Shown: piece after piece, positions 1-64,000 of the stretch
Position numbering within the stretch: the stretch's first letter is position 1
How the letters are laid out: the number at the start of each line of letters is the position of its first letter
Assembly (NCBI GenBank): GCA_965197745.1
Contig: CBDANS010000006.1
Coordinates: 576,001 to 640,000, forward strand
Reading direction: 5' to 3'
DNA: 64,000 nt
Source: Opitutales bacterium
GTDB lineage: Bacteria; Verrucomicrobiota; Verrucomicrobiia; Opitutales; PNEW01
Notes under the pieces: generated by a model
What the model was told of the DNA's origin: nothing
The model's database searches: none
The model's input: the letters and a program-made list of their open reading frames with translations, nothing else
Position numbers and translations under genes: made by a program

Positions 1-93
1 AGCAAAGGATCCCCGGAACGCAACTTGGCCCGAACTGAAGTGGTCCCTGAGTACGGCAAGCACCGCATTTCCGAATTGCCGGATGGTCATCAT
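1..93 (-). CDS. 5' part of a probable minus-strand gene running off the window edge (MMTIRQFGNAVLAVLRDHF...)
   Basis: ATG at 93, just downstream of the NUDIX stop and co-oriented with it; too short to assign a family. Confidence 0.3.
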   Translation of the reverse strand, partial: MMTIRQFGNAVLAVLRDHFSSGQVAFRGSFA

Positions 94-113
94 TACGGTG
101 CCAACGTCATGCC

Positions 114-644
114 TCAGTGGAGGGACTTGTCAGGGTCCACTTCAGCGCTTTGTTTTCTGTGTTTCATTTTTTCGTTCTCTAAGATTGACAACTTCAACAG
201 CACTTTGGCAATTGGCGAATGCCCATATTCGAGGGTCTGCAAAAACTGATTGGGACTGACAAGCTTGCGATGAGCTATCTCGTATTTCTGAGTAAACGGC
301 TGGACACGTACCCTGCATGAATACCGCATCTGATAATGGACTGAATCATCTTGAAGGTCTCGAACATGCTGCCAACCCATTAGAGAGTGTTTGATTACTT
401 CGCAGCAGGATTCCTCCAAAATCTCGCGCTTGAGCGCATCGTCGAGCGATTCGTCATTTTCCGGGTGTCCCCCGGGTATGTTCCATGTTTTGCCATCCGA
501 ACTGATCATTACGATTTGATCATCAGGAGTAAAACAGACGGCACTTACCTGGGTTGTTTGAGCACGCGGCGGTAAATTCTTTCCGCACTCCCATGTCACT
601 TCAAAGCGCCGCCCTTCAAATTCCGTCTGATCCCTAAGTATCAT
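114..644 (-). CDS. NUDIX hydrolase
   Basis: Nudix box GGHPENDESLDDALKREILEES. Confidence 0.9.
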   Translation of the reverse strand: MILRDQTEFEGRRFEVTWECGKNLPPRAQTTQVSAVCFTPDDQIVMISSDGKTWNIPGGHPENDESLDDALKREILEESCCEVIKHSLMGWQHVRDLQDDSVHYQMRYSCRVRVQPFTQKYEIAHRKLVSPNQFLQTLEYGHSPIAKVLLKLSILENEKMKHRKQSAEVDPDKSLH

Positions 645-682
645 TTTTTTCCCCAGCGAAAATCAGATTATCCATCTGGTTT

Positions 683-1216
683 TTAGCGATTAGCTGTATG
701 AGCTTTATCGATGATATCGGTATAAACATCTGTTTTGCCATAGGTATATGACTTTCTGTCATCTGAAAATTTACTCGCTAATTCACACTTCACATCTGCG
801 TATTTCATTCTCATCACTGGGTTATTGCACAAGAAATCTCTGAATAAGAGGTAATCGCGCCATTGTGGATCCGCCTCGGTTACCATGTGAATATGGGAAT
901 GGACGATATTGTATTGGACCCAAATGAAAAGGTGCCCTCCAGCGATCCCCTTGTCACCTCGATATTCATAACCCGCATTTGTCATACTGTCGATGTTTGC
1001 ACTGATATCGTTTTTCTTTGAAACAACAACAAGAATATCGACGATGGGCTTCGGCGGAAGTTCAGGAATAGAGGTACTGCCGATATGCTCAAATCGAATG
1101 AACCTGCCGTTGAGCGCCTCTGAGATTTTTATTTTCTCTTTCTCATAAAACTTGGCCCATACTTCGTGGTCAGTCCTCAATTCAACGGTACCATGTTGTA
1201 ATCCTGTCATAGACAT
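683..1216 (-). CDS. GrpB family protein
   Basis: EHIGSTSIP..KPIVDI, HIH, LLFRDFL, Y..GK motifs. Confidence 0.9.
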   Translation of the reverse strand: MSMTGLQHGTVELRTDHEVWAKFYEKEKIKISEALNGRFIRFEHIGSTSIPELPPKPIVDILVVVSKKNDISANIDSMTNAGYEYRGDKGIAGGHLFIWVQYNIVHSHIHMVTEADPQWRDYLLFRDFLCNNPVMRMKYADVKCELASKFSDDRKSYTYGKTDVYTDIIDKAHTANR

Positions 1217-1249
1217 AAAAAAAGGAACTTTTTTATATATATATTTATA

Positions 1250-1963
1250 TTAAATACTGTTTAGTATCGGGATTAAGCACTCCAGGGAATCTATTTCATA
1301 ATCAGGTTCGATAGTGCCCCTACTTCTGACAGAATCACGATTGAGCAACACCGATAGTATACCGCTGTCCTTAGCTCCTTTAATATCTGATTCAAGTGAA
1401 TCCCCTATATGCATTAGCTCATCGGGATTACACGCTGCTTTTTCTAGAGCAATATCGAACAGCCTTCGATCAGGTTTTTCTACCCCGTGATCCTGTGAAA
1501 AAATGACAAAACTGAAATAGCCCTCAAGACCACATCGGTCGGGGTAGTTGTTCCCGTTTGATAATAATCCAATTTTGTAACTACCGGCTAATGCATCTAA
1601 TGCCGTAATAACATCTTCATATAATTCTATGTCTTCAAATCTGTGTTTTAAATAAATCTCATTAAGTTCATGTGCTAATTCATCATTCTTTACACCGAAA
1701 AATTTCAATATCCGTTGAAATGCTTTGTAACGAACATCCTCAAGATTGATGATACGCCCTTTATATTCTTGTGCCACTTCATTTCGTATTTGGATCATTT
1801 TCTCTATGCTCAACAGAGCCGACTGTTCCCTCGTTACATGATCTTTAAGTTCGATAAGGACATGTTGCAAAGAATGTCTCATGACTTTTTCAAAATCCCA
1901 GAGCGTGCCATCACCATCGAAGGATAGTGCTTTGATTTGTGTGACTATTGGTCGATTAAGCAT
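1250..1963 (-). CDS. HAD-superfamily hydrolase (IA)
   Basis: FDGDGTL, SNG, KPD, HIGDSLESDIKGA. Confidence 0.9.
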   Translation of the reverse strand: MLNRPIVTQIKALSFDGDGTLWDFEKVMRHSLQHVLIELKDHVTREQSALLSIEKMIQIRNEVAQEYKGRIINLEDVRYKAFQRILKFFGVKNDELAHELNEIYLKHRFEDIELYEDVITALDALAGSYKIGLLSNGNNYPDRCGLEGYFSFVIFSQDHGVEKPDRRLFDIALEKAACNPDELMHIGDSLESDIKGAKDSGILSVLLNRDSVRSRGTIEPDYEIDSLECLIPILNSI

Positions 1964-2040
1964 CTGATTCGTTTTACAACAGCGTGGTTAACACCGCATT
2001 TTGAGCATGAAGAAGAGTCTGCCTCCCTTTTGACTGACAC

Positions 2041-3258
2041 CTAAACGTCGAGTATCTCCCGAGTTGTCTCGTAGCCGCCTGCGACATGAGCTGCAAGCCA
2101 GTCCGGACTGTCTCGCCGCGGTAGCGACAGCGCCGGTTCGCCCTTACAGCTCAAGCGGTAGAGTAGCCGGGCATCGTCAATCGAGCTGATTTTGAACTTG
2201 ATTGGCGGCGAGTTGTGCAGAGTCATGAAATTGTCCCAGATCGTCACGTCGCCCGGTGTGTGCACATGGTCGTAGCGGAATTGTGGCTGGAGCACGTGCG
2301 CTTCCAGGCGATCGAGAAAAGCGCGTGATTGCTCTATCGTCATCCCGTCTACCTCGATCGCCGGCCGTACCCCTGGCCGCGAAGCCCAGATCGGACTGTG
2401 TAAAGACTTTATCCCCGAACGCGGGTTGGTGCGCACCAAGGGCGCGAGCCACCCTTCATCTCCCTCGTTTAACCGTCGCCGCAGTTGAACGCGTTCCAGT
2501 GCAGTCTGCTCATCAGCCGGTAAAGCCTCAAAAGCAGCCGCCGTATCGGCATAGGGTGTCTCACCGTTTAAGGGCATATTCTTGCGCAGCTGCATCAACC
2601 TGACGTCAGAGTCCTCGTAATACGGTTTAGGGTCGCTGCTCGGTTCCTGTATCCAGTATCCTCCAGGGGCGTCGCGCGTGAGGGGCACATGGTGGACGAG
2701 AAACATGGACACGTATATCGGCAACAACTCGTACTCGATATCCGTATGCCAGGCGCCACCGGTTGACACGCGGGTATCCCCCTTCTCCCCCTTTTCCCGC
2801 TTCTCGTTGAAATTAGACACGACAAGCACCGTCGGCGACTCATGCGGCAGGCACTGCAACTGGTCAGGGAAAATCCTGTCGACGGCGGCCACCCTCCGCT
2901 TCTCGTAGGGGACAAACTCGATCGGTCCGTCGCTGGCCCCGTCATCTTGCGCCAGCTTGCCCCCACGCATGAAATTGTTCGGGTGCGGAATCGGCGCGCC
3001 CCAGTGATTGGCAAAGCGCTCAAAGTGGGCAAGGGAAAACCGGGCCAAATCCTGACCGGCGATGCAGACGATCCGAAACTGGCTTAATGCGTCGAGCAAA
3101 AAACCCACCTGGTCCTCGCTCAACTGGCAGCACAAGTCGATACCGGTGAAACGCACTCCAGCTCCGCTTTGGGTCAATGGGTTTTCGCTGTGCGCGTCGA
3201 CGCCGAACAGCACCTGCAGCCGCCGCTCCAGTTGCTGGTTTTTTGTTCCATTGTTCAT
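2041..3258 (-). CDS. TauD/TfdA family Fe(II)/2-oxoglutarate dioxygenase
   Basis: WHTD iron motif, GETPYAD, PLVRTNP, GDVTIWDN..TLH and LLYR. Confidence 0.85.
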   Translation of the reverse strand: MNNGTKNQQLERRLQVLFGVDAHSENPLTQSGAGVRFTGIDLCCQLSEDQVGFLLDALSQFRIVCIAGQDLARFSLAHFERFANHWGAPIPHPNNFMRGGKLAQDDGASDGPIEFVPYEKRRVAAVDRIFPDQLQCLPHESPTVLVVSNFNEKREKGEKGDTRVSTGGAWHTDIEYELLPIYVSMFLVHHVPLTRDAPGGYWIQEPSSDPKPYYEDSDVRLMQLRKNMPLNGETPYADTAAAFEALPADEQTALERVQLRRRLNEGDEGWLAPLVRTNPRSGIKSLHSPIWASRPGVRPAIEVDGMTIEQSRAFLDRLEAHVLQPQFRYDHVHTPGDVTIWDNFMTLHNSPPIKFKISSIDDARLLYRLSCKGEPALSLPRRDSPDWLAAHVAGGYETTREILDV

Positions 3259-3347
3259 AACTATCCCCTCATGTATAGCTATGGGCTAATATAAATGAAA
3301 GCATAAGGGGCAGTTGTTGTAATTTTTTTTAATTTATAACTGTCGCC

Positions 3348-4214
3348 CTATATCTCCATGCCGAAGTGGTCATGGAAGAACTTAGCGTATTCATCTAAAG
3401 TCATCTCTCGACCAAAATTAACCCAGTCCTCATCCGACATCGCCCGACGCCCGGCAGCCCATCCTTTAGCATCTTCACCACACAGATAGCGGAGCTTTGG
3501 CTGATTCGTTTCCAGTGATCGCTGAATAGTCTCTGCCACCAGTTTCGGTGGAGAAGCATTTGGCAACATTGTCGCGGACAGCCTTTTACTTCGCAAGTTA
3601 AACGCGTTATAAGGAGAATTGGGATCCGGATCTGGTCCGCGTTTATCAAAGATCGGGGTTCGGATAAATCCTGGCTCGATGATTACCACCCGGATGTTAA
3701 AGCGCCGAACTTCCTGCGCCAGGGATTCACTCGCCGCCTCAAGGGCGAACTTCGATCCGGAGTAGGCACCGCCCCGCGCGTTTGCCAGTAGTCCCGCGAT
3801 CGAAGAGACATTGACAATCGCGCCGCTACGGGCTTGACGCATGGTTGGCAGCACCAGTCGCATCATGCGCATCGCACCGAAGTAGTTGGTCTCAAAGACC
3901 GCCCTTAGAACTTCCTCCGGCATTTCTTCTATGGGACCACCCCCGCCGATGCCGGCATTGTTGATCAACACATCGAGCTGTCCCGTCCGCTCAAGAACCG
4001 TTTCCACCGCGCGCTCGGAAGATTTCGGATCATTCACATCGAGTTGAATTATATCAAGCTTCAGTCCCTCCTTTCGGGCCGCCTGCTTCAGCTCGTCTGA
4101 ACCGGTATCCGGGTTGCGCATGCTGGCAAAGACATGATATCCCTGGCGGGCCAGGTGGAGCGCTGTAGACTGACCGATGCCGGTGCTCGTTCCTGTAATG
4201 AGTGTAACTGACAT
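3348..4214 (-). CDS. Short-chain dehydrogenase/reductase
   Basis: TGTSTGIG, NNAG, YSGSK catalytic motif. Confidence 0.95.
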   Translation of the reverse strand: MSVTLITGTSTGIGQSTALHLARQGYHVFASMRNPDTGSDELKQAARKEGLKLDIIQLDVNDPKSSERAVETVLERTGQLDVLINNAGIGGGGPIEEMPEEVLRAVFETNYFGAMRMMRLVLPTMRQARSGAIVNVSSIAGLLANARGGAYSGSKFALEAASESLAQEVRRFNIRVVIIEPGFIRTPIFDKRGPDPDPNSPYNAFNLRSKRLSATMLPNASPPKLVAETIQRSLETNQPKLRYLCGEDAKGWAAGRRAMSDEDWVNFGREMTLDEYAKFFHDHFGMEI

Positions 4215-4324
4215 GTTCTTCTCCTTTAATTCTTATTCTTTAGCTCAACCAGATAAAAAAACACAGTTTCTATTAAAATTGCATAAACTACCGCTCTCAA
4301 TTGACATTCAGCAAATGTTTTGCA

Positions 4325-4414
4325 GGCAGCGTCTGCGCATCTGCCGAGTAGGCATCATAATATTAGAAGCGAGAGGATCAAGAGAATTTGTAAGCTCATG
4401 TGTTAAAGCATGTT
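4325..4414 (-). promoter_or_regulatory. Putative sigma70 promoter plus leader hairpin, copy 1 (paralog at 60152-60241)
   Basis: Minus strand TTGATC-N16-TATGAT followed by GGCA-GAT-GCG-CAGA-CGC-TGCC; aligns ungapped with 60152-60241. Confidence 0.5.
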
Positions 4415-4561
4415 CGATTTGATCCGAACGGTTGTCAAACGATATAAAAAATAAACGAATCTCAGGGTGGGCAGGTCCCAAGTATAGTTTAAATTTGTCG
4501 GTCAGCAGGATTTGTCTGCATCATTAATTTTGATAAAACCGACATAACAACTTGCGATAAT

Positions 4562-4594
4562 CTACATATGTAGTCTACTTGTCTACTTAAGTAG
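4562..4594. promoter_or_regulatory. BlaI/MecI/CopY-type operator palindromes
   Basis: CTACATATGTAG (exact TACA-NN-TGTA box) at 4562-4573 and CTACTTAAGTAG at 4583-4594, directly upstream of the BlaI-family gene. Confidence 0.75.
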
Positions 4595-4616
4595 TCTTTA
4601 AAAGAGTAAAACAACT

Positions 4617-5009
4617 ATGAATGAGAATAAGAAAATAAAATTATCCCGTCTGGAAATGGAGGTAATAGAGCCACTATGGAATATGGGCACCGCGTCGATT
4701 CGCCAGATTCATGAAAGTTTACCCGAAGAGAAACGTCCCGAGTTCACTACGGTGCAAACGATAATCTATCGTCTGGAAGAAAAAGGTGCGGTAAAGCGAC
4801 TCCATAAAATTGGCAATGCCTATATCTTCAATCCCCTTATCAGCCGCAAATCAGCGATTGGAAACTTGGTCGATGATTTACTCAGTCTCTTAGGAGGATC
4901 CCCTAACCCTATGATGGCCCATCTCCTGGAGACGGGAAAAATTACGCTAAAGGATTTAAAGCAGATGGAAACCATCTTGGATAATAACCGAGAAGAGGAC
5001 AAAAAATGA
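4617..5009 (+). CDS. BlaI/MecI/CopY family transcriptional repressor
   Basis: LSRLEMEVIEPLW..TTVQTIIYRLEEKG winged helix; overlaps the M56 gene by 4 nt. Confidence 0.92.
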   Translation: MNENKKIKLSRLEMEVIEPLWNMGTASIRQIHESLPEEKRPEFTTVQTIIYRLEEKGAVKRLHKIGNAYIFNPLISRKSAIGNLVDDLLSLLGGSPNPMMAHLLETGKITLKDLKQMETILDNNREEDKK

Positions 5010-7177
5010 AGCTATTTAATATTGTCAATGGACCGACACTCACTTTCTGGGTTGATATGGGCAATCACCTTTGGCAGTCCACGCTGTTTGGTTTATTCAT
5101 TGTCCTGGTAATCTTATTTCTAAATAATGCATCTGCGAATACGAGATACATTGTCGGTTGGATCGGGTTAATAAAATTTATCCTTCCCTCTGCCCTTTTG
5201 TATCAGGCAGGACAAAGTCTCCAGCTATCATTCTTTAATAAAGAGTTTTGGAATATAGAAGGATTAATCCCGTTTAACCCTCAATTTACAGAACCATTGT
5301 TCCTCTTTAATAAGACGGACTCATTATTAGTAGAACCGGTATCGATAACGACTGTATCACCCTACTCTGGAATAACCTTATTAAATATTCTTGGGTTTAT
5401 ATGGCTGGTTGGCGCTCTGCTTATTTTTGTAAGATGGCAATATCAACTTCACAATCTAAAACGAGAATTACTGACCCAGTCCCGACCGGCAAATGAATCG
5501 CTGAATACACTGTTAAAGCAATTAAGGGTAAAAATTAACCTCAAAAATAATGTATCAGCCTTACTCATCGATAAAAAAATCGAACCCGGTGTTCTTGGTG
5601 TATTCACTTCTAAGCTAATTCTGCCTGATTATCTGGTTAAGAATTTATCGGCAAAGGAGCTTGAGCCTATCCTCATACATGAACTGGCTCACGCTAAACG
5701 CCGTGACAACTTATGGGGTTTTTTGCAAATGGTCTTATTTTGTCTCCTCTGGTTTAACCCCTTAATCTGGTGGTTGAATCGTCGTTTAACCTGGGAGAGT
5801 GAAAGATCCTGCGATGAAACAGTTCTTATTCAATCCAAAGATAAAAACAATTATGCGAAAGGTATTATTATGGTTTCGCATTATTGTATCGGTTTAAAAA
5901 CACCGGGCTTTTCAGGTATTAACGATATACGCCTGGAAAACAGATTGGAATCTATTATCAGATTCAACGGTAATAAATTATTCAGTCGCTTCACGCACCG
6001 GTTTATTATTGTCACTGCCTTGTTCTTCTTATTTCTCACCACTTCAACCAGTGGATTCCTTGCTCATTTAGGAGCATTAAACATTCATGAAGACAGTAAC
6101 ACTGCAAAAGATGTTATTGCCGCCGCAGAGGGTGACTCGATAAATGAAGTCATCAATAATAGAGAGGCTGTTTTGCCCGATGAAAAGGCCTTCAATGCTG
6201 TAAATAATAGCCATGAAGTAATACCAATGGCTAAGGAGGAAAGAAGCAATGAATCCCACTCGGGTTATGTTGAAATCGCACCTGAATCAACACTCAAAAT
6301 AACAGATTCAGATCCTCCTCAATCTATTGAGGTGGAAGATTATACTAGCTTACCCGATTCCGTAAAGATTCCCTTTTTCAATGCCTCCACAACCTCTACT
6401 CTCAATAAGCTGTTTAGACCGCTGCAGGTTGCCCAAACCACAGGTGGAGATAAAACGGATCGAATTTATGAACGGGAATATCCGACAAGCTATGAGGAAG
6501 AAGTTGACATAAATATCGCTGACTATCCCGATCTGGAAATTAAAAATAAAGTGATGCCGAGATTTCCAAGATCGGTTCTCCATTTAGGTTACGATAAAGG
6601 CTTTGCCAAAATAGTTTTTATTGTCGATGAGGCAGGTCAACAGAGAGATTTTGTCGTAACCTCTACTTCTCATCCCGACTTCGGCATGGAGTTACTTAAA
6701 GCATTAAGAAAATGGAAATTTTCTCCCATCTACGTTAAGAGAAAACCACAGACGACGCGGATCAAATTGGAAGCTAACTTTAAATTTAGAGGGATCAGTA
6801 ATGATGATATAAATATAATAGAAGAAGCCCAATTGCGTTTTGAAAGAGTTAAGCCCATCTACAGAATAAATAATCTAAGTGAATTAGATAGGGAACCAAG
6901 ACTGCTTAAAGAAGTGCCTCCCTTTTTTCCTGAAAAAATGAAAAGAAGAAACAAAAACGGGAGAGTATTGGTTGAGTTTTTCATTGATCCTAACGGTAAC
7001 GTATTGGCTCCGGGAATAAAGTCGGCAACGAATGATGATTTTGCCATTGCCGTCCTATCCGCTGTTCAGAAATGGAAGTTTGAACCACCAATGAAGAATG
7101 GAATCCCGGTATCAGCGCATGTGTTTCAGCATTTCAATTTTAGTTATGTCCCGGTGAAAAAAAATAAAAACAGGTAA
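5006..7177 (+). CDS. M56 (BlaR1/MecR1-like) metallopeptidase with two C-terminal TonB-C domains
   Basis: HELAHAKRRD, WFNPLIW, E.SCD; two P.FP...G.V...F.VD..G...W.F.P TonB_C repeats. Confidence 0.9.
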   Translation: MKLFNIVNGPTLTFWVDMGNHLWQSTLFGLFIVLVILFLNNASANTRYIVGWIGLIKFILPSALLYQAGQSLQLSFFNKEFWNIEGLIPFNPQFTEPLFLFNKTDSLLVEPVSITTVSPYSGITLLNILGFIWLVGALLIFVRWQYQLHNLKRELLTQSRPANESLNTLLKQLRVKINLKNNVSALLIDKKIEPGVLGVFTSKLILPDYLVKNLSAKELEPILIHELAHAKRRDNLWGFLQMVLFCLLWFNPLIWWLNRRLTWESERSCDETVLIQSKDKNNYAKGIIMVSHYCIGLKTPGFSGINDIRLENRLESIIRFNGNKLFSRFTHRFIIVTALFFLFLTTSTSGFLAHLGALNIHEDSNTAKDVIAAAEGDSINEVINNREAVLPDEKAFNAVNNSHEVIPMAKEERSNESHSGYVEIAPESTLKITDSDPPQSIEVEDYTSLPDSVKIPFFNASTTSTLNKLFRPLQVAQTTGGDKTDRIYEREYPTSYEEEVDINIADYPDLEIKNKVMPRFPRSVLHLGYDKGFAKIVFIVDEAGQQRDFVVTSTSHPDFGMELLKALRKWKFSPIYVKRKPQTTRIKLEANFKFRGISNDDINIIEEAQLRFERVKPIYRINNLSELDREPRLLKEVPPFFPEKMKRRNKNGRVLVEFFIDPNGNVLAPGIKSATNDDFAIAVLSAVQKWKFEPPMKNGIPVSAHVFQHFNFSYVPVKKNKNR

Positions 7178-7313
7178 GTAAACCTTCAAGTAAGCTACTC
7201 AAGGCAGAAAGGGGTAAAATGGCTAAGCTTTTCCATAATAGGTTACTGGTCGTGACCACGAAAACTGGTCCACTTGAAAAGTTAGTCTGGTCCAACTAGA
7301 AAGGACACAGACA

Positions 7314-7580
7314 ATGAAAGGCAAAAGATACACGACCGAAGAGAAAATACGGATGCTGCGCCAGGCGGACAAAGGGAAAACGATCCTGGAAGCATGCCGC
7401 GAGAACAACATAAGCGAACAGACCTTCCACCGCTGGAAACGTGAGTTTGGGATGATTGATGTCAACCAGGCCAAGCGGATGAAGGAGCTCGAGAAGGAGA
7501 ACGCGCGGTTAAAACGGATGCTGGCGGACAAGATGCTGGGGATAGAGATCCTGCAGGAGACCCTCGAAAAAAAACTGTAA
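7314..7580 (+). CDS. IS3 OrfA (HTH_Tnp_1)
   Basis: KRYTTEEKI..ISEQTFHRWKREFG..RMKELEKENARLK; ends in an A-run slippery site (gaaaaaaaactgtaa). Confidence 0.93.
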   Translation: MKGKRYTTEEKIRMLRQADKGKTILEACRENNISEQTFHRWKREFGMIDVNQAKRMKELEKENARLKRMLADKMLGIEILQETLEKKL

Positions 7581-8555
7581 GCCCTGGGCACAAGCGGCAA
7601 GTGGCAGAGAGACTTGTGACTCGGGGCCAGTGTTCGATGCGAGCGGGGTGCCGGTACTTTCGGCTGCACCGTTCCACCTATGCGTATAGGGCCAAGCATC
7701 CGGATGCCTGGCTAACGAAACTAAAAGCGGCAGTAAGGCGGTTATCACGGCAATACGCGAGGTGGGGCTATCCCAAGATCACGAAGCTGTTGAAGGACGA
7801 AGGCTGGCAGGTGGGTAAACGTCTCGTGCAACGTCTGCGACGTGAACTGGGTCTGGCGATCCCCCCACGCAAGCCAAGACGCCGGCGCAGGGATGTCTGC
7901 ACCGGGCTACCGACAAAGGCCGAACATCCCGACCATGTTTGGACCTGGGATTTTATCCACGATAAGACGGTTCGCGGCGGCAGTCTAAAAATGCTGACCG
8001 TGCTCGATGAGTACACCCGCGAGTGCCGGGTGATCCATGTTGATCGCCATATCAATGCGGAAACGGTGCGCGGTATCATGCAAAAACTGCTCGACCGGCA
8101 TGGGCCGCCAAAATATATTCGTAGCGACAACGGTTCCGTTCCGAGGAGCGAAGCGACGACATGCAAAGCCATTCATTGAAAGCCAATTGAGAGCCTGGCT
8201 AACTGCGATGAAAATCAAAACCCTCTATATCGAACCAGCAAGCCCTTGGCAGAACGGATACATTGAATCGTTCCATGCCCGTTTTCGCGAGGAGTGTTTA
8301 AACCGTGAACAGTTATGGACTTTGACCGAAGCCCGCGTGGTCATCGAAGATTGGCGCTGGCTTTACAATCATGTCCGACCCCACCGCAGCCTCGGCAACA
8401 TCACTCCACGGCACTTCACTGAAAACCTCAATACCGAAGGCTCGGGCTCCATTCGGGCTACGCCCTCATTGCGCCCAAGCCTTGACTTCCTCTACCAACT
8501 TAACTTCAACATTAACCTCTCCAGACTAACTCTCCCTGTGGACCAGTTTGTGTAA
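7577..8555 (+). pseudogene. IS3 OrfB DDE transposase, frameshifted by a 31-nt insert at 8138-8168
   Basis: VWTWDF, LDEYTREC and RSDNGS lie in one frame; FIE..SPWQNGYIESFH..RPHRSLG continues in the +1 frame. Confidence 0.88.
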
Positions 8556-8563
8556 CCCGACCA

Positions 8564-10012
8564 GAGGGATCTTTCTGTTTCAGCCCTTCCAGCAACTGCA
8601 ATGATGGCAGTTTGACGCTGCCTATCCTGGAGTATAGCCACGATTTCGGGTGTTCGATTACCGGTGGCTATCGTTACCGGGGAACGATGATTCCAAATCT
8701 ATTTGCAACCTATCTTTACGCTGATTTCTGTTCCGGGAGAATCTGGGGAGCGACAGAGATTAGTAACAACGTATGGATGGCGACAGTAATTATAGACACT
8801 GTTTTTTCGATTAGTACTTTTGGTGAAGACGATTCCGGTGAGATTTATTTTGCTCACTACGCCGACAGTGGGACGATCTATCGCCTGAGTCCCGGATTTG
8901 ATAACACCCCACCGTCGATCACTGCGCACCCCATCAGCCAGGAAGTGCAGTCGGGCACCTCCGTCGTATTATCTGTCGCCGCGAGCGGTGATGATCTCAC
9001 CTACCAGTGGTATGAAGGCAATATAGGTGACACAGCGAGTTTGATCGCTGGCGCCACCAGCAGTACTTTCACGTCGGAAGCTCTCACCGCGAGCACAAAT
9101 TTCTGGGTACAGATAAGCAATGCCGGAGGGACTGTTAACAGTGAGACCGCAGTGATCACGGTATCGGCGCCACTCCTCACTCTCGTTCTCGACGGTTCGG
9201 GCGATATCGCCGGTGAAAACATCCAGCACCCTAACGGAAACATCTTTGACCAGATCCTGTTAACCGGAGAAAGCATCCGGCTTCAGGCAAGACCCAATCG
9301 GATTACCCGGGTATCGTTCATGGACGAAAACGAGGACATTGTGCAGGTAGAGTTCTCAGGCGCAGGGACCTTTACTGTAATCCTCGACCCGGCCACCTTC
9401 CTGCCCCCGGCCCCTCCCCCACGCTACAATCAGGCAATCGAGTACGTAACAGGCAAACCAAGCGTGGTCATCGATGGAACCGACTCCAGTACATTTTTCA
9501 GTATCTTCACCGTTGGTTCAATCAACGCCGTGAACCAGGCTCTGTTCCCTGAGGGACAAGTCTATGATGCCCAGGCCGATGTCACCCTTGTGGAAGTGAT
9601 TAACTCCACGGGAATGGGAGGGATGCAATTGTCAAACACCGTCTTCAGTGGAAGCACGGGCAAAGTCGGTGTCGATGCGAGAGGAGTACCGATCGCGGTT
9701 CGGTTAACGGTTGGAGACATCGATGCCAGTGAGGAAGCGGTGCCCCACCTCTTGTTGGGAGAAGGGTCCTTCACGGTACCCTCGGGCAACCCCGGTTTGA
9801 GGATCACCGGAGGAGACTTGCTGCAGACGAATGGCGCAGCGGTCGTCGTCGCGGAGAGTGGATCGACGACAACGGGATTTGAGACCCTGATAACCCAGAA
9901 TAACTTTAAGTCCGACAACACACCTCAACCGACGCAGAGCATTAATGCGACTTTTGTAAACGAAGCCGGGAATGACCTCACGGTGACCATTGAAGAACTG
10001 ACGATTGAATGA
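8564..10012 (+). pseudogene. 5'-truncated glucose/sorbosone dehydrogenase (PQQ beta-propeller)-like protein with Ig-like domain and a ~280-aa C-terminal domain
   Basis: Frame is open from the IS end (EGSFCFSPSSNCNDGSLTLPILEYSH..GCSITGGYRYRG..YLYADFCSGRIW..FGED); Ig motif PPSIT..LTYQWY; N-terminus missing. Confidence 0.8.
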
Positions 10013-10061
10013 TGCAATTGCCGAATACTGATTTTCGATTTATTCCCTTTGTCAGGCAAGT

Positions 10062-10137
10062 AGGTGGAACGCGCTGTCCCTAGCGCGTTGAGGATATCAC
10101 GATTGAAGAAGCGTGCTAGGGACAGCCCGCTCCACCT
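10062..10137. repeat. Inverted REP-like pair
   Basis: AGGTGGAACGCGCTGTCCCTAGCGCG ... GCGTGCTAGGGACAGCCCGCTCCACCT. Confidence 0.7.
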
Positions 10138-10159
10138 TCAGCCATCACTCGTATCGTGA

Positions 10160-10520
10160 TGCTGATGATATCCGATTTTTGATATCTGATATTCGATTTT
10201 CGAGGTGTTGGAGTTACTTCAGATATCGAATATCGGATATCGTACTTCGTATATCTGTCAACTTAATGTTCGGGTTGCTTTTGATCCTACACAAGAAAGA
10301 GTTGGCCACTACCGAGCGTAGCGAGATCTTACAATCCATGCAGATGTCGGAAGCCTATTGACATTCCCCTGGATTGCCGCGTCGAGCTACTCCTCGCAAT
10401 GACAATTTTATAAAAACTCATTCTTGTGCCTTGTGGAAGATCTCGCTGCGCTCTGGTAGTGGCTATTTTTTCTTACTTCGCACATCGTATATCGCATATC
10501 GTACTTCGTATATCTGTTTT
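10160..10520. repeat. Degenerate 7-mer tracts around a branched palindrome and a half RPE-like element
   Basis: gatatcc/gatattc and gatatcg/aatatcg 7-mers; GCCACTACCGAGCGTAGCGAGATCT (~10304) pairs with AGATCTCGCTGCGCTCTGGTAGTGGC (~10438); GGATTGCC..CTCCTCGCAATGAC at 10371-10403. Confidence 0.65.
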
Positions 10521-10566
10521 TTGGTATCCGTTAAGCGCCTTTCCGACGATTAACTGAGCATCTTTT

Positions 10567-11022
10567 TTAATAAAACTCCATTTCTTGAATGGGGAGATAG
10601 AGTACTTCTTTAAAACCATTCTTGAAGTCGTTCCAGAAATCATTTCTTAAGACTTCGGGAAAGAGTATCCTGTCAATCAATTCTTTTCTGTCGAACCAAC
10701 CCGCTTCAACGATGTGCTCACGCGCCGTTTCCGATTCCGCCACGTGCGGTGTCCCGGAGCGATAGTCACATAAAACCCAAACCTTTAATAATCTTAGCTC
10801 AGGATTATATAATTCTTCCACATAGGCCATTTTACCTGGCTCGACATCTATGCTTGTCTCTTCCAGTACTTCCCTTTTCGCGGCATCGAAAACACTTTCA
10901 GATCCCTGGACGCCACCACCCGGAGCCACCAAAAAATCATAGGCTCCCTCTTTCTTGTGACGGACAAGCAAAATCTTCTCTTCATTGACAACGAGAGCTC
11001 CGGCGGAAATCCGATGAATCAT
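10567..11022 (-). CDS. NUDIX hydrolase
   Basis: PGGGVQGSESVFDAAKREVLEET. Confidence 0.9.
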   Translation of the reverse strand: MIHRISAGALVVNEEKILLVRHKKEGAYDFLVAPGGGVQGSESVFDAAKREVLEETSIDVEPGKMAYVEELYNPELRLLKVWVLCDYRSGTPHVAESETAREHIVEAGWFDRKELIDRILFPEVLRNDFWNDFKNGFKEVLYLPIQEMEFY

Positions 11023-11405
11023 CGATTGCCCGGTTTTCTCTTATGAATGCCAATCTTGTTGCCATCGGGATCCGAGATGACCGCAATATAACAAGACCAG
11101 CACTCAGCGGGCCCAAGTTCTATGCTGACACCGCAGTCTTTAATGTGCTGGATAGCTTCGTCAAAGTCTTCGACTTCAAGAGAGAGTCCAGAACTTGGCT
11201 GTTCAGGGGGTTTACCATCTTCCCATGCCGTGGTTATAGCGAGCGTATTGGGACCAATTTCATATTCGAAAAATCCCCTGTCTGAATTTAATTCTCCATC
11301 CATGACTTTGGGTGGCGGAAGTCGAAGGACTTCTTCATAAAATTTTCGTGCACGCTTCATACTCTCTACGGGATGACCGACAAACGCGAATTCAGTAATT
11401 TTCAT
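11019..11405 (-). CDS. VOC/glyoxalase family protein
   Basis: V.SMKRARKFYEEVL, LEVEDFD, DPDGNKIGI. Confidence 0.9.
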   Translation of the reverse strand: MKITEFAFVGHPVESMKRARKFYEEVLRLPPPKVMDGELNSDRGFFEYEIGPNTLAITTAWEDGKPPEQPSSGLSLEVEDFDEAIQHIKDCGVSIELGPAECWSCYIAVISDPDGNKIGIHKRKPGNR

Positions 11406-11439
11406 GATTTACTCCTGTTCTCATAGTATAGTTAATAAT

Positions 11440-12016
11440 ATATGAGATAGACGAGGACGAAGAATTGATGTCTATCCCTTTACAATATAGCTGTGTATTC
11501 ATCATTCCCATAAATTTAATACGGCCACGACGACGCGTGGCCCTCCAGGTAATAGGGTGATTATGGGATCATATGTGAATGTGGGGATGCGTAGATGCGT
11601 GAATGTGGGAACATGTGGATATGTGAATGAACTTTATGGAGGGACGCGCGTCGTCGCGTCCGCGTTTTATGTTAATTAGATGGAGATTAAGAAGTGTTGC
11701 ATCACATGCAATAATCTTCGTCTACGTCTGCCTCCACCTCTTCGTCTTGAATTGAAATCTCAAATATTGTAAATAATTTATGGAGATAGACGAAGAATTG
11801 ATGCATCTCTCATTACAATTTATCTGCTTATTCATCATTCCCATAAATTTAATATGGCCACGACGACGCGTGTCCCTCCAGGGAATTATGGATATGTGGG
11901 TAAGCGTATAAGAGGAAACGTGGGGTGAAATAACTGGAGGGACGCACGTCGTTGCGTCCGCGTATAATCCATTATATTCCGAACACCTGGCGGCCATGAC
12001 GGAGCATGGCCCTCCA
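11440..12016. repeat. REP cluster with a ~340-bp degenerate tandem duplication
   Basis: Five GGAGGG-C/AC-GCG..CG.GTCC/GGCC REP palindromes (~11522, 11638, 11856, 11936, 11991); 11444-11548 resembles 11782-11881. Confidence 0.8.
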
Positions 12017-12027
12017 TTAATTTTCAT

Positions 12028-12921
12028 TTATAATACCACTTTGGGGGTTGAATTTTCAGCTGGTTGATTATCATACCCGGGCCAATCATCGGCAATATAT
12101 TTAACAACACTGTCCTCTTCATTGGTTCCGATGATATGGCTCGCATGAGACTTTAATTCGTCAGAGCCGTTTGCCACGGCAATCGCACGATCGGATAACT
12201 TAAACATTTTAAGATCATTAGCGCTATCTCCGAAAGTAACGAGTTCCTGAATATCTTCCCTCCCGTTTCTCAAGACCTTCTGTATCCCTTTATCCTTGGA
12301 AGCCTCCCGATCCTGAAGCGTCAACCAGTACCATCCCGGGGAATACACATTTTCCAAACAATGCATCTCAACCATTTGATCGAAATCTTCTTCGATCGCG
12401 TGCGCCAATTCGAGCATCACCTCTCTTTTACCGATTGTCGTGATACAAACCACATCATCGTCAAAAGAGTCGGAAATATTTTCAATTTTTCGCAACCGTG
12501 AATCATTATGAGCGACGAGGCTTTTATAATACCAGTCCATTCCTTCATTGGCAATCTCTGTAAAATAGAGACAATCCTGCTGCCCATTATAGGTTGAAAT
12601 ATAGGGCACGCAACCACGGTCATCTATAAGTTGGTAGATAGCTTCAACCGTCTCCCGATTGATTTCATTGATAACCTCATGATGACCTGTTTTGAGATCG
12701 GAAATGAATGCTCCATTTAATTCAATGATCGGCAACTGAATTTCCAAACCTTCGAGTATCGGGCGCATTGAGACGACGCTTCGAGCGCTTGCAACCGTGA
12801 ATTGCAGCCCATCGGCAATCATTCCGTTAAGACAATGCTTGCTATACGAAGAAAGACTGGCGTCATCTCTAAGCAGAGTGCCGTCCAGATCGGAAATATA
12901 AATTACTTTATCGCTCATCAA
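12028..12921 (-). CDS. Cof-type HAD-IIB hydrolase
   Basis: SDLDGTLL, ASAR, NGA, SKDKG, FGDSANDLKMF. Confidence 0.92.
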   Translation of the reverse strand: MMSDKVIYISDLDGTLLRDDASLSSYSKHCLNGMIADGLQFTVASARSVVSMRPILEGLEIQLPIIELNGAFISDLKTGHHEVINEINRETVEAIYQLIDDRGCVPYISTYNGQQDCLYFTEIANEGMDWYYKSLVAHNDSRLRKIENISDSFDDDVVCITTIGKREVMLELAHAIEEDFDQMVEMHCLENVYSPGWYWLTLQDREASKDKGIQKVLRNGREDIQELVTFGDSANDLKMFKLSDRAIAVANGSDELKSHASHIIGTNEEDSVVKYIADDWPGYDNQPAENSTPKVVL

Positions 12922-12956
12922 TAGGTTGGAATGGAGCTCTCCCCCTTAAATCCCCT

Positions 12957-13862
12957 CTACTTTTTTATCTCTAATAAATCATGATCACGCATCCAGTCGG
13001 CCCATCGGTGGTGCCAGGTTGAGACCGGAAGATCCCAGGTTTCCCCGTGATGTATGACATTGGGACGCAGACCGAAACCGTGTTCACCTTTTTCGTAGAT
13101 GTGCATCTCTGCCGGCACCTTTGCTTTTTTAAGAGCCAGGTAGAAATTTATACTAGTTTCTGCCCAATCAATTGATTCTTCGTCGGTCAGGATAATAAAA
13201 GTGGGCGGGGTGTTAGAAGAAACTTTATCCACATTATTGGCTCCGTATTGAAGAACCAAATAGTCTGGCCTGGAACTGACTCTATCAATGGGATCCTCGG
13301 CGTCACTTATTCCATTATCAAATTCTGTTGCTGCATCCGCAGCTATCATCGCACCCGCTGAACCACCCATAATTATTATCTTATGAGAATCTATATTCCA
13401 TTCTTCAGCTCGACTACGCACCAACCTAATGGCGCGTTGCGCATCGTGAAGCGGGATGGGATGATCGAAAGGGGGAACAGTACGGTACTTAAGAACAAAT
13501 CCAGCAACGCCGAGAGTATTCAACCATTCAGCAATTTCATATCCTCCCTTATCGATGGCGAGATACCTGAACCCTCCACCGGGACAAATTATTACTGAAG
13601 TCCCAGTCGCTTTGTTTTTTGAGGGCAGGTAAATCCTCAAGGTAGGTTCAGTAACATTATAGATGGCGCGATCAACGATACCGGTGGTACGATAGACAAC
13701 TTCCTCATTGACTGTAAATTCCTCAGATCCCGGAGCCCCGTCTGGCCAAAGAGGAATTTCCGTGAATTGAGCACCAAAGGCCCGACAGGATAATAACAAT
13801 AACGCTGTTAGTATTGCGATTTTGAACAACCTGAACGTGTTATTAAATTTTATCATGATCAA
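12957..13862 (-). CDS. Secreted alpha/beta hydrolase (acetyl esterase-like)
   Basis: Signal peptide, CPGGG, GGSAG nucleophile elbow, EMHIYEKGEHGFG. Confidence 0.88.
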   Translation of the reverse strand: MIMIKFNNTFRLFKIAILTALLLLSCRAFGAQFTEIPLWPDGAPGSEEFTVNEEVVYRTTGIVDRAIYNVTEPTLRIYLPSKNKATGTSVIICPGGGFRYLAIDKGGYEIAEWLNTLGVAGFVLKYRTVPPFDHPIPLHDAQRAIRLVRSRAEEWNIDSHKIIIMGGSAGAMIAADAATEFDNGISDAEDPIDRVSSRPDYLVLQYGANNVDKVSSNTPPTFIILTDEESIDWAETSINFYLALKKAKVPAEMHIYEKGEHGFGLRPNVIHHGETWDLPVSTWHHRWADWMRDHDLLEIKK

Positions 13863-13927
13863 TTATAATTACTGGTAAATATTGGATGCTTTATCTCTAT
13901 CATCGTAGTCTGAAACCACATTACGAG

Positions 13928-14395
13928 TCAAATGGGGTCGGACTGACTGATAGCAAACCAATATATCCAAAGAAGGATAACGACCTGCAGCGGGGCGCGT
14001 ATCAGGAGATAAACGGGCCCCCAGGCATGACCTCCCATCGGGATATGATTTATCGCGGCGTAGACATTCGCGGGAAAGAATAAAATAAGCATGACTGCAG
14101 CAAACCATCCGGTGAATCGCCTCGTTTTTTTCGCAAGGAAACCCGCGGCAATTGCGAACTCCATGAATCCCGTTAGGTAAACTAGAAGCTCCCGCTCCGG
14201 GACCCACGGTGGTAACATGGCAGCCATCGGCTCGGTCATAATAAAGTGTCCCATACCCGTGAAAACGAACAAAATGGTCAGGCCGAGAGCGGCGGCGCGT
14301 TGAAGGTCAAATTCATGATGCAGCGCAGCTGACAGTAACCGTGCGACGGCATAAGGACCGATCATTAGTATCAGCATCAAAATTGGCGCTGTCAT
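13928..14395 (-). CDS. DoxX-like membrane protein
   Basis: FTGMGHF..MLPPWVP..LVYLTG..E..FPANV..R.PLQ. Confidence 0.8.
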   Translation of the reverse strand: MTAPILMLILMIGPYAVARLLSAALHHEFDLQRAAALGLTILFVFTGMGHFIMTEPMAAMLPPWVPERELLVYLTGFMEFAIAAGFLAKKTRRFTGWFAAVMLILFFPANVYAAINHIPMGGHAWGPVYLLIRAPLQVVILLWIYWFAISQSDPI

Positions 14396-14424
14396 TACAA
14401 TTATCGGAGTTTTTCAGTCCCCTG

Positions 14425-15273
14425 CTAAGGTTTTTCACCACGTCTTAACCTCGCCTCGATATCATCTAAGCACGGCATCAGATCAGCAATGCTGTCGACA
14501 ACATAGTGGGCCCCACGCTGGTACATGGTGGGGTAAATGCGATCCCGGTGTTTTTGTTTTACCTCGTCGGGGAAGGCGTTCCAATCTTCGAGCGGGACAC
14601 CCACCTCATTGCCGGAAACAGCCAACCCAACGGCCCAGCAACCTGCATTGAGACCTTCCTCGATTCCGGTCAAGGTATCGTCGATTTTTACTACCGATTG
14701 CACCGGCGAAACGTCGAGTTCAATGATGTTACGCAATACCATGTGCGGGTAGGGACGTCCACGCTTCACATCGCCGGCTCCGTAGGTGGCGTCGGGGGCA
14801 TAACCCTGTTTTTCCGCATCCGCCTGGTTGATGGCGAGCATGCCGGGTAGATATCCGGAAGTAGAACCAATCTTATAGCCACGCTTACGGCATTCTGCGA
14901 CGACCTCGAGTGTGCCTGGTATGAGTTTTGAGTATTGCGACAGGCAAGCTTCCTGCATGGGCACGAAATCTTTAAACATACGGTTCACGTCATCCGCAGT
15001 CGGTTCGGCGCCGTGGGTTTCAACCCAATGCCGGCTAACACTGGGAATTTCGCAGATCAATCCGATATGAACTTTCTTGTGCGCCCCCATGGGAATGCGT
15101 GCTTCCTCAAGGGTGATGGGGACGCCGGCTTTCTCAAACACCTGGCGGAAAACTACAGCCGGCGCCATGCAACCGAAGTCCAGGGTTGTGCCAGCCCAAT
15201 CGAGGATGATGCCGCGGATCGGGCCACGGTATGCACGGTCGTATGTAAATTCACGTTCGTTTGTAAATTGCAT
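14425..15273 (-). CDS. phnX: Phosphonoacetaldehyde hydrolase (phosphonatase)
   Basis: DWAGTTLDFGCMAP, PMGAHK (Schiff-base Lys), GRPYP, VK.DDT..G..EG.NAG.W, SGNE. Confidence 0.93.
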   Translation of the reverse strand: MQFTNEREFTYDRAYRGPIRGIILDWAGTTLDFGCMAPAVVFRQVFEKAGVPITLEEARIPMGAHKKVHIGLICEIPSVSRHWVETHGAEPTADDVNRMFKDFVPMQEACLSQYSKLIPGTLEVVAECRKRGYKIGSTSGYLPGMLAINQADAEKQGYAPDATYGAGDVKRGRPYPHMVLRNIIELDVSPVQSVVKIDDTLTGIEEGLNAGCWAVGLAVSGNEVGVPLEDWNAFPDEVKQKHRDRIYPTMYQRGAHYVVDSIADLMPCLDDIEARLRRGEKP

Positions 15274-15359
15274 AAGAAATGAACTTTATCCTGGGGGCTT
15301 TAGGGTTTCAGGTAAAGGGTATTACTATCAGTTGCTGTGGTACCGGATATTATTGCACG

Positions 15360-15800
15360 TGGTTCAGCGCGATGTCGGTTATCTCCTTATTGTCATTGCG
15401 AGGCCACTAATATTAAATTAGCGGACGTGATTAGCCTCGTCCCGTTCCCCGGACGCGACGGAGCGCGTCCCTCCATTTTCTTCACCCTTAATATAGACAT
15501 TGTATCTCAAAAAAAGATCACCCTTCTGGAGGGCCACGCGTCGTCGTGGCCGTGGCGATCTAGAGCTATGTCGGCTTCTCCTCGGTACGATTGCTGATTG
15601 AATAAGAGAATGGCGGATGTCGGTTATCTCCATATTGTCATTGCGAGTCCTGCAACCGCAGAACGAAGCAATCCAGGGGATCGCCGGTTACGTGTTGATA
15701 TTCGCCTGGATTGCTTCGTCGCAACGCTCCTCGCAATGACATGTGAGAAAGCAGACTTTACCGCATACGCGCATTTCCGTGTATTCGCTTATCCCCTTTT
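15360..15800. repeat. Composite repeat block: REP palindromes, a full RPE-like palindrome (15636-15741) and an 8-mer tract
   Basis: GGACGCGACGGAGCGCGTCCCTCC (~15451), GGAGGGCCACGCGTCGTCGTGGCC (~15528), TGTCATTGCGAG...CTCGCAATGACA. Confidence 0.85.
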
Positions 15801-15823
15801 GTCTTCTTCATATTGCAAGCTGT

Positions 15824-15914
15824 CTATTGTTGATTAACTCGAGTATAGAAATTGATAAGGTTACTTTCCGGTTCAATTTTGAGAACTTCCCTGTAAAATG
15901 CCCTCAAACGTTCA
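15824..15914 (-). pseudogene. Internally deleted remnant of the VOC gene at 21971-22366
   Basis: 15824-15864 matches 21968-22008 and 15865-15914 matches 22261-22310. Confidence 0.8.
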
Positions 15915-16640
15915 GGAAAATTGGTTCTCAATCAACGCGGGAAGATCCTTGACGCTGGGAATGACGTGTGTGTGCCAATAGCTTCCCCATGCTTCGACCG
16001 GTCGAGGACCGCTCAGGACACCGACAATTCCGCGACATCCGGCGTTGTATCCTTCCAGCATATCGGCGGGGGTATCGCCGATCTTGAGCACCTCGTGCAC
16101 GCTCTGTATGTCAAGCTGTGTCATGGCGTAGTAAATCATGAAGGGGGCAGGTCGGCCGCGGTCGCCGGGAATATGCTCAACATCGACAGAAATATCGACC
16201 AATCCGTCTCGGACCCATCCCAAACCGTCCATGATCGCTTCTGTAATATCCCGGTGAAAACCTGTGTCAGTGGCCACCTTAATGCCGTGCTCGTGACACC
16301 ACCGGAAGGTGTCTGAAGCTCCCTCGACCTCGCGGACTTCCTTGCTATAGTGATCGATCATGATCTGCGAATATCGATCGAAGATCTTCGTTGCTTCCTC
16401 TTTCGTTTCCGGATCGATGTTCTTCTCGAAATCTTCGATTGTAATGTCCTGCCCCCTCGCGCGGGCGATGAGAAACTGATAGAGATGAATCTTGTTCGTC
16501 CCCATGTGCAGAAGTATTTCGTCAGGTGTGGTTTTCAAATCGAATTCCACGGCTGCCTTGTAGAGACAGTCCCGGACCCCGGTGTCGTCGTGAACCGTTG
16601 TTCCTGAGAGATCAAACATGACCATACTTAATTTGCTCAT
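15912..16640 (-). CDS. Phosphonatase-like HAD hydrolase (PhnX-like)
   Basis: FDLSGTTVHD, HMGTNK, TGF, GRPAPFMI, K.GDTPADM.EG.NAG. Confidence 0.85.
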   Translation of the reverse strand: MSKLSMVMFDLSGTTVHDDTGVRDCLYKAAVEFDLKTTPDEILLHMGTNKIHLYQFLIARARGQDITIEDFEKNIDPETKEEATKIFDRYSQIMIDHYSKEVREVEGASDTFRWCHEHGIKVATDTGFHRDITEAIMDGLGWVRDGLVDISVDVEHIPGDRGRPAPFMIYYAMTQLDIQSVHEVLKIGDTPADMLEGYNAGCRGIVGVLSGPRPVEAWGSYWHTHVIPSVKDLPALIENQFS

Positions 16641-16709
16641 TCCTATTGTATTCCTTTCTAATTGGTTAATGGTTCAGACTTTCGCCTTCTATTCCGTGCC
16701 ACCCGCGTT

Positions 16710-17438
16710 TCAACCCTGGCAGCTCGCGTGTAATTGAACAATTTCGGAAAGGGTAAGCATGGCGTCCGGTGAATCACCTAATTCCGCCACCACATGGTCA
16801 GCCTCTGAAAAATCTTCCTCTGCGCTATAGGCGCTGGTGGTTACGAGACAAATCATGCCGGCCGCTTTCGCAGCCAACAGGCCGTTTCGAGTATCCTCGA
16901 CAACGACACAGTCTTGCGCCGAAACACTGAGTCGCTCCCGGGCGAGATTGTAGATTTCCGGGTCAGGCTTTTTATTTTGGACGATATCGCCGGCCAAAAT
17001 TTCATCAAATTTCGCTTTTCTATGCGGGCCGAGTAACTTTTCCAAAATAAGGTTTACCGACCTCTCGTTTGAGGTGGAACAAACAGCCAGCTTAACACCG
17101 ACCTCAATGGCTTCATCGATTATTCGCTCCACCCCGGAGCGTAGCGGCAGTTCTCCTGAATCAATGATGCGCATGAATATATCGGTTTTCAGCGCATGTA
17201 ATTCCTTTATAAATTTATCGCGGTCCTCTTCCCTTACTCCGGGCGGCCACCCATCGCCATGGAAGTGATGCCGCATGCGCTCCTTGCCCCCGGATATGGC
17301 CAAAAGTCGACCATATAGTTCAACGCTCCATTGCACATTCAATTCATATTGGGAAAATGCGCGGTTGAAGGACACCCGGTGTCCGTCGCGTTCAGTGTCG
17401 ACCAACACGCCATCGCAATCAAAAATTAATGCTTTCAC
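16710..17438 (-). CDS. CbbY-like HAD hydrolase (sugar-phosphate phosphatase family)
   Basis: FDCDGVLVDTERDGHRVSFN, GGKERM, KKPDPEIY, VEDT.NGL. Confidence 0.88.
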   Translation of the reverse strand: MKALIFDCDGVLVDTERDGHRVSFNRAFSQYELNVQWSVELYGRLLAISGGKERMRHHFHGDGWPPGVREEDRDKFIKELHALKTDIFMRIIDSGELPLRSGVERIIDEAIEVGVKLAVCSTSNERSVNLILEKLLGPHRKAKFDEILAGDIVQNKKPDPEIYNLARERLSVSAQDCVVVEDTRNGLLAAKAAGMICLVTTSAYSAEEDFSEADHVVAELGDSPDAMLTLSEIVQLHASCQG

Positions 17439-18310
17439 TTTACTGATGCCAAATCCTGCCCTTTACCAGATCCACCAAACTGCCGGATCTTTTCTCTAAC
17501 AAGCTGCTTCATACTTGTATACTGGGCTTCCAACACCCGCAGCGGTTCGTAGTCGTCGGGATTGTCACGGTGGTAATCGGCAAACCCATCGATGAAGGCG
17601 TGCTTCAGGTTAGTCGAGATATTCACTTTAGCGCAGCCCGACTTTATGCAGCGCTGAATAATCTCGTTGGACAGTCCAGTTCCACCGTGAAGAGCCAGGG
17701 GTGTAGCCGTTCGGTGATAAATTTCATCGATTAAATCAAAAGCAACATTGGGTGTTCCCTTGTAAAACCCGTGAGCGGTGCCAATAGCCGGAGCGAAAAC
17801 ACCCAGATCGAGTTCCCGGCAAAAAATTTCCGCTTTGTCTGGATCCGCCAGATGAGCATCCCCATTCCCAACGACAATCTCTTCTTCAACCCCGACGATT
17901 TCTCCCAATTCCGCTTCAACACCAACCCCCGCCGGAGTGGCCATCTCCAGAACCTGACGGGAGACAGCAAGATTCTCATCAAAAGGCAGGTGCGAGCCAT
18001 CGATCATGACGGAAGTCCACCCCGTTTCAATGCAACGGCGGATCATATCCAATTCTTTGCCGTGATCCAGATGGAGGACGACAGGGAAAGGTGAATGCTC
18101 CGCCAGATCCCGCATCCAACCCGCTAATGTTTCATGCCCGTAATATCGCACTGTTTTGGCCGATGCCTGAACGATCACCGGGGCATTCTCTTCTTCCGCC
18201 GCGCGCACGATGGCTTTCATGGAAGCGTAATCAACCGGGTTGAATGCTCCCACGGCATAACCTGCTTTAGATGCGGCTTTCAATATCGGATTCAAACTTA
18301 CTAATGACAT
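17435..18310 (-). CDS. Class II fructose/tagatose-bisphosphate aldolase family
   Basis: HLDHG, SVMIDGS, VEAELG, GTAHG, LHGGTG, KVNIST; start taken as MSLV at 18310 (ORF extends to 18361). Confidence 0.92.
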   Translation of the reverse strand: MSLVSLNPILKAASKAGYAVGAFNPVDYASMKAIVRAAEEENAPVIVQASAKTVRYYGHETLAGWMRDLAEHSPFPVVLHLDHGKELDMIRRCIETGWTSVMIDGSHLPFDENLAVSRQVLEMATPAGVGVEAELGEIVGVEEEIVVGNGDAHLADPDKAEIFCRELDLGVFAPAIGTAHGFYKGTPNVAFDLIDEIYHRTATPLALHGGTGLSNEIIQRCIKSGCAKVNISTNLKHAFIDGFADYHRDNPDDYEPLRVLEAQYTSMKQLVREKIRQFGGSGKGQDLASVK

Positions 18311-18351
18311 TTCATGCTCTTCTTTTGATTTTTTTAAATTCGGATTTGTAA

Positions 18352-19461
18352 CTAAGAACAAGGTTCCACGATCGGTCGGATTCCTTCCCTACTTTCCAAA
18401 GCACTCATTGCCTCGGTAACACCCTCCGCCGATAAGGGATAACGTGGTCCTGCCATTTCGAAAAAAGGATATCTCTCCTGATTGCGATGGACGAGGTTAA
18501 TAGCCATCCCGAGATGCCTCGGTTCGTAATTGTGTCGTCCCACCAGGGTCAAACATTTGGTGATGACATCGTAGGAATGGAGGGTGAAAGTATCATTCGG
18601 ATAAACCGCGCCCTGGAGAAGGTAGCGCCCGCCTGTCCGCAGCATATTTATACCTGTTTCCACAACCCTGGCAAAGCCCGTGACCTCGATTAACAGATCG
18701 GCGCCTCTCCCATCGGTCAATTCCCTAACCGCTTCTACCTGATCATCGCAATCCAGCTTTTCGGCATTCAGGGTGCGATCCACTCCAAAGCGTTTTGCCA
18801 TCTCCAGGCGTGTATCAAGAATATCAACCATGATCACCTGGCTCGCACCTGAAGCTTTGGCAAATGCCGCCGCATATAAACCAAGCATGCCGGCACCCTG
18901 AATTACCACGGTATCTCCGTGATCCACCCCAATCCTGTCCAATCCGCCGGCAACTGTAGCCGCTGCGCACATCAATGGGGAAGCAGTCTCATCCGGCATG
19001 CCTTCGGGAAGCTTGAATATCCCCGTCCCCGGTTTCAGGTAAACATACTCACCAAATGTCCCGAGGAAATAAGGAGGTACATCACTGACGGAGTGACCGT
19101 ATTTAAACAGATTCAAGCATTTTTGCGGCAGCGCATAATCCTGGCAAAAGATACAATCGCCGCACGACGCCATGATCGTCCAGGAAATCCGATCACCCAC
19201 GGATAGTTGCTCACCCGCGGCATCCCTGGCATCCCTGTCACCCATTTTCTCCACGATGCCTACACCTTCATGACCCATCACTGAAGGCACAGGAAAAGGT
19301 CGACGCCCTTTCCAACTGTGCATGTCGGAACCACACACCGTAGCGATTTTCGTTTTTACAAGGATCGCTCCTGGTTCCAAATCATCCGGCAGCGGATATT
19401 CCCGATCCTCCAGGGGCTCACCCACACCTAGAAAGAATACTGCTTTCCCCCTCTTACTCAT
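18352..19461 (-). CDS. Zn-dependent alcohol dehydrogenase resembling the phosphonate-catabolism-associated ADH group
   Basis: CGSD.H, GHE, structural Zn C..C..C...C, QKC..LFKYGH, CAAATV, GAGMLG. Confidence 0.85.
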   Translation of the reverse strand: MSKRGKAVFFLGVGEPLEDREYPLPDDLEPGAILVKTKIATVCGSDMHSWKGRRPFPVPSVMGHEGVGIVEKMGDRDARDAAGEQLSVGDRISWTIMASCGDCIFCQDYALPQKCLNLFKYGHSVSDVPPYFLGTFGEYVYLKPGTGIFKLPEGMPDETASPLMCAAATVAGGLDRIGVDHGDTVVIQGAGMLGLYAAAFAKASGASQVIMVDILDTRLEMAKRFGVDRTLNAEKLDCDDQVEAVRELTDGRGADLLIEVTGFARVVETGINMLRTGGRYLLQGAVYPNDTFTLHSYDVITKCLTLVGRHNYEPRHLGMAINLVHRNQERYPFFEMAGPRYPLSAEGVTEAMSALESREGIRPIVEPCS

Positions 19462-19619
19462 ATCCCATCAATACAATATATTTCTTACCAACTCACTGCA
19501 CCACTCATTATGCAAGGTAACTCCGCCGCCATATTGCCACAAGATTTATTATTATGAATTGGGTCGTAGAACTATAACGATTGAGATATCATAAGGTTGC
19601 GATTTGATACACGATGCAT

Positions 19620-20436
19620 GTTGAAGGGCCACGCTATGCCTGTCATGCCGTAGTCCCGTGGTGGCGGGACGAACGAAGGCAGATCGTGGCCGTTTGTTAT
19701 TCGGTAATTATCGGAAAATACGCGGACGCGATCAGCCGTCGCCCGGTGGACTATGGCCGACAGGCATCGCGCGTCCCTCCATATTTTACATCCCCTCGTG
19801 CACGCTTCTACGCATTCACCCATAATCGCATTCACCCTTTCAACTTTCTTTCTATTGTCATTGCGAGGATCCTGCAACTGCAGGAGACGCGGCAATCCAG
19901 GCGAATGCCGGATACGTGTTGATATTCGCCTGGAATGTAAGATGTCAGGCTACTGCCCTCGGTAGCCACGTCGCAACGCTCCTCGCAATGACAGTTGAGA
20001 AAAAAGTCTATTTCTGCTTTACCGCTTACACACATTACCGCATATCCACATTCACCCTTACTCCCTTTTACCCATATCTACATTACCTGGAGGGCCATGC
20101 TCCGTCATGGCCGTTAGGTGTTCGGTAAATAACGAAAAATACACGGACGCGATCAGCCGTCGCCTCGAAGATGCGCGAGGACTATGGCCGACAGGCACTG
20201 CGCGTCCCTCCATATTTTACATCCCCCCGTGCACGCTTCTACGCGTTCACCCATTCACGCATAATCGCATTCACCCTTTCAACTTTCTTTCTATTGTCAT
20301 TGCGAGGATCCTGCAACTGCAGGAGACGCGGCTACCGAGCGCAGCGACATCTTCCATTCCAGGCGAATGCCGGTTACGTGTTGATATTCGCCTGGATTGC
20401 TTCGTCTCCCGCAGTTGCGGGATCCTCGCAATGACA
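19620..20436. repeat. Tandem composite repeat units (~420-440 bp period)
   Basis: 19700-19893 recurs at 20121-20332; RPE-like palindromes at 19856-19993 and 20295-20436; REP pairs at ~19622-19781 and ~20089-20212. Confidence 0.9.
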
Positions 20437-20564
20437 AAGGTAATCAAAACCCAATCCGTAAAAAGGGTTACCCGACGGTTACTTATCACTATCTGGCTGT
20501 CTTGGATCGCGCATCCTAATATTATGAAGGGAGCAGACCTTTTTTTAATATTCCCCCTTTGAGC

Positions 20565-20614
20565 TTGACAGACTGCCTGATTAATATAAATTAATGAGTT
20601 TATACTCACTGAGT
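20565..20614 (+). promoter_or_regulatory. Promoter and probable TetR operator
   Basis: TTGACA at 20565 with an AT-rich -10; overlapping palindromes TGAGT-N4-ACTCA (20595-20608) and ACTCA-C-TGAGT (20604-20614). Confidence 0.6.
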
Positions 20615-20627
20615 TATTACTTATCAA

Positions 20628-21221
20628 ATGATTGCGGTTGGAAAAAGAGTCAAACAGAAAGCAGAGACGCGAGAACGAATTCTTAAAGCTGCTTACCATG
20701 AATTTTCGAAAAAAGGAATCCAGGCGACGAAGACTGCCGAGATTGCCCGATCAGCTAAACTTTCGCATGGGGCAATCTTTGTTCATTTCGCCACTCGAGA
20801 GGACATTCTAGCCAGTGTAATTGATCAATTTGGTATCAGGTTAGGCAGCCAATTGGAGAAACGCCTGAAAAATAAAAGCAGCGTTCGCGAGATACTTAAA
20901 GCTCACCTTAATACCATTAAGGAATTCGAATCGTTTTATACGGAATTAGTCATCCTGGGACCACAATTGCCTAAATACGTACGAGGAACTTTATTTACGG
21001 TGCAGAACGGGTTGTTGCATTATTTTATGGCAGCCCTGGAAAATGAGATTCCGAGCAAACGTTATCGCCATCTATCCAAAAGTCTAATATTTAATACCTG
21101 GATGGGGTTGGTTCATTATTATGTAGCGAACAGAGATCTTTTTGCGCCAGGAAGATCGATTATCTCAAAACAGGGTAATCGGATTATAAGACATTTTCTA
21201 AACCTGATTGATGTAAAATAA
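20628..21221 (+). CDS. TetR/AcrR family regulator
   Basis: TRERILKAA..F..KG...T.TAEIA..A.LSHGAIFVHF. Confidence 0.92.
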   Translation: MIAVGKRVKQKAETRERILKAAYHEFSKKGIQATKTAEIARSAKLSHGAIFVHFATREDILASVIDQFGIRLGSQLEKRLKNKSSVREILKAHLNTIKEFESFYTELVILGPQLPKYVRGTLFTVQNGLLHYFMAALENEIPSKRYRHLSKSLIFNTWMGLVHYYVANRDLFAPGRSIISKQGNRIIRHFLNLIDVK

Positions 21222-21239
21222 CAATGGAAGGAGAAAACA

Positions 21240-21491
21240 ATGACGGAAAAGTGTAAAGCATGTGGTTCCTGTGGTATGCCTCTATTAAATAAAGAAGATT
21301 TTGGAGGGGCCGATATGAGTAACGATTACTGTGTACATTGCACCGATGGGGACGGTAAGTTAACGGCTACATTCGAGGGAATAGTATCTTATTATGCTGA
21401 CGAGTTTCAAAAAGAACAAGGTCTGGACAAAACTGAGGCACGAAAGATGGCCGCAGAAACCGTTTCTAAATTACCCGCCTGGAGTAATTGA
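21240..21491 (+). CDS. Zinc-ribbon domain protein
   Basis: CGSCGMPL ... YCVHC ... LPAW. Confidence 0.85.
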   Translation: MTEKCKACGSCGMPLLNKEDFGGADMSNDYCVHCTDGDGKLTATFEGIVSYYADEFQKEQGLDKTEARKMAAETVSKLPAWSN

Positions 21492-21609
21492 TTATTTAAT
21501 GGGTAGATTTGTAGAGGTTAAACTAACAAACTGAATTTATTATTTTAATTGGAAAGGGTCAGCCTCTGCATGGAAGATCTTAGTGAGAAAGAAGTCTTTT
21601 ATGTTAGCT

Positions 21610-21968
21610 CGAGACCTGCAACAGCGGCGCTAAGCTACCGAGTGCAGTAGCCCACCTGTCGTCCATAGCCACGTCGCAACGCTCCTCGCAATGACAAGTG
21701 AGAAAAAAGTCTATTTCTGCTTTACCGCTTACACACATTACCGCATATCCACATTCACCCTTACTCCCTTTTACCCATATCCACTTTACCTGGAGGACCA
21801 TGCTCCGTCATGGCCGTTAGGTGTTCGGTAAAGAACGGAAAATACACGGACGCGACGACGCGCGTCCCTCCATTATTTACATTCCCGCATTTCCACTTGT
21901 TCGCTTACACCCGTAACCGTGTTCCAGCTTTACCGCTTACACGCATTTTCGCGTATTCGCTTATCCCC
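21610..21968. repeat. Composite repeat block; 21666-21855 is a near-identical direct repeat of 19963-20152
   Basis: Direct sequence comparison over 190 nt, few substitutions. Confidence 0.9.
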
Positions 21969-21970
21969 TA

Positions 21971-22366
21971 TTATTGATCAACTCGAGTATAGAAATTAAT
22001 AAGGTTACCGTCTGGATCACGAAACCAGATTGAACGATTTCCCCATTCCTGGGTCGTTGGTGGTTTAACCCACTCGATATTTAATTTCATTAAGCGTTCA
22101 TATTCTTTATCAACGTCCTCTACTAGAAATTGCAGGGAAACACACCTGTTGGTGGCTGGTATTGAAGAGCCTTTAACCCTTTCGTCCTGGGCTTTAAAAC
22201 TATATAAAGCCAGTATCCCTCCCTCGGTATGAAACTCTACATAGATTGAACCTTCCCCACTATCCGGTTCAATTTTGAGGACTTCCCTGTAAAATGCCCT
22301 TAATCGATCAACATCATGGGTAGTTATACAACTGTGCGTGAATTTCATAAAATCAGTTCGTGTCAC
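21971..22366 (-). CDS. VOC/glyoxalase family protein
   Basis: T.DVDRLRAFYREVL, F.VEDVD.EYERL, P.TQEWGNRS..FRDPDGNLINF. Confidence 0.92.
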   Translation of the reverse strand: MTRTDFMKFTHSCITTHDVDRLRAFYREVLKIEPDSGEGSIYVEFHTEGGILALYSFKAQDERVKGSSIPATNRCVSLQFLVEDVDKEYERLMKLNIEWVKPPTTQEWGNRSIWFRDPDGNLINFYTRVDQ

Positions 22367-25079
22367 CCATTGATCTTATTAACTGTCTTTCTAAAAGATC
22401 ACTGAAGTTGCTCTCTAAAACTCTGAAACTTTCTGGATTAGTTTTGGTCGATTGAGTGTAGTCCCACATCGTCCAAAAGGGTATTCCAATGGTATAGATT
22501 CGATCAGGGTCGATCTGGTCTGATTCGGGACCAAAAAAGAATTTCAGTTTCTGTCTTCTCTTTTGTTCTTTAAAATACTCCTGTTGTTTTGTAATTTCAA
22601 CGCCGCTCAAGTTGATAACACCTAAACGCGAAGTATAAGCATCGGAATAGGCCATTACATCCATGAGACGCGTCTCCCCCGCGGCCCAAGAGGGCAGGAA
22701 TTCATTATCATTCACCGAATCAAGAACATAGTCTGCTCCTGTCCCCATTTGAATAGCTTTTTTCATTGCGATGTCAAAACCTTCCAAAGAACATAAATTG
22801 TCCGATAACTTTGGCGATTGACGATATCCCGCTTCCCAGCTCCATCGGCTATTGAAATTGCGCCCGGCCACGCGTTGATTTTTATGCGCGTTGAACAGTT
22901 GAAAGTCTTCAGCCCCTACGGCCCACCCTTGATGTCTCAACAGGGGTAGACCCGATCGATAAAAATCTTTCTCATTTGAAGCCAGCCAATAAATAAGCCG
23001 TTTCGGATTGAGTGGATTATAATAAAGCAGGCCCAGCCCTCGATCCGTAAAGTTCCAGGACACTTCATCGCTTGACGCAATCTTCCCATTGGTCAGGGAA
23101 ACAGGGAGGTCGTTGGCAAGACGGGCGACAATACTATTCTGGACTGCCGTTCCAATGAGTATCAGGTTATAGCGACTGATATCGCCTTCGGTTACATCCG
23201 TGTCCGGTTTCCCCGGCAACAGGCTATACTGCATTTGCCGGTCATATTGATCGGTCCAATTTGGATTGGGTGTGGCACGCGCCAGTTGAGCAAGATCCCT
23301 TATTTTTTCATTAACTTCATCCCCTCCATTCGTGCCCCAGACGACCATAAGCGGCTCTCCATGATAAAGCGCTGTAGCGCCTCCCGGGAAATGCAATCGT
23401 TCTTTTGGCAGTTTCGGTGAATGGGGATCGACGATCCACTTATTGTTCTTCCGATAGATAAACAGCTTATTGGGTAGTGGTGATTGAACCGTGCCTATTT
23501 GCTGCCCTTCAATGACAATCATCAGCGGTTTGTTTTGATCAATAGGGGAGGAAGCTATGTTGAGGGTAAGAGCTCCAACGTTATCAAAGTTGAGATAAAG
23601 GGTGTTATCATTACCGAGACTTAATTTGAAAGAAGGATAACTTCTCTTCGGTCCCCACTCGAGGATACTGGCCCACCACGCTCCATGGGATAGACCATCC
23701 ATTGCCGTAAAATGAATATTTCTAACTTGTGATGAACGGGTCTGACGTTTAACCCAATGAAGCGAGCGGATACTGGCTTCTGTATTACCCATAACTGCGT
23801 GCCCATCACCGTGTGTCTCGTCCCAGGTAACTTTTGCTCCCAATTGACTTAGCCGTTGCATGGCATTGCGCGAATTGGACATGGGAACCAGGAAATCATC
23901 ATCGCTATGCAACAGGTATAAAGGCACGTTTTTCATATTACCAAGGGGAAGATCTTCATTATAACCGGCCCAAATACGCCCCGATGAGAATTTATCGGGG
24001 AAACGGGCAATAAGGCTAAACGTACCTCCACCTCCCATGCTATTACCACCAAGATGTATCCTGTTTTCATCTATATTCCAGTTTTTGGTTACATAATCTA
24101 TGGCCTCCAGCACATCCACTTCAGATAAACCATTAAAACCAGACCGTGGTCCGCGACCCCAAACTGCTATCTGCAGGGCATCTTCATCGAAGATATTCGG
24201 ATCGCCAATTTTACTGATGAGGTAAGACTCTCCGGATCCATGTAAATCTATATAAAGGGGCCACGTTTTATTGGCGTCATAATCGGGAGGGATGTAAATC
24301 ATCATCGGTTGCAGGGTGCCATCAATCTCTGATCGATAAGCTATTTCTCCTTTGCCTCGCATCTTCGACAAATCTGCAGTGTTGTAATGCAATCCTTCCG
24401 GGACTTGAACAACGCGCTTCGAGGCGGGTTTTGTCGTGAATAGCTCGACGGCGAAACCCCAGGCGTGCACGGCCTGATCGGATTTTAAGAGTATCGAGTT
24501 CAGTCCTTTGTCTAAAGTTATTTCAAAACGATCCTCCCATGGCATCAGACCCCGCCGTTCCTGCCAGAGTGAGTGAACAAGTTCGCCGTTTACCCAGACC
24601 CTGACGCCATCGTTCGATCCAATATGGCAGTAAACAGTCTGCTTTTCATCTGATCTAACGCGGCAAAAAGCGTAGCCCACTTTGTAAGTCGATTTTGGAT
24701 AATAATTGATCATGTTTACCTGTCCCGTCCAATTCGTATCAATTAATTGAGGGGATACCGTCGTAGTATTTCCTTTATCGACTTTATAGGATACTTGTTT
24801 AACCCGTTTCCAGACTGGTTTAGTTTCTCCTCCCAGATCAGTCAGGTAGTCATGGTGAAATCCTCCCCGGGTTGCTCCATCGGGAGTTTCCGGTTTCTCC
24901 ATCATCTCATTGGGGAATGGTCCAAGAATAACCCAGTCTTTTACTGCCGCACCTTCATCGAGCGTATTGATTGGCACACCCATTGCGACCGCAGATCGAG
25001 CGTAGAGGCCGGGCAGCAATAAAAATATCAGGGTATACCCGATGCCGAGTGTCTTAAGGTGTTTTATAATGTAATTCAT
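22353..25079 (-). CDS. Large secreted alpha/beta-hydrolase (esterase/peptidase-like) with N-terminal beta-sandwich
   Basis: Signal peptide; GSNDGVRVWVNG domain; LHGSG, G.SMGGGG nucleophile, HSDDD, HGDGH. Confidence 0.78.
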   Translation of the reverse strand: MNYIIKHLKTLGIGYTLIFLLLPGLYARSAVAMGVPINTLDEGAAVKDWVILGPFPNEMMEKPETPDGATRGGFHHDYLTDLGGETKPVWKRVKQVSYKVDKGNTTTVSPQLIDTNWTGQVNMINYYPKSTYKVGYAFCRVRSDEKQTVYCHIGSNDGVRVWVNGELVHSLWQERRGLMPWEDRFEITLDKGLNSILLKSDQAVHAWGFAVELFTTKPASKRVVQVPEGLHYNTADLSKMRGKGEIAYRSEIDGTLQPMMIYIPPDYDANKTWPLYIDLHGSGESYLISKIGDPNIFDEDALQIAVWGRGPRSGFNGLSEVDVLEAIDYVTKNWNIDENRIHLGGNSMGGGGTFSLIARFPDKFSSGRIWAGYNEDLPLGNMKNVPLYLLHSDDDFLVPMSNSRNAMQRLSQLGAKVTWDETHGDGHAVMGNTEASIRSLHWVKRQTRSSQVRNIHFTAMDGLSHGAWWASILEWGPKRSYPSFKLSLGNDNTLYLNFDNVGALTLNIASSPIDQNKPLMIVIEGQQIGTVQSPLPNKLFIYRKNNKWIVDPHSPKLPKERLHFPGGATALYHGEPLMVVWGTNGGDEVNEKIRDLAQLARATPNPNWTDQYDRQMQYSLLPGKPDTDVTEGDISRYNLILIGTAVQNSIVARLANDLPVSLTNGKIASSDEVSWNFTDRGLGLLYYNPLNPKRLIYWLASNEKDFYRSGLPLLRHQGWAVGAEDFQLFNAHKNQRVAGRNFNSRWSWEAGYRQSPKLSDNLCSLEGFDIAMKKAIQMGTGADYVLDSVNDNEFLPSWAAGETRLMDVMAYSDAYTSRLGVINLSGVEITKQQEYFKEQKRRQKLKFFFGPESDQIDPDRIYTIGIPFWTMWDYTQSTKTNPESFRVLESNFSDLLERQLIRSMGDTN

Positions 25080-25089
25080 GGGGGGGATT

Positions 25090-25620
25090 TTATTTTTTAA
25101 TTAACGCAATTTTTTCACTGTGTTCTGTGATAAACCAGTCATCAAGGAGATCAAGGTATTTGATCTGTAATTCCGACGGAAGGGCGAAATATCCGGAGAC
25201 AATAGTTTTTCTGCATATATTACACCCACAGTTGCATGACCACACTTCACCATCATGGCAATTGATACAATAATCATAGGTGATTTCTTCATCTATGGTT
25301 ATATCGCATAAAGCAATTAACTGACGATATCCTGCTATAGTTTTCACATAAGTATTAGGATCACAGCTGTGATTAATGTGTCTTTCAGGTGATTGCATGA
25401 GGATTACTTTACCACCGGCTAAATAGTCGCAATGGTATACATGCTCTCCACGTTCAGGCTTTAATGGGTTATCGTCATTAACAATCCTGGAGTCATCAAT
25501 CTGAAGCACGTAATCACCCGATTTAAATTCACATAAGGAGAATACGCCCGAACCGTGAATCTTTGAATTCTTTACGCACACATTCGTCATCGATGTCCTA
25601 ATTATGGGAGTCCAAATCAA
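25090..25620 (-). CDS. SET domain protein
   Basis: S.IHG.GVF, INHSCDPN, EEITYDY, post-SET C.CG..CR. Confidence 0.92.
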   Translation of the reverse strand: MIWTPIIRTSMTNVCVKNSKIHGSGVFSLCEFKSGDYVLQIDDSRIVNDDNPLKPERGEHVYHCDYLAGGKVILMQSPERHINHSCDPNTYVKTIAGYRQLIALCDITIDEEITYDYCINCHDGEVWSCNCGCNICRKTIVSGYFALPSELQIKYLDLLDDWFITEHSEKIALIKK

Positions 25621-26665
25621 ATACTTTTTTGTGCATTAACTCGTTTATTTCTTTTAAACCGGCACTTGTTTTCAATTGATCGACCTGTCTATTAAGCACA
25701 CGTGAAAATTTACACATATCTCTCAGCTGATCCAAATTTGACCAAACAAACAAATCAGCCAATATAGACAGCTCTTCATCGGTGAAAGGATAACGCTTGT
25801 GATAAGCCACCAGGAAATGCTTCTGCTGATCAAGGCTTAGTGTCTTAGCACTGTCTGGCTCGGGTGAACTGATAATTCCAAAACAAACATCTATCAGTCG
25901 TTCAGCATACCCCGTTTGATCAAAATCAATGATTCCGGTTATTTTATCATTTTCCTCCAATACATGGCATAATCGAAAATCACCATGGATAATAGTTTTC
26001 TTGAACCCCACCCCGGCTATTGCCTCAAGCTGATTCTCAAGATGTTGAAAGGCATTTGCTAACAGGTTGACCTCGTGAGAACTGAACAAATCATCAAAGG
26101 CTGATAGATCACTCTGAATTTTCGGAAGTGCATTGCGTATCTGTTCTGGAATGGTAAATCGTGAGGTATCGCTGCTTATACTCCTGGAATGACTGTCAAG
26201 ATATTCTTCTCCAAGGCTATGATATTCAGCCATCACCCTCGCAAAATTCTCAACTTGACGTTCAGTATTGCCGGTCACTGGCTTACCCGGCATAGCCGTC
26301 ATGATATAGGTAACATTGTAAGGGGTATTATCTAAGAGAGAAAAGTATGCCTCGCCATTCTTAGTATTAAGTATCTCAGGTAGTGGCAGACCTTTATCAC
26401 GAAGAAATGATGCTACACTGACAAAAGCCACGGGATCGGAAATTCCATCGGATGTAAACTTAAGATAAAAATTACCCCGTTGAGTATTAATTTTTAAGCA
26501 CATTCCATAAGCAGTGTGTAAGGAATCAAAATGATTCACGATTAAGCCATAGGTTTGATCGAGCTGCTCTGTTACACGCTCTTGCAATTCATCGATTGAA
26601 CTTATTCCATATACTTTGGATAGTTCATTATCGACGTTTTTACCATAGGGAGAAATGATATCCAT
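25598..26665 (-). CDS. Phosphotransferase (APH/homoserine kinase type II-like)
   Basis: IHGDF..HVL, GIIDFD. Confidence 0.85.
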   Translation of the reverse strand: MDIISPYGKNVDNELSKVYGISSIDELQERVTEQLDQTYGLIVNHFDSLHTAYGMCLKINTQRGNFYLKFTSDGISDPVAFVSVASFLRDKGLPLPEILNTKNGEAYFSLLDNTPYNVTYIMTAMPGKPVTGNTERQVENFARVMAEYHSLGEEYLDSHSRSISSDTSRFTIPEQIRNALPKIQSDLSAFDDLFSSHEVNLLANAFQHLENQLEAIAGVGFKKTIIHGDFRLCHVLEENDKITGIIDFDQTGYAERLIDVCFGIISSPEPDSAKTLSLDQQKHFLVAYHKRYPFTDEELSILADLFVWSNLDQLRDMCKFSRVLNRQVDQLKTSAGLKEINELMHKKVFDLDSHN

Positions 26666-26721
26666 CGGTGTTCAAGCGTAAACTGATCTGTGAATGCATG
26701 AAAAAGTTATTATCACTTTTA

Positions 26722-27204
26722 TTATTTTTCCGGATTCAGTTTTTTAGACATGAGGACACACTCCAGTTCCCTGCCCTCCTGCAACCTGTATCTTTCAGAC
26801 TTTTCTTGCTGGTACCCCGCTGCTGCATAGAATGAAACCGCATTGAGTGTGGAGTATAGCTTCAAACAATTTAGCGCTGACTTCCTGGCAATCGCTTCTA
26901 ATTCAGACAATATCAATGATCCCGTTCCTCTGCCAGTGTAAGCGGGATGAACATAGACGGCAGTGATCACTCGTTCCTTTAATATAATGCCGCCAAACCC
27001 AATTATTTTACCATCCACTTCCGCGACAAATAAACGCTCCCCCTGCTCCATGGCGCGAATGTAGTTTTCAGCGCGCTTTTCTCCTGACCATGCCTCTATT
27101 TCCTCGTCGGCATACCTGGCATTACATAATTCACGTATTGATTTAACGTGGACACCGCAGATTGCCCCCACATCTCCCACTTGGGCTTCCCGTATCGTTA
27201 TCAC
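26722..27204 (-). CDS. GNAT N-acetyltransferase
   Basis: YVHP..GRGTG, STLNAV.FY...GY. Confidence 0.9.
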   Translation of the reverse strand: MITIREAQVGDVGAICGVHVKSIRELCNARYADEEIEAWSGEKRAENYIRAMEQGERLFVAEVDGKIIGFGGIILKERVITAVYVHPAYTGRGTGSLILSELEAIARKSALNCLKLYSTLNAVSFYAAAGYQQEKSERYRLQEGRELECVLMSKKLNPEK

Positions 27205-27941
27205 TTTTTATTCTTCATTACCGCTATAAATAGACCTCTTCCTTTCATTAACCCGTTTTTCAAAAACCTGGCCTGAAACCCGGCATCCTCGAGTATTTTC
27301 AAAAATCGATCTTTATCAAAGAGGGCTAAGTCATGTTGATCACGTAAATACTGAACACCTCGTTTCGTAGCGATCAGAAAATGAAAATCTATAATGGCTA
27401 GATTTCCTCTCTTTCTACTGACATTCATCCTGCTAATCTTACAACCATTGCCACTCTGGGTACCCCCATTGATTTGACCGTTATTGTATGTTTCTGGTGA
27501 AAAGAAAGGTTCAATGATGACGACACCTCCGGGGACCAGATGTTTGGCCATACAGGAAATGCTTTTCTTAAGATTTGTATACGTCTTTGCGTAGGCAATT
27601 GCACTGAAGAGGCAGGTAATAACATCAAATTGTTGTTTAAGATCGAAATTGATCATGTCGCCGCGATGAAATTTAACCTTCGGACATTTCTTTCGCGCCT
27701 CTTTAAGCATATAATGGTTAAAGTCTAATCCGACGATCTCATACTGGTTGCTTAAATACTTGATGTGTCCACCAGTACCACAAGCAACATCGAGGAGTTT
27801 ATTACCCGGTGATTTCTTATATTTTTTAATGAGCTCATGAATATGCTGTGACTCTAAACAATAGTCTTTCCACTGATACCAAACATCATAATACGGAGCC
27901 AGCTCAGCCCACATTTTTTCTGTTTTATGCTTATTGCTCAT
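27201..27941 (-). CDS. Class I SAM-dependent methyltransferase
   Basis: LLDVACGTG, GDM..F, FDVITCLFSAI, HLVPGG. Confidence 0.92.
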   Translation of the reverse strand: MSNKHKTEKMWAELAPYYDVWYQWKDYCLESQHIHELIKKYKKSPGNKLLDVACGTGGHIKYLSNQYEIVGLDFNHYMLKEARKKCPKVKFHRGDMINFDLKQQFDVITCLFSAIAYAKTYTNLKKSISCMAKHLVPGGVVIIEPFFSPETYNNGQINGGTQSGNGCKISRMNVSRKRGNLAIIDFHFLIATKRGVQYLRDQHDLALFDKDRFLKILEDAGFQARFLKNGLMKGRGLFIAVMKNKK

Positions 27942-28039
27942 TAATCCTATTCATCACAAATTCACTACGGTGTCTGTTCTCTTTTATTCAGGTATCATCT
28001 CCGAATTGTTCTTCACGGATGGTTGGCGGGTTTTCCATA

Positions 28040-28705
28040 CTACCACTTTATTGGCAGGTCTAATATTTCAGTCACATGACTGACTTTCCAGTCATAAACT
28101 GGCTTCTCTTCATCGGGCCATGGTTGATTTCCCGATACCCATACCGTTGACATTCCGACATTATGAGCGCCCATGATATCAGCCCGCGGGTTGTCGCCAA
28201 TAAACAGGCATTCACCTGCGGTTGCGTCAAGTGACTCTATTATCGAGGTAAATATATCCGGATCGGGCTTATGCTTACCAAAAGCCCCGGATATAAGGTA
28301 GCAGTCAACAATATCCGCGATTCCAGAATTCAAGAGCTTTGCTTTTTGACTTAACTCAGAACCATTTGTGACCACGCCTAAACGCATCCCCTTAGCGCTG
28401 AGTGTGTTCAGCAGCGTTGTCACCCCTTCAAATAAGACGGGGGATTTCCAGGCATTACGATTAAAATCATGGAGCAGGTCATCGGATAATAGCTCAAGAT
28501 TCAGTCGGTTTACCAGCTCCTCATAGAGATCAGGCCTTGGCGTGAGACCGTGAGCGTCTAACTCCACAAATACATCGATGTAACGCGATGGATCAATACT
28601 ACTGTTATTTAATATTCGGTGATGTTGATCTTTAGCGATGTATCTTATTGAAGTTTCGCGGTCCAGGAGCGTTTCATCCAAATCAAATAGGGCTGCCTTT
28701 ATCAT
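28040..28705 (-). CDS. HAD-superfamily hydrolase
   Basis: FDLDETL, VTNG, KPDP.IF, IGDNP.ADI.GA. Confidence 0.92.
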   Translation of the reverse strand: MIKAALFDLDETLLDRETSIRYIAKDQHHRILNNSSIDPSRYIDVFVELDAHGLTPRPDLYEELVNRLNLELLSDDLLHDFNRNAWKSPVLFEGVTTLLNTLSAKGMRLGVVTNGSELSQKAKLLNSGIADIVDCYLISGAFGKHKPDPDIFTSIIESLDATAGECLFIGDNPRADIMGAHNVGMSTVWVSGNQPWPDEEKPVYDWKVSHVTEILDLPIKW

Positions 28706-28721
28706 AGATCGAGATTCCGTT

Positions 28722-29445
28722 TTATATCATTTCTTTATTTCTTCTATAGGCCCCATCGATAAAAAACGGGACACAATTGCTGACATTTACCTGCCCTGCC
28801 AGTTCTATATCTCGACCCTCATTTTTAGCCAATTTTTCTTTTCCCGATCCGCAATTGTGCAGCTTTACCGCGAGTGAGGTCCTGCAATTTTCAAATAACG
28901 CTTTTGCGCCCTCGGCCTCAGGTGAAAGCGTGCCTCCAAAATGTGTAATGATCGCACCTGCTCCTGCCAAGTCCTCAAAGCAGGGTCGCAGCGAATCGTC
29001 GTCCCATCGCTCTCCGGCGGGGACCACTCCAATTTTCCAGCCAAGCTTCATCGCTGATTCCGCAACGACCCGACTATTGCGAAAGCATCCCGCAATAACC
29101 GGGGTAGAACCTGCCGCGAGGGTAATCGTAGAACCGTTTGGCGAAGGAAAGAACGAGACGTGTGATATCCGGCAAATTGACGAGCGACTCCGGAGATAAT
29201 GTGAACCCATTACGATTTTTCCTGTCGGCGACTTCCGCCTGCATTTGCTCAGCAAAGGCATAAACCCTTTCATCCCTCCAGCGATAGGGGTAGACGACCG
29301 CGCCCTTGCTTACCGCGATATCAAGACTGGTGGAGAACGAAAAAATATCGACGATCACTAGAACATCGCAATCGGGAGCGAGAACCGTAACCCCCTGTTC
29401 CCCCCATTCACAACGTATGTCGTATTCGGATTGATCAAATAACAT
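28722..29445 (-). pseudogene. comB: 2-phosphosulfolactate phosphatase (ComB) family, +1 frameshift near 29150
   Basis: VIVDIFSFST..LSP.SL..RLVL in one frame; PSPNGS..GCFRN..AGERW..RP..ED..GAG in the next; one extra T in a T-run. Confidence 0.82.
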
Positions 29446-29464
29446 TAGTATAATTCTGAAGAGA

Positions 29465-30142
29465 TTATTGGATGATTTTATTAAATATCACAGGTAGAAA
29501 CGTATCCCAGTTATGACCATCGGGACAATAATCAATTGTATCTAAATTCTTATAGGAAGACAAAGTATCGAGCGCGAGTGCTTTAGCTCCATCCCAAAAA
29601 TTAAGATAAGACTCGTATCCACACAGGCCACTTTTTTGAGCGTAGGGTTCATCTAATATTATTTTCATATTCTTCTCTAACCATATTTCTCCACGTACCT
29701 TACCGAGCCAATCAAAATGATTTTTAATATTATCAGGCCATAAGTAGACTAATAATACTGAAATGTTCTCAAAAATTCGGTCTATTCGTAAAAGGTGTGA
29801 TTTTATATTTTCAACAGCCTCATTAAAGGTGAAATAGGTTGTTGCCATATTATTGTAAAAGTATCCGTCGATTAAATACACTTTTTGATCCGATCTGGTT
29901 AAATTCACCAATGCTTCCCATCTTTCGATAAAATCAAAAACTGGAGGGATTTCTCTATAATCCGGTGGTTCTAATAAATGATTAACATCATTAGCTAAGA
30001 ATACTTCACTATCGATTCCCCGATCAGAGAGCATTTGTTGAAGTGACTTAACCGAAGTGGTCTTCCCGGATCCGTTTATTCCATCAATAATAACAATTCG
30101 ATAATTCGGGGTCTGCTTCATTATAGATTTTTTGGAGAGCAA
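29465..30142 (-). CDS. P-loop kinase-like protein (thymidylate kinase-like)
   Basis: DGINGSGKTT. Confidence 0.7.
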   Translation of the reverse strand: MLSKKSIMKQTPNYRIVIIDGINGSGKTTSVKSLQQMLSDRGIDSEVFLANDVNHLLEPPDYREIPPVFDFIERWEALVNLTRSDQKVYLIDGYFYNNMATTYFTFNEAVENIKSHLLRIDRIFENISVLLVYLWPDNIKNHFDWLGKVRGEIWLEKNMKIILDEPYAQKSGLCGYESYLNFWDGAKALALDTLSSYKNLDTIDYCPDGHNWDTFLPVIFNKIIQ

Positions 30143-30241
30143 GAGGTTTTGATAAAATAAAATATGTTACCCGATCCTGTTTGCTTCAAGCTTCAGATAT
30201 CTGCTTTCCGAAGAGTTAGTCTGAAAGTGAGCTGGGAGAGC

Positions 30242-31273
30242 TTAGTATGTCAAAAGTGCTTTCACCACTTTGCGCTGACTGATGGCTACTAAGGCGTCGT
30301 TGATTTCATCGATGGGAAAGCGATGGGTAATGAAATCATCTCCAGAGATACTGCCTTTGCGCACCCACTCGGTGAGTGTCTCTTGTGCTTCTTTCTCAAA
30401 TAACCGCGTGGGCCATTGGTGTACGAAGATGTTGTAGTTAAAGTCACCTAATGCATTCGGAACCGTAAATTCCTCAGTTCCCGCGTAAAACCCATAAACA
30501 CACATGGAGCCACCGCGCTTCAATAGTGGCAACCCCGCAGGGACGAGTTCCGGCACACCTACCGCATCTACAACGGCATCGAGTTGACGTCCTTTGCTTG
30601 CAATCTCCGGGGCGTCGCGATCATAGACATCATCAGCGCCGAAACTTTTCGCACGTTCGCGCTTCTCGGGATGTCGATCAACCAGTCCGATCCAACCGAG
30701 TCCAAATAACCGGCCTAATCTCACAAAACTTTGTCCCACGGGCCCACCACCGTAGATCAAAACGTCAACACCCGGTTTTAGATGGAAATCACGAAACGCC
30801 CCTAACACTTCGCGCCAAGTGCAAAACAAAACAGCATCTTCGGGGGAAATGTCACTAGCGACAGGAGTCTGAATCTCAAAAACTTCAACCCAGCCGTGAT
30901 CTTCATCTGCAACACCGTCTTGCACCATTGCCTCGTGATCATTTGCTAACACATACTCACAAAACCCACCCCATCCGGATTCTATACCATCCACGCCAAG
31001 ATCAAACACCAGTCCGCTGACCGCGCGTTCATCCACTTTGAAATGGCGCACTTTCGCACCGACTTCCTGAACCAGGCCGACGCTCTCATGCCCCAAGGCG
31101 AATGGAAACGCTTTCTCCATACCCGGAAAATGACCGCTAACGAGTTCGCCATCAGTTTTGTTGCAAAGGCAAGCAACTTCTGTTTTCACCAATGCCTGGT
31201 AGGGACCCGGTTTTGGAATCGGCGTGTCGACGATCTCAACCTGTTCTGGTGCGGTGACAATAACGGATTTCAC
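30242..31273 (-). CDS. Zn-binding dehydrogenase (MDR family)
   Basis: C..TD, LGHESVG, GGGPVG, DAVG. Confidence 0.88.
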   Translation of the reverse strand: MKSVIVTAPEQVEIVDTPIPKPGPYQALVKTEVACLCNKTDGELVSGHFPGMEKAFPFALGHESVGLVQEVGAKVRHFKVDERAVSGLVFDLGVDGIESGWGGFCEYVLANDHEAMVQDGVADEDHGWVEVFEIQTPVASDISPEDAVLFCTWREVLGAFRDFHLKPGVDVLIYGGGPVGQSFVRLGRLFGLGWIGLVDRHPEKRERAKSFGADDVYDRDAPEIASKGRQLDAVVDAVGVPELVPAGLPLLKRGGSMCVYGFYAGTEEFTVPNALGDFNYNIFVHQWPTRLFEKEAQETLTEWVRKGSISGDDFITHRFPIDEINDALVAISQRKVVKALLTY

Positions 31274-31347
31274 ACCGCTAATTCAGTTATCAATCGATGT
31301 ATTGACAAGCTTAGATCACCGAGCGAGCGGCGTGACCCTTTAGCTTC

Positions 31348-32265
31348 TTAGCTTTTTATGGCTGCCGGCGGCTTTTCCCAGTACTGTCGTTTAAAGTGAA
31401 AAATCGATCGCAACCTGTCTACATCCATATCTGGAAAGTGTGCTTCTATTAAATCATAGGTCTCATCCACTAAATTATAAATTAATGAGTCCGCTTCTTC
31501 AGGTTTAATGATGAATACGTTTCTCATTCTCTCTATGAATCGTTCCGGTTTTATATCAAAGGTCTGGGCCTCATGATAAACCCATTTAAATCCGCAAAAA
31601 TACCTTCCATTTAAAGCCAGAAGAATCCTTAATAGCTTTTCTTCAATAGCGGTAAAACTGGAGTATAAACTCAACAGGTTCTCGTTTCTCTTTAGAAACA
31701 TTTTCCAACACCAGAAGTGATCAATCTGTGCATGGCGATTAATCACTGCTCTTGCCAGTTCAGTCGGGTACTCACGAGCTTGTGATATCCACACCTCAAT
31801 CATCTCGATACCACAGAAGGGAATGGCATCGACTACTCCTGCAACCAGGTTTTGCTTGAGATCATCAGGATTATATTCTTCCGTTACTTCATTTATGACT
31901 CTTTCGATGAATTCTGTTTTATGATGGGCCACTTCGACAAGACTGCCAGAGGCCCTGTTCCCCCCGTTGTCGGTGCCCAGATAAAAATCATCGTTCCACA
32001 GTTCTTCATCGGCGTTATAGGAATGGATCCCTACATATTGTTTATCTATAAAATCTAAAGAATGAACAACCTTGCTTCTCTCTTCTTTTAATGGGTCTTC
32101 ACTCCAGAAGACCCCTAATTCAATGTCTGAATGACCGTCAGCACATCCACGGGCGGAAGATCCTCCTAAAAATACGGCGTCAACTTTACTATTCTCAGCG
32201 TAACGTTTGGCAATTTGCTCTGCAATCCGTCGACGCCAAAGACTGTCTTCGCTAATATCATTCAT
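31348..32265 (-). CDS. Nucleotidyltransferase-domain protein
   Basis: GGSSARG.AD.HSDIEL. Confidence 0.75.
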   Translation of the reverse strand: MNDISEDSLWRRRIAEQIAKRYAENSKVDAVFLGGSSARGCADGHSDIELGVFWSEDPLKEERSKVVHSLDFIDKQYVGIHSYNADEELWNDDFYLGTDNGGNRASGSLVEVAHHKTEFIERVINEVTEEYNPDDLKQNLVAGVVDAIPFCGIEMIEVWISQAREYPTELARAVINRHAQIDHFWCWKMFLKRNENLLSLYSSFTAIEEKLLRILLALNGRYFCGFKWVYHEAQTFDIKPERFIERMRNVFIIKPEEADSLIYNLVDETYDLIEAHFPDMDVDRLRSIFHFKRQYWEKPPAAIKS

Positions 32266-32277
32266 TCTTAGACCATT

Positions 32278-33282
32278 TTATTCTATATTTTCCAGTTTTC
32301 GTAGAACCATTACAATTTCATTATACAACTGATCCCCATCCAACCTCACTAATTGAGCTAAAGGATATTTATTTGCTAACTCCTTCGCAACACGCCACCC
32401 TATATAATAACCACTGTTTGTTGGGAATTCAGCATTCGGATTATAGAAAAATTTTCCGATGTCTTCTTCCGAAGTTGCATCAAGATTATTACGGACTTCC
32501 TTGGCAAGTATTGGTAAGAGAGGTATGATTTCTTCTTCGAGTGCATGAGCATCTGAAAGAATTTCGCGATCCGATACTTCGGGATTCAAGACCTTACTCA
32601 CATATGCGGCAAGACCTTCAGCCCAAACAAGTGTATATAATTCTGGAAATTCATCTTCAAAAAACAATTTCTGTGCTACATCTTTCATCTCTGGGACAAG
32701 TTCTAAATGGTATACATGGAATAGCTCATGATGTATAAATGGACCAGTAACCGAACTGTATGACCTTGCAATGGCATCCAACCCTAAAAACAGTGCCATT
32801 TTCCCGTTTATGGGCCTCGCCTGTCCCTCAAAAGTGTAGAGTGAAGGCATCAAATATACGGTAGTTCTTCCTTCAAAATCAGGGAAATACTTAAGAAATT
32901 GCATCCAGAAAGAGATTAAGTAATGGGGTGTTAGTTCACTACCGTATCGTCGCATTTCCGGTATTATCGGTTGAATACTTTCAAGATAGTTTTCTATTCG
33001 CTCATCACTGATCTCTCCCATCATTTTGCTCTGATACAGTTCTCGATTGGGAATTATGAGTATCTCCCGAAAGAGACTAATTTTTGCACCATCGTCTAAT
33101 CCTTCTGCATTATCCCAAAAATTCCAGAAGTCAGGCATCACATCAATGATCTCAAAAGGGTAGGCAGATGTAAGCGCATCAGTCTTAATGGCGTCAGGTT
33201 GCGAACCAATAAGAGAGTATGGTACCGTTTTGAATGATACGGATATCAAAATCAGACCGAAAAATAGGGTCACTCTTTTCAT
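32278..33282 (-). CDS. Secreted putative Zn-dependent protease (DUF2268-like)
   Basis: HELFH, EGLA, GYYIG. Confidence 0.72.
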   Translation of the reverse strand: MKRVTLFFGLILISVSFKTVPYSLIGSQPDAIKTDALTSAYPFEIIDVMPDFWNFWDNAEGLDDGAKISLFREILIIPNRELYQSKMMGEISDERIENYLESIQPIIPEMRRYGSELTPHYLISFWMQFLKYFPDFEGRTTVYLMPSLYTFEGQARPINGKMALFLGLDAIARSYSSVTGPFIHHELFHVYHLELVPEMKDVAQKLFFEDEFPELYTLVWAEGLAAYVSKVLNPEVSDREILSDAHALEEEIIPLLPILAKEVRNNLDATSEEDIGKFFYNPNAEFPTNSGYYIGWRVAKELANKYPLAQLVRLDGDQLYNEIVMVLRKLENIE

Positions 33283-33309
33283 GACATTAATTGGATGAGG
33301 TCCGGTCTG

Positions 33310-34197
33310 TTATTCTTCTATACCTGTTACCGGAAGCATGTCTTTCATTCCTCCAAGATGCGTCATAAACCACGATAGATCTTTAGTCCGTATACCACCC
33401 AGTACGCATTGAAGTTCAAAAGTACCCGCCCAAAAGCGTGCGCGGTCTTTTGCTTCTAAAAGTTCCGGATAATATTTATTCATTCTCTGAACGAAATTTT
33501 CTCCATAGTAATATAAGATGCAGGCTAAATCTGCCGCAGGGTCCCCCACTCCTGCTGTCCCGAAATCAATAACCCCGTTAATCTGTTTCTTCACTGAATC
33601 ATAAAGGATATGATACGCGCCCATATCGCCGTTAATAAGAGCGGGACGGTATTCCATTGAAATCCTGCCAGTAATAATGGGTTCAAAATGCCTTCTCACC
33701 AATTCCTTAGAGTGGCTCATCATGTGCGGGAAGAGTTGATCTTGAATATCTTCGTATAGTTTAGACCAGACTTCACGGGTTCTATTGACATCTGAAGGTC
33801 CAATTTCATTTTCCGTCCACTTTACTTCCGGGATAGTATGTAAATTTTTAAGGAATTGGGCCAATTGCCGGGCTAAGCTGTCCTGTTCACTATCATTGAG
33901 AATGACGATATCATTTCGCAGCAGGGGTTTTCCGGGAATATAGGGGTAGGAGACAAAATCGTCTTCTCTTACATCAAAATCGGGCACCGTGATCTTAACA
34001 AAGGGTGCGATCAATTTAACAATTTTAATTTCTTGCATGAGTATCTTTGCGTAAGCGCTTTTCTTAGCAAAGCGAAAAACGCGTTCATCGTTTAAGATCA
34101 GAACATCATTAATCAACCCATCCTTATTCTCACGAATATTGTTGATATCAATGTCAGGAAATCGATCTTTGATTCTCTTTAAATAATGCTCATTCAT
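33310..34197 (-). CDS. Aminoglycoside phosphotransferase family protein
   Basis: VFRF, INGDMG..HIL, GVIDFG....GDPA.D. Confidence 0.88.
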   Translation of the reverse strand: MNEHYLKRIKDRFPDIDINNIRENKDGLINDVLILNDERVFRFAKKSAYAKILMQEIKIVKLIAPFVKITVPDFDVREDDFVSYPYIPGKPLLRNDIVILNDSEQDSLARQLAQFLKNLHTIPEVKWTENEIGPSDVNRTREVWSKLYEDIQDQLFPHMMSHSKELVRRHFEPIITGRISMEYRPALINGDMGAYHILYDSVKKQINGVIDFGTAGVGDPAADLACILYYYGENFVQRMNKYYPELLEAKDRARFWAGTFELQCVLGGIRTKDLSWFMTHLGGMKDMLPVTGIEE

Positions 34198-34958
34198 GAC
34201 TTTAATGCTTCAAAATAAAAGCGGTGGCTCTGAACATTGAGACTTCTTTTTTCCTGGATCTGCTCATGAATCTTAAATAACCTGTCGCGGTAATTCTCTA
34301 TGGTGAAATCAGGGAATTGCCAGGGAATCATCCTTAAGTAATAAACAATTGCGCCAACATCGAGAAACCGTGTTGTTGGAAATGCTTCACCTTTTTCACC
34401 TATTTCAAAACCTGCAATTTCAATTTCCCTTACCGCATTATCTAAATTCCATTTTTCGAAATTTTTGGTAGGATTATCTTGTAAGAGCTCGTTTAACCTG
34501 AAGTTGTTTTCTCCACCAACTTGTTGCGTTATGAACCGACCCCCACTCTTTAGAATTCGATAAACTTCGTTTGGTGAATACGCTTCATGATGATTTATTA
34601 CTAATCCAAAGTAATTGTCATCAAAAGGTAATGTAAAGTCATCCGTTATCTCAACTACTTGAATACCCAGTGGTTCTAACTTTCTACGAGCAACAGGGAC
34701 ATTGGGTGGGTGCCCTTCTGTGGCAACCGTATTTTTTGGCAAACCACTTATAGTTGCTAAAAACTCACCCCCACCAGTTCCCATGTCCAACAAAGAAATG
34801 TCAGAATTAATTCTATTGGAAACAATCTCACGATAATTCCAGCTAAGATCTTCTTCTTGGAATCGCCCATCCATAAATGAGAAATCCCATCCCGATATCT
34901 CCTGCTTTAAAGCTTCTGATATCAATGATTCGAAAGATAAGTTAAGGGGTGTTGTCAT
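34194..34958 (-). CDS. Class I SAM-dependent methyltransferase
   Basis: GWDFS, LDMGTGGGE, RILK.GG.FITQQVG. Confidence 0.92.
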   Translation of the reverse strand: MTTPLNLSFESLISEALKQEISGWDFSFMDGRFQEEDLSWNYREIVSNRINSDISLLDMGTGGGEFLATISGLPKNTVATEGHPPNVPVARRKLEPLGIQVVEITDDFTLPFDDNYFGLVINHHEAYSPNEVYRILKSGGRFITQQVGGENNFRLNELLQDNPTKNFEKWNLDNAVREIEIAGFEIGEKGEAFPTTRFLDVGAIVYYLRMIPWQFPDFTIENYRDRLFKIHEQIQEKRSLNVQSHRFYFEALKS

Positions 34959-35513
34959 TAGGGGAAATTGAATACAATTTCAAATCATGGAGAACGCCGT
35001 TCCTCTCGCGAGCTTTTTTCAATACCCCTTCATAACACATCCCTGACTTTTCAAGCACCCGGGATGATGCATTGTTGTCCATCATACAAGTTCCTTCAAT
35101 TCGTTTGAGCTTCAAATTAGTGAATCCATAATCGATCACTTTCCGCGTTGCTTCAGTAGCATACCCTACGCTCCAATATTGCCTGGAGATTCCGAATGCA
35201 ATCTCAGCTTTCTTTTGAACAGGATTAAACGAATGAAAAAAGCAGTATCCAATAACTTTTTCAGATTCGATCAAGACTATCGACCAGGAGACAACATCAG
35301 AAAACATTAAAAACGAAATAAATTTATGGGTGTCATCTATAGATTTATGGGTGTTCCAAAAAGTATATTTGTCAGCTCTGAATCCGATGCGAATTCAAAT
35401 ATATCCTGAGCATCCGCGCTGTCTATTTTTCTCAATAGTAACCGGGAGGTTTGAAGTGATTGAATTGCTATTGTCGTAAGCTCTGCTCTTTTGACTTTGT
35501 TATTTTGCCTCAT
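34942..35513 (-). pseudogene. RimJ/RimL-type GNAT, frameshifted near 35370
   Basis: LQTSRLLLRKI..DAQDIFEFASD frame joins ..WNTHKS..AEIAFG..YW..GYATEA..N.AS.RVLEKSGM if one A is restored (aca aa[a] tat). Confidence 0.82.
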
Positions 35514-35574
35514 AATTTCCTAAATATAGAGGGAATCAGAGTAATAAATTGACTTCTAAAGTTAAACGGCGCGA

Positions 35575-35883
35575 CTACTTTGCCTGATCACCGAGAAACT
35601 CGCCGTCCAGCCAGCGCCTGCGCCAGCGCAGGACCTTTGTTTCTTTTCTGATACCCGCTTTTTCATAAGGGTCATCGTAGGCAAATTTTTCTGCTTCCTC
35701 TCGTGAATCAGTATCAAGCAATGAGATACCGCCAATTACCGTTGTTTTATCATCTGCCAGGAGCGCACCCGCGGCTAATAACTTCCTTCCAGCTTTACTC
35801 ACATGATCCCTGTGTGCCTCTCTTAAGCTTTCACGGATCTCACTTTTCCCCTCGTGGTCCAGGGCATAAATTAGAAAAGGCAT
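35575..35883 (-). CDS. YciI family protein
   Basis: R...R.AH, AG.L, DDPY..AG. Confidence 0.88.
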   Translation of the reverse strand: MPFLIYALDHEGKSEIRESLREAHRDHVSKAGRKLLAAGALLADDKTTVIGGISLLDTDSREEAEKFAYDDPYEKAGIRKETKVLRWRRRWLDGEFLGDQAK

Positions 35884-35906
35884 TTATTTATATTTGGTAA
35901 TGATTT

Positions 35907-36377
35907 CTATAATGCGTATGACATTTTAAAATTCAAAAACGCTACATCACAAACAGTCACTGTATTGTCATAAATATAAACAAATCCCTGGCGTTCGAAA
36001 AACGGTCTGGCGGTAATTGATACCTCAGAATATAACTGCTTTATGCATTTATCTCTGGCAACTGATTTTACGTGATTCATCAGCTTAAACATTACTCCCT
36101 GGCCGGCAAAGGATGGCAAAACATAAGTATGGTCTATATGCCCGTCAGGATCCAGCTCGATATATCCGGCTATTACACCCTTGCTATCAAAAACATAAGG
36201 TTGTTTTTCTTCACATCTTTTTCGCCAGCTATCGAGTTCATAATTGTGAGGTGCCCATGCTTCAAGTTGTCTCGAATCATAGTCTTTTGAAGCGAGTTCG
36301 TGGACTGCATCGTGGAAGATTACAGCTATCTGCTTATAATCAGCGCCGTGGCACTTGCGAATCGTTCCATTTATCAT
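35907..36377 (-). CDS. GNAT N-acetyltransferase (YafP-like)
   Basis: Y...Q..AWAP, GHID..YV.P, EVSITARPFFE. Confidence 0.9.
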   Translation of the reverse strand: MINGTIRKCHGADYKQIAVIFHDAVHELASKDYDSRQLEAWAPHNYELDSWRKRCEEKQPYVFDSKGVIAGYIELDPDGHIDHTYVLPSFAGQGVMFKLMNHVKSVARDKCIKQLYSEVSITARPFFERQGFVYIYDNTVTVCDVAFLNFKMSYAL

Positions 36378-36413
36378 ATGACCTGATAGTTGAGGACAGA
36401 CGGTATTGGTGTT

Positions 36414-36809
36414 TTATTTAAGTCTGATCAAGCCCGCTTCGGTATGGCGGAAACCGCAATGCTGATAAAAATCTCTGTATTCAGATTTATAATCGACATG
36501 AATCCATGTCATACCCGCTATTTTTGATTCTTCCACCGCGATCCGAACTAACTCGGTGCCAATTCCCTGCCTCCGGAATGTCGGATCTACGCTGGTATCC
36601 AAAATGAAGGCATGATCGCCCCCATCCCAGGCTACATTAACAAAACCTACAAATTTCTCATCGCTGTAGGCTGCAACGTAAGTCAATGAATGCTTGAGCA
36701 CAGGTTGATAATCCTCAATTTCATCATCGTGTGTATTCCAAACACGATTCATCAGGGCATTAAGTGATTCATTTTGAAGGGGTGGTTTTACCCGGTACTC
36801 AATTTGCAT
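36414..36809 (-). CDS. GNAT N-acetyltransferase
   Basis: VGFVNVAWDGG.HAFILDT.V.P..RR.GIG. Confidence 0.9.
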   Translation of the reverse strand: MQIEYRVKPPLQNESLNALMNRVWNTHDDEIEDYQPVLKHSLTYVAAYSDEKFVGFVNVAWDGGDHAFILDTSVDPTFRRQGIGTELVRIAVEESKIAGMTWIHVDYKSEYRDFYQHCGFRHTEAGLIRLK

Positions 36810-36810
36810 A

Positions 36811-37593
36811 TTAAGCCTCTACTGAGTTGTCTGGTTCGACCTTTGTTGCCTCTATGAGCAGGAATACGGGAAATTGCTTTATAAATTCAGGATCAATTAG
36901 GTCGGAATTGGCTTGATGCGGCGGTTCGTAGAAAGAGGAGACCATCAATCCCGCATTGCTTAAAGCTGTAAAGTAGGCGGTGAGACTTCTATGATAGTGA
37001 TTGTGTCCGCCAAATGAGTCAATGCGCCAGACATCCGGGTTCAGGTAACCTCTCAGCTTTTTAAAGTATTCTCCTGTCTTTTCATCCCGGTGACTTTTCT
37101 GATTAAAAAAGCAGGGATGAGGCAGACTGATAATGAATTTTCCCGATTTATTCAATACCGAGGATACCGCAGAGAATAGTAATTCAATTTCCAGTATATC
37201 CATGACCACCATGTGAGATATAACAATATCAAACTTGCGCCCAAGGTTTGGCAGCCCTTGCGATAAATCATAAACAACAAAGTCAAGGTCAGGATAAAGA
37301 GATTTGGCTCTTCCGATCAGTATATTCGATCCATCAATTCCGATAACGGACGCACTGCGATCGTGCAGTTCTTTGGTCAGCCAACCCTGCCCGCAACCAA
37401 GATCTAAAACGCTTAGACCGTTCGGATCTCCAATCAACTCCCAAAAACGATCCTTGATCTCAGGAAAACAACGATCTCCCCTGGATTCAATAATTTCAGA
37501 ATAGTGCGATGCGTTCCGATTCCAGTCCTGGATATCTTCGTCCGATTTCATCTCATTGAAAATATCGCCCATCGCCTCACTCGCACAACACAA
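36811..37593 (-). CDS. Class I SAM-dependent methyltransferase
   Basis: VLDLGCGQG, FDIV, HPCF, YHRSL; true start probably downstream of 37593. Confidence 0.9.
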   Translation of the reverse strand: MCCASEAMGDIFNEMKSDEDIQDWNRNASHYSEIIESRGDRCFPEIKDRFWELIGDPNGLSVLDLGCGQGWLTKELHDRSASVIGIDGSNILIGRAKSLYPDLDFVVYDLSQGLPNLGRKFDIVISHMVVMDILEIELLFSAVSSVLNKSGKFIISLPHPCFFNQKSHRDEKTGEYFKKLRGYLNPDVWRIDSFGGHNHYHRSLTAYFTALSNAGLMVSSFYEPPHQANSDLIDPEFIKQFPVFLLIEATKVEPDNSVEA

Positions 37594-37634
37594 ATTGCGA
37601 GGTAGTAGCGTGGTAATATATTTATAGTTTTGTC

Positions 37635-38495
37635 TTAAAATATATTATAAGCATTAGCTAAACACTGTGTTCTTAAATCGCTATCTTCAGCAAGTTTCAT
37701 CAGCCCATAAAAGGCATAAGGATATTTGAATAAGTGCCCAAGGCCGAGAGAAGAATCATTCATGCGTTGCTCCCAATAGGCTTTCTGCAGCGGGAAAAGT
37801 TCAGATGGTAAATGATCAGATCTCGGTATGTCTCTTTCAGCAGGTCCCATTCGGATACGCCCTATGAACATTCTGAAGGCTGCTTCATCCATCTTTGAAA
37901 AATCTGTGTGTCCCAGTTTCTGCAAGTCCATTATGTGAGCGCGGCTATAAGTAAGGAGATGTCCAGTCCAGCCCTGTCCATGCCCTTTAAATCTTTCGAT
38001 CGACTTAAGGAACTCAATAAGCACAAACTCTGCAGCTTTTGCCGTGATATTTAAATCGGGAATTCCGCTAACATCATCTACTGAAAATTCAGTGACCTGG
38101 AAGGATTCGGCAAGCTTGCACATACCTTTTACCCGTGATGGTGTAATCGTTTCAGGAAGATCCCGAAATGCTTTCAATGCGAGAGTTGGCAGAATGACGT
38201 TGTGACCCACTTGTCGTAGCTTACCGATTTTTTTACTCATCGTTTCGACTACTTGTTCTAGTAAGCTCGGGTCAGATTTCTCTCTGGGAAATGGCTCACA
38301 TAGCTCGGTATGAGCCCAGTGTCTATCAATCATTTTGGCGATAATATCTGATACGCCTTCTTCCACATCGTTCTCCTGGCAAAGGTAATAGGCGGAGATG
38401 ATTGCACCCCCACGATGACCATCTTCAAAGTAATTCATATTGTGGGCGCGACTGAGAGCGTTGAGCCCATGCACTAAATATTGTTCATTAAGCAT
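37635..38495 (-). CDS. Hypothetical protein with His-containing motifs
   Basis: 286-aa ORF in operon context; GH motifs (DGH, GHN, GHL x2). Confidence 0.7.
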   Translation of the reverse strand: MLNEQYLVHGLNALSRAHNMNYFEDGHRGGAIISAYYLCQENDVEEGVSDIIAKMIDRHWAHTELCEPFPREKSDPSLLEQVVETMSKKIGKLRQVGHNVILPTLALKAFRDLPETITPSRVKGMCKLAESFQVTEFSVDDVSGIPDLNITAKAAEFVLIEFLKSIERFKGHGQGWTGHLLTYSRAHIMDLQKLGHTDFSKMDEAAFRMFIGRIRMGPAERDIPRSDHLPSELFPLQKAYWEQRMNDSSLGLGHLFKYPYAFYGLMKLAEDSDLRTQCLANAYNIF

Positions 38496-38537
38496 ACGAA
38501 AGACCCCGTAATTGTGTGATTAATTGGACCTTGTTCA

Positions 38538-39131
38538 TTACGTCCAATCCTCATGGGACAGCTTAAACCGCCTGATGCGTTCGTCTATAAACTTCTGCCC
38601 ATACCTACCGTCGTTAATTATACTATCAATTTCATTGAAGCCATTTTTTTCGAGAACCCGACATGAAGCTGGATTGCCCTCCCAGCAACCACTATAAATT
38701 GTTTTAATTGCCAGATTCTCAAAAGCATAAGCAACGGCACAATGGACAGCCCTAGTCGCAACACCTCTGCCCCAGAAAGGCACACCCACCCAGTAATCTA
38801 TCTCGATAGATTGTATATCGAAATCGGGTTCATTTAATCCGATAACGCCGACGAAGTCTCCATTGAGTAAGATCGCTGATGAAAATAGTTTCTTTTGCTC
38901 CCTGGCTTCAATTCTCTGCTTCACAAACAACGCACCGCCATTTTCGGGGTAGGGATTGGGAACGTTACAGGTCTGGGCAAGACGTTCGTCAGAAGCATAT
39001 TTTTGAATATATTCCGCGTCGTCCACCTCGATAGGCCTGATCAATACATCTTGAGCATTCATTTTGTATGAGTGTAATACCAAATCGATGCTAAAAATGG
39101 GTTTGAAGAAAACTTTGAATTTGCAGCGCAA
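38538..39131 (-). CDS. RimJ/RimL-type GNAT
   Basis: PYP, YWVG..FWGRG.AT, N.AS.RVLEKNGF; start likely ~39062. Confidence 0.9.
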   Translation of the reverse strand: MRCKFKVFFKPIFSIDLVLHSYKMNAQDVLIRPIEVDDAEYIQKYASDERLAQTCNVPNPYPENGGALFVKQRIEAREQKKLFSSAILLNGDFVGVIGLNEPDFDIQSIEIDYWVGVPFWGRGVATRAVHCAVAYAFENLAIKTIYSGCWEGNPASCRVLEKNGFNEIDSIINDGRYGQKFIDERIRRFKLSHEDWT

Positions 39132-39567
39132 TCGGTGTTGTCACATCAGAGGGCAAAGGGTTATCGACTTTTTCACCCAGTCCGGAAAACACGCGTGGAC
39201 CTATTAGTTTTTCAGGCCAGTCTTTTCCCCTGGCGATTACATGAAAATGAACGTGATGGAATCCCTCCATTTCCGCTAATTGAATTACGTATTCTTTTTC
39301 TGTATCTAATAACGTGTGTAATGCTTCACAAACTGACTTCAGCAACTTACTCAATTCTGAATATTCAACTTCAGACAATTCGTGAAGCGCTTGGCAATGC
39401 CTCTTTAAAACAAGGACTAACCATCCCTTAATGGAAGTAGGATCACCGTGTTCAATAATCCAATGTGATGTCTCAAATATTCTCGGCGCATTGCTTAGAC
39501 TGATCTTACCTTGTAGATTCTTACAGGATTTGCATTGGTCGTCATACTGGGAATTCATAGTGGTCAT
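39091..39567 (-). CDS. HIT family protein
   Basis: C..C, HVHFH triad. Confidence 0.88.
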   Translation of the reverse strand: MTTMNSQYDDQCKSCKNLQGKISLSNAPRIFETSHWIIEHGDPTSIKGWLVLVLKRHCQALHELSEVEYSELSKLLKSVCEALHTLLDTEKEYVIQLAEMEGFHHVHFHVIARGKDWPEKLIGPRVFSGLGEKVDNPLPSDVTTPIALQIQSFLQTHF

Positions 39568-39601
39568 AATTTTATAAATTTATATTTCATGTTCACTGGG
39601 A

Positions 39602-40426
39602 CTAATCCAGCTTCCTGTTTTTATTCATCCAATCTACGGCATAATCGACAATTTTTCTCATTTTGAACATCTTAACCTGAGCGTTTCCGACTACACCCTG
39701 AATTAATTCGGGGTTGCCCTTCTCATAGGCCATACCGATTTCCTCAAAATCATATCCATACCAGTAAATGTCATCGTACCATGTCCACTCAACCCGGTTA
39801 TTCTTTATTAAGGGGGCTCCTCGCTTACATTTTTTCTGCTCGGCAAATTTGCACCGATATTCTGACAGGTGAAAGGCTGTATTGTTACTGTAACCCGTCC
39901 CTATTAGTAGAACAGTGGCGTCCAGATCATAGAGACGAGCCAATGGAGACGTTTCTCCGGCACTCATACTCAGGGAGTGATTATCCGTAATGAAGTTGGC
40001 ATTTTTACCGCGAGCTCCCCAGGAAACAAAAGGGTGATGCGAACGGATCGTTCCTTTCTGATGCATGAAACAGTCAACAATCATCCCCATTTTACGCGCT
40101 GGGGTCATTTCAGGATAGAATGGTGGCATATTCTCTCTTATAGTCTGAATCCAATCCGATGGAACGGCCGGACTGGCCCAATCTTCGGGATCTGATAAAT
40201 CCGCGCTGTGGGTTGGCATAGCAAGGGTCCCCTCCGGCCCCAGGATATTTTCTAATGCTAATATCACAGAGACAGGTCCCCCTACGACATAGCCCATTGA
40301 ACTCAGGGAGGAGTGCACGATCAATGTCATGGCGGATTTTACGCCAAGTTTTTTAAAGTCTTCTGTCAGCGAAGAAATAGTGTGCGGAACTTCCGTTTGC
40401 CCGATTACTTTTATCAACTTTGTCAT
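39602..40426 (-). CDS. Aminoglycoside N(3)-acetyltransferase family
   Basis: VHSSLS..G.V.GG, GTL.MP, RS.HP, SPLARLY, NT.FHLSE. Confidence 0.92.
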   Translation of the reverse strand: MTKLIKVIGQTEVPHTISSLTEDFKKLGVKSAMTLIVHSSLSSMGYVVGGPVSVILALENILGPEGTLAMPTHSADLSDPEDWASPAVPSDWIQTIRENMPPFYPEMTPARKMGMIVDCFMHQKGTIRSHHPFVSWGARGKNANFITDNHSLSMSAGETSPLARLYDLDATVLLIGTGYSNNTAFHLSEYRCKFAEQKKCKRGAPLIKNNRVEWTWYDDIYWYGYDFEEIGMAYEKGNPELIQGVVGNAQVKMFKMRKIVDYAVDWMNKNRKLD

Positions 40427-40433
40427 TTTATGA

Positions 40434-41003
40434 TTAGCCAGGGCTTTGGTTATTACTGGTTAATTTAATTATTTCCTCTGTTGTTTCCTCAGGTGTTTTT
40501 CCCTTTGTATGGATTGTTAATTTAGCTAAATCATAGTTGGAATGGTGTTCCAGAAAATGAAGATTAATATTAAATATCCCATCAGAATCCACTTCTATTC
40601 GATCATTTAATGTTTTAAATGACTCAGTCAAATTCGGTGAGGGAAGAAGCAAAATGACATTACGAAAATCTGCCAGGACATCTTTTATTCGCTCAAATAA
40701 TTGATCATTTTCATATACAGAATGGCCACCACCAAAATCAAAAACGCAACTGTCATTATCATTGAGAATCCTTTCAATCGCATACGCTTCAAAAGGTTTC
40801 CAATACCGGTATAGACCATCAAAGAATCCTAGTTTTTCATTAATCGTTTCAGCTAATTTTCGGTCATAGCCAATTTCGTCATAGTACTTCCATCTTAACT
40901 CGTCGACATCACATAGAGTGATATTCAGCTTTTTCGCTATCAATTCTCCCACCGTGCTTTTACCTGTCTGGATGGGGCAAATAAGAACTATTTCGTCACG
41001 CAT
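40434..41003 (-). CDS. Shikimate kinase-like P-loop protein
   Basis: TGKSTVG, DFGGG. Confidence 0.78.
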   Translation of the reverse strand: MRDEIVLICPIQTGKSTVGELIAKKLNITLCDVDELRWKYYDEIGYDRKLAETINEKLGFFDGLYRYWKPFEAYAIERILNDNDSCVFDFGGGHSVYENDQLFERIKDVLADFRNVILLLPSPNLTESFKTLNDRIEVDSDGIFNINLHFLEHHSNYDLAKLTIHTKGKTPEETTEEIIKLTSNNQSPG

Positions 41004-41049
41004 TGATTGAAAGGGGTCAGCATTTTATAATCGTTCATTGATCATAGTG

Positions 41050-41526
41050 CTAATGCAAGGGCATGACAAAAGCCAGAAACGGCTTCTTGCGTTCCATCGG
41101 TTCTACGGCAAATCCCATCGAGATCTTCAGTTGCTGGTTCTCGGGATGCTCGTTATTGCTGACGGATCGCACCTGGTAACAGCCAAGCTCCCTTGCCCGC
41201 TTCAGCGTTCGCTCTTGCAGCGCCCTGCCGATGCCTTGGCGTCGATGTGTTTCATTAACGCCAAAGGCAATAATTTTGGCCTCCGTCAGTGTGCGCCCAT
41301 TAAGTTGAACGGGCTCATGGCCACGGTCATGGGGACCAATCTCCCACACCACGAACATGAGAAAACCCACGACTGTGTCATCTTTTAACGCTGCGAGAAA
41401 ATAACGTAAAAATTGTTCAAAGAATGTGTCAAAAGCCCAACCCGTTTGATTCTCTCCAGCGATGGTTTGAACTAAATCGTCCCAACGCGGATGCGCAGGT
41501 GTCCATTCTTCAATTGCTACACTCAT
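41050..41526 (-). CDS. GNAT N-acetyltransferase
   Basis: FGV...HRRQGIG; start taken at MSVA. Confidence 0.85.
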   Translation of the reverse strand: MSVAIEEWTPAHPRWDDLVQTIAGENQTGWAFDTFFEQFLRYFLAALKDDTVVGFLMFVVWEIGPHDRGHEPVQLNGRTLTEAKIIAFGVNETHRRQGIGRALQERTLKRARELGCYQVRSVSNNEHPENQQLKISMGFAVEPMERKKPFLAFVMPLH

Positions 41527-41555
41527 ATTGATACCAGCTGTATTATGGATTTGTA

Positions 41556-42107
41556 TTAAACATCTGAAAGACCGGGTTCCCACCCGACATCGGCAGCCCA
41601 TCGGTCTGCACGATGCATGATCTCATGGATTATCGGGTCCTTAGCGTCTACGTAGGTTTGTCTTTCGTAACGATACCTTTCAGCCAGTTCCCTTTTCACC
41701 CTTTCATACTTTTCGTGGTCACTTGGGTGTAAACGTATATAATCACGGAACAACAGGGCGAACTGCTGGTGCCAGCTGCCCAGCTTCCTCGTATGAATAT
41801 GCGTTCGTCTCGTTCCGGGTTTCTCCCTGAAATACCGTTTTGTTTTTTCCCCGTTGTTCTTCTTCCAGACATAACCCAGTGATTCCATCGGTATCAAAAA
41901 AGGTTCCACCGGTTCTAGGCTGCAAACAGAGATCTGGATATCGATAATTGGTTTAGCGGCCAGTCCCGGCACCGAAGTGGAGCCAATATGATCAATGCGA
42001 TTGGCCACCTCCCCCAGTGCATTTCTTAGAGCTTTCCCAATGTCTTTAAATTCTTTAGGCCACTCGGGAGAGTAGTCGGAAATTAAAATGGGTTCTACAG
42101 ACTTCAT
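41556..42107 (-). CDS. GrpB family protein
   Basis: DHIGSTSVPGLAAKPIIDI, HIH, LLFRDY. Confidence 0.92.
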   Translation of the reverse strand: MKSVEPILISDYSPEWPKEFKDIGKALRNALGEVANRIDHIGSTSVPGLAAKPIIDIQISVCSLEPVEPFLIPMESLGYVWKKNNGEKTKRYFREKPGTRRTHIHTRKLGSWHQQFALLFRDYIRLHPSDHEKYERVKRELAERYRYERQTYVDAKDPIIHEIMHRADRWAADVGWEPGLSDV

Positions 42108-42115
42108 TCACTATT

Positions 42116-42571
42116 CTAATAATTACGTATAACCATGCCCACAGAACGCATCATGCCTAAAGATTCGTAGAATGGTTGAACGTCCTTATCGCACATAAGA
42201 TCAATGGCGGGAATATTTTGTAATTTATCCAGCATACTCTTCATCAACATTTTCCCAATCCCCCTTCTTCTATATTGGGGCAATACTTCAAGCAATGGAA
42301 TAAAAGCACTTTGAATATGATCGGTGTTCGCTGTTACGTAACCGACAACTTTATTCTTATCGGTATCTATGGCCATGAACACATAGTCACTGTTCTTAAG
42401 AATTTCTAAATGGGCTTCATTTGAATGTGGTTTAACCCAACCTTCAAAAAAACCTCCCAGCATACCCGGGGTGATGTCCTTTATTGATTCAACATACTTA
42501 ACCATATCTACAACTGAATTATCCCTACACGACTTATTCGGCAAGATAGCATTGAGAAGGGGTACCAACAA
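42116..42571 (-). CDS. GNAT N-acetyltransferase
   Basis: LLEVLP.YR.RGIG, PFYE.LG. Confidence 0.88.
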   Translation of the reverse strand: MLVPLLNAILPNKSCRDNSVVDMVKYVESIKDITPGMLGGFFEGWVKPHSNEAHLEILKNSDYVFMAIDTDKNKVVGYVTANTDHIQSAFIPLLEVLPQYRRRGIGKMLMKSMLDKLQNIPAIDLMCDKDVQPFYESLGMMRSVGMVIRNY

Positions 42572-42574
42572 TCC

Positions 42575-43579
42575 TTAATCAGATATGATAGTATTGCGCA
42601 CTCCATCTTCCTCTCTGTATTCCTGTGCAAAATCTGTATCTGGTGGATTTAGTCTTTCCCATTCGATTGTCTTCTCCAACGCCTCTTCTAAACCGATCTT
42701 GTCGAAATAACCCAAATCTTTTCGAATTTTTTCGGAACTCATATCCATATTCTGAGCAAAATTTATATTACTAACCAGATGTGAAGGTAACTGATCTTTT
42801 CCTAGAGTTTTTATCTCACCACACCACCCTACAACCGAAGCAATTTTTTCTACCCAGTCTTTTTCTTTTAGAGAAGATGAATCAGCCACATTGTAAATTT
42901 GACCTCTCGATTTATCATTAATGGCTGCTAAAGCAATGGCCTGTGCTACGTTCCCTACATATCCTCGACAAGTTTTCCACTCAGTTATTCCTTTTTCTAA
43001 CATTATTACGGGTCTTCCATCATCCATTCTTCTCAGGTATGGACTAAGACGGCGCTGGCTATCATGTGGCCCAAAAACCATGGGCATTCTAAGTATAGTT
43101 CCTGAAATTGAATGATGCGATATTACTATCTCTTCTACTGCATTTTTATTATCACCCTGAAGAGGGTTTAAACGTAAGGGCGATTCTTCAGTCAGGGGTG
43201 TATCAATAATATCTGTTAGTTCAGGAGAAGTCACAATTTCAAATGCCCGATAAATATTTCCACTACTGATGGCTACTACTCTATCTACCAAACCCTCTGC
43301 GATTTCCATTAGAGCAGTAGCATGTGCATCTGAATGAGAAATCATATGAATGATAACCTCAGGGGCATAGGATGCAAAATCGCTTTTGAATTTCATTAAT
43401 TCTTCGCGCTCACCGATAATAATTTTAGCCGCACTACTGCTTAAATTATCATGTTTCCCCCTGTGGAATACACATACTTCATGTCCCTGACTGATTAAGA
43501 GCCTGGCAGCGAATGCTCCCATGAAGTTAGTTCCCCCTATAAATAAAATCTTCATTTCCCTAAGGTGTCCCTTCCCCAC
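42575..43579 (-). CDS. NAD-dependent epimerase/dehydratase family
   Basis: GGTNFMG, FHRG, LR.P.VFGP.D. Confidence 0.88.
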   Translation of the reverse strand: MGKGHLREMKILFIGGTNFMGAFAARLLISQGHEVCVFHRGKHDNLSSSAAKIIIGEREELMKFKSDFASYAPEVIIHMISHSDAHATALMEIAEGLVDRVVAISSGNIYRAFEIVTSPELTDIIDTPLTEESPLRLNPLQGDNKNAVEEIVISHHSISGTILRMPMVFGPHDSQRRLSPYLRRMDDGRPVIMLEKGITEWKTCRGYVGNVAQAIALAAINDKSRGQIYNVADSSSLKEKDWVEKIASVVGWCGEIKTLGKDQLPSHLVSNINFAQNMDMSSEKIRKDLGYFDKIGLEEALEKTIEWERLNPPDTDFAQEYREEDGVRNTIISD

Positions 43580-43723
43580 TCACTAGCATTACATATTCTG
43601 CAGGGAGGTGGAGAAAAAACAATTGTCAAAGTGTATTGAACGGAGCAAAATCACTCTGAAGCGACACTGGATGATGACTTTAACGAGTTATAAAGATCAA
43701 AGGGAAAATCCCGACTTACACCT

Positions 43724-45432
43724 ATGAAAAAATATGCATCAGATAGCCACTCTCGCACCCGTATGGCGGCACTCCGCGGGTGTATCTTAAGTTTAGTCGC
43801 GCTCCCTGGCCTGCTCGCGCCCTCGAGCCTGATCTCATCGGAGGAAACCGGGGAAACAACCAAGGCGGGTGAGTTGGCACCAAGGCTGCAGAATCTGGGA
43901 GACTATATCACTATGCCATCACCACGGATGACGAGGGCGCCCAGAAGTACTTCGACCAGGGACTAACGCTGACATACGCATTTAACCACCGGGAGGCAGC
44001 GCGCTCGTTTAAGGAAGTGGCACGGCGCGACCCAGACGCCGCCATAGCCTACTGGGGACACGCTCACGTCCTGGGTCCCAACATTAACATGCCCATGAAT
44101 CCCGATGACGAGTCCCTGGCCTATGCGCTGGTGCAAAAGGCCATGGCCTTGCGCGATAAGGTCTCTCCCAGGGAAGCCGCTTACATCGAGGCCTTGGCGG
44201 AACGCTATTCAGGTAATGCGGAAGATCGAGCTGCGAGGGACCGAGCCTACGCGGAAGCGATGGGTAAACTGCATAGGGCCTACAGGGAGGATCTCGACGT
44301 CGCCACCCTGTATGTCGAGGCATTGATGGACCTCAGTCCATGGGACTACTGGACGCGAGACGGACAACCTCATGAGGAAACAAAAGATATAATTCGAATT
44401 CTTGAGTGGGTGATGGAACAGAATCCCAGACATCCGGGTGCCAATCACTATTACATCCACGCGGTCGAACTCCCCTATCCGGAGCGAGGGGTTGAAGTGG
44501 CTGATCGTTTAGGCACGCTCGTGCCGGGAGCAGGTCACCTGGTACATATGCCTTCGCATATTTTCCGCAGGGTGGGGCGCTACGAAGACGCCTCCAAGGC
44601 CAACCTCGCCGCCATTGAGGTTGACGAGGATTATATTACACAGTGCCAAGCCCAGGGCATCTATCCACTGGCATATTATCCTCACAATATCCACTTTCTC
44701 TGGGACTCCGCGACGATGGAAGGACGACGAGAAGTGGCCGTGGACGACGCACGCAAACTGGCTTCGCGCGTGACACCGGAAATGCTCCAGGCGGTTCCCA
44801 TTCTACGGACATTTATCGTTGTGCCCTTTTACGCCTATGTTCGGTTTGGCCTGTGGGACGAGATCCTGCAAGAACCGAAACCACCCACTGACCAGGGTTT
44901 CCGGACAGGTATCTGGCACTACGCGCGGGGCATCGCCTTCGTCGCCCGCGGGCGCATAGGAAAAGCCGAAGTCGAGTTGAGGCAATTGGCAAAACTGGCG
45001 GAGGATTCGACTCTCGACACGGTACCTCTGTTTTCCAATAACAAAGCTGGTCCGGTGCTCCGTATCGCTCGAGAGGCTTTGGCAGGTGAAATTTCCACCC
45101 ACCGCAGCTCCTACGACAAGGCCATCGCCCACTTACACCGTGCCGTCCTGCTACAGGATGCCCTGGAGTATATCGAGCCACCTGACTGGTACTATCCAAT
45201 GCGCCAGTCCCTCGCGACGGTATTGCTGGAAGCCGGGCGGCCACTGGAAGCCGAGGTCGTCTACTGGCAAGACCTGAAGAAAAATCCGGAGAACGGTTGG
45301 TCTCTATATGGATTGATGAAAGCGCTTCAGGCCCAGGGAAAGACAGACCGGGCGACCGAAATCCAAAAGCGTTTTGAGAAAGCCTGGGCTCTTGCCGATG
45401 GTCCGCCCATGACTTTGCACGCGCCCCAATAA
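43724..45432 (+). pseudogene. Secreted TPR-like protein, frameshifted at ~43905 by an extra AT
   Basis: gac tat [at] cac tat gcc restores LGDYHYAITTDDEGAQKYFDQGL..FNH.EA; HPGANHYYIH and HLVHMPSHI motifs. Confidence 0.8.
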
Positions 45433-45442
45433 CCTCCACCAC

Positions 45443-46015
45443 TCACTTGCACAATTTATCCTGCTTTAATTTTTCCAGGATATTATCTCTCAATTCTTCC
45501 AGTGATTTACAGCCATCCAGAATTAGATCACTGTGCTCTATATGCCGAAAGTGATTCAGGTATGGAACCCGGGCTTTATTCAAATAATGAACGAGATCTT
45601 TTTTCAAACTAACCATCGTTTCATTAGCGGGGGTTTCTCTTTCACCCAGGTAATTTCTCAGTATTCTTCTTGCCATCGCGACGTCCAATGGTGTGTCAAT
45701 GTAGACTGATAGATCAATGCATTCTCTCATGCGATGGTGTGCACGTCCAAATGGATAATCTAAAATGATATAACTGAAATCTCCTTTCTCGATCTCTTCT
45801 GCAATGGCACTGCTCATTCCCGGACAATCAAACTCGGAGAGATCAGCTCCCCTCATCGTCCATTCGTAATAGTCGTCCGGGTAAATATTGGTGTCATCAA
45901 AATCATCGAAACGGAATAGTTCGGAGGATTGCAGCGATTCATGCAGGAGTTCAGACAGAGCCGTCTTACCCCCACCTGATACCGAGTTGATTGCGATGAC
46001 GTAAGGAGATGGCAT
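45443..46015 (-). CDS. Uridine kinase-like P-loop protein
   Basis: SGGGKT, DYPFG, YIDTPLD...ARR. Confidence 0.8.
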   Translation of the reverse strand: MPSPYVIAINSVSGGGKTALSELLHESLQSSELFRFDDFDDTNIYPDDYYEWTMRGADLSEFDCPGMSSAIAEEIEKGDFSYIILDYPFGRAHHRMRECIDLSVYIDTPLDVAMARRILRNYLGERETPANETMVSLKKDLVHYLNKARVPYLNHFRHIEHSDLILDGCKSLEELRDNILEKLKQDKLCK

Positions 46016-46020
46016 TGTGA

Positions 46021-46509
46021 TCAGGTCATTTGAATTTCCATATAGTCCTCATCTTCGCCAAGAAGCTGGAATCGCTCTTTCAATACGTCAAATGTCTCAT
46101 TAATGATAAGAAAATCACCCCGCAAACGCTGATTCCTTTTTTCGCAGCGCTCCCGAGCACTATCTTCTGAAATGGAAAACGAAAGCAACTTTGGAATTCC
46201 GCCACATTCTTTTACTTTCTTTCGAACCGTATCCCGATAGCTCCGATTCCAGAAACCAAAGTCCAGAACCACATCAATCTGCATAAGAATGAGTTGGTTC
46301 CAATAGCCTTCCATGATCCCCAGGACTGAATCGTAGTACTCTGAAAATTTCTCAGCTGGTGGATTAACACCGAATAATTTAACCATCCATTCGTCCGGTG
46401 AAAAACGGACTGCTTTTTTCTCACGTTCAAGTTTGCATGCATAGGTAGTCTTTCCCGCGCATACGAATCCATAGAGCATGTAAGCGATTGGTTTTTCTTC
46501 TTCAGGCAT
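46021..46509 (-). CDS. AAA_33-type P-loop kinase
   Basis: GFVCAGKTT, SPDEWM, VVLDFGFW. Confidence 0.85.
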   Translation of the reverse strand: MPEEEKPIAYMLYGFVCAGKTTYACKLEREKKAVRFSPDEWMVKLFGVNPPAEKFSEYYDSVLGIMEGYWNQLILMQIDVVLDFGFWNRSYRDTVRKKVKECGGIPKLLSFSISEDSARERCEKRNQRLRGDFLIINETFDVLKERFQLLGEDEDYMEIQMT

Positions 46510-46592
46510 CGTTGCTCATAACCTATCCCCTCCCCGTGTATCTGCACAACGAAAATTGAAATATGACGCAGTGGCTGTAGGGTCACAAGATA

Positions 46593-47552
46593 CTACCAGG
46601 TATATTCTTCTGAAAGTAATCTTCTAGTCCATTCAATCCATCGCGGCTGGTCAGGATGTTTGATCCTGTCCCATTCTCCACCGGCAAAGTGAATGAATAA
46701 ATAAACGGTCCGCAATCTTATGAACCAGGAGAATTCACTTAAGCACTGGTCGTCCAGAGAACATTCCTGGCGGTAGCCATCCATAAACCAGCGCAGAACA
46801 TCCCGTCGGTTTTCTTTGGGGATATGTCTCGACGGCCAGAGCGCAAAAGCAAGATCTGCGATGTACCAATGATAGCACAAATCCGCGAAATCGATGGAAT
46901 GTATCGTTGTGAGGTCGTCTTCTATGAGAAAATTACGAAACCCGTAGTCACCGTGAATCAAACCATAAGACTCTGTATCTTTTGGGAGCAGACTGATGTG
47001 ATCGATAACTTTATTCAATTCATCGACAGCAGCTGGTTCGCTTTTCGGTTCACTCTTTTTTGCATTGTGAATAATTTTATCTTCATCCCAGTGCTCACAA
47101 TTTTCACCGGATGGCTTAAATAGCTTTGACTGTCTGTGAATGCTTCCGAGGGACCTGCCCCAGTTTCGATGGAGATTTTCGTCGAGCTTATCGGTCCTGA
47201 AATTAATGTGACGCCCCGGCATTCTATTGAACGCTGTCACATAAAAGGTAGTGTCGGTATGCCCGACAGCCTCAAATCGCTTTCCTACAGCTGATCGAAT
47301 CGGATAAGCGACAGATACCCCCTTTCCTTTCAAGTACTCGAGGAACTCCAGTTCTCCTTCAATTTTGGATCGGGGTTGTATCTCCCCAGGACTGAAGCGA
47401 AGGAACACCGCTTCCTTCCCCATTTGAGTTTTATAGACCAGGCTTTCACTGTCACCCACATGAGTGGCTTCCTTCCCATGGTTATCCCAACGAGAGAGCG
47501 CTATGTCGAGAAGTCCTTCGCTTTCGATTAATTCAAGGGTCTTATTTCTCAT
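46593..47552 (-). CDS. Phosphotransferase (APH/SrkA-like)
   Basis: GLIHGD...NF, IDFAD. Confidence 0.85.
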   Translation of the reverse strand: MRNKTLELIESEGLLDIALSRWDNHGKEATHVGDSESLVYKTQMGKEAVFLRFSPGEIQPRSKIEGELEFLEYLKGKGVSVAYPIRSAVGKRFEAVGHTDTTFYVTAFNRMPGRHINFRTDKLDENLHRNWGRSLGSIHRQSKLFKPSGENCEHWDEDKIIHNAKKSEPKSEPAAVDELNKVIDHISLLPKDTESYGLIHGDYGFRNFLIEDDLTTIHSIDFADLCYHWYIADLAFALWPSRHIPKENRRDVLRWFMDGYRQECSLDDQCLSEFSWFIRLRTVYLFIHFAGGEWDRIKHPDQPRWIEWTRRLLSEEYTW

Positions 47553-47618
47553 TATTTCGATTGGGATTCAATCTTAGAGATCTCCGTTTTGAGGTATCTG
47601 AAGCAACGAAATACTGCT

Positions 47619-48153
47619 TCATAGACTCATTTTAATATCATTAACAAGATCAGTTATTTCAAGGTTGTCTGTAGTATCGATTTGAATTAGTCTTCCTATG
47701 CCGAGTGGACCAAGGCATGCAAGTGAGCGAAAATTTTTGGTTATTTCTTCGTCATCTTTGTCTCCATCGAGGTGACCTGGATGGCGAATTCTCTGAACGA
47801 AACGTTTGGCAGCAATTTCAGGATCACAGGAACAGTATATTTCTATGACTTGATCTGATAGCGACGTGATCCATTTAATTGGAGTCCCAGACTGATCCGG
47901 AAAACTGTCATACCGCCAGAATGATGTAAGAACTGTACCCTTGGAAGTCGATGCAAGTCGCTGAAGGATCTCGTCACTAGCTCTACTCAGACGCCCTCCA
48001 CTCTGCATCTCCAATTCCCAACGAATCAAACAACGATTCAAGAATATCATCTTTATCAAGTAATGGTAAATTGAGCACAGGTGCCAGCTGACTTGCCAAT
48101 GTCGTCTTGCCACTGGCAGGTATTCCCGAGATAACGATAAATGCTTTAGTCAT
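47619..48153 (-). pseudogene. AAA-family P-loop kinase, frameshifted near 47995
   Basis: ATG at 48153 gives SGIPASGKTT..LLDKDDILE; RLSRASD..RF..R.RHPGH is in another frame. Confidence 0.8.
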
Positions 48154-48238
48154 TTCGTAGTACAGTTTGAAGCCAATGGTGAAGGTACAGTCCCGAGGCT
48201 ATTGTGGAAGTCTGTGAATGGATCAACCGTCTTGTTCG

Positions 48239-48673
48239 TTATCTCAAATCCTTCTTCAAAAAATGCTTGGTCACTCCGTCTGGAAAACCAGAAACCACTC
48301 CCATCGTTTCGTATCCATATTTGGAATAAAACGCGGGTGATTGAAAACTGTAAGAATTGGTACAGACACTAAAACATCCTTTATTTATCGCTATGCGTTC
48401 AAGCTCAGCGAGCAATTTAGATCCCAGGCCTTTACCCTGTTCTTCTCTATCTACCCAGAGGAATTCCAACTCGAGACCTGCACCCCAGAGCCAGCCGACA
48501 ATACCTGCGATGATGGAGCCATCTTCTTTTTTTATCGTCAACACTATGTCCTCACCATCCGCAATTGATGATTGGGAAACGTTCCAGCTTCCGAGGCCGT
48601 TTCTTATTTGTGAAATAATATTATCAACATTCTCGGTTTCTCTGTGTATGGGGTGATCCATCGTATTGTTCAT
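48239..48673 (-). CDS. GNAT N-acetyltransferase
   Basis: LWV....G.GLG..LL, SFQ.P.FY..YGY. Confidence 0.9.
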   Translation of the reverse strand: MNNTMDHPIHRETENVDNIISQIRNGLGSWNVSQSSIADGEDIVLTIKKEDGSIIAGIVGWLWGAGLELEFLWVDREEQGKGLGSKLLAELERIAINKGCFSVCTNSYSFQSPAFYSKYGYETMGVVSGFPDGVTKHFLKKDLR

Positions 48674-48759
48674 TGTTTCATTTCCATAGTGGTTGTTTTT
48701 TTAAACTATATCGCCAAACAACATCTAATGATAAAACTCTCAATCCTCTTTTTAGTATA

Positions 48760-49439
48760 TTAATTAAAAGCATCGTATACGGGAAGTTCAAAGTCAGATG
48801 GAAGCCACAGTGAATGCAATCGATCAAGAATTTGTCTTGCAGCTTCACCCAAAGCCTGCATTTCACCACTCTGTTCAGTAGCTTTTAAGTATGATTCAAG
48901 CCATGCGACAAGCTGTTGTCGCAGTGTAGATGGGCCACGCTGATGATCGTTTTCAAGTGCGACTCTCAATCGCACAATAACATGAAAAATATGCCAATGG
49001 GAAAATGCTTCCACCATTGATCTGTTGAAGATCTCATCGTCGGCAATATTTGGGCAATATTCAGATAACTGATCACGATATGCCTGATCCATGCTTGTTA
49101 CCACATCACCGGGCACGCCTTTCATACAACCCCAGGTCATCCGCGCGGGTAATCCTTCCCGAAGACAGTGACGGAAGCCACCGCAATCAAAGTCGAACAT
49201 CCTGAATTTACCTCCTTTTCGGATCATGCCACCCAATCCGTTCTGATCTCCTTGAGACAATGCGAGGAAGGTATTTGGGTATTCTTCGATCGTGTGGGTG
49301 ACACGGGCAATCTCGTCGTCAATTCCACTTGGTGGATCGAATCCCAATTCACGGCACCTTTCGCGATACTTTACAATGACATTTTCAAGCTCTCCCGATT
49401 CGATTTTCTTGCAGCGGGCATCGTCCCAGGGGTGAGTAT
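48760..49439 (-). pseudogene. 5'-truncated phosphotransferase-like gene cut by IS3-B
   Basis: Frame open up to the IS end at 49440; SQGD..N and FDFD motifs. Confidence 0.65.
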
Positions 49440-49468
49440 TGATTGGACCCCGTTTTTCGTACCAATTA

Positions 49469-50465
49469 TTAAGTGAGAGAGTTCCCGGGTATTAATGGTT
49501 TTAGGATTGATGTATATGAGAGATCTTGGCGAAGTGAGGGCGTAGCCCGAACGCGGCCAAGATCTGAAAGGAATGTGACAAACTCTTGTGGGCTTTTAAA
49601 GCCTAAACGACTGTGGGGATGATCATGGTTATAGGTCTGGCGCCATTGTTCGATTACAACTTGTGCTTCAGCCACGCTGAGCAACACTTCACGGTTCAAA
49701 CACTCATCGCGTAAGCGGTTGTGAAACGACTCGATGAAACCGTTTTGCCAGGGACTGCCCGGATCGATATATATCGCCTTGATCTTTTTGTCGGACAACG
49801 ACTGCTGCACTTGATGAGCAATGAATGGCTTCGCATGTCGTCGCTTCGCTCCTCGGAACACTGCCGTTGTCACTACGGATATAGCTGGGAGCTCCCTCCT
49901 TTTCAATGGCCTCGCTAAGCACAGAGAGGACATCCGATGAGGGGAGTTCACGAGCGACCCGGATATCCAGACATTCACGCGTATATGTCTTCGCTTCGCT
50001 TGAGTGTCGTCGCTTTCAGCTCCTCGGTACATCGATCAGAGTCATCATCTTTAATGGACCGCCATGGTCTGTGCGATCATGGACAAAGTCCCAGGACCAA
50101 AGGTGATTGCGACCGGTTGCTTTAGTAGGCGACCCCGTAGAGACCCCTTGACGGTGTCTACGCTTTTTAGGTGGCTTTACCTGCAACCCTTCTGAACGTC
50201 GTACCGCCTGAACAAACTTCCTGTTTGTTGTCCAGCCTTCCTTTACGAGCAAGGCACGGATGCGCCGGTAACCGTAGCAGGGATGTTCCCAGGACAGGGT
50301 TACAATCCGCTCGGCCAACCGCTGAGCTTTCTTACTGGCCTGCTTGGGCTGGTAGCTGAAAGTTGACCAACTGAGGCTGAGGTAGGAACAAGCCCTTCGC
50401 AACGAGCACAGCCCTCTCTCAGCCGCATCTTTTACTACTCGCTTCTTCTGCTTGGGGCTCACCAC
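49469..50465 (-). pseudogene. IS3 OrfB DDE transposase interrupted by inserts at 49989-50030 (42 nt, in-frame TGA) and 49829-49859 (31 nt, frameshift)
   Basis: WSWDF, LID|YTREC, RSDNGS|FIA, SPWQNGFIESF, PHSRLG. Confidence 0.88.
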
Positions 50466-50725
50466 TTTTTTGACAGCGTTTCCTCCATTACCTGATTCTT
50501 AAGCATTTGATCAGCGAGCATCTTCTTCAACTCGGTGTTTTCTTTTTCCAGCTCTTTAAATCGCTTCGCATCGGCTAGTTCCAAATTGCCATACTTTTTA
50601 CCCCAGCGATAGAAGGTCTGTTCACTCACGTTGTTGCCTCGGCAGATTTCCTCTACCGTTTTTCCGGTATCGGCTTGCCGCAGTATTGCGATGATCTGTT
50701 CTGTTGTGTATCTTTTTCTTTTCAT
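50459..50725 (-). CDS. IS3 OrfA
   Basis: KRYTTEQII..VSEQTFYRW..KELEKEN.ELKK. Confidence 0.93.
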   Translation of the reverse strand: MKRKRYTTEQIIAILRQADTGKTVEEICRGNNVSEQTFYRWGKKYGNLELADAKRFKELEKENTELKKMLADQMLKNQVMEETLSKKW

Positions 50726-50789
50726 GAGGTTATCTGTTTATCCCGATAACCTCTCTCTGTTAATGATACCATTTTTGGGGGTCACTCCA

Positions 50790-51280
50790 TCCTAGGCAAC
50801 GGCCCTAACTATTTTGATTCGGCCTTATTTAATGTCCATCCGACGTATGGAAAATTGAATGGAGGTTGGAGGCATTTGGCCAAAGGAAATCTTCACCTCG
50901 CCAAGGAAAAGTTTATAAAGTTATCGGCGAAATCACCGAGTAGCGGACTACCGAATGTAGGAATCAGCCTTGCATCGGCCTTAAGCGAAGACTACATGAC
51001 CGCGGCATACGCGTTACGCCGGGCGTTCGCTTTGGACCCTGTAGGCGCGAGCGATCTACCATCGCGACCAGATCTAAGGAGGAAGGTCCGTGAGCTAACT
51101 AATCATTATCGTGAGATTGTAAACAATGAAGATAATAAAGACGTCGATGCGATATTCATGTATGCAGCGTTGAGTCATTTATTGAATGATTTCGAGTCGG
51201 CGCAAGCCGCAGTTCAAGATGCGATAGCTCGCGGAGATAATTCAACAGGTGCTGAAAATTTGAAAAAGCTTTTGGTATAA
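50790..51280 (+). pseudogene. 5'-truncated TPR-like protein
   Basis: Frame open from the IS end; Ala-rich helical repeats. Confidence 0.55.
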
Positions 51281-51315
51281 CGCAGTATAGGTTATAGTAG
51301 TTAGTAAACTCAGAT

Positions 51316-51348
51316 AAAAGAGCTGCCTTTGTAAGAGCAGCTCTTTTT
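51316..51348. terminator. Rho-independent terminator (bidirectional-type)
   Basis: AAAAGAGCTGC-N10-GCAGCTCTTTT. Confidence 0.85.
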
Positions 51349-51421
51349 AATTTAACTACACCGTTAACTCAGAGTTGAAAGGCAACAGCCTTTGAAACAT
51401 TAAAAATATGAGGCCTGACCC

Positions 51422-52994
51422 GAATGGCGTTAAGATAAGGGATAGAATGAGTGCAATAGATGCTTGTACAGGGACCGTTGGAGAGCTACCCTAACGAGCA
51501 TGCAAAAACAAAACTTAACTCGTTATTTTCCAGGATTTAATCAGGTCCTGTTCGGTCGTGCTCCCCGAACAGCCCTTGCACAGATGGAGGGTAAGCTGGT
51601 AGAAATACGGCGGTCAAGTCTTTCCGAGCTATCGGATATCTTCGGGCAGTGGGTGCCGCAAAAGTATTTACACCGGAAGCCTCGAGGGGCTAACAGCCGG
51701 CGGAGATTGTTCAGCCAAAACGTGACCTTCTGGGCATTTTTGTTCCAAGTGCTCTCACCACGGACTGCCTGCCGGGAAGTGGTGCGCAAGCTCCAGAGCT
51801 ATTGCAGCATGAAGGGGCTGAAGTTGGCTAAAGGAACGGCCTCGGCCTACTGTCAGGCGAGGCAACGGCTGTTGGTGCAAGACCTGCACGGGATCCATGA
51901 AGCGATCAGTGAAGAGGTGGCCGGGAGAGTGACCGACGATCAACGGTGGAAAGGTCACGAGGTAAAAGTGGTCGACGGTACGGGTATCGCCACCGCCGAT
52001 ACGCCGTGCTTGCAGAGGTGTTACCCACAGCCTTCGCAGCAACGAAGCGGCTGCGGCTTTCCGGTGATGAAGCTGGTGGGCTGTTTTTCTTTAGCCAGTG
52101 GGGCGCTTTTACACTGGATGGAGTCCTCACTAAGGCATCATGACAGTGTGCTGTTGCGGGGCATGATCGGATTTTTTCAAAAGGGTGATGTGGTCCTTGC
52201 CGACCGGGGATTTTGCTCTTACCTCAATATTGCCCTGCTTAAAGGCCGCGGTGCTGAAGCGGTCATGCGTTTGCATCAGCAACGAAGAAGCGACTTTCGT
52301 CAGGGCAGGTCCTTGGGTAGGTATGACCGGCTGATCATGTGGAAGAAGCCGCAAAATGTCTTCGGCTTCAGTCGCGAGCAGTGGCGGCAAATCCCTGATG
52401 AGATCCCCGTACGGCTGGTGAAGATTTTCATTTTCATCAAAGGTTTCCGCGCCCATAGCGTAGACCTCGTGACTACCTTGAGCGATCCTCACCAATACTC
52501 CCACCACGATCTCGGAGAATTATACTATCGGCGCTGGGCAGTGGAGCTTTACTTTCGCCACATCAAAACCACCATGGGGATGGAGATCCTGCGCTCTCGC
52601 TCGGTCGCTCTCGTGCGCAAAGAGATTGCGATGTTTGCCATCGCCTACAATCTCTCATCCGCGCTCTTTTGCAGCAAGCTGCCAGTGCCTTCCACCGCGA
52701 CCTCTCCCGGCTAAGCTTCAAGGGGGCTGTTGACACCCTCCGCCAATATCAAAGTGCGCTCGCGGCCACCCGGTTTAATCCCAGAGCCCAACGATCTGTC
52801 ATTGACGAGATGATACACCTCATTGCCCTCGAATCGGTCCCCCTACGTCCCTTCCGATACGAACCAAGAGTCCTCAAACGTAGACCTATACCTTTCCAAC
52901 GATTGACTCATCCACGAGCCATGATGACCGTCTCTGCTTCACGAAAAAACAAAGGCTTTTATCATCCTAAACCACCCTTATCTTAACGCCATTC
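51422..52994 (+). mobile_element. IS4-family insertion sequence (1573 bp) with 11-bp TSD
   Basis: Perfect 20-bp IR GAATGGCGTTAAGATAAGGG; TSD AGGCCTGACCC at 51411-51421 and 52995-53005. Confidence 0.96.
51464..52986 (+). pseudogene. IS4 transposase, frameshifted near 52655 by an extra TC
   Basis: VDGT, ADRGF, Y..RW.VE.YFR..K (YREK); aat ctc [tc] atc cgc restores AYNLIR. Confidence 0.88.
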
Positions 52995-53020
52995 AGGCCT
53001 GACCCTTTATGCTCTGTCCT

Positions 53021-53896
53021 TCAAACAGCGGTGAGCACCGTATTTAATTGTTTTGTGAGATAGGGAGACACCTTCCCCACTTGACTCACCGATTTCAGCA
53101 AAGGGAACGTACTTCCTCCCCAGTCTCCGTTACGGTCAAACACTTGTCTCCCCATGACAACCCCTGATTCATCGATAAAGCCTTTAAGCCGCGCAAGCCC
53201 TTCCTTAATTACTTTCTCAGGCAGGGTTTTTCCCCTTCGCTTGGACCACTCAACAAGATAATATAAACCCCGCAATATATCGTACTCGAAAAAGCGCGGA
53301 AAGAACGGTTTCAGCCATTCCTTGTTGATGACCCTTCCCTCATTCCTGGAGCATACCAGACGATGTTCAATCAGGTAGCGCGCGCCTTCCTCCAGGAATT
53401 TCGCTTCGGCATCGGTGTAGGCGCGATTTGTATTGAAGAGAATGGCTTCCATTGGAGGCAGTGTAGATACAATCGAGCTCTTTCGCGAATTCCCGTAGGC
53501 TGAAGGGGTACAATTCAACCCTCCATCCGGAAGCTGGTGTTTTAGAAACCATTCCCGCATCCAGGGAAGCTCACCATCGACATCACAGCCACAGGCCGAA
53601 AGCATCATGTAAAAAACCCCCAATTCACAGTGACAACAGTCCATCTTAGTCTTATCGGCTTTGCTCTTCGGTGCATCATCATCTGTAATCACGAACTTTG
53701 GCCAGGCCCCCTCTTTAAGCATCGCTAAAGCTTTCTTAGCAACCGGTTCAGGGATTTGCTCGGTTTCCCCCATTTCGTAAAGAGTTACCATGTGCCACCA
53801 CGGCCCTACCCATTTCCTTCTACTCCGGTTGTCCGGCAATGAAAACGTATCCGTTGCCGTGAGTAATTCCATTGAATGCTCGATCGTGTTTGTCAT
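53021..53896 (-). CDS. Hypothetical protein with a prenyltransferase/squalene-cyclase-like repeat
   Basis: W...HQLPDGG.NC, FPRF..YD.LRGL. Confidence 0.7.
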   Translation of the reverse strand: MTNTIEHSMELLTATDTFSLPDNRSRRKWVGPWWHMVTLYEMGETEQIPEPVAKKALAMLKEGAWPKFVITDDDAPKSKADKTKMDCCHCELGVFYMMLSACGCDVDGELPWMREWFLKHQLPDGGLNCTPSAYGNSRKSSIVSTLPPMEAILFNTNRAYTDAEAKFLEEGARYLIEHRLVCSRNEGRVINKEWLKPFFPRFFEYDILRGLYYLVEWSKRRGKTLPEKVIKEGLARLKGFIDESGVVMGRQVFDRNGDWGGSTFPLLKSVSQVGKVSPYLTKQLNTVLTAV

Positions 53897-53977
53897 TCCT
53901 CGAAATTAAAACGGCTTTTGCGAGCGAGTCAAAAAGTTTTGTACCCCGTGGGGGCAGGAGCGAATTAGTCTATAAAT

Positions 53978-55079
53978 TCACTGTCTTTTTCGACCAATGG
54001 ATTTCATGAATTCCATGCACTCAAAGTTCTGAAAGTCTCTCATCACATTTCTGAACTTTGGTTTCCAATAGGTTTCAGGCGCTCCATAGGATTGGTCCCA
54101 GACAGGGACAAAGAGTAGAAAGCATAGCATTAGTCTGTAGTCATCCATTAAATTATCAAGCGAGTATGCGTCGGTTCTACTCGAATCCAGGAAAGAGTAA
54201 TATCTTTTGAGCGAGGCAACGGTGTCTGGATGGTTAACGGGTGGGAAAAACGAAAGCAGATAACCTAAATCAAATGTGGGAAAGTTCGCCGACACTTCCT
54301 GGAAGTCTACGAGCATGGCTATAGTGTTATCGAGCCCTCTTGGAAAGAGGAACTGTCCAATATAGCAATCCCCCTGTGAAAGCGTGATATTCTCCTTATC
54401 AGATATTCTCTCTGCCAGGTAATGCTTCCACAGCGGGGGAAGGAGACTCAAAGATTCTTCGAGTATCTCAATATCCGTACTGGAGTAATGGTCTCCAGCC
54501 TGGGACTTGAAAATCTGATACTCTTTTTTTCTCTTTGTTATGTGTCTCTGGTATGAAGGTTCGCCACTATACTCCCACCGCATGGGAAATGATGCGTACG
54601 AAGAGCCAATACTTGAAGATTCCCACCAGTAGGACTGAAATTCGGCCAGTGCCTTCAGGATACTGTCCCAGGCTCGCGGTTCGACAGGGTGCCTCCCCCT
54701 TGATATTGAGCGCATAGTCTACGGCTGCTTGATGTGTATCTGAAACATCCTGGAGCAAGAGCGCGGTAATCCCCGTCTCCTGATCATATTTTGCGAAGTA
54801 GCAGGTAGGGACCATTTCCAGAATAGTGGCAGGTTTACTGACAACGGAGTAAAATTGAAATTCAAATGAACCATCATGCTCTTTGTTTCTCTTAAAAACC
54901 AGTTTCTCAGGAGCATGGGTGTCGCTCTTGTTCCTGTAGTGAACGGTGATAAAATAAACTTCGGAATTAAAAGCATCGTTTCGCACACTATCAACAGAAT
55001 CAATTGCGCCCATTTGTAGCGCTTCTTCTATAGCGGAAGCCATATCTGAAGGGTCAAGATCTGCTTGTGTCAGATTCAT
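53978..55079 (-). pseudogene. Phosphotransferase (EcKL/APH-like), +1 frameshift near 54692
   Basis: LLLQDVS in the first part; SQGDC...QFL and VDFQ in the second; extra C in gca ccc t gtc. Confidence 0.78.
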
Positions 55080-55130
55080 TACTTTTCCGGAGGTAAAAGT
55101 AAGGCATTATCTCCACTGCCCTGTTGAACC

Positions 55131-55877
55131 TTATTCGGTGATCTCAATCCAGTTGTATATAATACCACTCCCATATCCCAGTTTCCTTGCTAAATATTCT
55201 GAAGCAGCATCCTCAGTATCCCAGTGAGGCTCAATTCCTTTTCCCAGGTAATATAAAATTATACGAGCACCAAGGGCAGTTCCAATGCCACGATTTTGGA
55301 AATCTTGAATTGTGTCTATTTGAAATTGGATCGCAGTCTTCGAATTTATTGCGGTGGCAACACCTCCTACGAGTCGATTCTGGTGAAGCGCGCAAAAACC
55401 AATGCCTTTTTCAAGGAATTCTCCATAAAATGTAAGGTTTGGTGAAACCTCCTTACCTATTCTTTCTTTTTCATCCTTTTCTATTTTTTTGATTTCTACT
55501 CCTTCAGGTAATTCTTCAATGACCTTTCTTAAATTTTCCTCATCTAATTTCCGATGATCAAATGTTTTTCTACTGCGAACAATTTAGAGCCCCTTGTAAA
55601 CAACTTTGACTTTTTTTTCCCAGGATGAATTGCCCATAAAAATGTCGTCCTTTTGAGCTCCTGAAATGATATCAAGTGCGGCATCAGATTCTGAATTTCC
55701 ACCCATTATATTAAATGGACCAATCTTCAATCGAGCAACAGAAGGGTTTGTGTCGATGTCGACATAAGCTTTTCCCTGGAATCCCTGTAATACGGATTCT
55801 ACAAACGATTTGTAAGGGATGTCTTCAGCAAATAAGTTTCTGAGGTACCCAAGACTCTTTCTATTTATTTCTTTCAT
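55131..55877 (-). pseudogene. GNAT acetyltransferase with in-frame TAA at 55584-55586
   Basis: Frame continues after the stop: ..FLEKGIGFC..IDT..DFQNRGIG..PHWD..LARKLGY. Confidence 0.8.
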
Positions 55878-55943
55878 TAATCATTGGGGAGGGTTTAAAG
55901 TGAGCAATAAAAAATAGAGTCAAAACTGTTCGGTCGCTGTCTG

Positions 55944-56023
55944 CGCCCCTTCAGGGCGCGATTTTCATTTTTCTTTTTCCAGGGGTTATCACCCCTGGCT
56001 AAAAACCTTCACCCCTTTGGGGT
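55944..56023. repeat. REP-like hairpin cluster
   Basis: CGCCCCTTCAGGGCG, CCAGGGG-TTATCA-CCCCTGG, CACCCCTTTGGGGTG. Confidence 0.7.
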
Positions 56024-56229
56024 GGATATAGCTATTCAAAAAATTCTGATTTTATACCCCCACTTACTGGTTACTGATCACTATACTATTCAATCGACTA
56101 TCTTCATTTGGCAATCGATATCACCTCATCGGTGCTATGATAAAAGAAATGCCCATTCGTAACGCATTTATTGTTTCTCCCCTCCGGGGCCAATCAAATA
56201 AATTGCTCACTCCTCAGGCATTGAGGTCT

Positions 56230-56907
56230 TTAATAATTTTTCTTACCGGTTATCAGCTTCCTCTTTACTTCGCGTTTTACCCGCGCGGAAGTCACCGATT
56301 CGTTGTCAGCGAGGAATTGTTTAACGGCCTTCCGATCCCACGAAACAAGCATACGTAGGGCCCAGCTGATGGCCTTCTGGACCATTACGCTTTTATCTGA
56401 AACTAGTATCTGACAGATCATTAAAGTACGAGCGCTGTCCCCGTTCCCACCCCTTGACTTGGTGTTGAGGGGGATGGTTGCGACAACCGCAGCTCTCCTC
56501 CACCACTGATCTTTAGATCGGCTCCAGCATCGAATGTTTCCATCCGACAGCTGACCATTTTGCCAGGCCTGTCCCACCAGGGTGCAGCAGAAAAAATCGA
56601 CCCACCCCCAGTTATCGATACCGGCCCCAAGGGTTTCAATTCGTTTGATAGTCAGCGATTCACGGGCTTCGCGATGACCGGCGATTAACTCGTAGGCGAC
56701 GTTCCTGCACACTGCGAGCTTGAGCTTCAACAGCGCCAAGCCAAGCTTACATATAAATTCACCGCTTTCGTCCTTGAGCTTCGACTTATATATTCGCACG
56801 ACCCTATGACGGTCTTTTGTGTATAGCCGTGACCTACGGCTGAATTGACGAAGCGTTTCTCGAATCTCTTTCGCGGTTTTATTAATTTTTAAGGAATCGG
56901 TGGTCAC
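56230..56907 (-). CDS. DNA alkylation repair (AlkD-like HEAT-repeat) protein
   Basis: DNW..VD, W.RS.D.WWRR, MVQKAISWALR, RV.RE. Confidence 0.88.
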   Translation of the reverse strand: MTTDSLKINKTAKEIRETLRQFSRRSRLYTKDRHRVVRIYKSKLKDESGEFICKLGLALLKLKLAVCRNVAYELIAGHREARESLTIKRIETLGAGIDNWGWVDFFCCTLVGQAWQNGQLSDGNIRCWSRSKDQWWRRAAVVATIPLNTKSRGGNGDSARTLMICQILVSDKSVMVQKAISWALRMLVSWDRKAVKQFLADNESVTSARVKREVKRKLITGKKNY

Positions 56908-56973
56908 AGAATAATTTATAAACGGGTCTCATTTTCAAGGTCAATGGTGTCGACTCGCTGTCTAGCGAATCCC

Positions 56974-57774
56974 CTATTTGTGCGTCTCATCAAGGCACGG
57001 CTTTCCCCATAAAACTTGCGTTTTTACCTGGTATCTTAACAAACCATCTTCAACAAAGGGTAGAAGAATTTTCTCCATTTTATGGTCAAATTCTTTTTCT
57101 TTGATTTTTCCCATGCCTTCTACTGAAAGAGACGCTCTCGAGTGTTCCGCATTTATGAATTGGTCCAGGGATTGATTGAAATTGTAAGGTCCCATTGTGC
57201 GATTCCCTGTAAGCTTAAAGCAACCCGAGTTCTCTAAAGCTTTTAGCGCATCAAATGGCACATAATCCTTATATGTTGAATACTCAGCAATCAGGTCATT
57301 CCGGAATTTTCCCCATGGGACATTGCAGGGGCCATCTCCATCCATAATCACCAGGGAACCCGTTGGATGAAGCGCATCTTTGAATTTTTGAAAAACCAGA
57401 TTCAAGTCCATCCAATGCAAACTGGCTCCGATGACAATCAGGCCATAGGGTGGATTGAGCAGGGCTTCTTCAATTTTAGCGTGGATCCAGCAAATTTTAG
57501 GGTTGTCGCCACTTGGCAATGTTCTTCCCAGTCGGATCATTTCTTCCGAAAAATCAACGGCATCGATACGATCAGCTTTTCCTGTTAATAGTCGAGCAAT
57601 TTTACCTGGACCACTTCCCGCATCGAGTACCGATTTCGCATGCTCAGGGATTTTCTCTATTAAAAAATCCATTATCTCTTGATCGTAAGGGGGTCGAAAC
57701 CCATACCGTTCCACAACACTTTTAGATTTGAAGCGAATTGCGTGCTCATGATCTACCGTGTTTACAATAGACAT
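56974..57774 (-). CDS. Class I SAM-dependent methyltransferase
   Basis: RPPY, VLDAGSGPG, DFSEEM, SLHWMD. Confidence 0.9.
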   Translation of the reverse strand: MSIVNTVDHEHAIRFKSKSVVERYGFRPPYDQEIMDFLIEKIPEHAKSVLDAGSGPGKIARLLTGKADRIDAVDFSEEMIRLGRTLPSGDNPKICWIHAKIEEALLNPPYGLIVIGASLHWMDLNLVFQKFKDALHPTGSLVIMDGDGPCNVPWGKFRNDLIAEYSTYKDYVPFDALKALENSGCFKLTGNRTMGPYNFNQSLDQFINAEHSRASLSVEGMGKIKEKEFDHKMEKILLPFVEDGLLRYQVKTQVLWGKPCLDETHK

Positions 57775-57889
57775 GAACTGCTAATCTCTCGTATCACTGA
57801 CCGTTAAAAGCAGATCGTGTAATAAACGACGCTTTTCAATGTCCAAGCGAATATGAATATCAGGTGCCTTATATTTTTCAGTCATAAGA

Positions 57890-58681
57890 TTATATGGCCG
57901 TCGCTTTGAGACTGAAAGTACAGGGGTACAATTCAATTTTATCAAATTGGACATCATAAGGGGTATAACCATTATAAAGATACTGCGGGAATTCATGGAG
58001 GAACTCTATTCTCATGCCAGCTTCGCAAAATGCGGTAATAAGCTCTCCCAAAGTCCAGTGCCATTCGTAGGAAGGGGTCGGTATTTTAAAATCCGGATCA
58101 GTGTAATCACCCATGTTTTCGTACTGCCACACCTTCTTGCGGAAATAACTTCCCTGAATAGTACTGGCGCTTGATGATCCCGCTTCATCAAGCATGACGC
58201 TTCTGAACGGATGCCCGTCATAAATATAGAAAAATCCGTTGTCATTTAATAATTGCCGCGCGGTCTGAGCATACTGCTCAAGGTCCGGAATCCAACAGAG
58301 CACCCCGGTAGATGAAAAAACAATATCATATTTTTTATTCACTATATTCTTTACATCCACAATATCCGCCTCGATAAACTCCGCCCCAATGCCCATTTGT
58401 TCCGCGATCAAGCGTGCGTATTTCAATGATTCGGACGAAATATCTATACCGGTCACCTCAGCCCCGAGCAGTGCCCAGGACAGGGTATCGGTTCCGATAT
58501 GACAGAGCAGATGCACCAGTGATTTGCCCCTGACATCACCGACCTCTTTTTGTAAAAGGTCATTCAATAATGGTTTACCGGCTATCAAGGTGTCCGTATC
58601 ATAATTCTTATAATGGATTTCTGCCAGGCCATCCCATGCCTTTTTATTTGCCTGGGTCATATGCTTCATTGATTGCTCCAC
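57890..58681 (-). CDS. Class I SAM-dependent methyltransferase
   Basis: HLLCHIGTDTLSW, VTGIDIS, GVLCWIPDL, HPF. Confidence 0.9.
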   Translation of the reverse strand: MEQSMKHMTQANKKAWDGLAEIHYKNYDTDTLIAGKPLLNDLLQKEVGDVRGKSLVHLLCHIGTDTLSWALLGAEVTGIDISSESLKYARLIAEQMGIGAEFIEADIVDVKNIVNKKYDIVFSSTGVLCWIPDLEQYAQTARQLLNDNGFFYIYDGHPFRSVMLDEAGSSSASTIQGSYFRKKVWQYENMGDYTDPDFKIPTPSYEWHWTLGELITAFCEAGMRIEFLHEFPQYLYNGYTPYDVQFDKIELYPCTFSLKATAI

Positions 58682-58720
58682 GGGATTGGCCTTTGTGTGA
58701 ATATTTTCAACCGATCCTGA

Positions 58721-59089
58721 TCAGGCAGGTTTCCTATAGGCCCGACTGGATATTTGAATAGAATTTTTACCGGGACCTTTCGCGTTTGAAAAAATGTACC
58801 CTTGCACCTGATGAACAGCTCCAAATTTAAGTCCGTTTTTTGCGCATTTATCGCGAAATTTCTCCACATCTTTTATATCGAAGACCAGCTTTACACAGGC
58901 TTGTCCATCCTTTATTCCTTTGCCCGCGGGGTGGATCATCAAACTCGCCCCTCCATGAGCAGGCAGTAGTTCCAGCATGCTGGTACCTTCTTCGACCAGG
59001 GATTTAAAATCGAAGTGCTTTACATAAAAAGCCGCCATCTTTTCGACATTTTTGGCATAAATCATAATCTTATTGATGGCTGGCTTCAT
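58721..59089 (-). CDS. VOC family protein
   Basis: IYAKNVEKMAAFY, KLVFD, NSIQISSR. Confidence 0.82.
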   Translation of the reverse strand: MKPAINKIMIYAKNVEKMAAFYVKHFDFKSLVEEGTSMLELLPAHGGASLMIHPAGKGIKDGQACVKLVFDIKDVEKFRDKCAKNGLKFGAVHQVQGYIFSNAKGPGKNSIQISSRAYRKPA

Positions 59090-59532
59090 TTTTTTCCCTT
59101 TAGTCGCTTAAATTCTTCATTGAGTGTCTTATTCTGGAACGGAGTAAAAGCCAGCTCCAGTTTCATCCCATCCGGATCCTGGAACCATACTCCGTAGTAT
59201 CCTGGGCTATAGTTCATTTCGCACGGAGCATCCAGAATTTCGGCGCCCATTTTCTTGAGAATATCGTATAGCCTGTCCACGTCTTCCCGTCTTTCGGCGT
59301 TCCAGGCCATGTGGCTGAACCCCGGAGATTCCCTATCGTACTTTTTCCCGTGTCCCGCTTTTCTTGTCCGCACCAAAATCAAGTCGCCTATCCCGATCTT
59401 TTTTCGGTAGAGAATCGATGCCTTCATTCGGTGATGCTTTTCGTATCCAAGAAAATTGCATATGGGGTCATAGAATATTTCTGACTCATCCAGATTCCCG
59501 ACACGAAGCTCAATATGGTTTATGAGTGTCAT
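59086..59532 (-). CDS. VOC family protein
   Basis: HIELRV, G..H.A, Y.PGYY.V.F.DPDG.KLE. Confidence 0.9.
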   Translation of the reverse strand: MTLINHIELRVGNLDESEIFYDPICNFLGYEKHHRMKASILYRKKIGIGDLILVRTRKAGHGKKYDRESPGFSHMAWNAERREDVDRLYDILKKMGAEILDAPCEMNYSPGYYGVWFQDPDGMKLELAFTPFQNKTLNEEFKRLKGKK

Positions 59533-59543
59533 TGATTCTCCGG

Positions 59544-59609
59544 ATTCTAACGATAGCGGTCAGGCACGAGAGCGCTAGACCGAATTGTCCCCGCACTTTT
59601 GATTCGATT
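59544..59609 (-). other. Degenerate attC-like site
   Basis: Minus strand ATCGAATC..GCGGGGACAA...GTGCCTGACCGCTATC-GTTAGAA, running from just after a stop to 13 nt before the next ATG. Confidence 0.4.
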
Positions 59610-60128
59610 CTATTTATTCAGCAACTCGGAGATAATGGCATCAACAACCTTCCCCAACTTGCTGAGCATGGCAAACTCCTTATCGACAACCGAGACAAAT
59701 GACTTTGGCGTCATCGGGCGGAAGCATTTCACCGGCTCGAGGGCGTAGCGGGTATTGATTTCGTAACCCTTCTCCTCAAGTATATCGCCACACCGGCGAA
59801 GGAAAGCCTGACTGAAATCCTTCTGCCCGAAACCGGCACGTGACTTTCCCGCCTCGATGTGAAAGACGAAGGGAACCTCGCCTTTCTCATGATAGGATTT
59901 CGCCATCCAGGATTCGAAATGCAGCCCATTTCCTTTCTCGTTAAACCAATTTGACCTGTAGAGTTGAAATCCAGCCCCCTGGGGAGATGTATCATTGGGA
60001 TACAACCCCGCGTTGATTAACCAGGTATTCTGGATAGCCTTGCGTTTTGAAAGTTTCCTTTCAGCTTCCTTGTATCCATCCCCATAGAACCGGTAAATAT
60101 CCGCGGTCTCTTCCTTAACCTTTTTCAT
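59610..60128 (-). CDS. Hypothetical protein
   Basis: 172-aa ORF with RBS (gaaaggaa); FQLY..NW and G.HFE motifs. Confidence 0.7.
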   Translation of the reverse strand: MKKVKEETADIYRFYGDGYKEAERKLSKRKAIQNTWLINAGLYPNDTSPQGAGFQLYRSNWFNEKGNGLHFESWMAKSYHEKGEVPFVFHIEAGKSRAGFGQKDFSQAFLRRCGDILEEKGYEINTRYALEPVKCFRPMTPKSFVSVVDKEFAMLSKLGKVVDAIISELLNK

Positions 60129-60151
60129 AGCTTCCTTTCAAAAGAATGGCT

Positions 60152-60241
60152 GGCAGCGTTTACGCCTCTGCCGATTGGGCATCCTATTCTTGTATGCGGC
60201 AGGATCAAGAGAATTTATAAACGCGCATGCTGAAACCTGTT
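60152..60241 (-). promoter_or_regulatory. Putative promoter plus leader hairpin, copy 2
   Basis: TTGATC-N16-TAGGAT then GGCA-GAG-GCG-TAAA-CGC-TGCC. Confidence 0.5.
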
Positions 60242-60293
60242 GGTGTGAACCTGGCAGCGCCATTCTACTGTAATATGTCAACAAGCTCTCTAT

Positions 60294-60992
60294 TTATCCT
60301 TCCCCAAAGATTTCCAGCAACTCAGCTAATTCTTTGATTACCGATACTCTCTCGTCAACTTTGTGATCTTCCGCTATTCGATTAACCCAGATTGCCTCAA
60401 GTCCAACTTCCATTGCTCCTTCTATATCACGTTCATAACTGTCTCCTATCATGAGAGCGATCCGGTTACGATGCAGATCATTGAGGATCGCCTCAAAGTA
60501 ATGTTGATTCGGCTTTTCAAACCCGATCTTTCCCGAGGTATACACCGCTTCAAAATAGCTCAAGATTCCTAACTGGTTTAGAATATCTGAAAGCTCCGGT
60601 ATATGATTGGAAGCTATGACATGAGAATACCCGCATTGCGATAGTTTTTTCAGAATGTCTTCAGCTTATGGTACCAACTGATATCCATGATTAAGTAGTA
60701 TTTCCTCTCGCAAACCCTTGGCAAGTTGGTGCGCTACCGCTTCTGAAACGCCATTCGCTATCATCGCGGACGCGATTTTATAATTTAGAAATTCCCAGTA
60801 ATTCTTACCGTTGAAAAGATCGACGTGCGGTACTTCAGGTGTGTGCCAGGGAAAACCGTAGTCCAGTTCCTGCCGAATGCTATCAATGTCGATGTCTGAG
60901 TAGCCTGAACGGTTGAGAAGCGATCGGGTAGCTCTCGACCATAACCACGGAGCGTCTGCCAGGGTTCCATCAAAATCCCATAAGATATGCAT
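60294..60992 (-). pseudogene. HAD hydrolase with in-frame TAA at 60666-60668
   Basis: WDFDGTL ... LVP*AEDIL..ASNHIPEL .. EKP .. IGDS..DI.GA all in one frame. Confidence 0.82.
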
Positions 60993-61030
60993 TTTTTTTG
61001 CGTGGATCGGTTAGGTCTGTCGTAGCGGGG

Positions 61031-61768
61031 TTAAGCGCAGTCGGGCCGCAGGTCGATGTATCGCTCGCCACGCTCACCGGCCTCGCCCCGCACGAGATAG
61101 ACCGGGATCTTATGCTGGTCCACGTCAACCCACGCGGTATCACTGCTGCAGTAGCGAATCGTATATCCCGCTCGCCTTCGATCGCTGCGGTTCGTTTCGC
61201 TGGAGTGCAGCAAATAAGAATCGTGGATAGACACACTCCCGGCCGTCATCCGGAGGGTGACGGCACCTGCTTCCATCTCAGCGGTTACGATGATCTTTTT
61301 GCTCAGCATATCATGTGTCTCCGACGGTATGGTAGCGTGTTCCCGATACCCCAGGTGCGATCCCGGGATTACCATCATAGCGGAATTTTCGGTGTCGGCA
61401 TCATCGATGGCTAGCCAGACCGAGACAACATCGGTGCCCTGAACACTTGGCCAATAGGGATTGTCCTGGTGCCAGGGAACGGTATCCACGCTGCGCGGCG
61501 GTTTAATGAATACACTGGAGAAAACCAGAACCAGATTAGGACCCAGCACCGATTGTACCGCGTCCAGCAACCGCGGTTGCCGACAGATTTCGAGCCAGCG
61601 CTCATCACGTGAATGCGGTTCATCAAGATAATTGTCATTTCTCAGCATCCCCTTCTCGGTGGCCTCGTTCAGGAGACGCCGATTCGATTCCACTTCCTCC
61701 GGACTGAACACGCCCGGATACAGGCAATACCCTTCTTTAGCGAAACAATCCGGATCATGATTCAGCAC
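61031..61768 (-). CDS. Phytanoyl-CoA dioxygenase (PhyH) family
   Basis: FIKPP, WHQD, VWLAIDD, H.S..N.S..RR. Confidence 0.92.
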   Translation of the reverse strand: MLNHDPDCFAKEGYCLYPGVFSPEEVESNRRLLNEATEKGMLRNDNYLDEPHSRDERWLEICRQPRLLDAVQSVLGPNLVLVFSSVFIKPPRSVDTVPWHQDNPYWPSVQGTDVVSVWLAIDDADTENSAMMVIPGSHLGYREHATIPSETHDMLSKKIIVTAEMEAGAVTLRMTAGSVSIHDSYLLHSSETNRSDRRRAGYTIRYCSSDTAWVDVDQHKIPVYLVRGEAGERGERYIDLRPDCA

Positions 61769-61845
61769 CTACATTTCCTGTCAGCTAGTGGAGTATTGTG
61801 GGATCATTGGTTTTCTCGCCCAGGTGACTTTAATCATTCTGACTT

Positions 61846-63876
61846 CTAAAGATTTTTTTTGAGAAAGTCTTCGATTTTCGCATAAAATTTGAACCGCTTT
61901 TTTTCATCGATAAAGCCATGGCCTTCCCAGTTTTGAAGATATACTTTATGCGGTTTGCCCTCTTTTTTTAATGCCGTGATAAGTCTTTTAGCCTGGAGGG
62001 TATCAACGGTATAGTCGGCTCTGCCATGAATTATTAAAAGGGGTGCCTTAATACGGTCTACAAAATTTATCGGCGAAACTTCGCGAATGGCATCCGTATC
62101 TTTTTGAGGATCACCAAACCAAAGTTTGAGGACATCATAGGCGGACGCTCCAAAGTAGCTTTCTGTCTGCTTTTCTCGCTTTTCTTTATTAAACTGTTCA
62201 ACCCAATCGTAGACCCCCGCGAAAGAAATAGCACATTTATAAAGATCGGGGGTAAAAGTAAGCCCACATAAAGTTATATAGCCACCAAAGCTTGCGCCGT
62301 AGATAGCAATGCGCTCTGGATCTGCGATTTTCACTTTGATAGCCCACCGGACACCATCGGTGATGTCATCTTGTACTTTTTTACCAAATTGACCACGCGC
62401 TGCCTCTCTATAGTATGTCCCGTACCCTGTGGAGCCCCGATAGTTAATTTGCAGAACAGCATAGCCCCGACTTGCCAGAAATTGTACCTCCGAGTTAAAT
62501 CCCCATACATCGCGGTAAAATGGTCCCCCATGAGCCATCACAATCATAGGGAGTGGCCCCTTTTTTTTGCCTGGTGGTAGAGTAACATAGCCATGGATCT
62601 TCATTCCATCCCGTGCTTTAAAAGTGACACTTCGCATCTGGGCCATTTTCAAAGGATCGATCCAGGGTTTTGCTTTAAATATACGCTGAAAGTTACCTGT
62701 ATTAAGATCGTATATATAATAAGATCCTGGATCGCGATCACTGCTCACAAAAATAAGAAAACGGGTTTCCTCCCAATTGACATCTATAATTCAATTAACG
62801 GTATCAGGTAGTGCTTGATCAATACCAAGTTGCAATTGCCTGTAAAAAGGGTCAATCCAGTGCGTCGTTCGCTTTTCCCGGGTATAATGGATGCCAACCA
62901 ATGCTTTTTTCTTTTTAGAGAAAAATAAAGATGCGGGTATTTGATAAATAAAAAATTTTCCTGATGTAACATCATATTCTCTGTCACTAAAAATCAGTTC
63001 TCCGAGTTGCTGATTTTCAAGATCGTAGTTATAGAGTGACAAAACATTATGATTGCGGTTTGTCGCAACGTAGAGGGTTTTACCGCCATATTCAAAAGCG
63101 ACAGGATCCAAATCTGGTGGTAAGGGTAATTTGTCCCATGGAAGATCTTCATTTTTTCGATAAATATATGTTTCATTACCCTCATTAAATGACCTCTTCT
63201 TATAACCAACTCCCATCCTCAAAAATCCTTCTGGATCGCACATCCATGCATCCACATAACCGGGATTTTCTTCTTTGATAGGATAGTAACCACTGCCTGG
63301 AGCCATGGGGCCATGCTGGCGTGCATCTCTCAAGTAATTCATTTGGTGGACATGTGGTTTATGAAATCTCTCGGAAAAAAACTGAATGAGTATTTTATTA
63401 GGTAGGTCGTCTTGCAGGTCTATAACCGATGCATAGTTTTCAATATCAACCAGGGTTCTTATTGGTTTTCCAATGCGATTAACGGAATACAACCCGTAAT
63501 AATACTGGCCCCACTTTGTGACATTAAAAATTAAATTATCGTTATCAGCCCAATAAAACTGCCGAATATGGAGGCCCATCCCTGTTCTTATACCAATAAT
63601 CTTTTTCGTATTCAGATTAAGTGTAAATAACTCATAACTGTCATTTATATAACCAATATATCCGACGTGCTCCCCGTCAGGAGAAAGAGATGCATTTGAG
63701 AAAAGTGTTGCTCTAAAAAAGTTTTCAATCGGCTCGGGTTCTGCTTCGAGGAAAGATATACTGAAAAATACTAAGCCCGAAACGATTACTTTGATCCCAA
63801 AAGTTGCGACTTTAATCATTCTGACTCCCCCAATCTTTTGTTTATACTTAACAAATTCCCAGCGTTTTAGCGGCAC
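61846..63876 (-). pseudogene. S9 family prolyl oligopeptidase with in-frame TGA at 62791-62793
   Basis: SPDG propeller; HGGP, NYRGSTGYG, GASFGG, HG..D, EGHGF; both halves in the same frame. Confidence 0.85.
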
Positions 63877-63900
63877 ATAAAAATATACAATATCTAATAC

Positions 63901-64000
63901 TCACTCGATTGTTATCTCTTCCACCGTAACGGTTAATTCCTCACCATCGGCGTTTACAAATGTGGCGACGATGCTTTGCGTTGGTTGTGCCGTTAGGTCA
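63901..64000 (-). CDS. 3' end of a gene sharing the C-terminal domain of 8564-10012
   Basis: DLTAQPTQSIVATFVNADGEELTVTVEEITIE* vs DNTPQPTQSINATFVNEAGNDLTVTIEELTIE*. Confidence 0.8.
   Translation of the reverse strand, partial: DLTAQPTQSIVATFVNADGEELTVTVEEITIE

Follow-up and report, generated by a model that had tools for sequence, protein, structure and literature searches.

A short, probably REP-like hairpin module interrupts IS3-type transposase genes in an Opitutales bacterium

Two interrupted IS3-type elements and their shared insert

The window—the whole 64-kb stretch of DNA analysed here—holds two IS3-type elements in which the transposase gene orfB is interrupted. The first, a copy of IS-A1 with TG..CA ends, occupies positions 7247..8563 (+). 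Its orfA (7314-7580, +) carries an A8 slippery run at around position 7570, and orfB follows in the -1 frame. The N-terminal part of orfB (7568..8137, +) encodes an HTH_21 domain and the first two-thirds of the rve core and ends ...IRSDNGS; the C-terminal part (8172..8555, +; FIESQ..., with rve_3) lies in the +1 frame relative to it. Between the two parts sits a 33-nt module (TTCC...GCCA; 8139..8171, +), in place of the AG of a Glu codon whose first base survives as the G at 8138. The second element, a copy of IS-B1 (49440..50789, -), is around 72% like IS-A in patches and contains two modules: (i) a 44-nt module at 49986..50029 (-), in the motif LID|E|YTRE (site 1), which takes the place of AA/AG in a Glu codon, for a net gain of 42 nt, and brings in an in-frame TGA, and (ii) a 33-nt module at 49826..49858 (-), in the motif SDNGS|E|F (site 2), with a net gain of 31 nt.

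Membership of the IS3 family is indicated by the domains HTH_Tnp_1, HTH_21, rve and rve_3, by slippery runs (A8 and A AAA AAG), by TG...CA terminal inverted repeats, and by 4-bp duplications at many copies. The window's own IS-A copy is without a target duplication (ttac versus gagg). The three protein pieces of IS-A correspond to positions 1-81, 96-285 and 287-368 of the NCBIfam transpos_IS3 profile. The displaced residue is exactly position 286, which agrees with the first-pass annotation in placing the insert on the Glu codon of SDNGxEF.

That annotation had described a 31-nt insert shared by the two elements. GTTCCGAGGAGCGAAGCGACGACATGCAAAG is indeed present at 8138-8168 (+), with a one-mismatch copy at 49829-49859 (-; 30 of 31 positions identical), against a chance expectation of 0 matches in the window (100 shuffles). 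Both copies directly follow GAC AAC GG. ... (SDNGS) in the orfB of an IS3-type element. The flanking codons are unlike, as reported (GGT TCC in IS-A, GGC AGT in IS-B), and each orfB has gained a net 31 nt, in line with the proposed +1 shift. The divergence of the two elements is also borne out: they can be aligned in patches only, with 71.8% identity over 245 nt and 72.4% over 123 nt.

The unit itself needs to be redrawn. Empty IS-A1 alleles read GGT TCC GAG TTT ATT, and comparison of empty with filled alleles gives the true event at site 2 as G-AG-T to G-[TTCC...GCCA]-T. The insert thus comprises 33 nt rather than 31 (8139-8171; 49826-49858), and the AG of the Glu codon is replaced. Excision of 31 nt, as first envisaged, would generate SDNGSPFI, which is non-native; real empty alleles encode SDNGSEFI. 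An empty site-1 allele, GATG-AA-TATACG, is present both in relatives within the host genome and in one IS copy (L104) of a related genome, G401.

A family of modules inside and outside transposase genes

The host genome (G000; 4.45 Mb in seven contigs, 92% complete) contains 94 matches to the module core, with or without its T/A pair, as compared with 0 for a control pattern; confinement to the two copies in the window, which the first-pass annotation had allowed for, is not what is seen. All 94 lie in transposase genes, within 19 flank classes of the IS3 type; 64 occupy SDNGS|E|F and the other 30 LID|E|YTRE. Alignment of 40 IS-A-type and 36 IS-B-type copies of at least 1200 nt revealed five insert sites, with around 100 IS3-type copies disrupted at conserved core codons. 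Site 0, in the A8 frameshift run, holds a 25-nt module in reverse orientation (antisense to the gene; six diverged copies, net +23). Site 1, LID|E|YTRE, holds 44 nt with an in-frame TGA (net +42). Site 2, SDNGS|E|F, holds 33 nt (net +31) and is occupied in 35 of the 40 A-type copies and in 33 of the 36 of B type. At site 3, PW|Q|NG, a 44-nt module reads through in frame with no stop (net +42), and at site 4, RD|E|CL, a 37-nt module contains TAG (net +35). Three of these sites fall on Glu codons and one on a Gln codon of the conserved catalytic core, and a frameshift or stop truncates the transposase at four of the five.

Clean insert-free alleles, which the first-pass annotation had advised looking for, were found at every site. 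The empty allele is N-AR-(T/A) and the filled one N-[TWCCGAG...CA]-(T/A); that is, two target letters are lost and none is duplicated. In each of the four sense-oriented sites, the replaced AR makes up codon positions 2-3. Left-flank sequences differ (GATG, AGTG, TCCG, TGGC, TTAC), and each site has its own fixed module variant, whether the copy is of the IS-A or the IS-B family. The host genome also has a third IS family with a suitable CCCG-AG-TTT site, at which every copy seen is empty. When the module and its reverse complement were aligned locally with the flanks and compared with shuffles, no guide-like match emerged; two of 20 tests reached p ~0.04-0.05, which we treat as chance.

The modules extend beyond IS elements. 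A wider family scan (NN-CCGAG, small palindrome, GACA) gave 223 matches in the host genome, 120 of them within IS3 genes, and 26 when the genome was reversed as a control. Single modules also occur in intergenic DNA, and many sit in one arm of X, a palindromic repeat of ~150 nt (TGTCATTGCGAGG...CCTCGCAATGACA). Three such X-repeat modules lie in the window, each opposite an empty partner arm: 10310..10333 (+), with partner 10368-10383 (-; GC-AA-TCCAGG); 19936..19964 (-), with partner 19886-19901 (+); and 20333..20356 (+), with partner 20391-20406 (-). Among X arms with a recognisable head, 60 are empty (58 of them reading AA) and 35 are filled, with 27 distinct inserts between them, and the replacement of AR is the same as in IS genes. 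Ordinary genes of the host genome contain no well-formed module. In-frame occupation of the RPE kind was considered and rejected: every well-formed module lies upstream of the likely start, and two hits in mid-ORF only resemble modules.

In other organisms, the exact 21-mer core is found at at least 50 places in species-representative genomes. Among the matches listed, hosts include Opitutales, Coraliomargarita, Woeseia, Treponema, Sulfurovum and Parvularculaceae, and the two or three that fall in coding sequence, with an extra letter, look like chance. The Treponema and Coraliomargarita modules lie between inverted repeats. In Woeseia, a normal tRNA-Arg is followed downstream by a partial 3' copy of a tRNA, and the module occupies the T-loop of this copy, changing TTCG-AA-TC to TTCG-[..]-TC. 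An intron-bearing tRNA can be set aside here: ARAGORN gave only the normal tRNAs upstream, and the module-bearing pieces are partial 3' copies. In the isolate Cerasicoccus arenae KCTC 12870, a third transposase family (locus L077) has another variant, of 37 nt, at the equivalent Glu codon, with an empty allele on the same small scaffold. Occupation of DNGx|E|F by a module was seen in none of 400 other sampled genomes of the phylum (a single match, in G365, is chance), nor among four metagenome matches, all of which are chance.

A module opens with two variable letters and CCGAG, followed by a short hairpin and then (C)GACA; a second mini-hairpin may come next, and most modules finish in ..CCA. 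Across the family the consensus reads TACCGAG, then 5-17 nt of hairpin, then CGACATCTTCCA. Lengths run from 25 to 45 nt across the family and from 25 to 44 nt at the five IS sites. The stem varies while staying complementary, often with G.A closing pairs and a GNA loop: among 77 distinct middles, 37 are palindromic from end to end, as compared with a mean of 7.3 (maximum 16) in 200 shuffles, and 16 distinct stem pairs occur. The mini-hairpin shows a compensated change too, from GCGAAGC at site 2 to GCTGAAAGC at site 1. Under a nearest-neighbour DNA model the IS modules do not fold stably (-0.2 to -1.6 kcal/mol; equalled by 183-200 of 200 shuffles), so the hairpin rests on this covariation and on the stability of GNA loops and G.A pairs. 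G.A pairs, GNA triloops, and targets in hairpin loops and T-loops suggest that the module acts as single-stranded DNA, although the unstable fold in the energy model counts against this. GNA triloops of the d(GCGNAGC) kind are described in PMC13037366.

Age and spread of the interrupted copies

IS-A1 is represented by nine filled and four empty copies, which otherwise differ by one adjacent T/C and a few SNPs. The codon adjoining the insert is TTC in filled IS-A1, as it is in IS-B, and TTT in empty IS-A1. Across these 13 copies, presence or absence of the insert combines in all four ways with an unrelated polymorphism, and other SNP pairs behave likewise. IS-B-type copies show many mixes of filled and empty at sites 1-4, and run X1 includes a contig in which AG stands in place of exactly 33 nt at IS-B site 2. 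Similar mixes are found in G401, which shares 76-81% identity in single-copy genes and is too distant for synteny-based empty alleles at unique sites. It contains an IS-B copy 91.7% like B1, 12 filled DNGx sites and four empty IS-B sites; copy L106 is filled at site 1 and empty at sites 2 and 4, and copy L104 is filled at site 4 and empty at sites 1 and 2. Chimeric A/B elements with a crossover at the shared module are present once in the host genome and twice in G401 (L056 and L062). Judging by the four-gamete patterns, these chimeras and low dS downstream of site 2, recombination certainly shuffles the IS copies.

IS-B1 and IS-B2 differ at 10.4% of positions. Across orfA, the N-terminal part of orfB, the stretch between the inserts and the C-terminal part of orfB, dS is 0.60, 0.49, 0.90 and 0.15 (the last also given as 0.147), and dN/dS is 0.08, 0.14, 0.13 and 0.16; the inserts of the two are identical at 79 of 79 positions. 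The low dN/dS values, together with the identical inserts, suggest that the IS-B genes diverged while functional and that the inserts arrived, or were exchanged, later. The inserts thus appear, on sequence evidence, to be young invaders, far younger than the divergence of the IS elements that carry them. Their youth answers the argument from which the first-pass annotation had set out, namely that a lesion should not be better conserved than the gene around it. The same annotation had proposed comparing dN/dS of OrfB downstream of the insert, where the value is 0.16 (B1 versus B2).

Filled copies of both IS-A and IS-B, with their IS ends intact, lie at unique loci flanked by their own 4-bp duplications, which indicates that filled copies have transposed. 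Expansion has been recent: B1 has 9-10 copies at at least 99.6% identity, and B2 has 14 copies. None of the 36 IS-B-type copies in the 92%-complete host genome is insert-free, and yet IS-B has expanded; hence a helper must be assumed, either IS-A1, whose end repeats are no more than similar, or a copy that was lost or is missing from the assembly. Four IS-A1 copies are intact, two of them with orfA and orfB fused in a 415-aa frame, and the end repeats of IS-A and IS-B are similar (TGG.GTGACC...AAAA.TGGT). It is possible that IS-A1 cross-mobilises IS-B through these similar ends.

Origin of the modules and relation to known systems

We consider it reasonably probable that the insert is a REP-like, miniature, non-coding, mobile hairpin module, which knocks out transposases and leaves non-autonomous IS copies behind. 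The empty and filled alleles indicate that such a module would insert at S-AR-W sites (mostly YG|AR|T), swapping out the AR, and could do so in either orientation. Insertion would truncate the transposase while sparing the IS ends, and the broken copies, as their unique loci demonstrate, could still multiply. Intact relatives presumably supply transposase in trans, and recombination between IS copies would spread the module further. Near-identical inserts in divergent elements would then reflect recent repeated insertion or transfer, one variant per site; the dS values suggest this in preference to selection for an IS function. One fixed variant per site is not what random re-insertion predicts, and this counts against the explanation.

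Two kinds of protein are putative candidates for the mobilising enzyme: a RAYT-like one of the Y1/HUH type, present once, and small ssDNA nucleases of the GIY-YIG Ssn type, of which there are several. The RAYT-like gene (C6:163380-163706, single copy) scores 66.6 bits to NCBIfam REP_Tyr_transpos, for which the family cut-off is 80, and its flanks contain no module; a REPtron arrangement around the Y1 gene was likewise looked for, and there is none. The Ssn-sized GIY-YIG proteins of the host genome include one at C7:1542004-1542222; we know of no link between Ssn and insertion.

A bolder version of the REP-like explanation, which we put forward as tentative and rather doubtful, would make the modules the smallest known class of mobile DNA (25-45 nt): enzyme-less, single-strand hairpins that swap out AR at T-loop-like YG|AR|TY sites by an insertion chemistry that would be new, with a 21-nt core kept across phyla, acting as hyperparasites of IS3 cores, Ssn-type hairpins and the tRNA-derived attachment sites of islands.

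The first-pass annotation had offered two readings, the first being a tiny element that targets IS3 motifs as a parasite or as a host silencing device. The element part of this is supported: the unit is discrete, with clean empty alleles at every site, and an independent variant occupies the same Glu codon of a third transposase family in Cerasicoccus arenae. Specificity for IS3 is not, given that the same family occurs in Ssn-type repeats, intergenic DNA and tRNA-fragment T-loops, and no evidence points to a host silencing device.

It is unlikely, in our view, that the modules are not mobile in themselves, each having been inserted by accident once per site and then spread by IS transposition, recombination and gene conversion within and between families. 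Such a history would fit the four insert/polymorphism combinations among the 13 IS-A1 copies, the A/B chimeras with their crossover at the shared module, and the one fixed variant per site across IS-A and IS-B. It would fit, moreover, the TTC that filled IS-A1 shares with IS-B beside the insert (TTT in empty IS-A1), and the fall in B1/B2 dS to 0.147 downstream of site 2, from 0.49-0.90 elsewhere. However, the A and B flanks at the insert differ (GGTTCC G versus GGCAGT G), and B1 and B2 differ within 10 nt at site 1, so that conversion tracts would need to be 62 nt or less. Nor would a single accident per site readily give 27 different inserts in 35 X arms at one site, single intergenic modules, the core in tRNA-fragment T-loops and hairpin loops of other phyla, or a different variant at the same codon of another IS family in Cerasicoccus.

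Deliberate silencing of IS elements, by a host or third-party system that writes modules into transposase genes, is very improbable. Modules are no rarer outside IS elements than in them, a third IS family of this genome has stayed free of them, no gene dedicated to such a task turned up, and such occupation is absent from the 400 other phylum genomes and the metagenome collection; against this stand the ~100 IS3-type copies disrupted at conserved core codons and the same Glu codon struck in three transposase families. Truncated IS products that keep the DNA-binding part can inhibit transposition, and a truncated OrfAB of this kind might do so here.

The second reading in the first-pass annotation was that the insert is removed or bypassed. 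Junctions were checked in contigs of metatranscriptome libraries X15 and X16 and of runs X1 and X2, against one locus containing an IS-A1 together with an IS-B that has both sites. RNA-library contigs run without a gap through site 1 (X15 record 8) and site 2 (record 9). No splice-type joint of 31, 33, 42 or 44 nt was found in these contigs, in which rare forms are dropped and whose RNA libraries may hold DNA; the result speaks for the contig-covered parts, cover being partial for runs X1 and X16. The insert-less joints that do occur skip 33 nt and add AG (X1, IS-B); skip 33 nt and add CT, as in the IS-A2-type empty allele with TTC (X15, depth 22); or skip 36 nt and add AAACT, as in the IS-A1 empty allele with TTT (X15 and X2). 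Since these joints carry the AG, and no single deletion of the filled sequence yields them, they are not the products of splicing, nor does any single deletion restore the Glu codon, as excision of an intron should. A cmscan search of 20 loci and the whole window gave no Rfam match apart from tRNAs. Matched CCG/CCA take-off and landing codons occur only at site 2 and in four of 30 site-1 copies, and are absent at site 4; bypass or frameshifting was rejected on inspection of the codon pairs by eye, these being inconsistent between sites.

The reading is not supported, with inserts kept in RNA-library contigs, no splice joint, one antisense site, net lengths of +23, +31, +35 and +42, and the CCG/CCA pair at few copies. 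Least probable of all, then, is that the insert is a working part of the IS, cut from the mRNA or bypassed (by a hop from CCG to CCA, or by a +1 shift) so as to throttle transposase: the recent expansion of IS-B without an intact copy, the constant replacement of AR at codon positions 2-3 in four sense sites, an RtcB gene in the host genome and, at site 2, an incoming-frame CCG and outgoing-frame CCA bracketing 25 nt, a +1 frame open through the insert, and an SD-like GAGGAG and rare AGG after the CCG are set against RNA-library contigs that keep the inserts, insert-less junctions that all show AG as an empty DNA allele does, an antisense module at site 0, in-frame TGA or TAG at sites 1 and 4 without matched codons (save four of 30 site-1 copies), the same modules in non-coding repeats and intergenic DNA, no Rfam family match, and identical inserts beside dS of 0.5-0.9, which would demand stronger selection than that on the protein.

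If the REP-like module reading holds, it would describe a third layer of genomic parasitism, in which a 25-45-nt hairpin colonises and inactivates insertion sequences and other repeats, and in which ~100 IS copies in one genome have been turned into helper-dependent relics. It would also provide clean filled/empty junctions for a REP-like element, which are rarely available; these point to a mechanism of insertion—two target letters lost, no duplication—that fits no described transposase. For annotation, the module would account for a frameshift that recurs among the IS3 transposases of marine Opitutales-like bacteria, a conserved lesion that should not be read as recoding.

Among known systems, bypass inserts (T4 gene 60; the 'byps' of Magnusiomyces mitochondria) are short, mobile inserts of 27-55 nt that break the frame if read normally, and are defined by matched take-off and landing codons with a stop right after take-off. 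The module resembles them as a short, frame-breaking mobile insert within coding sequence, but the defining codons are absent at most sites, and there are an antisense copy, extragenic copies and no joined product. An intron is not indicated either, with sites 1 and 2 unspliced in RNA-library contigs (which drop rare forms) and no Rfam match. Like MITEs and other non-autonomous derivatives, the IS copies are numerous, intact-ended, without working transposase and helper-dependent; unlike them, they are inactivated by a nested, foreign 25-45-nt module rather than by internal deletion. The module, for its part, lacks terminal inverted repeats, and its insertion costs two target letters without duplication. 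IS200/IS605-type PATEs insert 3' of a fixed tetra- or pentanucleotide with no target loss, whereas the left flanks of the module vary and AR is lost.

REP/REPIN sequences with RAYT are closer: 20-40-nt non-coding hairpin repeats in many copies, with covarying stems around conserved unpaired letters, thought, like the module, to act as single-stranded DNA. The module shows the hairpin covariation (37 of 77 versus 7.3), although the energy model gives IS-type modules no stable fold. It lacks a GTAG tag, its conserved letters being T-W-CCGAG and (C)GACA..CCA, and there is no REPtron, as the RAYT-like gene falls below the family cut-off with no module in its flanks. Unlike REPs/REPINs, modules are single rather than in inverted pairs, replace a dinucleotide and lie inside transposase genes. 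Literature searches on the core sequence, and on hairpins combined with transposases, yielded no description of the module.

As far as the text of the cited sources goes, the nearest described systems are REP-type tagged palindromes, especially the CGTC class with CCA tails. CGTC-tagged REPs have a short hairpin, an unpaired CCA tail and no dedicated transposase, and some are intragenic (Di Nocera et al. 2013, PMC3733652). The class occurs in Spirochaetes, Sulfurovum and alpha-Proteobacteria, takes in RPE-4/-6 of Rickettsia, and includes REPs inside Opitutus terrae genes; published intragenic cases are mostly read through in frame, in housekeeping genes (PMC3733652). Hairpin, CCA tail and want of a dedicated transposase are shared with the module, whose IS-type core contains CGTC on the reverse strand only. 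In contrast to that class as described there, the module breaks the frame at four of five sites and strikes only transposase genes, and its consensus has neither the CGTC/TGTC head nor the A.T-starting 8-9-bp stem. The module core is absent from the four text supplements of PMC3733652.

NTS/SRM repeats are hairpins cut by GIY-YIG Ssn single-strand nucleases, with an HGTC-WY head, a palindrome, a C behind the palindrome, and repeats flanking the GIY-YIG ssn gene (PMC11893778). Measured against the grammar given there, the module has no HGTC-W head on either strand. The X repeat of the host genome, on the other hand, follows it, with a TGTC head, an AT-starting palindrome, CCAG behind the palindrome, and inverted heads that bracket four of the eight GIY-YIG hits in the host genome. 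X is the gene-less form of the element that brackets GIY-YIG genes, and the module is a separate invader of X. The module is inserted in one X arm, where it breaks the lower stem, and there is a resemblance between the IS-type module core and the apex of the X hairpin.

Exchange between IS families and possible spread between lineages

Several IS copies are chimeric, joining an IS-B-type left flank to an IS-A-type right flank, or vice versa. These were found in the region of C7:1673745 in G000 (the 4.45-Mb genome that contains the window), and at loci L056 and L062 of the related genome G401. The crossover point in the chimeric copies is exactly the shared module, the 25–45-nt hairpin insert; the module thus acts as a homology patch between the two diverged IS families. 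Single-copy genes of G401 (the record of locus L039) are 76–81% identical to those of G000, but identity rises to 91.7% for IS-B and is complete for the modules, suggesting that the IS, inserts included, spread horizontally between these distinct lineages.

Two further observations concern possible exchange within families. Between subfamilies IS-B1 and IS-B2, dS in the C-part of orfB is 0.147 on the 3' side of site 2 (SDNGS|E|F), as compared with 0.49–0.90 in the three remaining segments, which points to the two subfamilies having recently exchanged their 3' portion. Unlike most copies, which show a matching 4-bp duplication, the IS-A1 copy in the window has unmatched 4-bp flanks (ttac, 7243–7246, versus gagg, 8564–8567), and may be the product of recombination between two copies.

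Fused and interrupted IS copies

Two empty (module-free) IS-A1 copies in G000, at C7:1901266–1902549 and C4:136859–138142, carry an orfA-orfB fusion: orfA has gained 1 nt at alignment columns 252–254 (-GA to TTT), placing orfA and orfB in a single frame. The same +1-nt change is present in four filled (module-carrying) IS-A1 copies of G000. The fused frame is 415 aa long in the empty copies and 300 aa, ending at the insert, in the filled ones; it would provide a transposase that is independent of frameshifting.

Seven IS-A/B-like copies in G000 (C7:1692945, C1:24170, C6:1180432, C6:1451259, C6:659150, C7:981794 and C7:1682978) are interrupted by a different element, with the end sequence ...GGAAAATATAAATTAT, at around residue 25–40 in the C-part of orfB. 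Separately, in the region G000 C7:1060600–1067350, a tyrosine integrase gene (C7:1065131–1065586) has a piece of one IS-A-like copy on either side, with residues 29–43 of the orfB C-part present in both. Among the four intact IS-A1 copies, two have integrase genes (C4:136043 and C7:1352039) no more than ~400 nt away.

Palindromic repeat X and the RAYT-like gene

Repeat X is a ~150-nt palindrome whose arms are either empty (60) or filled with a module (35); within the window it occurs at 10290–10400, 15690–15730, 19850–19990 and 20320–20420. Small GIY-YIG genes are flanked by inverted X heads at four of the eight GIY-YIG matches (X-type/GIY-YIG regions of G000: C7:1541877–1542330, C7:1545550–1546000, C6:787820–788270 and C7:483540–483960). 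The combination looks like an Ssn-nuclease/SRM element having gene-less derivatives.

The region of RAYT-like Y1, a single-copy candidate mobilising gene, spans G000 C6:162750–163760 (L081, 881–1863). Its 198-aa frame is overlapped by another one of 171 aa in the same orientation, and an adjoining frame of 153 aa is similar in its C-terminal portion; the region may be a frameshifted two-domain gene.

Follow-up and report, generated by a model that had tools for sequence, protein, structure and literature searches.

In the genome of an Opitutales bacterium, the transposase gene of an IS3-family element is broken at a catalytic motif by a 42-nt segment (49989..50030, minus strand). The locus raises the question of what this segment is and how elements interrupted in this way could nevertheless have multiplied. 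The segment lies in a window, i.e. the whole stretch of DNA that was analysed, of 64,000 nt. On the minus strand, CTG ATC GAT is followed by GTACCGAGGAGCTGAAAGCGACGACACTCAAGCGAAGCGAAG (50030..49989) and then by ACA TAT ACG CGT GAA TGT, exactly as an earlier sequence-only reading of the stretch had it. The insert is in frame and contains a TGA (codon 5) directly after an AGC (codon 4), with another AGC seven codons on (codon 11). This arrangement had likewise been described before and was confirmed by the sequence. At the place of the second AGC, one variant copy has AGT. The hairpins of the insert are the GNA-loop mini-hairpins GC-GAA-GC and GCT-GAA-AGC.

The insert had been placed at a Glu position, with GAA, GTA and ACA as candidates for the original codon. 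In this genome, eight IS-B relatives were found to lack the insert; all of them have GAT GAA TAT at this site, and the original codon was therefore GAA. In the second IS3-type element of the window, IS-A, the uninterrupted LDEYTREC motif reads CTC GAT GAG TAC ACC CGC GAG TGC, in agreement with the earlier description. In terms of coordinates, 45 nt at 50030..49986 replace the GAA codon, which gives a net gain of 42 nt; alternatively, a 43-nt block at 50029..49987 (TACC...GAC) can be parsed as replacing the middle A of GAA. The start of the insert (GTWCCGAGGAGC), its middle (AAGCGACGACA) and its end (GCRAAG-MCA) are common to the 31-nt inserts of the genome, as had been noticed. The 42-nt segment is a copy of the same family, and possibly a composite one.

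The host element IS-B (49440..50789, minus strand) is 1350 bp long and is present in 23 full-length copies. Its orfA (50725..50459, minus strand) matches HTH_Tnp_1 in Pfam, while orfB consists of three pieces separated by two inserts and carries HTH_21, rve and rve_3. An A AAA AAG slippery heptamer, read from the sequence, lies in the orfA/orfB overlap (50465..50471, minus strand), and we take it to be the ordinary -1 frameshift site of IS3 elements. The HTH of orfA, the rve DDE core of orfB, this slip site, the TG...CA termini and the short duplications of the target place the host in the IS3 family. The second insert of orfB (site 2; 49826..49859, minus strand) lies 170 nt downstream of the 42-nt insert. 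It comprises 34 nt (GTTCC...GCCA) that replace the GAA/GAG of DNGS-E-F, and with a net gain of 31 nt it shifts the frame by +1. IS-A (7247..8563, plus strand), whose ends appear similar to those of IS-B by eye, carries a 31-nt insert at site 2 as well (8138..8171, plus strand; a variant with ...ATGCAAAGCCA). It is present in 36 copies in the genome, of which 31 are filled and five are empty. The IS-B copies of this genome fall into two subfamilies, one with nine copies (~99.7% identity) and one with 14 copies that are ~90% identical to the copy in the window.

The inserts form a real family that is present far beyond the level of chance. Its signature comprises a 5' T[AT]CCGAG, a small GNA-loop hairpin and a 3' CGAC(G)ACA. 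A strict shared motif, CCGAGGAGC-N(0-8)-AAGCGACGACA, matched three times in the window and never in 100 shuffles of it. In the 4.45-Mb genome, it matched 100 times, compared with none for the reversed control, and all matches lie in IS3 transposase genes (30 of the 42-nt type and 70 of the 31-nt type). A scan of 401 Opitutales genomes from 133 genera detected the motif in 25 genomes belonging to 18 genera, again with no control match. Outside the family to which the bacterium of the window belongs, there are one to six copies per genome, usually of 55–65 nt, with the form TTCCGAGGAGCGAAGCGACGACA-(A/T)GACCGG-hairpin-ACCGGACCA, and they often adjoin tRNA genes. Most matches listed in a wider contig scan were chance hits in GC-rich genomes, and only those from Opitutales, Puniceicoccaceae, Coraliomargarita and Pelagicoccus were used. 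Concerning the earlier proviso that no other occurrences with conserved ends might be found, the 100 matches in this genome and the 24 further Opitutales genomes settle the matter in favour of a family. No description of inserts of this kind in IS3 transposase genes was found in the literature searched.

Related but different blocks occupy five sites in IS-B relatives, four of which emerged from a ten-copy alignment of orfB. Site 1 (LID-E-YT, orfB, net +42) was empty in eight and filled in 13 cases in this genome, or filled in 30 when counted by the strict motif. Site 2 (DNGS-E-F, orfB, net +31) was empty in five and filled in 34 cases with IS-B-type flanks, followed by site 3 (PW-Q-NGF, orfB, net +42 with an open frame) with 50 empty and 12 filled, and site 4 (RD-E-CLN, orfB, net +35) with 29 empty and 13 filled. 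Site 5 lies in orfA (KE-N-TE, net +27, with an in-frame TGA). It is occupied in G002, a relative from another genus, as well as in two copies in this genome, where 39 are empty. Four of the five sites are located in the most conserved catalytic motifs. Every IS-B block starts with T[AT]C[CA].GAG and ends in C, and at all five sites the junction follows one rule: X-A-A becomes X-[T...C]-A, so that a block of 28–43 nt stands in the place of one A. The target is ^AA(T/A/G), the orientation is always the same and the target is not duplicated. A G^AAT-like target had been predicted, and this holds loosely, as G^AAT, G^AGT, C^AAA, A^AAT and the T-loop sequence TTCG^AATCC are all used, but not as a strict rule. 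Across the IS-B copies, presence and absence of the blocks form a mosaic.

The family is also found outside IS elements. The genome contains a 106-bp MITE with the ends TGTCATTGCGAGG, and of 174 such ends, 51 were filled at GC^AATCC, 80 were empty and 43 could not be classified. The 46 blocks that were parsed comprise 33 distinct sequences of the form TACCGAG, hairpin and CGACATCTTCC. Their stems differ and yet stay complementary, and they fall into classes of 5, 9–10 and 16 nt (e.g. TCCCGC-AATT-GCGGGA, GGC-AGA-GCC and GC-GCA-GC). Two of these members lie in the window: TACCGAGCGCAGCGACATCTTCC (20333..20355, plus strand) interrupts one end of the MITE at 20295-20436 at GC^AATCC, and TACCGAG-GGCAGTAGCC-TGACATCTTAC (19937..19964, minus strand) is nested within an end of the MITE at 19856-19993. 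The neighbour of the latter, a MITE at 15636-15741, is empty at both ends. Further members occupy the T-loop sequence TTCG^A-ATCC in incomplete copies of tRNA 3' parts, which were found ~90 nt downstream of tRNA-Asn and tRNA-Gln, and similar contexts occur in other genera. The replacement of an A by the block applies to the five IS-B sites and to the T-loop fragments; in the MITEs, the junction deviates by one T.

Copies that are otherwise identical differ by the insert. Four insert-free IS-A copies are identical to filled copies over 1277 aligned columns. The empty IS-A allele reads TCC GAG TTT and the filled one TCC G[...]A TTC, and in the youngest IS-A clade the empties nest among filled copies, while the sister and outgroup clades are filled. 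G002 contains at least 36 IS-B copies with 100% identity across 1345 nt, all of which carry the 42-nt insert as well as the one in orfA and are empty at site 2. Copy L176 of G002 lacks the orfA insert only. L192 and L193 lack the 42-nt insert only and read GAT GAA TAT, which gives an orfB frame of 346 aa, and L194 carries a short form of 28 nt flanked by an intact G^AATAT. As the insert is the sole difference between such copies, gain or loss was recent and took place at the DNA level. The change may have gone in either direction, since the block takes the place of one A and filled and empty alleles are thus interconverted by neither simple insertion nor simple deletion. Between the two IS-B subfamilies of the window's genome, the 42-nt insert shows no differences in 45 positions, compared with 32 of 155 (~20%) in the flanks (P ~3e-5 by our own arithmetic). 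Judged from this comparison, the insert is either much younger than the subfamily split or tightly constrained.

These data bear on the suggestion in the sequence-only reading that such inserts arose by independent, repeated insertion. This view is supported by five sites with different blocks, by mosaic presence and absence, by the members in MITE ends and tRNA fragments and by the otherwise identical copies that differ in the insert. The opposite view, a single ancient accident that was inherited vertically and had no mobility of its own, could appeal to the fact that all 30 copies of the 42-nt type occupy the same site in one IS lineage. Given the same observations and an insert without a single change between flanks that have diverged by ~20%, it is extremely improbable. 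Local duplication of IS sequence, which had been named as a possible source of the segment, was checked and rejected as a general origin, as MITEs, tRNA fragments, 24 other genomes and sites that lack such homology all contain the same 5' module. The empty IS-A allele reads GG TTCCGAG, so that the first 7 nt of the insert repeat the target there.

A reversible DNA switch was considered as well. According to this explanation, the module also excises, most IS copies are off and an occasional precise loss restores the transposase. L192 and L193 fit it, as they show a perfect GAT GAA TAT although the rest of their sequence is identical to that of the 36 filled copies. Of the diverged empty copies examined in G002, L197 is the nearest; it differs 8 nt upstream, and conversion from it would therefore need a very short tract. 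The 42-nt insert is common to three genomes, in which the filled state thus appears to be ancestral. L194 resembles a removal that was not completed, and the nesting of empties in the youngest IS-A clade points the same way. However, if the block were simply deleted, neither GAA nor AAT would be restored, as one A is missing, and the IS-A alleles also differ at the flanking base (TTT and TTC). Recombination among IS copies could give the same mosaics, no IS-B copy that is empty at all sites was found, and we know of no excision enzyme for the module. Such a switch is therefore regarded as unlikely.

The family might also be a hyperparasite of transposons, i.e. a homing nano-element that is copied into fresh IS3 copies shortly after their transposition and knocks out their transposase. 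This would explain why most copies are filled and the few empties are identical to filled ones, why inserts are identical in sequence across diverged IS lineages and why motifs common to all IS3 elements are targeted. If it were true, the mover of the module would recognise ^AAT in T-loop-like DNA and the family would be, in effect, a natural gene drive against insertion sequences. It is put forward tentatively, as a possible but minority reading.

The interrupted elements themselves did move. Target duplications of 4 bp were found in six of the 23 IS-B copies, including copies of the subfamily with nine near-identical members that bear both inserts, and by eye in five of 20 IS-B copies in G002. 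Thus, insert-bearing IS-B copies did transpose. At the same time, no fully intact IS-B was found in this genome (G000) or in G001 and G002, the three genomes of the family, and in G002, a single copy lacks the insert at both sites, but it is only a degenerate fragment. Candidates for helpers are two insert-free IS-A copies with an intact orfA and an orfB frame of 354 aa, the two G002 IS-B copies with the 346-aa orfB frame, and IS-A-like frames of 412–492 aa that are also present in G002.

Taken together, the most probable explanation, to which we assign a probability of about 0.55, is that a nano-element resembling REPs and small dispersed repeats (SDR) breaks orfB, and that trans-mobilisation, hitch-hiking and transfer from copy to copy allow the affected IS copies to persist. 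In this scheme, the module would enter DNA site-specifically at ^AA(T) and swap one A for the block. At site 1, it would have hit the GAA codon of LID-E-YTREC in the rve catalytic core and placed a TGA in frame there, so that OrfAB would be truncated and the affected copy would make no transposase by ordinary translation. Filled copies keep intact ends and could still be moved in trans by transposase made elsewhere, presumably by rarer insert-free or less interrupted copies or by related IS3 elements. The insert would pass between IS copies by recombination and would hitch-hike on IS bursts. We take the abundance of the module to be due mostly to IS amplification and to transfer between copies. 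Two observations speak against this explanation. All orfB segments between and after the inserts evolved under purifying selection between the subfamilies (omega 0.125–0.19, compared with 1–5 in the wrong frames), which need not post-date the insertions, and the location of four of the five sites in the most conserved catalytic motifs is typical of introns and inteins, which are removed.

Concerning the enzyme that moves the module, the single HUH/Y1 gene of the genome (a Y1_Tnp ORF at G000:C6:163380-163706) is a candidate only, and no family members were found within ~1 kb on either side of it. A retro-mechanism was rejected, as no RVT_1 match, i.e. no reverse transcriptase, was found in the 92%-complete genome. 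Integron attC sites and IS91-type targets were also discarded, as their junction sequences are unlike those of the family.

IS3 transposases are commonly regarded as acting preferentially in cis. Insert-bearing lineages were amplified in each of the three genomes although no intact IS-B was found (nine copies here and at least 36 in G002), and this fits better if filled copies are somehow functional. A rival explanation is that the insert is a mobile recoding cassette, in which ribosomes hop from AGC to AGC over the TGA or read through it at a low level, sister inserts are passed by frameshifts, and filled IS copies are autonomous and make a little transposase. Site 1 offers several features for this: the AGC codons match, the first of them is immediately followed by the TGA, and an SD-like GAGGAG directly precedes it on the 5' side. 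AGG is the rarest Arg codon of this genome (4.6 per 1000). In the element of the G002 burst, both kinds of insert (27 and 42 nt) are in frame and contain a TGA, in one case in a TGA-C context, and when frames were read by hand, those needed were open through each frameshifting insert. The lack of a fully intact IS-B in the three genomes would also be accounted for.

The resemblance of site 1 to the take-off, stop and landing layout of T4 gene 60, which had been pointed out in the sequence-only reading, did not extend beyond two of the six testable features, as defined in the accessible text of bioRxiv 10.1101/2022.08.31.505936. The take-off and landing codons (AGC at codons 4 and 11) are read by the same tRNA and a stop codon follows immediately 3' of the take-off codon. 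A stable take-off stem-loop is absent; only GCU-GAA-AGC with 3 bp is possible, and it is omitted from the minimum-energy fold of the RNA. The site-1 RNA folded worse than 200 of 200 shuffles (z +2.07), the DNA fold had -1.1 kcal/mol, and the sister insert and both DNA strands gave z values between +1.2 and +1.9, although this result is limited by nearest-neighbour rules that may undervalue GNA mini-hairpins according to the accessible text of PMC13037366. Instead of a mini-SD (GAG, GGA or AGG) 5–7 nt before landing, the 9 nt preceding the landing AGC are CGACACUCA. The gap, UGAAAGCGACGACACUCA, is GC-rich and not AU-rich, and a premature, out-of-frame AGC lies 5 nt past the take-off codon, where landing would lead into the wrong frame, as read by hand. 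Finally, the normal protein would not be restored, as the hop gives LID-VPRS/EAKT-YTREC and not LID-E-YTREC. The catalytic-core strand would contain seven extra residues after a hop and 14 after read-through.

The sister inserts do not support recoding either. When inspected by hand, the 31-, 35- and 27-nt inserts shared no common take-off and landing rule; the codon pairs found were GCG to GCG at site 2 and GAT to GAC at site 4, whilst site 5 yielded no pair. By eye, no slippery +1 or -1 sequences were seen in the 31- and 35-nt inserts. Both AGC codons of site 1 are simply part of a repeated hairpin-stem motif (GAGC..., AAGC...). The IS-B subfamily with 14 copies bears a plain TAG in orfB besides the inserts. 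Stop codon usage is standard in this genome: long ORFs are ended by TAA in 1195, by TGA in 825 and by TAG in 437 cases, and no suppressor or Sec tRNA was found among the 44 tRNAs detected. With all three stops ending long ORFs at normal rates, an alternative code or suppression was rejected. As a side observation, tRNA-His was not found by either of two programs in the 92%-complete assembly. Altogether, a recoding cassette is judged improbable, and the bypass reading is further weakened by RNA-library contigs that keep the insert.

These contigs are of importance for removal at the RNA level, too, which would make the insert an intron-like element that is cut from the transposase mRNA and, elsewhere, from tRNA-like RNA. 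Several points are in its favour: like introns and inteins, the inserts occupy the motifs with the highest conservation, family members are found in T-loops of tRNA-like sequences, and the inserts are far more conserved than their flanks. The contigs X18 (725 nt) and X19 (238 nt), however, span the insert without a gap; they come from two runs of one study, and in assemblies of this kind rare forms can be masked and DNA may be present. No RNA joint that skips the insert was present in the RNA-library contigs. Joints that skip sites 1 and 2 were found in run X4 only, for which the kind of library is unspecified, and they match the empty DNA alleles. Furthermore, no Rfam family matched except for two at chance level, no stable fold was found in the insert region, and removal of the shared T...C block leaves the frame shifted at every site. 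The copies in tRNA contexts sit in partial duplicates beside an intact tRNA and not in a working gene. With 28–43 nt, the inserts are also far below the size of self-splicing introns, which are far larger. Removal from RNA is thus very unlikely.

Mobile DNA units of 30–40 nt are barely understood, and here a family of them is caught in the act. It has a clear junction signature, namely one A replaced, an ^AAT target and a fixed orientation, as well as three kinds of target. Together with identical copies that differ by the insert, this makes the mechanism testable. The finding is also relevant to the control of IS expansions in host-associated bacteria, as the majority of IS3 copies in the three related genomes contain an insert that breaks the ORF and have multiplied nevertheless. 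It also concerns annotation: such copies are called split or pseudo transposase genes, while the cause is a defined element.

Among known systems, the closest in form are SDRs, which are said to have been described by Elhai and colleagues in 2008 from heterocyst-forming cyanobacteria. SDR-like elements are defined as repeats of <100 nt with conserved ends, a variable hairpin, presence/absence variation and nesting in other repeats, and the family agrees with this description in size, ends, hairpin, presence/absence and nesting. Both comprise tens of nucleotides with conserved ends around a variable hairpin, and both are nested in repeats and in conserved sequence without target duplication. 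Unlike SDRs, the family is found in another phylum, the Verrucomicrobiota (Opitutales), and has another sequence; it targets codons of IS3 catalytic motifs and T-loops of tRNA fragments, replaces one A and breaks reading frames. MITEs differ from it in their ends, as T[AT]CCGAG and ...(A/C)C are not inverted repeats, and in the target, which is not duplicated and loses an A.

The T4 gene 60 cassette, to which the mitochondrial byps of Magnusiomyces are related, is a short mobile insert as well. As far as the accessible preprint text describes it, it shares with the 42-nt segment the position at an invariant enzyme residue, the matched codons and the stop after the first of them. The family differs from it by the absence of a take-off stem-loop and of a mini-SD, by its GC-rich gap and premature landing triplet, by a landing that restores no protein and by sister inserts without matched pairs. 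Homing introns and inteins resemble the family in that they occupy the most conserved motifs, spread among diverged hosts and coexist as filled and empty alleles. In contrast to them, the inserts have no ribozyme (group I and II introns have several hundred nt, compared with 42 nt here, and there was no Rfam ribozyme match), contain no ORF, are far too small and gave no evidence of removal from RNA or protein.

REPs are known from Opitutus terrae, a member of the same order as this bacterium. According to the accessible text of PMC3733652, REPs are units of 20–40 nt with an unpaired tag beside a stem-loop, some of them are intragenic, intragenic GTAG REPs are most numerous in Opitutus terrae, and an HUH/Y1 transposase (RAYT) is the proposed mover. 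The scale of 20–40 nt, the tag with a stem-loop, the intragenic position and the one Y1_Tnp gene of the genome are REP-like traits of the family. In place of a GTAG/CGTC tag beside a stem of 5–13 bp, the tag is T[AT]CCGAG, with stems of 3–6 bp in MITE-borne members and mini-hairpins of 2–3 bp, which fold worse than shuffles, in IS-borne members, and the Y1/HUH gene of this genome is not flanked by repeats. Intragenic REPs and Rickettsia palindromic elements are described in the same text (PMC3733652) as in-frame and translated, whereas the inserts studied here carry stops or shift the frame. The family thus differs from SDRs and REPs in its tag, in the replacement of an A, in its targets and in the breaking of reading frames.

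The 1350-bp IS3-family element IS-B, which carries the 42-nt insert, falls into two subfamilies in this genome. An in-frame TAG in orfB (TCG TTT TAG AGG, at about alignment column 390) was common to all 14 copies of subfamily 2, for example the copy at C7:770802-772152, while subfamily 1 reads TTG CGA at this place. The same TAG was also found in several older IS-B copies; nonetheless, subfamily 2 was amplified. In G002, a relative from another genus, IS-B has undergone a burst, with at least 36 copies that are 100% identical to each other (e.g. L162:711-2055). Each of these copies contained an in-frame insert with a TGA in orfA and another such insert in orfB.

For IS-A, the second IS3-family element of the window, two copies without the insert (C4:136859-138300 and C7:1901266-1902700) showed a small change in orfA, namely GAGCTC-GAGAAGG to GAGCTCTTTGAAGG, by which their DDE-core frame was open for 415 aa.

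The insert family was also nested in a MITE of approx. 106 bp with the ends TGTCATTGCGAGG, which is located in the window at 15636-15741, 19856-19993 and 20295-20436. About 174 such ends were counted genome-wide; all of them contain a GC^AATCC site, at which a family member is either present or absent.

Outside the window, tRNA-Asn and tRNA-Gln are followed downstream by one or two incomplete duplicates of the 3' portion of the tRNA, from the T-stem to CCA (C6:355392-355720 and C5:236387-236620), with a T-loop enlarged by ATGAGAAYC... and a family member. Similar tandem units adjoin the tRNA-Ser, tRNA-Met and tRNA-Leu genes of other Opitutales (loci L053, L054, L056, L112 and L118). In the genome of the window, tRNA-His was found neither by ARAGORN (44 tRNAs) nor with Rfam RF00005 (44 matches above cut-off); as the assembly is 92% complete, this may reflect an assembly gap.

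No candidate for a single-strand transposase was found in the genome other than a single-copy Y1_Tnp (HUH) ORF (C6:163380-163706, minus strand), which is 199 aa long and contains the motifs HYH and Y. The 416-aa ORF adjoining IS-B (window 51464-52714, plus strand) looks by eye like another transposase, of the DDE, IS4-like type.

The core CCGAGGAGCG(A/C)AGCGACGACA was detected in unrelated phyla as well, namely at the Woeseia loci L059, L060 and L084 and the Spirochaetes loci L073 and L108. At both spirochaete loci, it lies in the loop of a hairpin made by the flanks (GATTCTTG...CAAGAATC). The insert-family module may be far more widespread.
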